Source of the DNA: Setoptus koraiensis
Taxonomy: Eukaryota; Animalia; Arthropoda
Assembly: GCA_048013815.1 (NCBI GenBank)
Contig: CM106586.1
Coordinates: 16,740,001-16,804,000, forward strand
Direction: 5' to 3'
Length of the DNA: 64,000 nucleotides
This document shows positions 1-64,000 of this stretch, piece after piece (the first letter of the stretch is position 1; each line of letters begins with the position of its first letter). The notes below the pieces were generated by a model. The model saw only the letters and a program-made list of their open reading frames with translations, did no database searches and had not been told where the DNA came from. The translations under genes and the position numbers were made by a program.

Positions 1-579
1 AATCACAGGGCCCACTCGCTGCAACTCAAACGGGATCTCATCAAACTGGCCAGATCGTTTCCGGTTTATTTTGCGCGCTTATATCCGGTCAACGGGCAAG
101 CAGTGCGGCCAGTGTGTGCAAACAATACTAGTTACAATGATGACACTGATCAGCGTCGCCGCAATAGGCGTGCCGGACGCCATCAAACGGGGCCCGGTTG
201 TTCGGGCGCCAGTTCGGGCGGACATCATTACGCCGTGGCCGGGCACGACAACAGCTGCGACTCGGGCGGCAGCTCGTGCAATCAGTCGGACGACGACGAG
301 CCAGAGCGCGACGACGATCGGGACATGATGGCCAGCGACCAGGACGAACGAAGTGACCGCATCGATTACCTGGGCATTCATCACTCGGGATTGCGCCTCT
401 TACAGGTACGCGAATGGTCGGGCGTGGAGGGCGAGCCCGTTCAGTTTCACCTGGTGGACACAATCAAGTACAGGGATTTGGCGCAAGTGTCCGTCAAGCA
501 ACAAGCGCACCGTCGTTCGAGCGTGCTCACCATCAGCTTGCGGTCCACGGGCTCGTGGCTGAGCGTGCACAGTCCACAG
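1..579 (+). CDS. Myo15: Myosin XV (Myo10A/sisyphus-like) tail exon, first FERM-like region; gene is 5'-partial
   Basis: Frame 1 reads ...LKRDLIKLARSFPVYFARLYPV...YLGIHHSGLRLL...LTISLRSTGSWLSVHSPQ, resembling the myosin XV PLYFxRLFPV and LxVSHxGxxLL motifs. Ends at CAG|GTAAGT (580), phase 0. A possible acceptor AG lies at 7-8. Confidence 0.8.
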
Positions 580-1007
580 GTAAGTCGATATCGGCCCATA
601 TTGTTGGCTGAGATTTGCCATCATGTTGGCCTTAGAATTCTGTCTGAATAGAATGTCTGAGCAGTCAGAATCGCTTGAGAATTGAGATTGGTCCACGAGC
701 CATTGGAATGGGCCCGCATTGAAACTGTTCCGCGGGCACCCCCGCTTAATGTCCGATTGAGCGTCCGATTGAGCGATAATGGCCCAAGACGCAACAAACA
801 CGAGCAACAATGCAACAATCGATCTAGGCAGACCGGTCGTGATTGAGCTTTGATAATCAGAGTGCGACTAGTTTATTATCGCGGCCAGGTATCGTAATTA
901 CACAATGTAATTTACATTGATACCGTCAGAACAGATTGATGGCGTCACCATACGTTGACCAAGGTGTTAAATGATTTGACTGTGTGTGATTTAACAATGT
1001 AATCGCG

Positions 1008-1106
1008 CCAACAGACTCTGCGAACAGACTCTGCGAACAGACTCTGCGAACAGACTCTGCCAACAGATTCTGCCAACAGACTCTGCCAACAGATTCTGCC
1101 AACAGA
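1008..1106 (+). repeat. 13-bp tandem repeat (AACAGACTCTGCG-like), ~7 copies
   Basis: Directly visible, intronic. Confidence 0.9.
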
Positions 1107-4100
1107 TTTGAATGCGAGCACCAAACCGTTAATTATCAAGCGTGCATTACGCATTACGCAATCGATGACATCGATCGGCTCGCCTGCTGGCTGACCGATC
1201 GGCGTTGCGTAATGCATCAAGCCGGCATAATCCAGGTGATAACAGTGTTATCATGACACAGGTGATAGAGGTGACACGAGTGACACGAGTGACAGGGCTG
1301 ACATTGGCGTGATCAGCTTGTCGGCCACACCAATATCAATGAGCCGGACAAGTGAGTGTTACGTAAGGCTGTGCTGAGATTGGCGATGCATCGCGATCTG
1401 GCGTGTCAACTAGCCACAAATTAGCATTGATTTCGGGCCGGGTGCCGATGGTTGGGTGGCCAGTGGCCATTGAGTGACCACTAAACTGACTGCAACAACA
1501 AAACTGACTGAGCTAACTGCAACAACTAAACTGACTCAACTGACCGCTGCACTGTCCAGCTAAATTGAGCTTATCAATTTCGGGCATCTAAATGAACCCT
1601 TGCTCAACAAAACCGCTGATACCTTTAGATAGATACCGGCAGATAGACGGCGTTGCGCAACAGTTAGCAGCCAGTAGCGGGCCACCCAAGCCAGCCAGCC
1701 AACGAACCGTTATCTCATCAATATCCATTGGGCATTTGCGTCAAGTTCATTCGGTTGGCTCGAGTGGCTCAATTGGCTCAATTGGCTCGAGTGGCTCAAT
1801 TGGCTTGTAAAATAACAAAATAGCAAAACATGGCAAGCGAAAATAGCCAGACAGTTACTTCTGGCACAGACAGAGACAGCCAGACGGCGGCCAGTTGGCT
1901 AAACGGCCAGGGCTGGGCCGGCTTTTTTCGTCGTTTAGTTGCTTATGCAACAAACGAGTTGGCGGCCACGCTCGCCAATTCCAATTGGCAGTCCGATCCG
2001 AATTTCGGAATGCGCGTTCGAATTTCGAAATGCGCGTTCGAATTGGCACTATTGGCAGTGTTCGCATTTCGAGCGCATTTCGAGCGTTCGAACAGCCAGT
2101 TCGAAGGCGCATTTCGGGCGTCCGTTCGGATTCTTCGCGCTTCTCTCGCTTACGCTGCGCAAGTTACGCAAGCGCACGTCGGGTTGCGCGCTCGCCACGA
2201 CCGACAGCAACAACTAGCGACTTTTATAGTGAAAGTTTTATTTCTCATTTCGATGGTCAACTCCGGCCAACGATGTCGCACCTAATGCCGTCGTTGGTCG
2301 GCGCCGCTCGCAAACAACCGCCATCGACACTTCATCATATGAGCACTTGTTGCTGCTGTCGATGTCGTTGTTGTTGTTGTTGCCGTTGTTGTTGTCGTTG
2401 TTGTTGTTGTTGCTGGCTACGTAGTACGTACTTGCGTTGGCCGGGCGAGCCCGTTTGTAGTCTGGCCGGCTATTTCGGTTAAATATTCAACAATATTTAC
2501 CTGTGCGCAATGTCAATATTCTCGGTCTGGCTGACGGGCTGGCGGGCCGACGTTGAGGCTGGCCGAGCAAACTTGAATGCAAAGCGAGCGAGCGCTCAGG
2601 TGAGTGTAATGAAGTTTAAATTAGACGCACCGACTGGCTGGGCTATTATTAAGTCGGCCGACTCACACAAGTCAACGACGCTTGTTACGCAACCGCCATT
2701 ATGCCAGCATTATCCAACATTATCTAACATGAGTGTGGCAGTATAAACACATTGGCATTTATAGACAAGCGCATTGGCTGCTTTGTTGAACAACTTTTGC
2801 GTCTGTTGTTGTTGTTGTTGTTGTCGTGTCCAAATCAAATCGCACACACGAGAGAGCCAATTTTTGTCCCGATAGTCGCTGGCTTAATTATATTACGTTA
2901 CGTAATACTGTATTGTGTAGACGAGCACACGACGCAACGACACACGAGCGACCATTTCGTTTGTTTGTCGTTTATTTGTTAGTTGTTATTTGTTAGTTGT
3001 TATTTGTTAGTGATACGGACGTAGCACCGTTGCAAAATTGTGTCAATTGTCAAGTGTCAGCGGACGTGCATTTCAGCCTTGCGACACTCCAACCAGGTAG
3101 GGCGCGTCAACGTTGCACTGCGAGCGAGCTCGCAGTCAAAAATCAGTCGAGAGCCAGTCGATAATCGAAGAAAAAGAGCCGAAAAGAGCCGAAAACGAGC
3201 CGAAAACGAGCCGAAAACGAGCCGAAAACGAGAAGTTCCAGCGACGAGCCTCAAGACTCGCGGATGCGAGACGAAAACGAGCCGCATTTGTGTTTGTGTT
3301 TACATTTGTTGAGACCAGCTAAAAATCACAGATAACAGAGAAATACCATACCAGTGTCGCATAGCTATTTTTGTGTCATTCAGCCAATTCATCAGTGCAC
3401 TAGCAGCAACCAATTCAGCAGCATCGCGCCCGTCAGCCAACAATAATGCTGAACTTCAGATAATCGGATAATTTGCATAAACATACAAATATCGCACATG
3501 CACACAACAACAGCGACAACAACAACAGCGACAACAGCAACAGCGATTGCGCAACTTGTCATTTTGTGCCTCACGCAGACCATGTGACACGCTGATGCGA
3601 GACAGGTAGTAAATCATTGCAGTTGCAGCGCCAGCATCAGTGTGGCCGTGGCTGGCAAAATAGCTTTAATAGCAATATAAATTATATAATATGAGTGTAA
3701 AGTTTGAAATATGTAGCAGATGTAGCAGTTGGCCAGTGAGCAGGCAGCGCAAGTCGCCATCAATCACTCGATATTTCACTATCGTATCACTTTGTTTGTT
3801 TTTTCACAAACTGGCGCCTCGTCGGTGCACCTCAGGTGCAGCCAATTAGCGACCAGTTTGTGAAAAGTGCGCCAATTTGTGAGTCGTGAATGAGTCTTGA
3901 GTTGGTCGCATTGAGCGAGTCTCTCAGTTGGCGAGTCTCTCAGTTAGCGAGTCTCTTAATTAGTAAGTCTCTTAATTAGTGAGTCTGCCAATTAGTGAGT
4001 CACACAATCTAGGGCCAGTGACACACCGTAGTGACTGATTGCCGAGTGCAATATGAGTGCCGCCTGTTTGCTGCAAGCGCCAATCGCACGCGATTAATGG

Positions 4101-4635
4101 TCAATTTGAAATGTTACAAACTTTGAAATTCAAACAGTTTTTAAAATTCAAAGACAGTTTAAATGGGCCCGCGATTGTGAATGAGTGCTTGTGAGTGAGT
4201 GCAATATTGCCAGCAGGCAATATTGACAACAACTTAGACTAACAACTTGTAAAACTTAAGCTCTGAGCTCGTTATGCGTCTCAACTCAACCACTTTTCGT
4301 TGCCGGCCGAAGCTGCAACGAAAAGTGATCTGAATGCAAATCTCGCTGCTCGTCACTGCAACTCGGCGCACTATATCATCGCGTCTTCAAATCGCCTCAT
4401 AAATACTAATTAATTAACGTTGACACTTATTAACGTTGTCACTTATTTTCATTTCACCGCAACCCTGTTTGCTTCATCGTTCACCCATCCAATTGCATCC
4501 CAACGACCACCAATTGTGACCGGCCGAATACGACCCACCAATTGTGACACAAAATAAATCAACAATAAAACTGCGCCAAACAAACGCAACAACCGGCCAC
4601 ACCGACAACGCGACATTGCAAATTGCCCACAACAG

Positions 4636-4686
4636 GCGGACGACATATGCAAGCTGATTGAACTGTTTGCCAGCGATTACAATCGC
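4636..4686 (+). CDS. Myo15: Myosin XV-like 51-nt exon (ADDICKLIELFASDYNR)
   Basis: CCACAACAG| acceptor and |GTAAGT donor, phase 0/0. The peptide fits the helix that follows LHTPxA in myosin XV tails. Confidence 0.75.
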
Positions 4687-6609
4687 GTAAGTATCTTCGT
4701 TATGATCGTCATATGATCGTTATATGATCGTCATATGATCGTTATATGATTATGATTCGCATCTTGCCATCGCGAATTTAATCATATTTGAATCATATTC
4801 AACATTAATTTACTATCGTGTAATATCCGGCCTATGATGCCCGTGATGAATTTCGTGTCAATCAATTCATGATAAACTCATGATTGTTATTTGTCGCTGG
4901 CGAGTCATTATATTTGGCCAGCCGAGTTACTAGAGCATGCAATTACGAGCAGCGCTATAATTATATATCTGCTGTCTACTCATATAATATATGAGTAGAC
5001 AGTTTGTAAACAGTCTGTGAGACAGTGTCGTTAGCGCACTGGCAAATGTAAATGATGACGCTGTCGAGCTAGTTTGCTTTGTCCAGCCAACAGCGACACA
5101 AAACGGTTAGACTAGAGCCAGACAGGAGAGTGGCGAAATTTCACCTTGACCCAGGGCTTTATTTAGCGAGTTGATAGTTATGTAGTTGGCTGGCCAGACT
5201 ACATATATTAAGAGAGATCAATGAACGACTCGTTTCGCTGGCATTCTCATTGCCTTTTCAATCATGACATGTGATGTTGCTAATGATGATTTTTCATGAT
5301 CTGGCTCTCGTAATTGGCCAGCCATTTGCTAACAATTGGCAACAATTTTACAGTTGCAGTGTGTAACGGTTTTGCAAACACAACTTGTGAGCAATGATTG
5401 TTGCCGGCCGTTTGTTTGTCGGCGCTTGATGAATTTGGCCGCGTTGTGGCCAAATTCAGTCTGACAGACACTTGAGCCGCATTTCGGTGGCTAACTGGCC
5501 AGACTAAGTGGCGGCCATCAACTCGAGGCAGCGCTCGAGCGAAATTGCGGCTCCGCCGGCTCGCAATTGCGCGATGCAATCTGCGTTTCGGAGTTTGCGT
5601 TTCGGAGTTTGCATTTCGGCGCTTGCGTCTGGCATTTCGGCGCCGCAGTGCGACGACGCCGCGCAATCCGACAATGCAGAATCCGAGAATCCGAGAATTG
5701 CGCAATCCGAGAAATTCGAGAGTGCTCGAGAGTGCTCGAGAATTGTCTCGAATGGTCTCGAGCTCCGGCCGTCGAGCGACAATTGCCAGGTCACGGCTCG
5801 AGTGGCACGCCAGACGACAGGTGCCCATTGTTGCCGGCCGGCCGGCCGGCGCACAACATTGAATCTCGTCTCGGCGCCGTGATATCTGTCACATGATGTC
5901 GTCGTCGCGGGCTTGTTGTCTCGGCCGGCAGCGACAGTGTACGACATTACACGGCATTACGTAAGACATTATACGACATCACATAAGACATTACGTAAGA
6001 ATCTTATGATAAGACATTACGTAAGAGTCTTATGATAAGACGTTAGCGATCTTGTGCTCGCAATTCAATTCAATTGCAGCCACAATTCAATTTGATTCTC
6101 GTCACTTTGTTAGCGAAATCTGCTCGCCAGTCTGGAGCCATTTTGCAGCGACTTTGTGCTGCAAGATCGTTGCTGTTTGTGATTCAATTCTCGGCTCGGC
6201 TCAGCTCAGCGGGCAGCCGGCATCGCTTTCAAGCTCGCAAGCGAGTGCAAGCGACCCGCTGAAAAAGACAAAAGACATCAGAAAAAGAAATCCGAGAGGA
6301 AACGACCACTGATTGTTGTACAAAACGTTGCTCACAAAATCTTTCTTGCCAGGCCGAGTATCTCGACATGCGTCGATGTTGTGTGGCCGCCATGGAAATG
6401 GCGACACGACAGCAACGGCCGGATAATTGTTGTTTTAGCTGCGCATTGCACCACGAAACAGGCAGCTCGGACGGCAATACGACGGCGCTGCGGCAGCGAT
6501 ACGGCGGCCATACGACAGCGCCGAAATAGGCAAAATAAATCCGGCCAAACATGGCATGTTGTCGCCGAGACGGCGATCGCACTGTCTGATTTGTTTCGCT
6601 CCGCACTTG

Positions 6610-6925
6610 TGTCCGCTCTCGCCGAATCTCCGAATTTCCGAATCTCTAAGTTTGCGAGCTTCCGAATTTCCAAATTTCGGAAGTTCCGAATCTCCGAATT
6701 TCTGAGTTTCCGAATCTCAAAATCTCCGAATTCTAGAATTTCCGAGTTTCTGAATTTCCGAATTTCCGAATCTCCGATTTTCTGAGTTTCCGAATCTTCG
6801 ATTTTCCGAATTTCTGAATTTCTGAATCTCCGAATTTTAGAATTTCTGAGTATCTGAGTTCGCGAATTTCTGAGTTTCCGAATTTCCGAATCTGCAAGTT
6901 TCCGATCTTCCGAATGTCCGAATTT
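6610..6925 (+). repeat. Degenerate 8-9-bp array (TTCCGAATT/TCTGAGTT-like)
   Basis: Directly visible, ~315 nt. Confidence 0.85.
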
Positions 6926-7189
6926 CGTCAAACGAAAACTGAAAAATCAAACTGTAAAGTGCCATCATTATCAGATTAAATTGTTGTCAAATATTTTCAC
7001 CGAAGCATTCAATCTCTGACATCATTATTATTAAATATGAAATTTCGGTCTTCTATTAGATTATATCGAAATCTTTATCGAAATTATTATTAATATTATT
7101 ACTATCATTATTATCGCCCGTGCAAACGATACCCAACGAAATGCCGGAAATGGCGCAAACAACCACCATCGACAACGGAATGCGTGCAG

Positions 7190-7568
7190 ATGCTCAATGG
7201 AAGCCAGCATCTGCACAGCGGCCAACAACAACCGATTTACAACACACTCAAGCCTCATTCTAATTCTAATTATCCGGCGACAGGTGAGCCTCACAACAGC
7301 GCCAACAAGTGCCAGAAAGCAGCCAGCGGCAACAAACAACGAGCGCCCATAGACGACAACAAACAGAACACTGACAACGATGCTGTATTGGTTGATGATG
7401 ATGATCATGATGATGATCATTTCCAACAACGACAAACTGCAAATGGTTTCAATGCTCCATATAAAATATATACTTCACACAATGACCTGGATGACAGTGA
7501 ACGAACTGTTTCGTTTGACCTGGCCACTAATCAACAAGCAGCTGCTAATCACGTCAAGGTTGCAACAG
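7190..7568 (+). CDS. Myo15: Probable myosin XV-like linker exon (MLNGSQH...HVKVAT), with an alternative donor after 7283
   Basis: TGCAG| acceptor in phase 0. Two CAG|GTGAG donors (introns starting 7284 and 7569) are both phase 1, matching the next exon. Low complexity, no recognisable domain. Confidence 0.55.
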
Positions 7569-8680
7569 GTGAGTCTCTTGTGCGCACATTTGTGCAGATA
7601 TTTCAAATATCTGCACAAATATCATATCTGTGCAGATATTTGTGCAGATATTTATCGAGACGCCGCTCGTGCGCATCCAGATAAATGGACACTCGCGTTT
7701 GCCAGATATTTATCAAGATGGAAATATCCCCGTCGCCCATAACATATCCACGCAATGTATGATTGCGTAATGCGTGAGTGGCGCCATAATTGTTGGCAGT
7801 ATCGACGACATGAACTGAAATCGGACTTAATGATCAGCTGACTTGTGTCAGTAATTGTGTCGGTAATTGTGTCGGTAATTGTGTCGGTAATTGTATCAGC
7901 GGTAATTGTTTGCTCGGTGTCCGTGGCGACCGGTCCACAGTTAAGGCACGATGATTGATCTGTTCAAATAATTGAGATAAGTGCCGCTCGCAATCAAAAT
8001 CGGCTCGCTGCATCACAAGCTGCACGTGAACAACAACAGGCTGCAAACAACGGCCATTACGCAACCAGTGACCTCGCCCATTGATAATTCTTTCCGATTA
8101 TTCCCATTTATCGGCTCACTTTCCACCCGATTATCACTTTTCAGCTGATCATTGGGCCGACTTTTGGGCCGATTGTTGGGCCGCCGACATTTTTCAGCCG
8201 ACCATTTAGCCGACCTCTCAGCCGATCATTCAGCCGACCTCTCAGCCGATCGTTCAGCCGACCTCTCAGCTGATCATTGGGCCGCTTCAGCGCGTTCCAT
8301 CAGCACCGTTACCGTTGAAAATTCATTTCGCGTTGCGTGTGAGTGCGTGTGAGTGCGTGTGTGTGCGTGTTGCCAGCGGATAAACGGATAAATGGCCACA
8401 CAATGATTGGCCTATCATTACATAATCATTTGATAATGGCACTCAAGGCGACGCAGTTTGTCACGCTTGTTTGCTACCACTAGCCCGATTCAGCTTCACG
8501 TTAGATTCACCTTGGGATCATTGTTGAGATCACTGTTGAGATCACTGTTGAGATCATTGTTGAGATCATTGCTGCGATCGCTATTGCGACCACTGTTGAG
8601 ACCGTTGCGTAACCTGTTTTATTCAATTTTTTTTTTCATTTTATTCTCTGCTGCCCACACGATGCTATATACGATTCTAG

Positions 8681-8854
8681 ATGGCGTTATAAGCGGCCAA
8701 GAATCGCCACCATTTTTGGCTACACCACCACCAAAGAAACAACAACATTACAACCAGCAACAACAACACCAACAACAACACAGTAGCAACCACTCGTTGC
8801 AGCAGACAAATCTCAGCAGCAAATCGGACACAACGACCAACCAGCAGCAACAGC

Positions 8855-8885
<31 letters not shown>

Positions 8886-9129
8886 GGCAACAAGTGAAAA
8901 GAAAAAGAAGAAACGAAAAACAACCACAACAGGTGGCAGCACAGGCAGCACTATGGCCAGACAGTTGGCATCCTCATCTAATCGTCACCTACATAACTCA
9001 CAATTTGTTGATGATTCGACTATTACGTCATCCACTGTTAGCTACCACAAGCAGCAGCAGCAGCAACAACAACAGCAACAACAGCGTCTGTTTGATAGCG
9101 ACGCCTCGGCTTGGGTGGAGAGCAAGACG
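8681..9129 (+). CDS. Myo15: Probable myosin XV-like linker exon, Gln/Thr/Ser-rich (DGVISGQESPP...WVESKT)
   Basis: TTCTAG| acceptor after a T-rich tract, phase 1. ACG|GTAAGT donor, phase 0. Open frame throughout; polyQ here mixes CAG and CAA. Confidence 0.6.
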
Positions 9130-12100
9130 GTAAGTGAGGCACAATTGCATAACTAAACTGACTGGTTAGTTGTCGATGACATAAACTCGACGACATAAAC
9201 TCGGCGACATGAACAAGTGAAATTGGCACACTGATTTGCCTATCAATGTGGCTCGCATGCGACTCGACATTGTCGACAAAAACAAGCGCAGCAAAAAAGA
9301 ACTCTCCGGGCTGGAGTTGTTTTGCGAACGGGCTTGTTCGAGTTCTTAATCGATGAGACGCGAACGCCAGCGAACGCCAGCGAACGCAAGCGAAGCCTCT
9401 TTTTGCGCCGGCCAAGCGGCTCGCCCGATTTAAATTGTCAGCGCAAGTTGTCGGCGCCGATCGGGCCGAATCGCATGGAATCGCATGGAATCGCATGGAA
9501 TCGCATGGAATCGCATGGAATGGCTGCGAGTCGCTTCGAATTGCATCGCATGCAACCGGCGAACGGGCGATCGAGTTCGCGCTGACTGACTCCTCCAATT
9601 GAGCGCTGCGAAAATTGCCGGCGCTCGCTCGGTGGTGTTTTATGCCGACTGTGTGTGTGCTTGATATATTGGCGAAATGCGGCCAATTTCAATTGGCCGC
9701 ATCGCTGAGAACAAAGCGCCACCATATGATTAAGTCGCTGCACCTTATGACGCAACCCAACGTAACATACGTAATGCGATGTCGGCCATTGTTTGTGTGA
9801 CATAAATTACGTCATTGAATGGCTCTGGATGCTGCTCGTAGACGCACACTGCGCAATGCGCATCGAGCTCACCTTTGCGAACATCGGGCTCACCTTTGCG
9901 AACATCGGGCTCACCTTTGCGAACCCGCTCACTGGCGCTCGCAGTGCGCCTGACTGATCGCTGACGATCTCTGCCAGTTCGGACATCGATATGTCGCTCG
10001 GGTATCGATGTCGCTCGGATATCGATATGTCGCTCGGATATTTGAATCGCGCTCACGGAAATATCAAACTGCAAATTGTGTACGTGTGCACCGATCCATT
10101 ACAGATCCATTACAGATTTCATATCTGAGATTTGTTGCTGTGAGCGTGGGCACAAACGAGCGAGCGGCTTGCATGTTGTCGCTGTTGCGATCGCCATTGC
10201 GTCACTTGTGACCCCATAAAAACGAATGCAATGTCAGGCGTTGTATCAAACAAAATTCAACGGACAACTGTCAATTGGCGAGCCATAACTTGTGAGCTCA
10301 ATTGCAATTATTAATTATTGCAATCAGCTGGCAAGCCAGTTTGATACGTTTGAATACGTGCATACGCTTGATTTATGCCATGCAAATGCATAAATCAAGC
10401 GTCCACAATTTGACAGATGAAGCGACTCGCAACTTGCGAGCCAGTTGGTCAATTGGGCGCCGTTCGGGCGCGATTCCAGCGCGATCGAGTCGCGCAATTT
10501 GAGCGCAATCTGACTGTCAGATTCTGACAATTGTGAGCGCCAATTAATTATTGTAATTTCATTAGCGCAATTATCGCCGACAGGCGGACAAACTCTGTGA
10601 CTCACAGACTGTGAGCGCTCACAATCGCCGCTCGTCTCAATCGCCGAGACTCACAATTGTCAATGGCAGCGCCAGCGTCCGTCGTGCCAGCGTCCGTCGT
10701 GCCAGCGCCCGTGATTTATAATCACAGGTAATGACAATGATAGTGACATAATAGCGATGTGATAACGATAATGATATCAGAAATAAAAAACACAATGAGT
10801 GCACACGAGGCCATATCGCACGAGGGGCGCAAGTGCAATTATTATCGTTATTAATCAATTATTATAAACAGCGTCATGAGCGTCGCCTGTCATGACATGA
10901 CATAAACCCAACGAAAGTGTCGGCAATAAAACTGGCGACAGAATGAATGCGATTTGTGTCAATTTGTGTCAATTTGTGGCGGTCACGACTTGCGACTTTG
11001 TTGGCGAATTTGGCACAGATTGATTGACGGGCACGGACAAACTTGTTGCCGATTGTCGACACACACACACACACACACGGCGAGAGGCACAGAATAGGCT
11101 GCTCGCCCTCTTCGTTGCATCACCTGTAATTGGCCAGCGAAATGGTCAGTGGTCGGTCAAGCTCGGCAGCGGCCATTTTCGGTGGCCGCAAGGGCGCACA
11201 AGCGCTCGCATTGGAGCCGCAAGTTCAAGCGGCCAAGTTCGAGCACATATATACTGTGCATGTTGCGTAATGCGCATGCAGTTTGCGACTTTGTCAGCTG
11301 ACCGTCAGCTGACTGTCAGCTGACTGTCAGCTGACTGTCAACCGACTGTCAACCGAGCGCCAGCTGACCGTCTCATTGCCAATGACTCATTGCCACTGAG
11401 TCATTGTGAGGCAGCGCGCCAATGAGACGCTGGGTGCACGCCGTTGCTGGCCGCATATGTCATCTGTCATCTGTCATGTATCATCTGTCATGTATCAGTT
11501 GTCGTTTGTCATTTGTCAGTTGTCGCGTCTGTCATGTGGCGATGCCAGTGCAAACAAGCGCAACAAGTGTTTCAATTGGGCAACCCATTCAACACGAACA
11601 ACAACAACAACAACAACAACAGCAACAACAACAAATGGGCAACAAGTGTCACGCAATCGCAGTGGCAGCGATGGGTCACCAGTGATCACAATTTCATCAT
11701 TGTTGTCATATCAGAGATATCGATCGCAGATTGGCGAGATATTGATTTTTTACTTTGCTTCTGTTGGGTCGCATGTGCGGCCGGCCACTGACAGCCAACT
11801 AACTGTCAGCCAACTACAGCTAAACAGCTGACTAGCGAGCCAAGTGGCGAGCCAACGGAGAGTCAGTGGCGAGCCAATGGAGAGTCAGTGGCGAGCCAGC
11901 GGCGAGCCAACGCAGAGCTCACAAGCTCAACAGGTGGAGTGGGCAGCCGACAGGTAGAGCGTAGCTGCTGCTGGCGGAGAGAACAGGTGAGCGAGCCGTG
12001 TGCGGTTGGGGGCGTCGAGTGGGGCAAAATCGAAGCCAATTGAATAGCGACTTTGCAATAAAAAGACAAACGAAAGCAAACGCATTGTTGTTGTCGTTGT

Positions 12101-12404
12101 TGGTGTCGTTGGTGTCGTTGTCGTTGGTGTCGTTGTTGTCGAGCCACCAGACGACAACAGCAGCGTAACTCACCAGTCGCAAGACGATTGTTGTCAACTG
12201 CAACACATACGGCACAACGCAACGAAACACAACAGTACACAGCAAGCGTGTGTCGTGTGTAGGAAATAACGACAACTTGTTATTGTTGTTGCTCTATATA
12301 TTATGTAATTGTCGCCATTATGGTGGCAGTCGAGTTTGCGAGGGTTTTAGTAAAGCTTGCGAGCTGCACAAGCTCGGCCAAATCAGCTTGGCCAGCTCTC
12401 TGGG

Positions 12405-12515
12405 CAGCGATCTGACAAGCGACAGCGATCCGACGAGCGACAGCGATCCGACGAGCGACAGCGATCCGACGAGCGACAGCGATCCGACAAGCGACAGCGA
12501 TCTGACAAGCGACAG
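12405..12515 (+). repeat. 18-bp tandem repeat (AGCGACAGCGATCCGACG-like), ~6 copies
   Basis: Directly visible. Confidence 0.9.
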
Positions 12516-13492
12516 AGCGAGAGTGGAAAGTGAAAGAATCTGCCCCGTTCGTCGCTCGCCAGCTCACATGTGAAGCCACACACACACATTATATAACATT
12601 ATATAACATTATATAACATTATATAACATTATATAACAACACATATGACATAATACACATGATATATATACGATAGATATATGCAATTGGGCGAATACAA
12701 TATATAAAGATATAAAGATTAATATAGATTGCGAGCGGGTTTAGATGAGATTAGCGGCATTGTTGGCGTCGCGCTGATGTGAGCGCACGATAATGCCCGA
12801 TGTAACCAACTCTCCATTCTCACAAACAAACACCGATACTAATGACTAATTAATTAGCGCACAGTTCAAACTTCTTGATTGGTTTCTGGCTCGGCTGTCG
12901 CTCGGCCGTTGCTCGGCTATTGCTTGGCTGCTGTTAGTTGGCGGTGGTTGGCGGCGGTTGCCAGCAGTCGCTATTGCGCTAACTACGGTTATCGGGTATC
13001 ATAATGGCTCGCAGGGCATTAGACAAACAAACTGCTCGCTGGCTAGACCCGAGCTCGCCCACTTATTATTGATTAACGTTTGTGTGTCACTCTGACAACT
13101 GTGTGTGTGTGTTACGTAACAGTGTGTCCCATTAGCTGGCCGGTCTGACCAGTTAATTAAACTATTGACAGATATTCGGGCCGTATCAGCTGTTGTTTGT
13201 GTTGCACTTTTGAGTCGTTGCTTGTGTTTGTTTTTTGTGGCTGGCGATGGCCGGCGATGCCAATCGCTGCCGATAGCCGATAGCCTGACACTGTCGGCCG
13301 ATAGGTGTGGTGCGCATGATACGGTTTCCCATAGTGCACAATCAACGCAACACAAACAAACAATTGCAATTAGAGCGCCAGTGGCATCGCATCAATGGCC
13401 ACTTGTCACACCACAAGCTCGCAAACTCGTTGAGACGCTCATACGAGCCTAAACAAGCCACGCTATCGGCACACTAAATAGACAAACATAAA

Positions 13493-13536
13493 ACTATAAC
13501 AAAACTAAATCATCTCTCTCTTTCTCTCTTCTCTTC
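13493..13536 (+). promoter_or_regulatory. Candidate distant branch point plus polypyrimidine tract (alternatively a GAGA/TC-rich promoter element)
   Basis: ACTATAAC (13493-13500) and CTAAAT (13505-13510) are followed at once by CATCTCTCTCTTTCTCTCTTCTCTTC (13511-13536), right at the 5' edge of the AG-free zone. Confidence 0.45.
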
Positions 13537-14079
13537 AATGTGACGCAACCAAACTACAACTACTCGCCTCTGAATGAACTCACCTCTGAATGAACTCACC
13601 TGCGGACAACCGTTGCATAACAAACTCACAACAACGCAACGCAAACAAACATATCGTGCGCCATAAAACACACGATATGTATATCGCGATATGGTGATTG
13701 CGTAACAACCGAACAACACACACAAATCAACACAAATCAATATCAATCGACAAATCGCCTCAACAAATCACGCCACCCGAATGAACCCCAATGAACCGAC
13801 CAACGCGCTCGTTGGCGTGACAACACCAACACGCTGCCCCATGTGACCGTTACGTAACTGGCACACAACTACAAATACCGTAATAATATCAACCAAAATA
13901 ACTCGACCCGTCGCCATATCGACCCATCGCTATATCAACGCCGCCGCATCATGTTGCCGGTGCGCCAATTACGCAACTTGGCATTTGTTTATCTGCAATT
14001 TGTTTATTGACAACGGCAAACAAATTCAATTGGCGTTCAATCCGTGCGTCGGTTGTCACGCTAACAACGATGCTCGCCG

Positions 14080-16861
14080 ATGGTCGCAACAATGAAAAAA
14101 ATCTTGCGCTCCATCAAATGGCTTGGCAATCGCACTAAACGGCGCAACAATCACAAACAACAACAATCCGCAAATGATAAAAATAAACATAACAAACAAA
14201 CAATCAACAACAATCGGCCCAACATTGCAAAAAACAACCGCTCGCCCATTGAAATAAACACAACAACGCACAATGTGACAACCAACAACAACAACAACAT
14301 TGACAATTCGGATGATGCAACCATGGCAACCATGACATCGAAACCGATTGTGGCCGCCAACGGGCGCTTGCGTCACTCAATAAAATCATCACGCTCCTCT
14401 AACGGCGACGACTCGGACCCGTTCGAATGGATATCGCTCATCTCGTTCGACTGTCAATGCACCTGTCCTGTGCAACCCTTCACAACTAACGGTACGCGAA
14501 CAACAAACAACACGACAACAACAAACAATGCTGCTGTTCGTGCACAACAATGTCACAATGGCGCAACTGAACCCGCTGCAATTGAATTGTGCAATATCGA
14601 CGACAATGACGCAACATTACTGTCAACGGCAACAACGACAACAACAACAACAACAACGACAACAACGACAACAACGACAACGCCGTTTGTTGCGAACGTC
14701 GTCAACGATAAAAAACTGCATCAAACCGAACTGGCTATTGTGTCGTCCATGTCGTCTGGGTCGTCGCAAACGGCTGCGCTTAAAAAACAACCACTGACTC
14801 AAATTAACAATGCTAATTGTCATCAATGCGGCTCCTGGTCGCAACCACTGAAATCGCTGCTGGGCCAAACAAAACAATATCGCCAACAACAACGTCAACT
14901 GCAACAACAACGCCAACTACAACTGCAACAACTGCAACAACTGCACCGGCTCGACTGCTTCGACTCGCTGGACAATCGCGCAACAAATAACAATTATAAT
15001 GTCGATTACATAATGGAAACGATCACCATCGACGATTGTGTCAATTATCCGCTCATTGAATTCAACAACTTCGAATCGCCGCCGCCGCTGCCGCCGCCGC
15101 TGGCGACATCGACGGTTGCATCGACGATCACATCGGCATCAACATCGACTCATGTCGACTGTCATAATCACACGCCAATTGCCAACCAAACTGGATGCAC
15201 AAACAAAAATGCAAATCAACACTGGCCGTCGAACCTGTCGCTGATGCAATCAATCGGGGCCAAACATCGCTCATGTGAACACAACAACATCATCGACACC
15301 GACAACCGCAACAACCGCAACAACCGCAACAACCGCAACAACAACATTTGCGACAACCACGACAACACCGTTGGCGACAACCGCGTTTCGGCCAACGACA
15401 ACGACATGTCCGCTCTAATTGCCACTTGCGCTCCGCAACAACACCAACAACACCAACAACCACCACAACCACCACCACAACAACAACAACTCGCCGTTGT
15501 GCACAACCAATCGGCGCCGGCCATCGTCCGAAATACGAACGCCAACGTCGATGTCGCTCATGGCGAAACTGCGACCACCGTGAACGGCGTGCTTGGCGTG
15601 GACCTAAAAACCGCTAACTGTCGCTCATCTGTCACTGGCCAAAAACAACAACAACAACAACAACGACAACGACAAATCGATGTCACCTTGTTCGAACAAC
15701 TGTCGCTGGCCAACAATGTGTCGCCGTTGTGTTGCGCAAAAAATCTCATTGCCGACGCTAATAATACCGACGCTAATAATACCGACGACGGTGACGCAAT
15801 TGGCGATGTTGCGCAACTGACAACCACCGCAAATGCAAATCACGGCATCGTGTCGCTGTTGAACCAACTGAATTGCGACGCACTCGGCAACGACAACCAC
15901 AACGCCGATCGCCCAATGATTCATTTCTCGGTGGAATCGACACCGTTGACGTCGCCACTGTCGCCACTCATTCAATTGGCCGCCACCAACCACCGCTGTC
16001 ACCAATTGGCGCACATTAAACAAATTCACAACAACCGCTCCAACAACAACAACAACCAATACCTGGCCATGTCCACCAAATTGGACCTGCTGTGTCGGAC
16101 ACCCACGCCAACGTACCTGTGCGATGCCGGCGCGGACAACCTGTTGCCGCTCATGCCGACAACACCGGCCACGACATGCTCCAAAATGGCAACAACGACC
16201 ACATCGACGACCAACGGCCAATCGGTTGACACGACGACGACATCATCGTCGTCACGACCGTTGCACGCTGATTGCTCGATGCTTCTTTTTTCGATCACTA
16301 ACGATCGCGGCTACCCGAAAACCAACGCAACAAACTCGAACGCAACTTGCAATATTGGCGACACGATCGGCGCCATTGTTCCGACAACAACAACAACGAC
16401 AACAACAACAACGACAACAACAACGCCCATCGCTGATCCTTACTCGAACTTGTCCGCTCATGCACAACAAAACAACAACGACGACAACGACGACAACGAC
16501 GACAACGACGACGACAACAACAACGACAACAACGACGACACTTCGACCCCAACTGCGAACTCTGGCTGCGCTTCGCGAACGAACTCGCATCGGGATTTGG
16601 ATCGGAATGCCGCTGGCTCGAACTCCCAATCTCACCGCTCCGAATGCGACTCGGCCGCTTGTGACGCAACCGGCGAACGACGCGACGCAACCGCAAACTG
16701 TGGCGCACTCAATGAAACTTGCACTTGGAACCACTCAACTCTGAAACTGTCGACCGCAATCATCGATTGTACATTGTTCCACGGCAACGCCGCCGACGAC
16801 AACACCGCCGAACCGGCCGATCCGACAACACAAACAACGACGCAACAACAACATCAACATC

Positions 16862-16932
<71 letters not shown>

Positions 16933-17853
16933 CCTGTGCCGTCTGCGCGAAAACTGTCTCTGACTAATGTCGCATCTCCAATCGCATCGACATCGCGCCA
17001 TCATTCGTCGTCTGGCTGCCATTCTGACGCAACAACAACAACAACTGATTTAAATCATCGTCAATTGTCAACTATGCTGACCAACTGCCCACCGCCGCCA
17101 ATGGCGCCACATGCTGCCGCTGCCGTTGTGGCCATGCAATCGTCGTTGCAAAACGCCAATCAACTGAACGCGCTGCTAACTGCCAATAATTGCGCAACAA
17201 CCACAACAACGACAAATCAAATTTGCGACCACGTAAAAACAAACGAACAAACGCTACTGATGGGTGGCGCTGCAATCACCGCTCAACAACAACTGCAAAT
17301 CAATCATCTGTTCGTCGACGACGACAACCGAAACTCGTCAACGTCATCGACAACAACTGTCAACAACCACACAAATTTGCAACAACAACAATGTGCCGAC
17401 AACAACACCGACAACAACAACACCAACATCAACAACACCGACATCAACAACACCGACGTCAACAACACCGACGCTGTTCACCTGGCGGGCATATCTACGC
17501 AAATGCAAACGCACACGAACACGAACGGCACAACGAAACCAAATGACCAAACGACAATTGAAAATGACCCCGATGAAAACGCCGCTCAAATGTGGCCGTG
17601 CATTCAATTGAAAAATAACAACAATTTCAATAATGATGACGGTGAAAATGCAAATCGCTCCAACGATGATCGTGTCCTAAATGAAATAAATGCAACGTCG
17701 CCGACAACAACGCCGCTCGCCGACAACAATGACGCCAATGACAACAACAACAACAACGACAAATACCACGACGTTTGCCGCGCTCGTCCGGCCAATGCCA
17801 ACAACGAACGCCCTGCCTCCGACAACAACACCAACAACAACAACAACAACACC

Positions 17854-17933
<80 letters not shown>

Positions 17934-19182
17934 CGACGACGCCGACGACGGCTTGGCGAACCTGTCGGATACACCTGTTGCAATTGTGCAAAATGGCGCA
18001 ACGGTTGCCGCCGAACCGGCTCTGAACGGTGCCGCCGAAACAACAATGTTGAACAATGTTGAAAACGCCGCCGGCTGCGTCGCTTGGCAACTTGTTGCCG
18101 CCGCCGCCGCTGCGCCGAAAAACGATGGAAAAACTGCCGGCCGCTCGAACGAACCTTCGAATGGCGAACATTCTTTATTCGAAATGAACGCTGCCCATGC
18201 GAACGCTCGCAACGCCAACAAAAACGACGGCTCCACTTTAAATGCAAATGAATCGGCCGAACAACGACAACAACAACGACAAACCGAAAACGCGCGCCAA
18301 CCGGGAAATCAAATCAATTGTCCGTTGTCACCTGTTGCCGGCGCTCAATTGTGCCCCGCAACAACCGCAACCACAACAACCGCAACAACTACAACAACCG
18401 CAACAACCATACCGACCGCCGCGCTCGACCACTCGCGCTCGGCCAATCAATTGTGCAACAACGCCGATTTCGAAAAAACGGACGCGATTGACGGACAACA
18501 ACAACAACAACAACACGCTGACAACGACAATGTGTGGCGCCCTTTCGGTAACGCGGATGCCGGCTCAACTGACGTGATGGTGCCATCAAATGCAAACATC
18601 AATGTTAATTGCGACATCGATGTTGTGAACGGCGATCAACTCGATCGGTCGCACTGTCGATTGGCCGCTCATGACGCAACCGTCGATCGATCTGATTCGA
18701 ACGTGACGCAACAACATCAACTCGTCGACAACTTTGGCGACCAACGGCCCAACCACAACAACCACAACAACAACCACGACAACGACAACAACAACCACAA
18801 CAACCACGACAACCAAAACAACCACAACGACAACAACAACAACGACAACCGCGACTCGTCGATGGACGCGACCCGACGCGACGAAACAAACAAAACGACG
18901 TCGTCCGTGCGCTCAAACCAATGGTCGTCGTCGTCGTCGTCGCTGAAACGGCGCCCATCGCTCCCGTTTGCCTTCTTCAAACAAAACCAATTTACCTGTC
19001 GCGACACGGGCCCAACAACGAAAATGGCCAACACCGACGACATTGATTTTGTTGAAAATCGATCGCCTGCGCCAACCGGCAAACCGGACACCGCCGACCA
19101 ACAACTGACGCCGACGATGGAAAAATTGACCGCCAACGATCGCGTCACAACCAATGACCACCACAAACAACAACCACAACAG
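14080..19182 (+). CDS. AG-free 1,701-codon ORF; putative alternative first exon or 5' extension encoding an N/Q/T-rich disordered region, in frame with the MyTH4-FERM exons
   Basis: In-frame TAA at 14062-14064, then ATG at 14080 with no AG between them. No stop for 5.1 kb although TAA and TGA are common in the other frames. Continues in frame into 19183-19878. Confidence 0.7.
16861..16932 (+). repeat. Pure (CAA)24 polyglutamine tract
   Basis: 24 consecutive CAA with no CAG, consistent with AG exclusion. Confidence 0.95.
17854..17934 (+). repeat. (AAC)27 polyasparagine tract
   Basis: Uninterrupted AAC run within the long ORF. Confidence 0.9.
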
Positions 19183-19878
19183 GACCTGTCACTGGAGGAC
19201 CTGCGCCAGTGCTGCAAATCGGAGCCCATTTATGCCACTGGGGCCGCCAGTCAGCTGAGTGGCGCCTCGGCGGCCACTTGTGGTCAGCGCAATCAGCAGG
19301 ACGATTGCGCAATCGGCAACAGGCAGTGCGCGGACCCCAAGCAAGCGGATGCCAACAGCAACAACAACAACAACAACAACGGCAACGGCAAGCAAGCGAC
19401 CGGCGACGCCAACAACAACTCAGACGGAAAATATTCTCTGCTTCAGTATGCGCTGTACAATTTTCGCGAGGCCATAGAAAAGTATTCGCTTGAGTCGCAA
19501 TCGAAAGTGAAAGAGAACTCGCTGCGCGGCTCGCTAAAACTGATCGAAACACTTCGAAACAGCAACAAGCAACAGGGCAAACTAATGAGCCCCACAGGCA
19601 CGCTCCAGCAGCAAGATTGTGGCGCCGAGCGCAAGAAATCGAGCGCCGCCTCGGCGCTCGGTCTGGCCACGCTAACGACCAGCGCCAAAAAGAACAAGCA
19701 CAACAAGCACAACAACAACAGCAACAACAACAACAGCGGCGCTGCTGATGCAAAACTGCACGACGGCCAAACCGCTTCCGGCGATTCGGCCAGAAATTCC
19801 GGCGTCGCCGGCAAGCAGCACGGCGCCTCCTTCGACTGGACCTGGAAGGAGCTGGCCGAGCTGGTCAAGTTTACACAG
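19183..19878 (+). CDS. Myo15: Myosin XV-like exon leading into the second MyTH4 domain
   Basis: CCACAACAG| acceptor, phase 0. Encodes DGKYSLLQYALYNF...DWTWKELAELVKFTQ, matching the conserved KYSLLQFA...WxELVKF signature. CAG|GTGAGT donor. Confidence 0.85.
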
Positions 19879-19934
19879 GTGAGTGCGGGCCGCTTTCGCG
19901 AGAGCCGCTCCTAGCGCGACCGGTCGCCGATAAT

Positions 19935-20032
19935 TGACCGAGCGCCGACAACTGACCGAGCGCCGACGACTGACCGGGCGCCGACGACTGACCGGGCGCC
20001 GACAACTGACCGAGCGCCGACAACTGACCGAG
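19935..20032 (+). repeat. 18-bp tandem repeat (TGACCGAGCGCCGACAAC-like), ~5 copies
   Basis: Directly visible just after the 19879 donor. Confidence 0.9.
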
Positions 20033-21893
20033 CGGTCCCGTTAGTCTGCGCATCGCTCGCATCGGGCGAGTTGCGTCACACTGCCGATTTGCTCATTTCT
20101 GCGTGCGAGTGACAAACGCAGCCGGCGAGAGCTGAGGCGCGACAAGCGCGCGAAAGCTGCGTCGCGATGCGCGGGCCGAGCCCGCGAGCCGAAAATTCCG
20201 GCAAATGCCCGGCCGGCCAGTGCGACTTCCGGTTTGCCGCTCGCCGTTCGCCGCTCGCCGCTTGGCAGCCCGGGCGGCAGGCGCCGGGATGCGGACGGGC
20301 TGCGGCGGGATGCGGCCGAGCAGCAAAGGCCCGGCGCCGCGCAGATCGAGCCCGGCCGATAGATGGTATCTGTCTCACGCATTGTGGGCCGCCCGTCCGA
20401 TTCAGCTGATACGAGTCGCATCAGGCGACATGCTCGGTGGCGCAGCGGCGAGACGAGCGGTCACTCGTTTAGTGGCAACAACATTAAGATTGTGCGATAA
20501 TGAAGTGAGCGAGAGTTGCAATTTCAGCTTCTTTTCGCCGGCCGTTTCGCCGGCCGTTTCGCCGGCCGTTTCGCCGGCCGTTTCGCTGGCTGCGCTTCGC
20601 CGGAATAAATAGAAACGGCGAGATTTCGGCGACGGCCGCCGGTGTGAGAGCCGCCGACCGGCGGGCTGGCCGCTCCGTCTGGGCGGCGTGTCGCCCAGCG
20701 AGAGCGCGCCCAAACAAGCGCGCCAGATTAATGGTGTTCGCGTAACGGTAGCAGTTTACTTTTTAATTTTCAACTTTCGACTCTCAACTCTCGGCTCTCA
20801 ACTCTCGGCTCTCAACTTCTGACTCTCGGCTCTCAGCTCGCAACTTTCGGCTCTCGGCTCGCAACTTTCGTCTCGCAACTTCTGGCTCGCAACTTCTGGC
20901 TCGCAACTCTGAATCTCGGCTCTCGAATCGCAACTTTCGGCCAGAGCGAAGTTGGTCGCCAATTAGCGGATCGTCGCAGCCAGCGAGCGCCACAAGTGCA
21001 ACTTGTTTCGCTTGTCGTCGTCGGCGCTGCCGTTGTTGTTGCGCATGGCCGATGGTCGCAAACATCCGCCTTTCAATTAACTCTCGCTCGCCGTCTCGCC
21101 GGCCGACTTCATTTGGCACACACAATGACGCCAACTTTGCGCAAATGTTGCGACAAAAACACGGCAACCGACGGCTCGCTGGCCCTCGGACGGCATCTCG
21201 GGCTGCCTATGTCGGCTGCCTAGCTTGCGCAATATTCGTTACCTGTGTACACTGCGCACACGGCGTAACGGTGTATTTGCCAGATATTATCTGGCCGATT
21301 GGCGACACACAAACGCGGACATTATGATGATCATTACGATGCTAATGATAAGCCCATGTATTGACAAAAAGAATCCGCTCGAACAGGCCGCTGCTCATCA
21401 TTAGACAAAGTGCTCATGCGGCTCGCTCGCTAATTTAATTTGTTGCTCGTTATGTCCGCTCGTTATGTCCGCTCAGTTCAGTCGCAAACAACCAACTTTT
21501 GGCGCCGTAACAGACCGTTTACAACGTTAAACATGCGCTGTTAGTCGGCCGCATTGACAACATTTATTACATAATTGTCCGCCAGCAGCACCCAACAATA
21601 CCTGGCGAAACAATGCTCGCAATTGCACGTTTATCCGTTACAATCACATGCTGCAGTCACCAAGTGGCCGACACTCTATAGATCAATAGCCACCGTCCAC
21701 TAACTTTAACCTTAAATCTCATCCCATGTCGCCCTCGCAACCCGACCAAAATGACCGACGCGACCAAAATGACCGACGCGACCAAAATGACCGACGCGAC
21801 CAAAATGATCGACGCGATCTGGCCCGCGCACTGGCCCGACAACTCGAATGCTGCCTGTGCCAATCAACCCAACCGCCGTGCCACTACCAACAG

Positions 21894-21966
21894 GAGCCCA
21901 TACGAGGCCCATTGCTCAAGTTACCGTCGCACGAATTGTCCAAGTGCGCCGTCGAGTCCTTCGTTG
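21894..21966 (+). CDS. Myo15: Myosin XV-like MyTH4 exon (EPIRGPLLKLPSHELSKCAVESFV)
   Basis: CCAACAG| and |GTGAGT, phases 0/1. PIxxPLLKL is the MyTH4 start motif. Confidence 0.9.
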
Positions 21967-22201
21967 GTGAGTATATCAACGGTATATCAACGGTATATCA
22001 ATGGCGCCCACTGATCAGAGTCGACGACGAGCGGCCAATCTCGTCTCACCATGAGCCGTTCTCACGCAAATCGTCAGTGAATTGACTGTCAGTGAGCTAA
22101 ATTGAATCCAAATTATCCATCCAATCGCAATCTAATCGCCCAAATTTGCCCAATTCAAACAATCAAATTGTCTCATATCAATTGTGCCCATTGCCCAACA
22201 G

Positions 22202-22278
22202 CCATCATGCAATACATGGGCGACTATCCCATACCAAAGAACCAGACCGAGGTCGAGTGCGTCTACACCATACTAGTG
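22202..22278 (+). CDS. Myo15: Myosin XV-like MyTH4 exon (AIMQYMGDYP...ECVYTILV)
   Basis: CCCAACAG| and |GTAAGT, phases 1/0. Carries the IMxYMGDYP MyTH4 motif. Confidence 0.92.
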
Positions 22279-22415
22279 GTAAGTGGCATCAATGTCGCGT
22301 CGATTGTCCGACAACAATGTTGAATTTTTTTATAATTTTTATTCTAAGCGACAACAAAATTTTCAAATAATAACAACCAACTAACGCGCAAACTATCTTA
22401 CACTCGCCTACGCAG

Positions 22416-22498
22416 AACTGTCACAAATATCCTATCATGCGCGACGAGATCTACTGCCAAATAATGAAACAGACAACCAACAACAAGAGCCCCAAACC
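22416..22498 (+). CDS. Myo15: Myosin XV-like MyTH4 exon (NCHKYPIMRDEIYCQIMKQTTNNKSPK)
   Basis: TACGCAG| and |GTAAG, phases 0/2. RDEIYCQxxKQTTNN is the MyTH4 hallmark. Confidence 0.93.
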
Positions 22499-22667
22499 GT
22501 AAGCCATCGCCCCATACCAACAATAAATGATGATAATATCCGTCCCCAACGACAGATCAGATTGTTATCAGTTTCGCCACACACAAGTCAGTGTGATCTC
22601 AAGTACAATTGACTAACCGATTCATTTTAATCGCTATTCATCATTTAATTATCGCTTCGAAAAACAG

Positions 22668-23068
22668 CGACAGTTGCCTGCGCGGCTGGAGACTCTTCTC
22701 GATCATCGCCGCCTATTTCGATTGCTCCGACGACTTCCGGCCGTATTTGTTGAAATATCTGGAGACGGCCGCTTTCGACAGGCGACGGGCCTTCTACTCG
22801 TTGGCGTCGTTGTGTTTGCAAAATTTACGAAAGACATTCAAGTACAAGGGAAGAAAGAACGTGCCCTCCATAGAGGAGATAGCCGCTATTAGCGCGGGCA
22901 GAAACAGTAAACGCCAAATATATCGCTTGCCCGGCGGCACCGAACGTGTGATAAATACAAAGTCTACCACTGTGGTCCAAGACATCATTCAAGAGATTTG
23001 CTCCATGCTACAGGTGACCAACGCGATCGAAATGGACGAGTTCTCGCTCTATTGCATCGTGGAGGGAG
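22668..23068 (+). CDS. Myo15: Myosin XV-like MyTH4 end and FERM start
   Basis: DSCLRGWRLFSIIAAYF...GRKNVPSIEEI...RQIYRLPGGTERVINT...EFSLYCIVEG. AAAACAG| and |GTGAGT, phases 2/1. Confidence 0.93.
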
Positions 23069-23116
23069 GTGAGTGTCTTGCCAAGTTGCTGCTCTCTGCT
23101 GGGGCGTTTTCTATGA

Positions 23117-23300
23117 TTTCCGACAATTTCTGAAAATTTCTGAAAATTTCGGACAATTTCGGACAATTTCTGACAATTTCGGACAATTCTGATTTCTGGA
23201 AATTTTGATTTCTGACAATTAAAATTTCTGACATTCACAATTTCTGACATTCACAACTTCTGACAACCACAATTTCTGACAACCACAATTTCTGACAATT
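23117..23300 (+). repeat. Degenerate ~10-bp array (TTTCTGACAA-like) filling most of the last myosin intron
   Basis: Directly visible; contains no AG. Confidence 0.85.
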
Positions 23301-23329
23301 ACTATTCCTAATGATCGTTTGCTTGGCAG

Positions 23330-24297
23330 ACCTGTACACGATGCCGCTGAACAGGGACGAATACATTCTGGACATCACTACTGAATTGCTCAAAAACGGC
23401 CAGATATTCTATCTCATCTTCTGTCGGTCCGTTTGGTTTTATCCGTTACATTTGGACAGTCACCTGTATATAGAGGTCGTGTTCAATCAGATTGCGCCCG
23501 ACTATTTGGAGGGCCTGTTGTTGGTGATGCCAAACGAACAATTAAGCCAACGAAATGTTGTTGATATTGCCCGAGTGGCGGCACTGTTGCACCGTGCCGC
23601 CGGAATGGAGGAAATGCCCAACAAGGAAGAAGTGAAATACCTGTTACCCAAGCCAATATTGTCCTTTCACAAGCCGTCGTCTTCGTCGTCGTCGGCCACA
23701 TTATCCAGCAACAACAACAACAACAACAACAATAGTAATGGCCAACAGTCGGCCTCGCTCACAACAACCAGCAGTCACAGTAGCTCGGTGAGCCAACTTC
23801 CGGTTTCCGGTTATGTGAAGCCCCAAAAATGGATTGATATGGTGCAAAAGAATTGGAGCGACATGACGGCATTGGACACTCTTGATGCCAAGGCACAATG
23901 TTTGGATATTTTGCAAAAGTGGCCCCTGTTTGGTTCGTGTTTTTTCGCTATCAAGCTCATCAGGAGTGACACAACACAACATAGCGACCATATATTGGCT
24001 TTAAATAGAATGGGCGTGCACATGTTAGATATGGAATCGCACGAAACGCAACACAGGTACCCCTATAGTGAGGTTATATCAACTAGAAAGGTTCGCTCCG
24101 AGGATGGAACACTTTATCTGGATATGAAGTGTGGCAATTTGATGCACAAGACCATCACGCGCATACAAACAGATCAGGCCCACGAGATATCTCGTCTCAT
24201 AAAACAATACATAGATATTGAACAAAGTCATAGAAACGGATGCCACAAACAAAACGATGCAATGGACACACCAGCCAATATGATGATATCCAAATAA
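23330..24297 (+). CDS. Myo15: Myosin XV-like terminal exon, FERM domain
   Basis: DLYTMPLNRDEYILDITTELLK...FNQIAPDYLEGLLL...WPLFGSCFFA...EVISTRKVRSEDG...QAHEISRLIKQYI. Stop TAA overlaps AATAAA (24293-24298). Confidence 0.95.
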
Positions 24298-24639
24298 ATG
24301 GATGTGAAAGAAAAAATGAACAAACAAATATATCGCTGCTTTTACACTATTCCACACACACTGTACACACTGTATTCCTAGATTAAATTATTGCCACATA
24401 AGGCTCAAATTTAAATTTAAATTTAAATCCAAATTTGTGAATCAAGTTGCCTCGCGCCACTATTATGATAGTACGCCGGCCATTATCAAGTGTGTCCGAC
24501 TAGATTTTTCAGTGGCGCCCAGCGGCCGTCGAGATGTCCGCTAGCTATCTATGGCCAAGTATTTATCATATATATGCGATAGATACCGGATATCAGTCCA
24601 TCAATCGTTCAGTAATCTCGGCCGATTACGTAGAGGCTT

Positions 24640-25338
24640 TCATCTGGGTGCAACCTCGGGGTAGGGCCAGTTCGCAATCGCCTCATTGGCACTGTCTGGC
24701 ATGTGTAATTCATCGGTTGCGTTTATTTTTTGTCCGATTGCATCCAGCACTTGGCAAATCAGCGCTGCCGTATACAATGGGGCAACAGGCCGAGCGGGAT
24801 AGACAACATAGTTGGCGAATATCTTATCGGAAACATTCTCTGTTTTCTTCAGTTCAACAAGCTCAAAGATGGCTTGTCGGACACTACTATCCGGCTGTCT
24901 GTATGGAGCACACAAAGTATTCGACTGCTTTATGAAGGCCTCTTTGGTCTCAAAAGATTTGCCCAGATTGGCCAAGAATTCTTGTTGCACCATGGGATTG
25001 TTTTGTTTCATACCTCGGGCAACACGGATGGCCTCTTCACCGTCGATTCGGGCTGTTTTTGGCAATCCGGTAGCCACCTGTATGACTCTCATCACTTGTC
25101 TGGGCCAGTGTTCTTCGTGGCTTTGCACACTGGCCTCATCATTTTCAGCGAGTCCAAATAATTCTTTGGCATCCAAATTCAGGCTTGACTCTTTTTCATA
25201 CCATCGAACAACTTGTTCGTTTATCATTTGTATTTTCTCATGAAATTGTGCCCCTCCTCTGGCTGGTGTCGCGCTGGAAAAAATCGAAACAAATACTAAC
25301 GCCACCCCAGTGCCGCTGAAAATATTGACCAGCTTCAT
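24640..25338 (-). CDS. Orphan secreted protein, 232 aa, single exon
   Basis: ATG at 25338; MKLVNIFSGTGVALVFVSIFSSATPA looks like a signal peptide. Non-repetitive, mainly helical-looking sequence with a Cys pair; no family recognised. Confidence 0.75.
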   Translation of the reverse strand: MKLVNIFSGTGVALVFVSIFSSATPARGGAQFHEKIQMINEQVVRWYEKESSLNLDAKELFGLAENDEASVQSHEEHWPRQVMRVIQVATGLPKTARIDGEEAIRVARGMKQNNPMVQQEFLANLGKSFETKEAFIKQSNTLCAPYRQPDSSVRQAIFELVELKKTENVSDKIFANYVVYPARPVAPLYTAALICQVLDAIGQKINATDELHMPDSANEAIANWPYPEVAPR

Positions 25339-25766
25339 TATTTCACAATTTGTCAGCAGAATTGTCAAACAATCTTTTATATTTTGTCACTATTGCAAGC
25401 GAATTCCAATGCGATGTAATGCCGACGGCTCAATCAGATATATTTATTTATCAATATATGGATCACATTTGATATTGAGGATATTCAGTTGCTATTTTGG
25501 GCGTCGAGCTATTTTATCAATTTTTAGAACCGAGAGAAATGATTCAAACTATATCTCATGTCTTCGCGCATTCATAAAGCTCATGTTAGAGCAACAATGT
25601 GCCGAATAGAATTTCACAGACAAGTGGCTGAAAAACGGAGTCGATGAATGGCAAAGTGTTAGCACGGGCATCCCGAATTGGATTACGATTTTCCAAGATT
25701 CGAGATACCGCTTGCAGCCACTTCCAAGAGATGGCAAAGGACAACCACCAACGTTTATCCAATGCG

Positions 25767-25983
25767 GCCTAAGACGCAAAACCTGTGCCTATCAAATTGA
25801 ATGAAATTGTTGTTCTGATATGATGGTCCTAAGCCCACCAAGAACATGTATATATATATATATATATATATAATTGGTTGTGGCTGTTGGTCACTGCCAA
25901 CAATATCATCAGCAACGTGCAATCTCGCATTTCTGAACAACAATTTCACTCAATTTGATAGGCACAGGTTCTGCGTCCTAGGC
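25767..25983. repeat. 49-bp inverted repeat with 3 mismatches around a 119-nt spacer containing (TA)n
   Basis: Arm 25767-25815 is the reverse complement of 25935-25983 except at three positions. Confidence 0.9.
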
Positions 25984-27885
25984 GATTGTAATGTCAAGGC
26001 GATTTATCATTCCATCTCCAAACGAAGAGGACTCTTACCAGTGTGATTTCTTAGATGTCAATCAGATGAAGAGGCCCAGGAGAAGACTGAGTCCCACAGA
26101 ATAGGTACGATCGAGCAGAAAAAGAAAGTGACTCGCTGGTCGAAATGTGACGCTTTTCATTAGGCTTTATTTTTTTTCGAAATGTCTTAATAACAAAGAT
26201 CTACATTTGTTGATGATTCAATCGTGATGCGAGTTACCAGACTGAACACCACGGCTTTCAGTCTCGGAGAAAAAACTCGATCTTAGGTTTTATTTTTGAA
26301 ATTTTAGTTGTCGCTGAAAGATAGAAACGCATAATTTGATGTATCTCTAGGTAGCAGGGCTACGCAATTCGATCTCTTGATTAAGATCCCTACCTATCAT
26401 GTCATCGATGCCCACTAAAGGTTGAATGCAAACTTATAATTGAAGTAGTTCTCTTTGCAAGAAAACTACTATGAATCCCACCGAATACAGGAAACTCTTA
26501 CGACTTTCTCTTCAGATATGACCAATAGGCAAGAGAATGTAAAGATCTAATTGAGCCGGCCTTATAATTAGCGGACATAATTATTACAATAAGAGAACAT
26601 CGAAAGTTATTAGCTCAATCTATGGATAGAGAAACTCCTTAGAGGGGTATATTGTTCGAACTAACTAGTACAATTATCTCTTTACCAACCAAATTGTTCA
26701 TCACAATTGTCCCAAGTTAGTCTCTGACAGAGAGACAATTCTTTTGGGCCAGCTTTTTTTTATACAATCTCTCGTCACTTTTTATTTGCATAATATGAAG
26801 AAATGCAAACAAAAGGTTATTGAAATTGTTGCTGTTTGTTTTTTGTTGTGCTATTCAAATATAGCTAGAATGTTGGCTTACAACAATACGCTAAGACACA
26901 CTGATTTTGTTTTTGACTGAGCGGTGAGTCTTGTTTTTTTGATCTTTATCATATTGCTCACATCTTTCTAATGTCACTAGATTCTCGAAATGCCTAGAAA
27001 TCCGGTAAAATCGAACAGTTACGCATGTTGAACCGTGACATGTTTGTAGGGGCATATATGTCTAACACATACACTGGTAAGACGGGAATTGTAGGAATGT
27101 GGTAACGCCACCAGTGGATTCGGTTCAACGAAACATTGCTGCACTTTCAAGGTGTTAAATTAGACAAAAGAATCGCTTGAAAAGAGCGCTTGCGTATGCA
27201 TTACATGAGGTTGAAGGCTGGAAAAAAGTTGTCAGCACTAATGTTGCCGGAGAAGAAAAAGTTATACTGCTGCTTGCACCTGTTGCAACACAAACTTGAC
27301 GGATTCCTCAAAGAGAAAGAGAGAATTCTATCCATGTCGCAAGCTTTCTCTATCAGGCAGTTACATAACTATGTATGCTAATCAGGCAAAAATGCAGAGA
27401 TTCGACATTTTCGCTCTCTCAGCTAGAGAACTGAAACCATGAGAGAGTGCCAATCCGACTTGTCTGGTCCACTTGGCCAGGAACTCGGTTATTGCCCAAA
27501 TTAATCAGGGGGGAAGGTCATGTCAATAAACTTGTATTTATCGCCAGATTATCCGACAGAGCTTGGCTGAGTGGCGCATTGAAAGTCACAGCGCTGCAAT
27601 TATCGACACTCTCTATTCCCCTGTCTCTTATTCCCTCAAATTGTAAAATTTGTGTGATCTAATAAAGGAGGGCGTTGTTCTTGCGATACAAAAATGGCTT
27701 GTTTATATCGCAATAAGAAGAAAAATGTCACTATTGTACTATGTTGCTACATAGTATTTCGGACAATAAATGTTTTCTATTTGACTGACCAAAGTCATTT
27801 GTCGATTGACATTCATCGACAACAGCCAATGACCACAGTGAATCAGTGAGAAAAAGTTGCAGTCGCCAAGTCCAGTAACATTGCA

Positions 27886-28743
27886 ATGTCATCAAAAATC
27901 ATCATGCTATGCGCCTTTTTAGCGGCCGTTTATTCCATCACAATTGGAATGACAAGTGCATTTCCGTACGATCTGATACCGGCTCATTTAATCGGTTTCG
28001 ACCATGCAAATAACATACAGCAACACGCTCGCCCCATGAGTGCCGAAGCTGAGATACATCATCATCATATCGGTATGTTTCCGGCTAGCTTAGATAGAAT
28101 GAATCTAGAGGCCAGCAACCAAGAAATAAATGCATTTGGCCAGAGAACAACACCAACCAGGTACGGCAATCCAATCAACGCTCACAGTGTTCATCCAACT
28201 ATCATGTACAATCAGCCTCATCGTCAAGCCCATCAACAATTTTCTCGACTCAATCCTGCCCATCAGTACTCACAGCAACAATATCAAAACCGGCACGATC
28301 AACAAAATGTTGCCTCCATGAACTACAACAATTTCAATGCATTACTTCCGGCGCACAATTCAGGCCAATTTCAACCCGAATACAATGGCCAATCTAACGA
28401 AGTTTCATCTCAAGAATCCTCCATGTCTCAGGACCGTCATGATCCTATCGGTCACTTGATGAAACATTATGACAACAGGCAAGTGGGCGTCGCAGAATCA
28501 AGAGAGGACCATCAACAGGCCGAAGATCGAAACGGCCAACATGAGGAGTCGAAAAAAGATGACGAAAGTCAGGCAAATCATAACGAAGAATATAAACAAC
28601 CTGAGGCAGAGAAGAAACATGACGAAGCAGCAAGTCATCACGAGGGGCACCACGAGGAACATCACAATATGCCCAATGCAATTGAGGTCCATCACAAGAA
28701 GGGAGGCAAGAGCTTTCAATACTTTCACCAACAGCATAGTTGA
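27886..28743 (+). CDS. Secreted His/Gln-rich protein, 285 aa, single exon
   Basis: Signal-peptide-like MSSKIIMLCAFLAAVYSITIGMTSA, Q/N-rich middle, and acidic His-rich C-terminus ending HHKKGGKSFQYFHQQHS. Confidence 0.8.
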   Translation: MSSKIIMLCAFLAAVYSITIGMTSAFPYDLIPAHLIGFDHANNIQQHARPMSAEAEIHHHHIGMFPASLDRMNLEASNQEINAFGQRTTPTRYGNPINAHSVHPTIMYNQPHRQAHQQFSRLNPAHQYSQQQYQNRHDQQNVASMNYNNFNALLPAHNSGQFQPEYNGQSNEVSSQESSMSQDRHDPIGHLMKHYDNRQVGVAESREDHQQAEDRNGQHEESKKDDESQANHNEEYKQPEAEKKHDEAASHHEGHHEEHHNMPNAIEVHHKKGGKSFQYFHQQHS

Positions 28744-29082
28744 TGGAATTTAATGGGGAAAATGCGATCATTAACACCCTATCTCTCTCTATCTCTAATA
28801 CATGAGATTCTCTAAAAAGTACTAGACAGACTGACAAAGATTGAACACTTGTGCAGCTTGAGATAATAACCATAATGTAAGACTACGAATTAACTCTGTT
28901 CATACAATCACCAATAAATTTCAATCAATATGTATGCAAACTAGTGTTTGTTAAATGTCGCCATCGAGCTAAGACTCGCTTGTTTTGCTTGTTGAGTCTT
29001 ATGTTTGGATTAAAATCTAGGCGATTTGAGTTAAAACAATTATTGATATCTGCGATCAATTAAAAATCTAATGCTACAATGA

Positions 29083-30135
29083 TCACATTTTCGTGCTTTC
29101 AATTAGTTTTCTTGCCATGCCCATAGCTTCATCGTCTTTCACTATTAACAAATGACCTAGTCCTTTTTCGCCATCTATCGATATCATTTCCACCTGTGTA
29201 TTGCCGTACTTCTTAACGGCCAAATTGTAGAGGCGTCGTCCTAGTTTATAATCGATGATAAAATCATCAAAAGCATGCATCACCATAATATGAACCTTGT
29301 CTAAGTTATCTAAACATTTAGTAGTGTCAAAATTGACGTCTTCTGACATCCTCAAAACGTCTACCCAGAAGATTTCGAATAGATAAATGAGAGGTTTGAA
29401 TTTGACAGTTACCGCCATCGGGTGCTCGAACACGACATTTGCAATAGTATCAAACGGTGACTCAAGAATCAACCTGGGCGGCTTAATGTCAGGGGTCAAA
29501 TTAGAAACCACATAAGTAGAAATAGAGGTCCCCAGTGAGTGACCCCAAACTGTTATCCGCTGTGGAGTTACGCCATCTTGTTTGAGTAACCATTTGTACA
29601 TAAATGTAGCATCTGCAAGAACAGACTGTTTACTGGGCGTGATCCATGTAGAGTCGCCATAGCCCGCATAATCGAGGGCAATCACATGAAAGTTCATTTC
29701 CCCAGCCAATCTTTTGTATAATGAAATCCTACTGGGATAGGCTCTTGAATCTGCGACACCATGATAGTATATGACGATAGGTCGGGAATCTCCGGTGAAG
29801 TTTCTCGCTTGCCGCTTATCCAACTTAGAACTTTGTATAGAACAATTTGGTAGAATGTGCCAGCCACGATATGATAGATTTCCGTTTTTGAGCTCTATGT
29901 CTCTGCTACAACTTTTCATATATTCTCCGGGATACTTCAATGCAAACGGCACTACATAAAAATTACCAAACACCATGGCACTTCTAATTACACTTGAATA
30001 CTTGAATATTAGCCCCGGCACAAAAATTAAAAAAGCTATGATGACAATTGAGCAGTATAACGATATCTTGAGCGCTCTGTTACAATTGGATTTTTTGTCA
30101 TTGTTGTTTGTCGTTTCTACTTGGGACTCCAACAT
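29083..30135 (-). CDS. ABHD12: ABHD12-like alpha/beta hydrolase (lysophospholipid/monoacylglycerol lipase)
   Basis: N-terminal TM segment, YYHG oxyanion region, DYAGYGDS, nucleophile motif WGHSLG, LILESPF and HAFDD. First ATG is at 30135 (the ORF track extends to a TTG at 30198). Confidence 0.88.
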   Translation of the reverse strand: MLESQVETTNNNDKKSNCNRALKISLYCSIVIIAFLIFVPGLIFKYSSVIRSAMVFGNFYVVPFALKYPGEYMKSCSRDIELKNGNLSYRGWHILPNCSIQSSKLDKRQARNFTGDSRPIVIYYHGVADSRAYPSRISLYKRLAGEMNFHVIALDYAGYGDSTWITPSKQSVLADATFMYKWLLKQDGVTPQRITVWGHSLGTSISTYVVSNLTPDIKPPRLILESPFDTIANVVFEHPMAVTVKFKPLIYLFEIFWVDVLRMSEDVNFDTTKCLDNLDKVHIMVMHAFDDFIIDYKLGRRLYNLAVKKYGNTQVEMISIDGEKGLGHLLIVKDDEAMGMARKLIESTKM

Positions 30136-30513
30136 CTTCGCTCTCTTCTCTTGATGTTGATTGAAGCCTGCTACTAATCTAATAGCAGTTGTAGCCAATG
30201 TTTAACTTCTTTTAGGGAGCTCGCAACCATAGTGATGATTGTATGCTAATTTCTCGCATCAATGAGCAGGTTGTTCTCTTAGTGCTATTAACATATCATA
30301 CATAATAATTATATTTGTGAATATTTACTTGAGATGGGAGGAGATTTATTGTTCTTTCAAAAAAAGTATATATATTACAGGCATACATGCCACGTTCTGG
30401 CACGCAAGTTAGCGGTAGCATTTATCATAAGTTGTTATGGAGACACAACCTCTTTTTGTTTAAACGACCATCTTGCAAAAAATCTGATACGAAACTAGTT
30501 TTAAAGTTCATCG

Positions 30514-31224
30514 CTATTGAGAGCTTGCGTTCGTGAGCTTATCTACCTGTTCTTGAACTTTCGATTTAGCTTCTAAAGCCTTCCGTAAACGATCTTTTAA
30601 ATTAGCTATCTCAGAGCGCACTTTTTTCTTTGAAGTCTGTATGGCTGCTAGTGTTCTAATTTTTTTTTCATCGAAGTCTGTTTCGTGTCGAAATAGATGT
30701 TGTGGAAAGATGGCCTTGGGTGGAGCGCTGAGAATTTGGGTCATCATTAACGAGGGATCTTGGAATATTATTTCATCGTAGTGCTCTGACACAACATGAT
30801 CTGACACAAGTGGTTTCTTAGACGCTGGATCTGAATGAAACAATTTCAATTGATGATATATAGTCACAGGTCGTTCGTTTGGATCGACAAAATAAATTTT
30901 TATAACCATCTCGAATTCGCCCCAACCAGTTTCTTGCACTTCATAGGGTGGTATGGTTTTGACGCGTTGAGGGTTGGCATAGCTCTCATGTAGCTTGAAC
31001 TGAACCTTTTTTATATAAGAGGACATGTCCTCGTTCCTATAAGGTTTGACATAAACAGTCCATTGGTGAGTATGTTTGTCCTCTCTGTTTGTGTTGCCAA
31101 TAAATTTAGACACGTTACCGTAAACTATCGGCTTTATGATTACAACACCCTTCTGGCGACCGCCTGAGTCTGGTCCCCATTCGGTGATCTGCGTCTTCGA
31201 TTTGATGGATGGTGTCTCGACCAT
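30514..31224 (-). CDS. YEATS4: YEATS domain protein 4 (GAS41/Yaf9), copy A
   Basis: [17 protein letters not shown]...[12 protein letters not shown]...[14 protein letters not shown]...[19 protein letters not shown] signature plus a C-terminal coiled coil. Confidence 0.95.
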
Positions 31225-31906
31225 GGGCTTGGCTTGATTCCTGTTAGTTTTCCAAGATGGCTCGTAATCTTCGTAGAGATTCGACCCTATATGAGATAGA
31301 AGTTATCATGAAGGATGTAGAAAAATATTCGATCAGTGATTTGCCTAGACACTACGATTCAGCCTGTCAATTATTAGTTGATCTTTCGAGATGTGATCAT
31401 TATATTTAGATTATAGCCTCAAAATGTCCAGGTGGTTCGAAAATGATCAATAGATTTATTCCTTGTTGTGAATAACAAATCCCCGAGTGTGTAGAGCTTA
31501 CCTTTGCTAGGATTCAATTCGTCCGAATAGTAGATGGATATAAATAATGTAAAATCCTGTGAGATCTCCTTGTCTAGCAACGTTAGATTTTAACGTATAT
31601 ACGCCCGAAAGTAGATGTTTGAGGGGTTCTCAATGTAAACAAACGTGTTTGAAATATTCAAATAAAATTGTGCTAGAGGCGCCAGGTTCGAACATTGTGA
31701 ATATCTGGCGAAATATCCATGAATATGTGCATTTTGTGGCACTTTTTCAGGAAACATGTGTGTTTGTTTACCGGCAAAATTTTCTCAAGAGCGTCTGAAC
31801 AAATGCTTTTCTACTATCTTTTATTGCAAACTTCTCGGACGGCTTGTCGCCAAATGGATCTGATCATTTTAATTGCAACCAACATTATTGTTTAGAATTT
31901 GCCAAC
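31225..31906. promoter_or_regulatory. Putative bidirectional promoter between YEATS4-A and EXOSC1-A, with a probable YEATS4 5'UTR intron
   Basis: 682 nt between divergent ATGs. Minus strand has AAAG|GTAAG (~31501) and CTCATATAG| (31287-31288). Confidence 0.5.
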
Positions 31907-32594
31907 ATGTCAGCTGAAACATCTTCCACTACAGAGAACACCGGTATATTTTGTGTCCCGGGAGACAGGCTTTGTAAAGCGGACGAGAAAAATCTACCCA
32001 CCAGCGGCACCTACAAATCCGAGGGCTATATCAGCGCTAGTCTAGCCGGTCGAGTTGTTATCATACACACAAACAAGGGAATAGTAAGTATATTCTATAA
32101 CTACATTGGCCATTTCAGCGAGATGGACCAACACCTAAATTGAAATTTTTCATTGCCTTTCTCACATACAGAAATTTATTGGGGTGGAAGGAAACAACAG
32201 AGTGACGAAAACTGTCCCATCTCCAGAGGACATTGTCACATGCCAGGTGACAAACATTCAATCAAATATGGCCCACTGCCTCATATGGTGTGTCAACGAG
32301 CATGTGGTGCGGCAACCATTCCAGGCCATGATAAGAAAAGAGGACATAAGACACCATGAAAAGGATCTCGTTGACGTTAGCAAAAGCTGCTTACCAGGTG
32401 ATATAATACTGGGCAAAGTATTGGGATTCGGCGATAATAGAAGGTATCTGGTGACAATTGCAGATAAAGAATTTGGCGTAGTTATTGCCACTAGTGATGC
32501 CGATGCCACAATGGTGCCCGTCAGTTGGACGCAGATGATGTGCCCCAAAACCGGCGTAAAAGAGGAGAGGAAAGTTGCCAAAATAAAAGTTTAA
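31907..32594 (+). CDS. EXOSC1: Exosome complex component CSL4, copy A; exons 31907-32083 and 32172-32594 (199 aa)
   Basis: FCVPGDRLC...GTY...GYISASLAG; S1-like IVTCQV...IRKEDIR...SCLPGDIILGKV; C-terminal MVPVSWTQMMCPKTGVKEERKVAK. 88-nt GT-AG intron, phase 0. Confidence 0.95.
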
Positions 32595-32765
32595 ATCATC
32601 CTCAATCTTACTAAACCTGCCATTCAAGAGCGACGAAGATGGTTTCCGTCAGCGAGAGTTTATTGGAAGAATCGTTTCTACCACATGAGTTTGAGATTTT
32701 TTTCTATTAATTTACACAATTTCTTTCTTTCTGGTAAAAGATATTCGTATCTTGTGTTTGTGACC

Positions 32766-34298
32766 TCACCACCAATAGCTAACGGACAGACTAGGAGTTA
32801 AGGATCTAACGTAGTGCCACCATCCTTTGGGTATGAAGAGCATATCGCCAGGTTTTATTATGATATAAATCAACTGGACCTCTTTGAATAGATTGTACTT
32901 TTCTTTTATGTTTTCTGGATTGACACGGCTTGTATTGGATAGCAGAGATCTTTTTGAGTGGGCATACATGGCAGCTTTAGGCGTGAGTTTGGGGCATAGT
33001 ATGACCAACTTGAATCCGACAAGCTGTGCAAAGAGGTTGTCCTTGTCATCAAAATGTAAGGGAGTTATTGTGTTTGCTGGACCCATCCAAGCATTGATTT
33101 CTATCTCACTTTGTTTGTTTTGTTGAGGTGAATAGACACCATAGCAGTCGTCATTATCGAAAGATTTAGGGGATGTTTGACAGGAGCAATAGTCTGGAAT
33201 GGAAATGATCCTCCTTAATTGAGGTATTTGGTCAAACAGGTTATGCATCGCAAGATAACCCCTCTTTTTGGGTTCATTGAGATAGTATCCATTGAACATG
33301 TAATCCATCATAAATCTTCCCAAAGGCATCATTGATTGTGCCCATGACTTGTGGGTGTAAGATTGGCCAATCTCAATGGGTACAATGCGATAATAGCCTT
33401 GTCTATATATACTTATAAAAATATCTAGTTGATAATTAAAATATTGTTGATTTTTAAATAATTTGGCGCTGGGTAGTGAATCCTTTGGGAAATCTTTGAA
33501 ACAGCTCCAATGGGCCAAAGCTCCATGAATAAGAACAGGTATTTGGCTATCAATAAAGTTTTGGAAATGTTCCAAACTGATTGACTCAACAGAAACTCTT
33601 TTGAGAGTAGGAAGAGACCTATCGCATTCGAAGATCCGATTTACAGTAGGACGCCTCAATGAAAGAATATTAGCCAAATAACATTTGACGCTTTTCTCCA
33701 ATGACGATCGGTTAAGTTTGACTGGAATAAGCTGATGCAAATTTTCTGCTAATTTTGAATAGAGTTTGTCCTCAAACGGCGGTACAAGGATAATATTGAG
33801 ATCACACAATTCAATCATCTTGATTATGGAACATCTACGCTGGGAATCTGAATCAGTGAATTTGATAGCCATCATCAATTGTGACCGCAATGACACTATG
33901 GATAATAAGCCATAACTGTAACGCCAGCATAGCTCCTTATTGACGTTGAGCTTCTTTCCTTTAGCTTTGGCCAATGTAACTAACTTTTGTATGATGGATC
34001 GTGTCCTAGCTCGGTGTCTATCTAATTTATGTGTAATTCTATTGAGTATCTTGTGAAAGACTATTGCGTGTGGTATCCTTGTAGATGAAGATGACAATAC
34101 CCAGTCGATGAGATTTATAATTTCATTGAATTCAGCTAATTTGTCTTGAAGTGAATTTTGTCTGATAGCTAGAAGTTTGCTCGACTGGAGCTTGTATTTG
34201 TTATTATAAGAAGATACATCTACAGCTGTAACAGTTTGTAGCAACTTTTTGAGTGTGTCCCTCCATGAAGGCAACAATAATTGATTGGCTTCGTTCAT
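32766..34298 (-). CDS. JMJD5: JmjC-domain hydroxylase JMJD5/KDM8, 510 aa, single ORF
   Basis: VPIEIGQSYT...W, GYLAMHNLFDQIPQLRRIISIPDYC, INAWMGPANTITPLHFD (HxD) and GDMLFIPKGWWHYVRSL...SVSYWW. Confidence 0.92.
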   Translation of the reverse strand: MNEANQLLLPSWRDTLKKLLQTVTAVDVSSYNNKYKLQSSKLLAIRQNSLQDKLAEFNEIINLIDWVLSSSSTRIPHAIVFHKILNRITHKLDRHRARTRSIIQKLVTLAKAKGKKLNVNKELCWRYSYGLLSIVSLRSQLMMAIKFTDSDSQRRCSIIKMIELCDLNIILVPPFEDKLYSKLAENLHQLIPVKLNRSSLEKSVKCYLANILSLRRPTVNRIFECDRSLPTLKRVSVESISLEHFQNFIDSQIPVLIHGALAHWSCFKDFPKDSLPSAKLFKNQQYFNYQLDIFISIYRQGYYRIVPIEIGQSYTHKSWAQSMMPLGRFMMDYMFNGYYLNEPKKRGYLAMHNLFDQIPQLRRIISIPDYCSCQTSPKSFDNDDCYGVYSPQQNKQSEIEINAWMGPANTITPLHFDDKDNLFAQLVGFKLVILCPKLTPKAAMYAHSKRSLLSNTSRVNPENIKEKYNLFKEVQLIYIIIKPGDMLFIPKGWWHYVRSLTPSLSVSYWW

Positions 34299-37200
34299 GT
34301 TACTTGAACAATCGTTGTTGTTGCTTCAATCATGAAGTCTAAACAAACTGGTTGCGGCAGCTGATTGTCAGAATGGTTTTGTTTTGTTTTTATCGTTGTT
34401 ATGTCATGTTGATAATGAGTTTGTGCACCTGTTAGGCTGACAAGATCAGATGACTGACAAGGATGAGTTTTCTTTCTTTTGTGGATAGAACAAAGTAGAG
34501 ATAAAAAAGCATTAATAACATTTGTATACATTTGTTTCGTAATTATAGTGAAACAATGCCCCCTGTGATCATGTGAGCGTTTTATTTTCTTTTTACATGT
34601 AGTTTCACATGCCGTATGCCGTCTGACATAGGGCGACGGCGGCACAGCTGCTCGCAGCAACTTGGATTAATGGCGCGCAACGCTGTCAAAACAAAAAGTT
34701 TTTATCTTATGAAAGATCGCTGGCAAGGATTTTACACGGGATACAATCATTGTTTAACAATGTTTGTAAGCCGAAATTAATTAATTAACGAGTGACAGAA
34801 TCGGATACGTGTTTTGTCATGAGGTCTGCCAAAATGATTGACGCGCTCATTCTAAAATGGTGATGGTGGCGAGCAAACGGAAGTGTCTCGAAAGAAACAA
34901 AAAACGTGTCTGTCGCCGAGCAGGATGGCATCGGCAATTGACTCGCTAGCATAATTAAGATTATCGCAGGCAAATCAAACAAGTGGACAAGCGCTCAAAC
35001 CGTTATGCACAACTTTCTTTGATTGGCCCTCGATACACACAACTTGGGGCGAAATGAATAACGGTTATGTAGCGGTTACATGTCGCTTGGATCGCAGGTT
35101 GACGACTTGAACTTGTTCCGACCATCAAAGCCATTAAGTGCTGACGACAAAGCTCTGCTGTTGGCCGCAAATAAAAAGTTCTTTCCGTATTTCGAAACTT
35201 GAACCCACAGAGAATCAATTGCTCAGACTGTTTTGCACTGTTTCTCACTATCGTCACTACCACTCAATTTTATCGCCCCGAGTATTTCTAAGTCATTGAC
35301 AATTGTCTGCTGACAAGATGTGGGCAATAAGAAGATTGCAAAAAATAGGCCACTAACTATACTTGAAACGATTGTGATACTACCGTTGTCGGCGCTGTCG
35401 CTACTCTCACTACCTCTACCACTGTCACTGCTACTAGGCGACGAGTATCAATCGCCCAAGATTCATTTTCAATTCGATAGTATGCCTTTATTCTGTTACC
35501 ATTTCTGGTTATGAATGAACAGCCAACCTATAAGTTGTGTAGCATGAGCTGTAGATTGAGAAGAGGGGATGAGTCAAGAAGAAGGAGAATATTAAGAGGA
35601 GGCAAATGGTAATAATATTGTGTAAGTAATTGTGTTGACTTGGAGCGAACGAGTGGTTTGGCTTTCAGCCAATACCAAGCGTATGACATCAATAGATACA
35701 AACAACAACTTTATATGTGCTAAAGAATATGTATTAAGTTGAATAATGAAATAAACACGGCGACTATATATTTTGCAACGGCAGCAGCAGCAACAACAGC
35801 AGCAACAACGGCACAACAGTGAACAAAATATCTTAGCCGATCGCATTGACTGTATTCCAGGAATGTTCCTCTGGCTGCTTGAGCTAGTCGATTTACTAAG
35901 TTAGTATGTCAAGTTGTTGTAAACGTTTCCAGTGGCACTTACACATCCGATAGAAATTGCACTGCACACCATGTTAGATGACGATTGTGTATCAACTCCG
36001 TGTGATGCAATCAAAACGATCATACCATCATTACTATTAGTAATGCTTAATGAATCTTGCAGAAAGCGAGCAGCCCTTCTACCGTTCGCAAAGAGATTGC
36101 GAACGGTAGAAGGGTCTATTGCTATATTGTTTAGACATTGACATCATTTATCATCTTTTCTTTTTGCGTACCTCCCCCTTTTTTCAATTTAATCTCTCTA
36201 GTGCTCGGTACATGTCAGCATATTCTCTGCATAATCATTCATACAGTTTTTGGGGAAATTTTCATTAAGTGGCGACATTTGCGGGGACACACAGAGACAA
36301 CGACGTTGAGCTGCTTGTTGCAAGCAGATCTTTGCCTAGAGCCCACTAATTAAATATTAAATTAGTAGTAAAGTGCTCAGCAGTTGGCCTAACAGCATCT
36401 GGGGAACCCCGTTTATACTAGACTTGCATCACTACTTGTCACTCTGGCTACTTCACATGATAAGCTGGCATGTTCCCTATCGCCCACTGCAGCGGTGAGG
36501 CCCCCGCTAATCAGTTATCTGTGTGCGTTTACTTAGTACACATCGCACCAATAGTATGTGGTTCACTCTCACCAAGGTACAAGCTCGCTTATCAAGCTAA
36601 AAAATCAAAGCTTCTGTTGTAATTGCGACTTGTCAATTGAGGCTGAAACGCGATCGGCCTCATCTCTCTCTCTCTCTCTCTCTCTCCGGCTACGCGGCCT
36701 TGGGGCTGTCAGAGTGGGGCACAGATTTCTTGCGTTGGCCATTAAATCTTGGGGCACTCTCTGTCAGACATTGGCCATTAAGCGACCGTAGCGATTCAAT
36801 CGATCCATCGAGACCGTCGACTGTTGCTGGCGCAATCACTTGACGCAATGTTTGTGTAAATTGTTCAGTGTCATGACAAAGGGCGCTTGATTGTCGACAC
36901 GACTTCCGTCACACTTTATATCATCAGCTGATCGTTGACAGCTGATGATATAAAATAGGCGCCTCTGGTCGATGTGAATATCGACAAATATCCACGAATG
37001 GAGCGGCTACCAAGCGAGTGTGGCAACAAGTGTCTTTGTGGTTAGGGTCGTTGTTGGGCCCGTTGGCATAGCACCGAATATGGCTCGTTCGTTGCGCCCT
37101 CTATGGTCGCCCCCGCCTCGCAATTGGTCAGTGTTGTCGAGTTGTATAGCGTGTCTGATTTGACAGTAAACTTTACTGAGTAAAGTTCTCTAGCCTGCTT

Positions 37201-39767
37201 CGCAGAAGGGAGACGGTTGAGAGCTCGCCGGCCCCAATCACCAGAATATTTTGCATGCTGATTTGATTCTCCCAATCACTAGATTGGGACAACTGAATCG
37301 AATTTATCGTTCAATAAATTATCGTTCGATGTTCTAATAACAGTCTGCTCGTAGCGGAAGTGGTTGGACCCCCATTGGCACCCCCTGGCGCTCCCATTGA
37401 GCTCCCATTGAGCTCCCATTGGCGCTCCCATTGGCGGCCCATTGCGCGCAACCCTCCCGTCGGTGAGTGTGGGTTGCGTAGCGCATTTGCGGCGGCAACC
37501 ACTGACTGACGGGAGTGATCGAACTTTGTGGTTCGCCACTCGCCAATAAGTTCGACCGTGAGTGCGTGCGTGTGCTGTGCTGCATTAGCCAGCAGCAGCA
37601 GCAGCATTACCTATGCCTGTCTGCCGCTGTAGTACATATGTCTGCTGCTGTATAGGTAATGCTGCTTCTGCTGCCATTTGGTGTGTGTGTGTGCGCTTCC
37701 CGAGTTGCCCGTCCGAAGGCTGGCTGGCGCAGTAAGCGAGCGGCTTGTAATATTGTATCTTGTAGCGGCGGACACACATAGAGGGTTACAAGATCCTATG
37801 CGCAGTGGGCTGCTTATTGGCATGACTGTCGTAGAATTGACACACACACGCACGCACGGACAGACGAACGCAAGCGAGAGCGCACAAGACGACACACACG
37901 GTCGGGCAGACGAGCGGCGGCATAGAGCGCCACAGATTCTGTGGCATAGAATGCCCTTCAATGTTGATGTGAGACACACAGCGTCACACATGGAAAGAGC
38001 ACCGCCGAGAGTCTACTGTAGCACTCTGTTGGCAGTGTGACTGTGCTGCAGAGCCCACAGAGTCTGTAGTGCACACTCTGCACTACAGAGTTTGTACTAC
38101 AGACTCTGCAGTGCAGTGCAGACACACACACACACAAGCGGGCAAGCAGCAGAATCTGATCATCATCATGATTCATGATCATCATCATCATCATCATCAT
38201 CGAATGCGCGAACAGTGCGAGCGCCTGTGGGGAGTGATCGCAATCAATGTTGCATGTTGTGCCAATTGCGCAGTGAATGGGCACAACACGGGCACAGACT
38301 CGACGGATTGGCCGGAGTGACTGAACACCACTCTACTATTCTGTAGTGCAGTGTTTGTCGTTGATGTGTGCAACTCTGTGCAGAGCGAACAATTCATTTT
38401 TCAATTGCGAGCAACAAAATGTGTGAGCAATAGATTGAGAGTCACCCTATACATTGGCAGACACACGCACTAACAGACGCACAACACAACAGATTAGAGC
38501 GGACGGACAGACGAACGGACGGACGGACAAACCATTCGGGCAGTCATATCGTTTGGTGTGATGATGATGATGATGATGATGGTGGTATAATTATTGCGGT
38601 GTGTGTGTGTGAGTGTGAGTGTGAGCAAGGGAGAAGGAGAGAAATAATTCGACGATTATCATCATCGTTGTTCGGTTATTGCCCGTCGAACAATCACAGA
38701 TACGCAGCCAACCAGCGAACGACACACATATCCGTTGGTCGTCGTCCGAAATGGTGATATCTTATTATTATTTTCATTATTATTGTCTTAACAACCATCA
38801 GCGTCACCAGACAAGCCAGCAAACCAACAGCAACAGCAACAACGACAACAACAACCACAAAACAACACACACAACTGCCTCCAGGGGACCCTCGGTACTT
38901 ATTAGCGATTGTATTTATTAGCGATATTATTATTTTTATATCACGTTTCATTTATCCATCCAGAGGGGGCAAATTGCATAACAGCTCAACAAACAAAAAC
39001 ATTGCGCCACATTGGATTGCCAGCCAGCTAGCTCAATCGACTCGGCCTGCTGATCGCGTCCCTCATTCTCCTCAGTCGTCTTCGTCTTATTCTTGGGCCC
39101 ACTTCTTAGACACACACCATTGTGTGATCAACGCGCTCCTCACGATCTGTCTATCTGTTTGCCTGCCTGCCTGCCCGCCAGCCAGCCCGCCTGCTGCCTG
39201 CCTCTCTGTCCCACCTACACCCACCCCAAAATAGGACATTGCATTATAGCGACTGCGCTAACTGTATCAACCTCCTTGTACCCTATTTATTAATAGATAA
39301 ACACACATATATCATCCACACAACTAGAGGCACTAACATACAGAGGAAGCCCATCAAGCGCCCCTCTTTTTCTTCATTATCACATCATCATCAACTTGAA
39401 TTTTACAACCTACACACGAAAACTTAAACACACTACTACTGTATTGCTACGACCTAGTAATATTAGCAACATTTATTATCATTATCACTACTATCATTAT
39501 TTGCATTTGCATCATAAATTACTATACTATTATCACTATTATATCTATTTACTATAGCATCATTATTTTATACGAGCAACAAACTGAACGCGACGCAAAA
39601 GTACAATAACAATAGTATTAATAACAACTACAATATTCAATCAATCAAAAATAACAATTAAAACTCTTTCCGTCCAACACACACACACACAATCAAGTCA
39701 TATCTCAGAACAAGTTTATTATTACTATTATTATTACTAATTTCAAACGGAACCACCCTCATAATAA

Positions 39768-41605
<1,838 letters not shown>

Positions 41606-41720
41606 AACCGATAAATCGATTGTAAAAAGAACCTCAACCTCAACTTGCCCATTAAAATAACAGAAATCAAAATGGCAATCAAGACATATTCATTCAAATA
41701 TTATTGATAAGATTAAAAAA

Positions 41721-41801
41721 TCAATCATACAAGATAATTTTCAGATTCAAATAACCATTCGAGGAGAATATATATGCATACGGATCTCTATCAACTGCAT
41801 G
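41721..41801 (-). pseudogene. Internally deleted remnant of the C2-domain gene
   Basis: Reads HAVDRDPYAYIFSSNGYLNLKIILYD*, i.e. HVVDRDP fused to ...FSNGYLNLKIILYD* of the intact gene at 44220-45482. CGGATCTCTATCAACT is shared (41781-41796 and 44553-44568). Confidence 0.85.
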
Positions 41802-41822
41802 TGTCATCAACATGTGTCGCCG

Positions 41823-42533
41823 CTATTGAGAGCTTGCTTTGGTGAGCTTATCTACCTGTTCTTGAACTTTCGATTTAGCTTCTAAAGCCTTCCGTAAACG
41901 ATCTTTTAAATTAGCTATCTCAGAGCGCACTTTTTTCTTTGAAGTCTGTATGGCTGCTAGTGTTCTAATTTTTTTTTCATCGAAGTCTGTTTCGTGTCGA
42001 AATAGATGTTGTGGAAAGATGGCCTTGGGTGGAGCGCTGAGAATTTGGGTCATCATTAAGGAGGGATCTTGGAATATTATTTCATCGTAGTGCTCTGACA
42101 CAACATGATCTGACACAAGTGGTTTCTTAGACGCTGGATCTGAATGAAACAATTTCAATTGATGATATATAGTCACAGGTCGTTCGTTTGGATCGACAAA
42201 ATAAATTTTTATAACCATCTCGAATTCGCCCCAACCAGTTTCTTGCACTTCATAGGGTGGTATGGTTTTGACGCGTTGAGGGTTGGCATAGCTCTCATGT
42301 AGCTTGAACTGAACCTTTTTTATATAAGAGGACATGTCCTCGTTCCTATAAGGTTTGACATAAACAGTCCATTGGTGAGTATGTTTGTCCTCTCTGTTTG
42401 TGTTGCCAATAAATTTAGACACGTTACCGTAAACTATCGGCTTTATGATTACAACACCCTTCTGGCGACCGCCTGAGTCTGGTCCCCATTCGGTGATCTG
42501 CGTCTTCGATTTGATGGATGGTGTCTCGACCAT
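41823..42533 (-). CDS. YEATS4: YEATS4, copy B
   Basis: Protein identical to copy A except LTNASSQ to LTKASSQ near the C-terminus. Confidence 0.93.
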
Positions 42534-42912
42534 GGGCTTGGCTTGATTCCTGTTAGTTTTCCAAGATGGCTCGTAATCTTCGTAGAGATTCGACCCAATA
42601 TGAGATAGAAGTTATCATGAGGGATGTAGAAAATGTAAACAAATGAGTTTGAAATGAGTTCATCCAAATGAAATTGTGCTAAAGGCGCCATGTTCGAACA
42701 TTGTGAATATCTGCCGAAATATCCATGAATATGTGCATTTTGTGGCACTTTTTCAGGAAACATGTGTGTTTGTTTACCGGCAAAATTTTCTCAAGAGCGT
42801 CTGAACAAATGCTTTTCTACTATCTTTTATTGCAAACTTCTCGGACGGCTTGTCGCCAAATGGATCTGATCATTTTAATTGCAACCAACATTATTGTTTA
42901 GAATTTGCCAAC

Positions 42913-43600
42913 ATGTCAGCTGAAACATCTTCCACTACAGAGAACACCGGTATATTTTGTGTCCCGGGAGACAGGCTTTGTAAAGCGGACGAGAAAAATC
43001 TACCCACCAGCGGCACCTACAAATCCGAGGGCTATATCAGCGCTAGTCTAGCCGGTCGAGTTGTTATCATACACACAAACAAGGGAATAGTAAGTATATT
43101 CTATAACTACATTGGCCATTTCAGCGAGATGGACCAACAACTAAATTGAAATTTTTCATTGCCTTTCTCATATACAGAAATTTATTGGGGTGGAAGGAAA
43201 CAACAGAGTGACGAAAACTGTCCCATCTCCAGAGGACATTGTCACATGCCAGGTGACAAACATTCAATCAAATATGGCCCACTGCCTCATATGGTGTGTC
43301 AACGAGCATGTGGTGCGGCAACCATTCCAGGCCATGATAAGAAAAGAGGACATAAGACACCATGAAAAGGATCTCGTTGACGTTAGCAAAAGCTGCTTAC
43401 CAGGTGATATAATACTGGGCAAAGTATTAGGATTCGGCGACAATAGAAGGTATCTGGTGACAATTGCAGATAAAGAATTTGGCGTAGTTATTGCCACTAG
43501 TGATGCCGATGCCACAATGGTGCCCGTCAGTTGGACGCAGATGATGTGCCCCAAAACCGGCGTAAAAGAGGAGAGGAAAGTTGCCAAAATAAAAGTTTAA
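42913..43600 (+). CDS. EXOSC1: EXOSC1/CSL4, copy B; exons 42913-43089 and 43178-43600
   Basis: Same exon structure as copy A. The coding differences I see are synonymous (TTG/TTA, GAT/GAC). Confidence 0.93.
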
Positions 43601-43626
43601 ATCGTTCCCAATCTTGCTAAATTTGT

Positions 43627-44219
43627 GTGATCTATAATAGAGACAGTCTGATCTAGACTATAAAATTACCGTTCCAATAACGGCGATACCGGAAATCTTA
43701 CACTAGATGAAGTGTGAAACCGATAAGTCTTGTGTTAGCCACCAGCAATAAACAACAAACTTTGGGCTCACCTGTGTCACCTGTTCGCGGTGCCATCATC
43801 TGTGCGTCACAACTCATAGTTGTCAGCTGTGAGCTGCGCCTCGCCGGCTTGAAGCGACAAGTGGCCACCCGTATCCATACATTATACTAGCCAGCCGGGA
43901 CATATCCCCGGACATATCCCCAGATATTATTTGCTCTGGGGGTATCGACAAATAATATCCGGGGATATTTCCGGCGATCGGGTGCAACTGTTGGCGCAAC
44001 AATCTTGCCACAACGTGTTGCTGTTTGCTTTGGCTGGTTAGCTAGCTGGCTGGCTACGTGACAAAACACAAATAGGAAACAGTCATCAAGATGATGGCCA
44101 GCGTGTGTGTTAAATCGATTGAAAAAAGAACATCTACCTCAACTTGCCCACTGAAATAACAGAAATCAAAATGGCAATCAAAACATATTCATTGAAATAC
44201 TATTGATAAGATTAAAAAA
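43627..44219 (+). pseudogene. Degenerate copy of the coronin 3' end and 3'UTR, split by an insertion
   Basis: 43627-43726 aligns to 41514-41614 (includes GATGAAGTGTGA = DEV*). 44111 onward aligns to 41612 onward, with substitutions and indels. Confidence 0.88.
43727..44110. mobile_element. 384-bp insertion flanked by duplicated TAA; non-autonomous element or captured filler DNA
   Basis: The uninterrupted coronin copy reads CCGATAAATCG; here CCGATAA[384 nt]TAAATCG. No terminal inverted repeats or ORF seen. Confidence 0.5.
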
Positions 44220-45482
44220 CTAATCATACAAGATAATTTTCAGATTCAAATAACCATTCGAGAAAAATACGCGCAGATACTTATTGGACTGTCCCTTCTG
44301 AATCAACCTCCTGATGTTGATATGAAATCTTCCTAGAACGTCTGGCATGGTGAATAGCCCATCGTAATCTAAAACTTTGAAATGGATGGTCATATTTTTG
44401 TTGAGAACAGGAGTTCTGCACCATTGATTCCATACAGGATAGCTCGAGCCAGATTTGACTTTAGTTTGGCATAATACAATACTATTGTTGTTGTTGTTGT
44501 TCTGTTCGATTGAAGCTATCGCATAGGTGTCGCTCAAGCCTTGAAATGGCCACGGATCTCTATCAACTACATGGGCCGAGATTAGATTTATGTCCAAGTA
44601 CACCCTTTGGTCTTCTTGTATGGCATGATCTTCATTGGCTTGTTGAGTGGTAACCTCAGATTGTTTGAGATCAAACCCTTTCGGCAATGTTGTTGTTGTT
44701 GTAGTTGTAGAATTGACTTTAATGTCTGTTCCATTACTCGAGAAATTGTTTATATAGCTCACAGTTGTTAGGTTTGCATTGGTGACGGCTCTAGTTTCCA
44801 AATCTACTGATTTATTGTGATGCTTGTTTGTTTGTAGTATACTATCGTTGCTTTTAATAGCAGGCAATACTAATATTTTATGGTGTCCGGTTACTGAGTC
44901 ATTTCTAGCCACTGATGGAACTTTATCTGAACTAATATTCTTTTGTGGCTCATTGGTCACAAGAGAAAGTGTTGTGGTTGTTTCAGGTAGCTCCAGATTT
45001 GTTGTCGCTCTGGTTGTTGATGTAGTTGTTGTTGTTGTATTAATTTGTTTTGTTTTGGTGTCCAGATTCTTAGGCATGATACTTGATCGTTTCAAAACAC
45101 ATTGGCCAAACCGACATATGCTTTGATTATCAAAACAAGGCATGTTTTGATTGTGAGGATAGCTAAATTCCTTAAATCGCGCCATACAAATGAGTTGGCA
45201 TCCATAGTTTTCATAGGTTGCGAAATCGAAAACCTCCATCCGTTCATCGTGCAACTTAGCACAATCCTTGAGAGCATCCTCCATGGCTTGTTCAAACCCT
45301 ATATTGATTTTATCGTAAAGTGTTGTCGACGATACACCAGAATTGAGCTCATTAGGATGACGTTGATGGGACGTCGTCTCTATCGCAATTGGAGAATGAG
45401 CAACAGTTGAAGTTGCCAAAGCAGCCAAATATTTGGCTGTTACCATTAGTATGAAAGTGCATAAGAAAGAATAATGTCTCAT
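44220..45482 (-). CDS. Secreted protein with Cys-rich domain, Thr-rich mucin-like linker and C-terminal C2 domain (420 aa)
   Basis: MRHYSFLCTFILMVTAKYLAALA signal; CQLIC...PCFDNQSICRFGQC; C2 motifs DRDPW..SDTYA, TKVKSGSSYPVWNQ and FKVLDYDGLFTMPDVLG. Confidence 0.85.
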   Translation of the reverse strand: MRHYSFLCTFILMVTAKYLAALATSTVAHSPIAIETTSHQRHPNELNSGVSSTTLYDKINIGFEQAMEDALKDCAKLHDERMEVFDFATYENYGCQLICMARFKEFSYPHNQNMPCFDNQSICRFGQCVLKRSSIMPKNLDTKTKQINTTTTTTSTTRATTNLELPETTTTLSLVTNEPQKNISSDKVPSVARNDSVTGHHKILVLPAIKSNDSILQTNKHHNKSVDLETRAVTNANLTTVSYINNFSSNGTDIKVNSTTTTTTTLPKGFDLKQSEVTTQQANEDHAIQEDQRVYLDINLISAHVVDRDPWPFQGLSDTYAIASIEQNNNNNNSIVLCQTKVKSGSSYPVWNQWCRTPVLNKNMTIHFKVLDYDGLFTMPDVLGRFHINIRRLIQKGQSNKYLRVFFSNGYLNLKIILYD

Positions 45483-48400
45483 TTTTGATTTGGCAACAAT
45501 ATAAAAGGTTTGAATCAAGTTCAACTCAATTCGCACACAATAAAATTGATTATCATTACATAACAGAGGTCATCAAGTATAATGGATAATAATAATGAAT
45601 TGTCTGAGTAAATTTGAATTGTCAGTCGCACATTCTAAACAGGCGAATAATATTCTCGAGTCAGAATGTAATTGATAATAACTTAAACGCTATACAATTA
45701 CATAACACATAATAACATGAGCTTACATGAGTGCAACCGTCAGCCTAATCACTCCTACGCACAATTAGACAACGCGAATCCTCGTCTGGTCACGTTCCAA
45801 CTGAGCACCGCGTGCGCCTAGAGCTGAAAAGAAGGATCAACAAAACTATATTATTGCCACCATCACTTGAACTTATATTACTTATTACTTTTACTGTCGA
45901 TTCTCTATTGTCGACAGAGCGGCTGGACGCTGGTCGACACATTGCGGCCACTCAAGAGGCAGATTGCGATCTTGGGGGACTTTAGCCCACTATTTATCTC
46001 TATCGACAAGTGGCACTGATTGAGCTGGTCAACTTTGGCCTGGCCTCAGTTATGATTTTATTTCTCGGCGCTCCATTTACGTGACATTGCCAAGATGCCA
46101 GGCACAAAATAGATCAGCCTCATCACTTTCGGCCAACGCTCGGCCAACTGAGCTAAATCGTTCTGAGTAGAGAATGCTAAATTGGCATTGCCAGTTCAAA
46201 AGTGTCGCTTGTCGCAAGCAGTCCGCTATGTGACAGTGTGTAATGCCGACATAATTCTGATTAATTTTGATTTATTGTGCACAAAAACTAGGGCCGCCTA
46301 TCATGCAAATCAGTGGTATGTAAATGGCTTCTGACTGTCGTCGTGTTGGTTGCTAATACAAATGAACAGTAGGGCCAAAAAGGTTCATTTGAGCGGAAAG
46401 GAGTCACTCATTGGGCGAGATAATTACACTTGAACTGGCAAGCTCGTTGCTCTTGAGCATTGTTTCCGGTGACAAAATCTGATTGCCCAACAGTCACAAT
46501 TTGTTGATTGTGACTAGTTTATTGGAACTTGCTGTTGATTATGTGGATAAGCGCACAGTTGCGGCCGCTTACGATTGTCAATTGACAATCAGCAATGGAA
46601 TGAATGAAAAAAGAAAAAGAAAATAATAATAATTAATAAGCGCACTGCATAAGCGTGACGCCTTCGAACATGCAATGATAATACAAATTAATAAAGTAGC
46701 GGCGTAAAACAAGAAGAAAAAACAAAAACAATTACAACTATGCAGGAACAGTGACGTTAATGAAAAACTGGCTAGCTCGCCAAAAGAGACACAGAGTGGC
46801 GCTTCGGATGGGGTGCGTGAGATGGCGCCAAAAGGCACGAAGTTGATAGCCGATGAGTTATCCAACTTGGATAATGCAAGGGCCCGAGAAGCAATTGGTA
46901 TTGTGTCGTTGCTGTGTGCAAAACTCAGTCAAAAAACTTTGTCAAGAGTTACAAATGCAACGGCACTTGTGCATGAGATAATTTGATTGTCTTAATAACA
47001 TGATGCGTATGTATTATTAATGGCGATGTTTTATCGGTACAGGGCACCAATAAAACGCCGAGCCGAGAGTGAGCTCGATGGCGTGCATTTGTTGCTTGTC
47101 TAACAAATGCTGCTTGTAAGTGTGTGTATCAGTGCACAATCGCACACACACACACACAGGAAGTGATGTAATTGTTGTTATCATCATCGCGGAGCGGGTT
47201 TGTCTCGTTTGTCAAGGCGAGCCATCACGGCGACAGCGACAACAGCAGCAGCAACGGCGACAGCGACAACAACAGCGGCAACAGCGACAGCAGCAGCAAC
47301 GGCAACAACGGCGACAGCGACAACAGCGACACTGTTGCGCAATGTGGTCGTCAATATGCCAGGTCTGATGGCGCCAATATGCAGATGAGCGAGCCCGCGG
47401 CGACAAGACGACACGACAACAATGGCACCAATCTCGAGACACATGTATATTTTTGAATTTGTTTCCACTGACAATCGAATGTAGCGAGCGACATGTCGCG
47501 ACAACATACTCACACAGCGTCGCTGATTGTCAGGGCGGCTGACACTGTCAGCCTGACACTGTTGCCAGAGTGTCGCAAATTGGTCGCCAGTGGCGAGACG
47601 CGCATCATTGGGGCGACATATTGAATATTGCATAATATACATTACATAATATTACACAATATTGCACAATATTGCACAATATTACACAATATTACACGGA
47701 GTACATGTACTGTCGAGAGTGTGTGTCGTTGTGACGCCCGCTGGCAGCGTCACAAAAGACGGGTTACGTACGCCGGCCGGGCGAGTCAATGACCCGGCCC
47801 ATCGGCACAAGCTGGCAAGCTTGGCAAGTGTAAACAAGTGCAATGTTTGCAATGTGTCGACGGCGAGTCTTGCGTCAACGATCGCGACATTCGCGTAGGA
47901 TGCTGGCGATATTCGCGACGTTCGCGACATTCGCGACATTCGCGGGATATCGTCGCGATATTCACAGCATTGGCGGTAGCGAGCGGTTTCAGTGAGAGGG
48001 CGAGCCGAGTGCGCGAAGAAGGCAAACGAGCCCACAAGTTCAAACTGTTCGCCCACGCGAGATGAACATGAAATAAACACGGCGACAGCGACGCCGACGG
48101 GGCTCGTTAGCGGCATGCAGCCACATCAACGAGGGGCCCGCTCGGCGTAACGGGCGATGCGTCGAGCTGCAATTGGGGCCATTGCGAGCCGTGCGCCATC
48201 GCCTAGCGGGCGTTCGCGACTAGCCGCTCGCACGCCAGCGGCTTGCAGAGCGCACTTTGCAAAGTTTGCAGAGTTTGCAGCAGGCCACCGGCGTGCACTT
48301 TTGAAGATCCGCCAAATCCGTGCCAATATCCGCGTCCGTCTGCCGGGGGCCGCACTCACCCGCAATATCTGTTATATTTTTGTATTTTTGTTTGGCTGTC

Positions 48401-49440
48401 TCGCTGCGTGACAGCTTGTGCGACATGAGCGTCGCGCTTTATTGCAAACAATAATCAAATATGCGACGGATGATTAACGGAAAGTGCGCCGCAAAAGCGA
48501 ACGCTCTCTCTCTGGGCTCCGTCGCTCTCTGCGGCTCCGTTGCTCTCTGGGCTCTCCGCGGCTGTGCGGCTGTTGGCCGGTCGGCCGGTCGCCGGGCATC
48601 CCGAGCCGCTGACTCGGGCGCATGACTTGGCAGCGGCACAAATCAGTTGACTGTCAGTGTGGCGGGCAAATGTTGAACTCGTCATTGAATCGCCCGGCCA
48701 GCGAGTCCATTCAGCGAGCATTGTGTCGTGTCAGCCGCCAGTCAGTGGGCCGAAATAACGTTATTTCGCGTCGCTCAGGCGGCCCGAATCCGCTCCAACA
48801 ATGCACTGACAATGTGAAACAATTCCGCAATATCCATTCCGCTGTGCCCAGTGAAACGTATTTCAATTCGTATCATATTTCACTGCGCTGGATACCGCGC
48901 TGGATACTTATGTAACTCGCTGGATACTTGTGTAACTCGCTGGATATTCACGGGATATTCACATGTCACTGGCTGGATATTTTTGTCTGGCTCGCTGGAT
49001 TTGTGAATGCGACTCGCTGGATATTTGTGTGCTGGCCGGCCGAGCACAAACGTTGGCGACAACGCGATTGTTGCCCGTTGCACGCCAGCGACCGCTGCGC
49101 CAGCGTGGAAACTTGCGCAACGCCGGGCAATTACGCATGCCGCGCATGACTTGCCCGACACATCTGGCAAGACCGGCTCCCATTGTCTGATGGTCGCACA
49201 GCCGCTTCGTCGGGCAGCCGCGTCGCCCAATCGCCGGGCAGTGGCGCCGTCGGAATCCGACGGTCGGATGCGTGCCTGGCCGGCGAAGCGGTCGGGCCGG
49301 CAAGCGAGCGAGCGGGTCTCGGAAGTGGCTCATTGGCGACTCGCACTGACGGTGTGCGGCAAGCCCGTCGAGCGGCCAAGTGGCCGCTTGTCGCACGCTA
49401 TAACGGCACACGGCACGCTATAACGGGACACACGGTACAA

Positions 49441-49662
49441 CGGTATTCACGGTATAACGGTATTCACGGTATAACGGTATTCACGGTATAACGGTATTCA
49501 CGGTATAACGGTATTCACGGTACAACGGTATTCACGGTATAACGGTATTCACGGTATAACGGTATTCACGGTATAACGGTATTCACGGTATAACGGTATT
49601 CACGGTATAACGGTATTCACGGTATAACGGTATTCACGGTATAACGGTATTCACGGTATAAC
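49441..49662 (+). repeat. 17-bp minisatellite (CGGTATTCACGGTATAA), ~13 copies
   Basis: Directly visible, head-to-tail with no spacers. Confidence 0.95.
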
Positions 49663-52600
49663 GGGATACGCGGTGTCAGTGTGCAGCTACTGGCTGACAG
49701 CTAGTAGCTGAAGTGATGCGGTAACGGCGAGCAATGTTGCGCAACGTTGCCCGGCGAGAGCCGCATTGAACGACGCTAAATCGGTTGGGGTGCCAATTGC
49801 AAGTTGCAACTGTTTGCAGTCAGTCCCGTTTGTTTGGCTGCGGCATCGGTCTGGCCAACGAACGGGCCCGTCGGCTCATGAGCGAGCTTGCCGATGATGA
49901 ATGGCGATGCACAAATTACGCAAGCGAGTCTCTTACTCTCTCGTTGGTCGCACTTACTTTTGCTTGGCTTTGGCCCTTTGTGGCTCGCAATTTGTGTGAG
50001 CCACAAAGGGCAGACGAGGCTAGTTAGTTGAATACAGTTATGTAATTGATGAATTGCGCTCCGTTGCAGCGGATGGCAAAAATGGCAGCAGCTAAAATGG
50101 CCACTTAAGACACACAAACGAACGGATAAAAGTCAGTCAGTCAGTGAATACAAATATTCATCAGGCGCCGATAATCGCGCTAATTGTGCCTCTATCCGAA
50201 GTCTGTGCATGGATATGCGCGCATCTACATATCCATATCCATTATATTATCCATATCCATTATATTATCCGCATCCACACACAGACTGCGGTCCATAGAC
50301 AGATATAGACGTAGACATTGGCTGGGCATGAGATATGAGCCCGCTAATGGCCAATACACACTGCCAGTGGCCAATTCGTACCGCTAATGGCCTCGTTAAT
50401 ACACATCATACAATAATGACATGGGGTCGTCCGCCGGCAGCGGCCAGCTACGAGCGGCACTCGCAATCACCGCTGACCAATTGATTTCTGACCGACGATA
50501 TCCAACGGCATCCAGCAGCATCCCCTGATATCTAATAATAGCGCTATAACGGTATATAATGGTAGCAGCGAGCTCACCTTTGTTGTGATTGCCTTTGTGT
50601 GTTGACCCGACCGGCTCGACTTGTTGTGGCAACATTGTTTTGCGCCGTCCGCCGACAGGTGCCGCATCCACAAATGGGCGCAAAACAATGGGCAGCAACA
50701 AGCACGGGTACGCGAGCCACAGGTGAGCGCAAACTGGGCCACACATCTCACACTCTCGAAGGAGAGGGCACTCAGAACTTCTGCGTCACAAGTGCCCACT
50801 CCTTTGAATGCCGCGCCCGCTGTGGGCACCGCTGCCCGCGGTTGTTGGCCACGCAGCCCTGCCGGAGCCGCTCAACCCGGCCCGCCAGTGGTCGTGCCAG
50901 CTCGGCAAATTGGCCGGCCGCGGCCGGCCAATTTGCTCAAGTTGCTCCAGTTGCCCGAGTTGCCCGAGTCGCCCGAGTCGCCCGAGTCGCCGCTGCAGTT
51001 GCTAGTTGGCCCCAGTTAGGCCAACTGCGGTGGCAGTCACTTTGCTGCCGAAGTTACTGTGGCAGCGAGAGTGGATTAGCTGAGGGTGACAGGCGAGACG
51101 AGATGATTAAGTGGAAACTTGGAGCGCATTAGCGAGTGTGCCGCGCAGCCACCGAACGGATAATCGCCAAATTGAATTCCCGTTCCCGCTCTCGAACCGC
51201 CAAACCGCCGAACTGCCGAACCGCCGAACCGCCAAACTGCCGAACCGCCAAACTGCCGATCGCCAACTGCAACCGGCAACCGCGAGGCTGGCCGACGTAA
51301 CGGGTCGCGGGCGCTCATGCGGCGTGTCGCGGGACAGGCAGCGCGCACAAGACAAAGCCGCGGTAATCCGTCACTCTCCACGGCCGAATTGCCCTGGCGG
51401 CCGATTCCACTTGAGCCTGTTGCGCCAATCACGAAACAATGGCCGAAATTTGTCCAATCCGTTCTTGGCCGGCTTGGCGGCGTTGCCGTTGGCGGCTTCC
51501 TGTGCGCATTACACTGTCGTACACTGTATCTCGACCACTTTTGAATCGAGAGTTTTGATTGATAAAGCAGCCGTAATGACGAGCGATTTGCCCGCGACGG
51601 CCCGACCGACCGAACGGCCCGCGACGGCCGTGTACGAACTAACGGCCGTACCAAACGGCCGTCGCTTGGCGCTTCGGTCGGTCGGGCCGGCCGGACTGCG
51701 AGACAGAGACAGAGATGAAGGCAGCGATAGGACAAACAGCGGCACGACAAGCGCACAGATACGGACAGCGAGATTCAAATGTAGATAGAGGCACACAGGT
51801 GAGTGCATGCCGTGATTGAATGGGCATCGGAGTGGCGCCGAGCGACAAGTGCGCACACTGACAATTGCGACGGGCAAGCTCGCCAAGTAGCAGCGACTAC
51901 CGGCTCATACCGGTCGCCTGCCATAATAATAATATAATAACCATAATAATAAACAAATTGCAGTGATATCGCAACATATGCAAATGAGCGGCCACACTAC
52001 GTTGTTGCGTCACTGGCCCCTGCCGGCCAACAGGTAACGGCGGCAAGCCGGACGGCGTAACGGGCCAGATGTGACGGCCGATAACGGAACTGACTCACAA
52101 TATCTGATACTGATATTGTGATAACATAACAACAACATGTGACGCAATAACATGATGTGATATAATACTATCTGACATAATAATATCTGATGTAATAACA
52201 TGCGATATAATATCGTACCGGTACAGTGCATACATCAGATAACATGTGTGATGCAATAACCCGGTGGATGTGCCGCGCTTGAGCGCACAATCAACATGAC
52301 ACAATATTCATGAATATCAATCAATATCATCGCTGCGCTGATAAATATCGGCATGTCGTGCAAATTCACAAACAATGAGCCAACAGTATTCACAAACACA
52401 ATATGGCATCACAATGCACACTGGTCACTGTCCTCTCGCCAGCCGACGTAATGCGTCTGACGTATTACGTCACGTATCATACGTGTGCCAGTGTCATTGT
52501 GAATATTCATTGTTGGCTGGATATTCATTGTTGGCTGGATATTCATTGTTGGCTGAATATTCGTGCACATCGCGCGTCGCCATCATATTGCATGTGACAC

Positions 52601-55600
52601 ATGAATGATTCATATATCATAAATGAATTCATATATCGCATATGAATCATTCATACGTGAACGTGCTGCTTCAACAGTGTCCATCACAGCGGGTGCAATC
52701 GGTGTGACCCAATCGCGCCACATTCTTATATAACATTGCCATGTTGTGTGTTGGAATATATCGCAAAAATAATAATATCACTGATAATAGTGATAAATAT
52801 CAATGTGTGCCGCTCGATATTCGCGCGTGAATCCGGCCCCCGCGCCACTTGTTTGTCCGCCGACCAGTGGTCACTGACCAGTGGTCACCCGTGGCCGGCG
52901 GATTGGTCGCTTGTGCTGGAGTGGGCGCCCTACATATCGGCATCACGGTGCCAATTAGGGTGCTCGTCCGGACATGGCCAATCAATGTAATTATGATTGT
53001 TGTAATGATTATAATTATATTGCTCTATCGCTGGCAGAAATAGCCAGGCCGGCAAAGAACAGCCCGGCGCTTGTGCTGTGGCGCTCGCTTGCAACCAGCG
53101 GACTGGCATTCACAATTCAATTGAATCACGTCGATGGCATCAGCTGACAAGCTGTGACAAGCCAGCGTTTGTTGTCCCATGTCAACTGTCAACTGTCAAG
53201 CGTCGAGCGCCAATTGTCAATTAGCACAGGTAATTGGCAACAGAAGCCGTGTTGCGCTGGCAACTTTGGGCAACTTTGGGCAGCTTTAGGGCTACTCACT
53301 TAGGTCGACAGCGACCGCCGATCGACACTTGCTCTGGCCGGGTGATGTGGGCGCAATTATAACGGATTGTCTCAATCGTATCGCGTATGAATCGATTGGC
53401 GCTGCCGCCACTGTGACCGTTGCCAATGGCGGCTCGCGGGCCGGCCAACCGACGCCGGTCGCAGCGAGACGAGACTCGGGCGCTCGGGCCGCCTCTGACA
53501 GTCACAGTCTGACTGTCGGAGTCTGACAGCGCTCGCCGGTGAGCCGATAAGCTCTGACAGTCAGCTGGCGGCCTAATTAGAGCGGCCTGTTGATTGGCAA
53601 CGGAGCCGGCTGACGCAGCCGACCGACGCAGCCGATGCAAAGCAGTCAATGTCGGCTTGTTATCGGCTGGCTGTCATTTGTCAGATGTCAGGTGAGAGTG
53701 ATGAAATTAGAGTTGGCGCCAACGCCAATGCTAATCTATCGTGTGTGTGTGTAATTGATTGTCTGGCTGGCTGCTCGGCATGTAATTATGTCTCGAATGT
53801 GATGAATTGAAACGTTTGCGCAAACGAGTCGCGACTCGCGAAAGGCCAGCGAGATTTTGCGAGCTTTTGCGAGCTTTGCGAGCTTTGCGAGCTTTGCGAG
53901 CTTTGGGTGGCGAGATCGCAAGCGATCGATCGCTTGCGAGCGCTCGAAATCGCCCGCTCTCAACCAGCCAGCCAACCGAATATTGAGATAGGCCGAGATT
54001 GAGATAGGTGGCGCCGCGCCGGTTGGCCATGGGTGCCGAGCGGATGACGGCGGTTTGTTGTTGCTGATAGCTGTCGTTGCTAATTGGCGCTTGCCGTTTC
54101 GCGCTCTGTCTGTGGCCGCTCGGCTAGCCGTGTAGCTGTGCAGCGATCGATGTTGCGATCTTGGCAAAAGCGATCAGCGCCACCAGCGACAACAACCACA
54201 CCGACAACAGCGATCAGCTGGTGGCGCTGATCGCTCTTGCCAAGATCGGCGGCGGCGCTGGCTGTAATGGCGATAATAACGACACAATAATTTGTTCCAA
54301 TTATTATCTACTAACAAGAGATTAGCAGATAGGCTCCGATAGATCATGGCACGATTTATCAGAGCTTAGGATCTGGACGACCACACAATTGGGCTCGCGC
54401 AAGGTCGCCCGTCGTCTATGTCGCCAAGCGCCATCGACCGCCGGCAGCCAACAACCAGCCAACAACCATTAGCCAACCGGCAGCCAACAACCAATCGACT
54501 GTGATCGGTGGGCCGGTGGCCGACCGGTCGGCAGTTCGCTCGGCGGCCGCCAGTGGCCGCCAGCGACCGTCGCCGCACTCACCTGTCGAGCACGGGTGAC
54601 ACCGGGGGCTGCCTTTCGCCCGTCTCCGCACCGCCAGCGCGCCACTGGACACTCGGGCGGCCCGCCTGCGCACCGGACGCTCGAGCGTCCGGTGCGGCTT
54701 GCGGTGTGGCGGGCTCGCCGACGGTGTCGCTTCTGGCCAAATATTGACACTGACCGCCTGATTGTCAGCCGACTCGCTTATCCGGCTGCCATCTCGCTGC
54801 CTGCCGACAGGGCCGAGTGTCAACAGGCCGGCATGTCAACAGGGCCGCATGTTAATGCGGCCGTATGTTAATGTGGCCGTATGTTAATATGGCCGTATGT
54901 TAATATCGCGTTGGCTCGGACGATCGGACATTTGGCGAGTCGTCGTCGCTGTCGTCGCTGTTGTCGCTGTCACTGTTGTCGCTGTTGTCGCTGTCACTGT
55001 CGTCGTCGTTGTCGCTGCCGTCGGTTTGTTTGTTCGTGCTCGATGGCGCCGATATTTCGCTCGCAGCCAGCCGGTGAACAGAGCGGCGACGCAACCAGAC
55101 AGGTAAACATGACAAGATAATTGTGTGTGCCTTTGTAATGGCGGCCGCGCTGTTCAACAATCGGCCGCCATTCAACGAGCGGCGCTGCTCAACAGTCGCC
55201 GATTATTGAATAGCGGCCGGCCGGCCGACCGGCCCAGTGCGATATGTCAGAGAGATGTCAGAGAGATGTCAGAGAGATGTCAGATGATGCCAGATGATGC
55301 AATGTGTGCGCTTGTCGGTGTCGCCGGGCCGGCCGCCAGTTCAATTTACAATTTGTGTTAGTTTTGTAGTTTGTTAGTCAGCTCACAACGGCAGCGCCGA
55401 TGGGCGTCGGGCCGCATCAGTGGCGCCACTGTCGCCACCGGGTACCGGGCATCAGCTGGTCGGGCAAGCACCGGCGGTGTCGCTCGCAAATTGTGCACAG
55501 GGCTCACAATGGCGATATGGTATTCGGCTGATCAGCTGATTGTGAGCACGCCAATCTCACAAATTGTGAGCCACAAATTGTGACTCTCAGATTGTGACTC

Positions 55601-58333
55601 ACAATTGCGCAACAAGTGACAAAGAATAATAATAATAAAGTATAAAATGGCCAAATATTGAATTAGTCACAATCGCGCCAGCTGACAGCTCTGACAGCGG
55701 GCCGGCTGCTGTTGCGCAACAAGTGCACACACACACACACACACACACACACAACTTGCACCGGCCGACCAGTCGGTGCGCAAGTTGCGCAACTCGCAAA
55801 TTCACAGTAGTCACTCACTTCTGGCCAGAAGTGAACCTCTTGCGCAAGCTCGCCTGCCCGTAACTCGCCTGTAGCTCGCCTGCCCGTAACTCACCTGTTG
55901 CTCACCTGTGCTCACCTGTAAGTTACAGGCTGTAACACAGGCGAGGTGTGTTGTTGGTTTGTCGCGCAAGTGTCTGTTGTGGCTGTTGCGAGCAACTTTG
56001 TGCAACTACTCTGCTCAACAGAGCTGTCACAAACTGCTGCTGACTTGTTGCCGCCGCTCGCCGGCCGAGGATGCGCTCAAAAATGAGAAGAAAAAATAAT
56101 AATAAATCGACGCGACGTGTGTGTGTGTGTGTCTGGCCACTGTTCAACAGTGACTGTTGTGACTCACAACACTTGTGAGCAAACAGCGAGTTGCGCAATT
56201 GCGCAATTGAATTGCGAGCCGGCCCGAGCGAGCTCGAATGGAGTTGCGGTCGCCAGAGGCTCTTGTGTGGCGTTAATGGGCCGTTTGCTCGCAAGGAACG
56301 CCAGCCATTGTTGCCGCTGTCGTTGTTGCTGCTGTCGTCGTTGTTGTCGTTGTTGTCGTTGTTGTCGTTGTTGTCGTTGTTGTCGTTGGTGGCGTTGTTG
56401 TCGTTGTTGTCGTTGTTGTCGTTGGTGGCGTTGTTGTCGTTGTTGTCGCTGTTGTCGCTGTTGTCGCTGTTGTTGGTGGCGATGTTGTGGCATTCGCGAA
56501 AGAGAGCGCGGCGCGAAGAGCGCACGCCGACGCTCGAATCGCTGGAATTTCGCAATTCGCTCGAATTGTTGGCTTCTCGAACTGGGCCGCTTCTTTCAAG
56601 GCTGCCTGTGCCCGTCTCAAGTGCATTGCGCAACAGCGACACCGACGACGCCAGCGCCGCCAGCAGCGGCAACGCAACAGCAGCACAACAACAACAACAA
56701 CGACAGCAACAGCAGCACAACAACAACAACGACAGCAGCAGCACCAACAACAACAACGACAGCAGCAGCAGCAACAACAACAACAACGACAACAGCAACA
56801 ACAACAAAAACGACAGCAGCAACAACGACAGCAGCAACAACAACAACGCACAATTAACTTGTGTGTCGCTGCTGCTAGATACACAAACGCCACCAGCGAG
56901 ACAATTGGCGTCGAGTGGCGACGCTTCTTCTTTTTTGTCCGACGGCCAGCGTCTCTCACAAGTCACCTGTGAGTGAGTCGCTGGCGCTCAGTTGGCAATT
57001 GGCAGCGCTCGCTGAGCCGGTTCCGCCGTCGTGTGCGAACGCCATTCAATTGGCCCGATCCAATTGTGCAACCGGCTCTGTCATGCCCAACGTGAGAGAG
57101 ATACACTGTGTGATACACTTGTGCCAATTGTGTCCACCGAATTGGCACCGATCGCTTGCGATCGTCGCTCACCGGCTCACTGTCATTGCGGCGGCCGCAC
57201 AACGATTTGTGTGCGGCGCCAGCCAGCCGGCCGCTTCCGGTCTGGTCGGTGTTACGCAACGGCAACAGCAGCAACAACAGCAGCAACAACAACAACAACA
57301 GCAGCAACAACAACTGGCGAGCATCATCAGGCGGCCGCTAATGGCGCTGATGCAAGCGCTTGCATCAGCGCCATTAGCAGGCTCGGTGCCTTACCGGCTG
57401 CGGGTCGTGATTTGCGATCATGCGTCATGCCGCTCAGCTGATCGGCTCATGGCCGGCTGATGGGCTCACGACCAGCTGATCGGCGTCAGTGGCGATCCGT
57501 CATGGGCGAGCCCTTCTCTTGTGCTGTCACTGTCGCTACTGTCACAACTGTCACAACTGTCACAGCTCACAGCAACAGGTGCCGGCATGCACGCCACGGC
57601 TGTCGGCTGCGCAGCATCACCGACTGCGCCGACGCACCGTCGGCGACAGGGGCCAACAACAACAAACAATAACAGACCGTTGTTGCAATGGCGCGCCAAT
57701 TGTATGATAATTGTGGGCCACTTGTCAGCGATCAGCTGACCAGCTGACCAGCTGACCAGCGCCATTGTGTGCCACTTGTCAACGATCAGCTGACCGGCTG
57801 GTCAGCTGATCGTGCTTGTGAGCAGTGATGACCAGCCGAGCTGATTGTGGGCCAGCCAGCCAGCCCGCCAGGGCCAGCGGCGCAAATGAGGACTGACGCA
57901 ATCTTGTCACTGTCATGGCCGTTGCAGCTCGACACGCTCCATCGGATCGGATCGATTCGGCTGTCAGTGGCCGGCGAGATAGCGCTGGCAAGCGAGCCAC
58001 TTGTTGTGTGCGACATGCTGGCCGCTGCCAAAATCGCTTGACAATCTCGGCAGCGGCGCACTGGCCAGCCACTGGCACCATTACGGCCACTGTCACACTG
58101 GCCAAGCGTTTGTGTTACTTTCTTGCCTTTGCGTTGTCGTCTTGCCAGCTTGTTGTCCATTATGGACGCTTCGACGCCTCGTCGTAATGGTCTGACACGG
58201 CAGCAACAACAACAGCAACAACAACGGCGGCAACTAGGCGCCAATTGGGACGCTACCGTGGCATGAGCGCACCGCTGCGATCGGCCGGCGCGAACGCTTT
58301 TCACGCAACCATTCTCTCGGTAATCCTCTCGAC

Positions 58334-58550
58334 GGCTTCTTCTCTGGCTTCTCTGGCTTCTTCGGCTTCTTCGGCTTCTTCGGCTTCTTCGGCTTCTTCG
58401 GCTTCTTCGGCTTCTTCGGCTTCTTCGGCTTCTTCGGCTTCTTCGGCTTCTTCGGCTTCTTCGGCTTCTTCGGCTTCTTCGGCTTCTTCGGCTTCTCTGG
58501 CTTCTTCGGCTCCTTCGGCTTCTTCGGCGGCTTCTTCGGTGGCTTCTCTG
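58334..58550 (+). repeat. 9-bp tandem repeat (GGCTTCTTC), ~20 copies
   Basis: Directly visible; gives the KPK/SAS/RRS repeat ORFs in the track. Confidence 0.95.
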
Positions 58551-60224
58551 GCCGGTGCAGTCGCTCGGCCCGATTCGGCCAGTTGCTCGCCGAGCGGCCG
58601 ACAGCCGAAAACAGGCTACACGGCGCGCAAAGAATGCGCCAAGACTGCGAACGCCAGTCAACTCTTTTTCTCGCCACTGGCCACTTGTTGCCTCGTTGCC
58701 TCGTTTCTCGTCTGGCGCCACAATGGCCAGCATCTAGTCACTGGAGCGCGGCTTGCGCCGGCTAACGGACCGCTGTTAGCCCGCGAACACAATCCACAAT
58801 GGAGGTGACACACTACTCACCTGTCGTGGCCGCTGTTGTTGCTGTTGTTGCCGTTGTTGCCGTTGTTGCTGTTGTTGCCGATGTTGCCGTCGTTGCTGGC
58901 GCTGCCGCCGTTGTGTCGGGCACGGTCATTGTCGTGCCACAGTTTGAGTGATTGGCGGCGTTGTGTTCGTTTCGTCGCGCTTCGCTTCGATGGCCCGATG
59001 AACTTGATTGCAGCCCGTCCTGCGCAGCCCCCAATATTGCGGCCACTTCTCCGGCCGCCTGTGCCGCTCTCAGCGGGCCGGCAAGGGCGCGCACAGCGAC
59101 CCACAAGCCGGCGAGACTCGCAAGCTGGCGAGACGCTCGAAGGGCGAACAAAGGGCAGTGGGCACTCGGCTTCGAACGGCGAGGCGAGCCGCGAACAGTG
59201 AGACGAGCTTCGAATCGAGAATCGAGGGCCGCGAATCGAGAGCCGACAAGCGACAAGTGAAAAGCCGACCGAAACAGTTGGACACATCATAAAAAAGTGA
59301 GTCACACTCGCGCCGTTCATTAGCGTTGCGAGACAAACGAGTGGCGCCGCTCAATTCGATTAGCGCAACTGTTGCGCAACAAGTGCCGTCGCTCGACGCC
59401 GGCCGCCCACACCGGCGCTGTGCAAACGCTCGAGTCGCGCTCTTCGAACCCGCCGAGCCGCTCGAACGTCCCAAATATCGCTCAACTCAATTTGCCTTCG
59501 GACGCCGCCAGCCCTCTGAGCCAGCTATCGAAGCGCTCGAGTCGAGCGGCCCAAGCAATGTCAGCGGGCGCGTTTCCGGTGCTGGCCACTCTCGTTTGGC
59601 GGCCACAATGGCCGCTGCTCCGACTGGCAACAACAAACAGGCCAGCGGCTACCCAATGAGCCCACGCTCCAGTCTCGCCTGCCCTCCAAAGCTGCCAATT
59701 GCGCACTCTGAATTTCGATTGTCCGCGCTCCGAATTTCGATTGTCCGCGCTCCGAATTTCGAATTTCAAAATTCGAACGCCCGGACTGGCGGTTTCGATT
59801 GTCCGTTGTCCGTTCGGCGCCCGGCCAACAGTGTCCAAATAGCGACAACGATGCCACCGCTCAACATGTCCGATCATCGTGATTCAATTGCGATGCCCAG
59901 TACCATTGTGCATCGCAATTGAACGGCCATGATTGTGCCAACGCTGTCCCTTGTTCGCCCTTTATCTTGCTGCCGCGCAAGGTGCGACCTGTGCGCAACT
60001 TGCATCAGTGTGCGGCCCGCTGCCGCTGTGCCGCTCGCCCGGTGCGCACACACCGATTGGGCGTTTATTGACACAAGTGAGTTTTTATAATGATTGTCAG
60101 CAGTTGGACATTGTTCGGCCGAACCGAGGCTCCATTCGACAGGTTGCACAGCGCGCAGTGCTCTGAGCGCAGTGCGCTAGTTGGGGCGCAGCACACCACG
60201 CGGTGCGCGGCACAGGTGAGGAGT

Positions 60225-60312
60225 GAGCGCCGGTCAGTGAGAAGCGAGCGCCGGTCAGTGAGAAGCGAGCGCCGGTCAGTGAGAAGCGAGCGCCGGTCAG
60301 TGGGAAGTGAGC
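60225..60312 (+). repeat. 21-bp tandem repeat (GAGCGCCGGTCAGTGAGAAGC), ~4 copies
   Basis: Directly visible. Confidence 0.9.
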
Positions 60313-61709
60313 GGCGATCAGCGAGAATTAAGCGTTGGCGAGTGCGAACAAGACAGGTGAGTTCGAGTGGCCAAGATTGGGCTCAATTGAGCGATCAAGC
60401 ACGCACACTGCGTTCACTGTGTGCGCCTTTGTCTGCTGACCGGAAGTGGATCAAGCGGCGCACAAAGGCGCAAGCGGCTGTGCTGTAACTGGCGACTTGT
60501 AACTTGCAACTTGTGGGCCGGCTCATCGGTGCGATGTTGTTGGTCACTATGGCAACCATGATGATACACGCCAGGTATGCCACTGCAAACAACGAGCCGA
60601 GCAAGCAAATTGCGAGCAACCAAATTGTGCGTGTGTGCTCAATGGCGGATTCGGTTGCATGGGAGCATAGAGGGCGCAATTGGCGAACAGGCAATGAGCT
60701 GGCCCGCGAACACAATCAGCGAATAGAAGCCCGGCTGACAAGAGATGAATCGAAACGGAACAGATCAAAAAGCGGTCGGCAATTGCGTGCCGGCGTCATT
60801 AGCCGCTCGCATTCCTATGGCCTGTGTGCGGCACGACACGGCATACGGCATGCATACAATGGCGGCCAGATATCGCAACAAGTGCCGTCGTAATGGATCT
60901 ACGTTGTTGCGCCATTGTGCCCGCTTGCGAATCGTCGGCAGTGATTCGTCGGCAGTGATTCGCCGGCAGTGATTCGCCGGCAGTGATTCGTTTATGGCGG
61001 TTCGCTTGCATTGGTTCGCGGGCATTGGTTCGCGAGCAGCGGTTCGCGGGCAGCGGTTCGCCGGCGGTGATTGTGCAAGGCGCCGCCAGAAGGACGGCCC
61101 AGCGCCGGCACACAATGGCCGCCATCGAGTGCGCTCGCAAGCGGCGCGAGACGCTGCCACAGGTTGCGAGCCACCGACGCTTCGAACTGCTTGCTGCGTT
61201 CGAATCGATGCGCGCTTCGAACCGATGCGCCCGTTCGAAGCGAGCCGGCCGTTCGAAGCGAACGCTCGATTCGAGCCGGCATGCCGAAGCGGCCGCACTG
61301 GCCGCACTTGTCGGCCTGGCCGAACTGGAGTTTGGCCACTACGCGCCCGCTACTCGGGCCCATTGTTGCATGTTGTGCGTCGTTGTGACGAGCGCCGTCC
61401 AAAATGCAACAGGCCGGCAATTGTGCCTTGCCGGCGTGCTCTGCAAACAGCAACAAGTGGCCAATCAATCAGCGACCACACGTGAGCTCATTATCGGCCC
61501 ATTGCTCGAGTGTTGCATTCTGCCGCTCGCCGCTCGCAGCAACAACCGACCGGCAACAACCGACAGGCAACAACCGACCGGCAACAACCGACAGGTAACA
61601 GGTAACGGGCGACGGGCGGCTCCCGTTTGCGCAACCGTATGTTTATGTTGTGTTTTCTTTTGTCCGAATTCTTTTTCTCTTCCTCTCTCTCCGCCAGGCT
61701 TCGGCCCCC

Positions 61710-61805
61710 TCTGCGTCGTTTGCATCCTCTGCGTCGTTTGCATTCTCTGCATCGTTTGCATCCTCTGCGTCGTTTGCATCCTCTGCGTCGTTTGCATCCT
61801 CTGCC
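61710..61805 (+). repeat. 18-bp tandem repeat (CTCTGCGTCGTTTGCATC), ~5 copies
   Basis: Directly visible. Confidence 0.9.
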
Positions 61806-64000
61806 CCCCTGTCTCCTCTGCATCTTGCACCGCAGCCGCTCGCTGTCCGGCACCGGCCCAACAAACGTTCTCGAGACGGGCCCATCTCGAGAATCTCGCC
61901 TTGAGCCTCGTCGGCCGACCAATGCGACAATTGCATTGCGATAATTTGCCGGTTTTTGCTTATCGCAGATACTCTCATATTCACACATGGATCGGATTCA
62001 TATATTATATATTTATGATATTTATATTTATCGGTTATTTTATATGTGTCGGTGTGTGGATATTTATTTATACTGGCACACGGACACTTGTATTATACAA
62101 GTTGCAAAGATTTGCATATGGATAGCACATGGCCAGCGGGCGCACTTGTGCAACGTCGGCCAGCACGCGATACAAGCCAAGTTTTGTAATAACGCGCTAT
62201 AATAACTGACACAACAACGGGCCTTGGCCGCAGCTTATGCAAATGGGCTCATTTAATATTTAGTGGCTAATATTTGGCATTTCAATATTCACAAGTGTCA
62301 GTGCTCATTATTACGTGCCCGTTTCGATTTCGTTTAGATTGATGTGCGCGCCGAGAGTCGACTGTCGCTGCCGTTATGCGTTTGAGCCGTTGCTGTTGTG
62401 GTTGTTGTGGTTGTTGCTGTTGCTGTTGCTGTTGTTGTGGTTGTTGTTGTTGTTGTTGCTGTTGTTGTTGGTGGTGTCGCTGTTGATGGCGCTGTTATGT
62501 GTTGTCTGTCTGCGTAGTGATTGTTATAGTGGCGGTTGTTGGTGTGGTTGCCGTTGGTGTCGCTGCCGTTGGTGACGCTGCGAGCTGTAAAGGTCGCAGA
62601 GGAGGAGGCCGCTCTGAGAGAATTGCCCGGCTAGTCGTGCATTGCGTGTAGGCCGACGTTCTGGCAGCAGAAATTGCCGGCCACAACGTCGGCCAACAAC
62701 GTCGGGCCAAAAGAGTTAGGGCGCCCTGGCAAAGCCATAACGGCGTCGTAATGGCTGGCATGCACTGGCCAGCCACTTGTTGCATTCGATGGTGGCGACG
62801 ACAATGAAAACCAACAGCAGCCAACAACAACAACAGCAGCCAACGACAGCCAACGACAGCCAACGACAACAAACAATCGGTGGCCATCCGATGGCAGGCA
62901 CTGCTCAGCTGACGGCCGACACAACAGAAGCGCATTCGAAATAGCTGCCAAGACACCTGTATAATTGAATGAGCCAGCGCACCTGTGGAAGCCCGATGAA
63001 AGGTTAACTGTAATTCAGTTTTGTGCACGCGATAAGCCGCACAAGAGTGCCTCTTGTCAATCGCGCTTGTCGTTGTCGGTTGTGGCTGCTGTTGTTGTCG
63101 CTTGTCGTTGTCGGTTGTCGTTGTCGGTTGTTGCTGTCGGTTGTTGTTGTCGCTTGTCGTGGTTGCTGCTGTCGGTTGTCGTGGCTGCTGTTGGCGGTTG
63201 CAGCCAGTTGCAGTGTGACGCCGATAGTGCACCGTTGCAAAATGGTGAATAATAAATGGTGAATAAATGCGTTTAGCATGCAGCCGAACCGTAATGAAAT
63301 GGTAAATAATGCAGCCGAGACACAGAGCGAGCGAGCGAGCGGAGGCCCAACGAGCGCTTGTCTATTATCTCCGATGTGCGCTTGTCGTTGTCGTTGTCGT
63401 TGTTGTTGTCGTTGCTGTTGTTGCTGCTGTTGTTGTTGCCGGTGTTGCCGGTGTTGTCGTTGTTGCTGTTGTTGCCGTTGTTGCCGTTGTGCTCACCACT
63501 GCGACGGAGCTCAGTTGCCACAAGCACCGTCTACCTGGCCGCTGCCAATGCTGTCGCCTGTCAGTGCCAGCGCTATCCACGACGAGCTAACCCGTTGCCG
63601 CTGTTGGCTGCACGACAGCGACGCCAACAACGACGCCAACAACAACAACGACAGCAACAACAACGACAGCAACAACAACGGCGACGCCAACAGCGACTCA
63701 ACTGGCGCTCAATTACAAGCGACAGACTCGAACAGTTGGCAACAACCTTGAATTTCGTCGAGTTTCGTGCGCTGAAAGGAACGCAAACGCAACTCGCAAG
63801 CGCAATTGCAAAGTGAAGGAAAAGAGCGAGCGGAAAAAAACTAAAAATGGATGGTGGGCAAAACGAGCTGACAACGTCGAACAAAGGCCGCGCTGAACAA
63901 CAACAGCAACAGCAACAACAACGACAGCAGCAGCAGCAGCAACACCGACAACAACAACAGCAACAACAACAATGGCTGCAACGGATGAGTTTAAACAACG

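What the first reader, a model, noticed from the sequence alone, without database searches (positions are those of the whole stretch)
13482..19182. A 5.7-kb stretch with zero AG dinucleotides that is both intron and a 1,701-codon ORF
Seen: no AG on + from 13482 to 19180. The first AG downstream is the in-phase acceptor of the conserved myosin exon (19181-19182), and AGs reappear in abundance right after it. The ORF obeys the ban: Gln only CAA, Glu only GAA, Lys only AAA, Ser only TCN, Arg only CGN. In the parts I checked, K/Q/E are never followed by a G-starting codon (V/A/D/E/G). PolyQ in the 8681 exon mixes CAG and CAA, an internal control. Illustrative odds at an assumed 3% AG per position are about e^-174. 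Banning AG removes only TAG stops, so the open frame is separate evidence of coding. Established: human distant-branch-point exons have AG exclusion zones, typically about 100-400 nt, and the 3' site is picked by scanning to the first AG. Inference: either (a) the motif and pyrimidine tract at 13493-13536 act as an ultra-distant branch point and the spliceosome scans 5.7 kb, or (b) this is an alternative first exon purged of every cryptic acceptor so the full-length isoform can skip it cleanly (a proximal CTGAC at ~19105 could then serve as branch point). Either way a splicing rule appears to have rewritten a whole protein segment. I know of no described case at this scale.
Basis: partly seen in the sequence, partly recalled or inferred. 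Interest (0 to 1): 0.95.

Follow-up and report, generated by a model that had tools for sequence, protein, structure and literature searches.

The report
Kilobase AG-free intron that also codes
In a gall-mite-type myosin XV gene, 5.7 kb of DNA that is both the end of an intron and a 1,700-codon coding exon contains no AG at all. The same holds in nine related species, which suggests the splicing machinery marks the intron kilobases upstream and joins at the first AG it meets.

Summary
There is no AG from 13482 to 19180, where about 345 are expected. The next longest AG gap in the window is 310 nt, and no other dinucleotide is missing.

The organism is not a fly. The gene is myosin XV of an eriophyoid-type mite, and its nearest named relative is Fragariocoptes setiger.

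The zone is the 3' half of a 10-kb intron of the long (motor) isoform, which runs from the donor at 9130 to the acceptor at 19181-82. The zone also holds the 5' UTR and a 1,701-codon ORF, in frame with the next exon. That ORF would give a motor-less isoform.

Nine other species of the same clade have AG-free zones of 0.75-3.5 kb at this place. Each ends at the homologous phase-0 acceptor. Nine of the ten zones begin with CTAA[ACT] plus a pyrimidine tract, and the tenth has CTAAC 12 nt upstream of its boundary AG. None has that motif near the acceptor. The zones share no alignable DNA.

In an outgroup mite the same intron is about 52 nt long and conventional.

Best reading: branch points far upstream combined with a first-AG rule. 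No RNA data could be obtained, so branch-point use is inferred, not shown.

This scan has already noted shorter AG-free zones (112-957 nt) elsewhere in this genome. This case is the longest, and the only one among the notes retrieved here that mentions overlap with coding sequence.

The parts
8681..9129 (+). Upstream coding exon of the long (motor) myosin XV isoform. It ends ...WVESKT, and its phase-0 donor GTAAGT starts at 9130.
   Evidence: Sequence. The exon end W(V/I)E(S/T)K(T/V) followed by GTRAGT in phase 0 is conserved in L010, L001, L004, L005 and L007. It is joined to the next exon in the F. setiger gene model.
9130..19182 (+). Intron of the long isoform (10,053 nt). The first 4,350 nt have ordinary AG density; the last 5,699 nt are AG-free.
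   Evidence: The homologous intron is 1.8-6.5 kb in the relatives and about 52 nt in the outgroup Halotydeus destructor.
13494..13536 (+). Candidate distal branch-point sequences (CTATAAC 13494-13500, CTAAA 13505-13509), followed by a 27-nt pyrimidine tract (13510-13536). All lie directly after the last AG (13480-81).
   Evidence: CTAA[ACT] lies within 40 nt of the 5' end of the zone in 9 of 10 species (background 0.088, binomial P = 2.8e-9). The tenth species has CTAAC 12 nt upstream of its boundary AG.
13482..19180 (+). AG-free zone (5,699 nt).
14080..19182 (+). 1,701 codons inside the zone, from ATG 14080. This is the predicted unique N-terminal segment of a motor-less myosin XV isoform. 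It reads straight through the acceptor into the next exon.
   Evidence: Open frame with 0 stops, against 38 and 64 in the other frames. Its C-terminal part resembles the N-terminal regions of the short-isoform ORFs of relatives. Those share conserved motifs among themselves.
19181..19182 (+). First AG after the zone. This is the phase-0 acceptor of the long isoform.
   Evidence: The same site is the acceptor in the F. setiger gene model. Tick long isoforms have the two flanking peptides contiguous.
19183..19878 (+). Common exon, starting DLSLEDL... and containing DGKYSLLQYALYNFRE. Its donor GTGAGT starts at 19879. AG density and CAG/GAG/AAG codon use are normal here.
21688..21893 (+). 3' end of the next intron, with the same layout on a small scale: last AG 21688, CTAAC at 21700, a pyrimidine-rich run, about 190 nt without AG, acceptor 21892-93 with no pyrimidine tract next to it.
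22609..24294 (+). MyTH4 and FERM exons of the tail, shared by both isoforms.
   Evidence: Pfam: MyTH4 2.5e-20, plus weaker matches to FERM-type families, below Pfam's cut-off except IRS-type PTB. Exon mapping with P0011.

Best explanation
The zone is the spacer between branch point(s) and 3' splice site of one intron of myosin XV, in a mite lineage that appears to choose the 3' splice site as the first AG downstream of a branch point and its pyrimidine tract.

Pre-mRNA from the upstream (motor) promoter is spliced from the donor at 9130. The most upstream competent branch site lies at about 13.5 kb (CTATAAC/CTAAA plus a 27-nt pyrimidine tract). Exon ligation takes the first AG after it, at 19181-82.

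Any AG arising in between would become the acceptor and break or alter the long isoform. All AGs are therefore purged.

The same DNA holds a 1,701-codon ORF that reads through the acceptor. It probably starts a second transcript from an internal promoter and gives a motor-less MyTH4-FERM protein. Its codons and neighbouring amino acids are forced to avoid AG.

Shown here: the ban, its exact boundaries, the ORF, and conservation across 10 species of the clade. Also shown: the branch-site signal at the 5' boundary, the poor signal at the acceptor, and the ancestral short intron in an outgroup.

Inferred: that the distal branch site is actually used, that ligation can reach over 0.75-5.7 kb (perhaps by waiting for the first AG to be transcribed), and that the short isoform has its own promoter.
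For: (1) The ban is absolute and sharply bounded. There are 0 AG against about 345 expected, with ordinary AG density up to 13480 and from 19181 onward.

(2) Nine further species have AG-free zones at the homologous place. These are F. setiger L010 and eight unnamed loci (L001, L003-L008, L011). The zones are 748-3523 nt, where 33-169 AG are expected, and every one ends at a phase-0 AG. Other AG gaps are at most about 185 nt in eight of these loci; L010 has one of 402 nt.

(3) The window and L010 zones share no alignable DNA apart from low-complexity runs. The AG-free state is therefore maintained by selection, not inherited sequence. 2950 of the 17,097 possible substitutions in the zone would create an AG.

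(4) Exact CTAA[CT] lies within 40 nt of the 5' end of the zone in 7 of 10 species (P = 2.6e-7), and CTAA[ACT] in 9 of 10 (P = 2.8e-9). A pyrimidine-rich run follows. None of the 10 has the motif within 40 nt upstream of the acceptor, and the local tracts are poor: the window has 0 T in the last 25 nt.

(5) The ban starts 0.6 kb (window) to 1.3 kb (L010) upstream of the ORF. It therefore follows the splice signals, not the coding frame.

(6) Donor and acceptor are supported by homology. The donor ...W(V/I)E(S/T)K(T/V)|GTRAGT is conserved in phase 0. The F. setiger gene model joins it to the first AG after the zone. Tick long isoforms have the two peptides contiguous.

(7) AGs that shift the zone boundary or interrupt the zone are all in phase 0. 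These are the NAGNAG in L001, an AG 102 nt upstream of the usual site in L007, and the GAG codon in L005 and L007. This is expected if each first AG is used as an acceptor.

(8) In the outgroup H. destructor the same phase-0 intron is about 52 nt long, with its branch site 10-17 nt from the AG.

(9) Other introns of the same gene in the window show the layout in miniature. Earlier notes of this scan report 112-957-nt AG-free zones elsewhere in this genome (used as leads only).

(10) Established knowledge: AG choice by a search that starts at the branch point, and AG exclusion zones as markers of distant branch points (Gooding et al. 2006, PMC1431707; Taggart et al. 2017, PMC5378181).
Against: There is no RNA evidence. 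The four public runs that hold the stretch have flat depth across it, as DNA would, and showed no splice junction. No junction, lariat or 5'-end data could be read.

Verified branch-point-to-AG distances in the papers read reach about 350-400 nt. Several kilobases has no experimental precedent.

The zone contains further CTAAY motifs: 11 in the window, the nearest 2.0 kb from the acceptor, plus a CTGAC at -76. F. setiger has a good CTAAC plus tract at -90 and another at -483. Most splicing may therefore use nearer branch sites, with the distal one used only occasionally.

The pyrimidine tract could also serve as a promoter element of the short isoform.

L007 carries one AG inside an otherwise AG-free 1.47 kb. 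A strict first-AG rule predicts that AG would be used.

No conserved long-range pairing that would loop out the spacer was found.
Confidence: 0.7

Rival explanations
1. A proximal, weak branch site (for example CTGAC at about -76 in the window, or CTAAC at -90 in F. setiger) does nearly all the splicing. The upstream branch-site-like elements are only occasional competitors. The AG ban then reflects selection against rare mis-splicing rather than a routine kilobase search.
For: Candidate proximal sites exist. No kilobase-scale branch-to-AG distance has been shown experimentally.
Against: A complete ban over 0.75-5.7 kb in 10 species needs every AG to be appreciably harmful. The strongest consensus plus tract sits at the 5' boundary, not at the acceptor. 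In the window the last 25 nt before the acceptor contain no T. Even this reading needs distal sites to be usable over kilobases some of the time.
Confidence: 0.17
2. The ban serves the short-isoform mRNA itself. A very long first exon must contain no acceptor and no consensus donor (GTRAGT contains AG), so that it is never cut internally or joined to the acceptor it reads through.
For: Removing AG removes both acceptors and consensus donors. The zone has 180 GT, but GTRAGT cannot occur in it.
Against: Other very long exons of the same gene have normal AG density, for example the exon of more than 5.6 kb upstream in L001. The ban extends well upstream of the ORF and starts exactly at a branch-site/tract signal. 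This reading does not predict that the zone ends at the long isoform's acceptor in phase 0.
Confidence: 0.08
3. A compositional or mutational quirk of A/C-rich low-complexity sequence, or an assembly artefact, with no function.
For: The zone is A/C-rich and G-poor, with strong skews, and contains polyN/polyQ/polyT runs.
Against: Only AG is missing: GA occurs 302 times, CA 716 and AC 793. Only about 10% of the zone is simple repeat. The boundaries are exact and coincide with splice signals. The state is conserved in 10 species with unrelated sequence. Independent runs carry the stretch. In the next exon (19183-19878) the same ORF uses CAG, GAG, AAG and AGY freely.
Confidence: 0.03

Closest known systems
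AG exclusion zones with distant branch points in vertebrates: alpha-tropomyosin exon 3, PTB exon 11, GABBR1 exon 23 (Gooding et al. 2006, PMC1431707)
   Same: [quoted passage not shown] No good signal next to the acceptor. The AG-free state is conserved in orthologues even where the sequence does not align.
   Different: Scale: verified cases reach about 175-351 nt. The longest predicted cases in that paper are 590 nt (Fugu PTB) and 1126 nt (PTPRS, not conserved in mouse). Here the zones are 748-5699 nt and conserved across a clade. The vertebrate zones are non-coding regulatory intron. This one holds a 280-1701-codon ORF. No branch point has been mapped here.
Yeast-type 3' splice-site choice: the first AG after a strong UACUAAC branch site, with longer spacers bridged by RNA structure (PMC3239191; Irimia and Roy 2008, PMC2483917, on intron-poor eukaryotes; the latter seen only in a search listing, not read)
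   Same: An intron-poor lineage, a near-invariant CTAAC-type branch site, and an acceptor defined as the first AG downstream with no pyrimidine tract of its own.
   Different: Yeast spacers are tens of nt, rarely above about 150 (my own knowledge). No conserved bridging structure was found here. This is an animal lineage. The state of its splicing factors was not examined.
Motor-less or short isoforms of MyTH4-FERM myosins: headless Myo10, and the short PE isoform of Drosophila Myo15/Myo10A (PMC12237259)
   Same: A tail-only product that shares the C-terminal MyTH4-FERM with the full-length motor and has its own start inside the gene.
   Different: By the protein proxy, the Drosophila, Anopheles and hymenopteran short forms show no AG avoidance. 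The unique N-terminal segment here has its own conserved motifs within the mite clade and no Pfam match.

Membership tests
Distant-branch-point 3' splice site marked by an AG exclusion zone (criteria of Gooding et al. 2006) | No AG between the candidate branch point and the 3' splice site | tested here: met
   0 AG in 5699 nt in the window. 0 AG in 748-3523 nt in the nine relatives, except one AG in L007.
Distant-branch-point 3' splice site marked by an AG exclusion zone (criteria of Gooding et al. 2006) | Branch-point consensus with an adjacent pyrimidine tract at the 5' end of the zone | tested here: met
   CTAA[ACT] within 40 nt in 9 of 10 species (P = 2.8e-9). The tenth has CTAAC 12 nt upstream of the boundary AG. 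The best 20-nt pyrimidine windows there score 14-20 of 20.
Distant-branch-point 3' splice site marked by an AG exclusion zone (criteria of Gooding et al. 2006) | No good branch site or tract in the conventional place next to the acceptor | tested here: inconclusive
   No CTAAY within 40 nt (or 90 nt, in the eight loci tested) of the acceptor, and the tracts there are poor. However, the window has CTGAC at -76 and F. setiger has CTAAC plus tract at -90.
Distant-branch-point 3' splice site marked by an AG exclusion zone (criteria of Gooding et al. 2006) | AG-free state conserved in orthologous introns | tested here: met
   10 species in a clade with 100/99 support. The zones are not alignable. 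The outgroup has a 52-nt conventional intron.
Distant-branch-point 3' splice site marked by an AG exclusion zone (criteria of Gooding et al. 2006) | Branch point mapped on RNA, or shown by mutation to be needed | not testable with these tools
   The only runs that hold the stretch have flat depth, as DNA would. The single read-laying run gave no junction or lariat information.
Class XV myosin (long isoform) with C-terminal MyTH4-FERM | MyTH4 and FERM domains in the tail. Myosin head, IQ and MYO15 domains upstream in the same gene. | tested here: met
   MyTH4 clearly, with weaker FERM-type matches, in the window. The upstream ORFs of the orthologous loci L001 and L012 carry Myosin_head, IQ and MYO15. 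The nearest named protein is 'Unconventional myosin-XV' of F. setiger. The motor exons lie outside the window.
Internal-promoter, motor-less isoform | A transcript that starts inside the gene and is translated from the ORF in the zone | not testable with these tools
   Only the conserved open frame and its conserved motifs support it. No 5'-end or expression data are available.

The most novel reading that the evidence does not exclude
In eriophyoid mites the spliceosome commits at a branch point and can then take an AG that lies kilobases downstream, up to 5.7 kb here. It may do so by holding the lariat intermediate on the nascent transcript until the first AG is transcribed. On this reading 3' splice-site choice in the lineage is anchored on the branch point. 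Any sequence that lies in the spacer, including a whole protein-coding exon, evolves under an absolute dinucleotide ban.
Probability: 0.5. Interest if true: 0.92.

Novelty: new variant of a known kind. Interest (0 to 1): 0.82.

Why it matters
[quoted passage not shown] A conserved zone of 0.75-5.7 kb would stretch the accepted reach of the second step of splicing by more than tenfold. It would also give a natural system for asking how the acceptor is found: linear search, diffusion, or waiting for transcription.

It is also an unusually clean case of a non-coding rule dictating protein sequence. Across 5,210 codons in 10 species, no CAG, GAG, AAG, AGY or AGR codon is used. No codon ending in A is ever followed by one starting with G, against 286 of 1322 in the rest of the same proteins. 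So certain amino-acid neighbours, such as K, Q or E before G, A, V, D or E, are forbidden.

For annotation it has a practical side. In these mite genomes the acceptor can be predicted as the first AG after a CTAAC-type site, and kilobase AG-free runs flag introns and their branch sites.

Tried and rejected
**RNA evidence.** The look-up of sequencing runs was busy twice. It then returned four runs of unknown kind. Laying them showed flat contig depth broken at low-complexity runs, as genomic DNA would give, and no splice junction. So there is no test of junction 9129>19183 and no lariat or transcript-start data.

**Fly assumption.** I first read the locus as Drosophila Myo10A and looked up its isoforms. 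This was rejected when the nearest named protein turned out to be from F. setiger and the tree grouped the window with it.

**Homologue search with the low-complexity ORF.** The first search was swamped by low-complexity words and gave only 8 hits. Those hits were nevertheless the key to the orthologous loci.

**Long-range RNA pairing that might loop out the spacer.** One 15-nt pair (13803-17 with 19131-45) lies near both ends of the window zone. Duplex energies between the head and tail of the zone are no better than for other windows in any of the 10 loci. There is no support for a conserved bridge. An earlier version of this script timed out.

**Window-wide link between long AG gaps and CTAAY.** Uninformative, because most gaps are not introns.

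**Contigs L006 and L008 as possible transcripts.** Both start in (GA)n repeats, so they were not usable as evidence for a transcript start.

**A tree with a mis-framed window sequence.** Discarded and redone.

**Literature.** Searches for AG exclusion zones in Drosophila, AGEZ, distant branch points and eriophyoid intron papers found no description of kilobase or coding AG-free zones.
Full report
**Observation**

A recount shows the last AG at 13480-81 and the next at 19181-82. The 5,699 nt between them hold no AG. Base composition predicts 345, and the AG rate of the rest of the window predicts 296. The next longest AG gap in the 64 kb is 310 nt, and no other dinucleotide has a gap above 581 nt.

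Only AG is missing. GA (302), CA (716), AC (793) and CG (543) are all plentiful. Simple triplet runs make up only 564 nt of the zone.

AGs occur at normal spacing right up to the left edge and resume 15, 27 and 42 nt after the right edge.

Contigs of four public runs from three studies and two coded organisms carry the stretch. Their six substitutions and four indels create no AG.

**The ORF**

The frame opening at 14065 (ATG at 14080) runs to 19914 without a stop. Inside the zone it has 0 stops in 1,700 codons, against 38 and 64 in the other frames.

It passes the AG at 19181-82 in phase 0 (CAA CAG|GAC) and continues into the exon that begins the second MyTH4 region.

Inside the zone Gln is CAA 143/CAG 0, Glu is GAA 35/GAG 0 and Lys is AAA 43/AAG 0. 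Ser is never AGY and Arg is never AGR. Directly after the acceptor the same ORF uses CAG 12/CAA 6, GAG 9/GAA 2 and AAG 11/AAA 9, along with AGY and AGR.

**What organism and gene**

I first took the locus for a fly. It is not.

The tail exons are closest to KAG9509056.1, 'Unconventional myosin-XV, partial' of the eriophyoid mite Fragariocoptes setiger. A maximum-likelihood tree of the MyTH4-FERM tail puts the window with F. setiger. That pair is sister to 15 unnamed proteins from public read and metagenome assemblies. The whole group has 100/99 support and stands apart from Halotydeus destructor, a spider, ticks and insects.

The unnamed loci are intron-poor: one has an upstream ORF of more than 3,100 residues with myosin head, IQ, MyTH4 and MYO15 domains. 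That fits what is published for eriophyoid genomes (PMC7738191; bioRxiv 10.64898/2026.08.24.746826).

Earlier notes of this scan independently call this genome a gall-mite genome.

**Gene structure around the zone**

The exon ending at 9129 (...AWVESKT) has a consensus donor GTAAGT in phase 0.

The same exon end, W(V/I)E(S/T)K(T/V) followed by GTRAGT in phase 0, is present upstream of the zone in F. setiger (L010) and in L001, L004, L005 and L007.

The deposited F. setiger gene model joins that exon (7307-7540) directly to position 14089. That is exactly the base after the first AG that ends its own AG-free zone, giving ...TWVETKT|DSISLDF....

In ticks the two sides are contiguous in the long isoform (WVEAKDHVDNLED).

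In the outgroup mite H. destructor the same phase-0 position (WIESKS|DQGMDD) carries an intron of about 52 nt. It has CTAAT and CTGAC 10-17 nt from the AG, and the longest AG gap in 14.8 kb of that locus is 120 nt.

So 9130-19182 is an old intron of the motor-bearing isoform that has grown greatly in this clade. The zone is its 3' part.

**Conservation of the ban**

Nine further species have an AG-free zone at the homologous place. Their lengths are 3,523 nt (F. setiger), 1,814, 1,592, 1,473 (with one AG inside), 1,334, 1,332, 1,306, 807 and 748 nt. Composition predicts 33-169 AG in each. Elsewhere AG gaps reach at most about 185 nt in eight of these loci; F. setiger has one of 402 nt.

Every zone ends at an AG in phase 0 just before the conserved acidic motif (Q|DFDEDE, Q|DFYDED, K|EFDEDE, Q|DSISLDF, Q|DLSLEDL).

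The window and F. setiger zones have no alignable DNA apart from CAA/AAC runs. In the window, 2,950 of the 17,097 possible single substitutions would create an AG. Shared ancestry of sequence therefore cannot explain the state, and purifying selection against AG is the only reasonable reading.

Pooled over the ten species there are 5,210 zone codons. They contain CAG 0 of 382 Gln, GAG 0 of 144 Glu, AAG 0 of 204 Lys, AGY 0 of 540 Ser and AGR 0 of 207 Arg. A codon ending in A is followed by one starting with G 0 times in 1,430. In the downstream parts of the same ORFs this happens 286 times in 1,322.

By the protein proxy (no K, Q or E before G, A, V, D or E), 17 unnamed short-isoform proteins show N-terminal runs of 155-557 residues. 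The named insect short forms do not.

**Where the ban starts**

In seven of ten species an exact CTAA[CT] lies 3-33 nt after the last upstream AG (background 0.059 per 40 nt; binomial P = 2.6e-7). With CTAAA allowed, it is nine of ten (P = 2.8e-9). Each is followed by a pyrimidine-rich run.

The tenth species (L005) has CTAAC 12 nt upstream of its boundary AG. That is too close for the AG to be used under the known minimum-distance rule (PMC1431707, PMC5378181).

In the window the elements are CTATAAC (13494-13500), CTAAA (13505-13509) and a 27-nt tract (13510-13536) with one 20/20 pyrimidine window.

By contrast, none of the ten has CTAAY within 40 nt upstream of the acceptor. The tracts there are poor: the window has no T in its last 25 nt.

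The ban begins 0.6 kb (window) and 1.3 kb (F. setiger) upstream of the ORF. It therefore follows the splice signals, not the reading frame.

**Further hints that the first AG is the one used**

AGs that shift the zone's end or interrupt the zone are all in phase 0:
- the GAG|CAG pair at the acceptor of L001;
- an AG 102 nt upstream of the usual site in L007;
- the GAG codon of a conserved N-E pair, which is the 5' boundary in L005 and the single internal AG in L007.

These are three or four independent events, each with a one-in-three chance expectation.

**The same layout on a small scale**

In the next intron of this gene the last AG (21688) is followed 10 nt later by CTAAC and a pyrimidine-rich run. 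About 190 nt without AG then lead to an acceptor that has no tract of its own. Another intron has CTAAC 10 nt after its last AG and 50 nt before the acceptor.

Earlier notes of this scan report AG-free zones of 112-453, 389, 596 and 957 nt before acceptors in other genes of this genome, and acceptors without pyrimidine tracts. Those are unchecked notes and I use them only as context. My own check is limited to this gene.

**Mechanism proposed**

In this lineage the 3' splice site appears to be the first AG downstream of a competent branch site and tract.

For this intron the most upstream such site lies at the 5' edge of the zone. Any AG arising downstream of it would be taken as the acceptor and would damage the long isoform, so every AG is removed.

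The spacer has been free to grow, partly by expansion of AG-free low-complexity runs. It has come to encode the N-terminal extension of a tail-only protein that reads through the acceptor.

Several further CTAAY motifs lie inside the zones: 11 in the window, the nearest 2.0 kb from the acceptor, and in F. setiger at -90 and -483 with good tracts. Several branch sites may therefore feed the same AG. The share of splicing that uses the distal one is unknown, but it must be large enough for selection to see every AG.

How ligation would reach over kilobases is not known. A spliceosome that has done the first step and waits on the nascent RNA for the first AG to be transcribed is one possibility. 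A conserved RNA bridge was looked for and not found.

**What is not shown**

No RNA data could be obtained. The following all rest on sequence and comparison:
- the junction in this species;
- the branch point(s);
- the start site and existence of the short transcript;
- the existence of the short protein.

The single AG inside the L007 zone is unexplained. It may be an alternative in-frame acceptor, a recent change, or an error in one contig.

**Comparison with what is known**

The pattern meets the sequence criteria used for distant-branch-point exons in vertebrates: an AG-free zone, a branch consensus plus tract at its 5' end, and conservation of the zone without sequence conservation (PMC1431707).

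It differs in three ways. Verified vertebrate cases are 175-351 nt, and the longest predicted are 590 and 1,126 nt, against 748-5,699 nt here. The zone is conserved over a whole clade. It is also protein-coding.

It resembles the branch-site-anchored choice of intron-poor yeasts, but at distances far beyond theirs.

Motor-less isoforms of MyTH4-FERM myosins are known, including a short Drosophila Myo15 isoform (PMC12237259). Those show no AG avoidance by the proxy.

I found no description of a kilobase-scale or coding AG exclusion zone in the searchable literature.

**Verdict**

This is a new and extreme variant of a known kind of splice-site architecture. It is of high interest both for the mechanism of 3' splice-site selection and as a clean example of a splicing rule constraining a protein sequence.

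Noticed in passing
L007:3304 (with zone 2689-4161) and L005:4733: The same GAG codon of a conserved Asn-Glu pair holds the single AG inside the otherwise AG-free L007 zone. In L005 it is the 5' boundary of the zone. Upstream of it the L005 ORF has normal AG density. This looks like stages of a branch site moving downstream, or an extra in-frame acceptor.
   Followed up: partly
L001:11233-11241: The acceptor is a NAGNAG (GAG|CAG|GAC), so two in-frame acceptors 3 nt apart are possible in that species.
   Followed up: no
window 13803-13817 and 19131-19145: A 15-nt inverted repeat, 93% complementary, with one arm about 270 nt after the pyrimidine tract and the other 36 nt before the acceptor. No equivalent head-to-tail pairing stands out in the other nine loci.
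   Followed up: partly
window 13670-13695: A cluster of CGATA/TATCG motifs around a palindrome TATCGCGATA, about 150 nt downstream of the pyrimidine tract and about 390 nt upstream of the ATG. It could belong to the promoter of the short isoform. This was not tested.
   Followed up: no
window 13567-13601: A direct duplication of a unit of about 16 nt (ctgaatgaactcacct) just after the pyrimidine tract.
   Followed up: no
window 23084-23329: This intron of about 260 nt is almost wholly AG-free. It is built of repeated aatttctgaca-like units, each carrying a CTGAC branch-site-like motif. A CTAAT lies about 20 nt before the acceptor.
   Followed up: partly
window 579/580 and 8680/8681: The exon ending at 579 (CAG|GTAAGT) is in phase 0, but the acceptor at 8680/8681 needs one base from the previous exon. 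At least one further coding exon must therefore lie between them. A weak match to the F. setiger protein lies at 7316-7510.
   Followed up: partly
L006:1-30 and L008:1-27: Both public contigs start in (GA)n microsatellites.
   Followed up: yes
L010 (GCA_019968535.1, JAIFTH010000708.1) 11860-14088: The F. setiger record annotates only the long-isoform splice. The 743-codon in-frame ORF inside the intron, the likely short-isoform start, is not part of the deposited model.
   Followed up: partly
alignment A1 (P0001-P0008), N-terminal 400 columns: The short-isoform N-terminal segment has conserved motifs (MERKxKSL, NExTxKLAQSIKSIL, FDWPxSFIQLLDSL, SSLAIDDRDFEL, SLWLMNF, HDRNIINLMKFL, KTLPLRFNQIT). 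The homologous segment of the window ORF gave no Pfam match; the aligned proteins were not scanned. The function is unknown.
   Followed up: no
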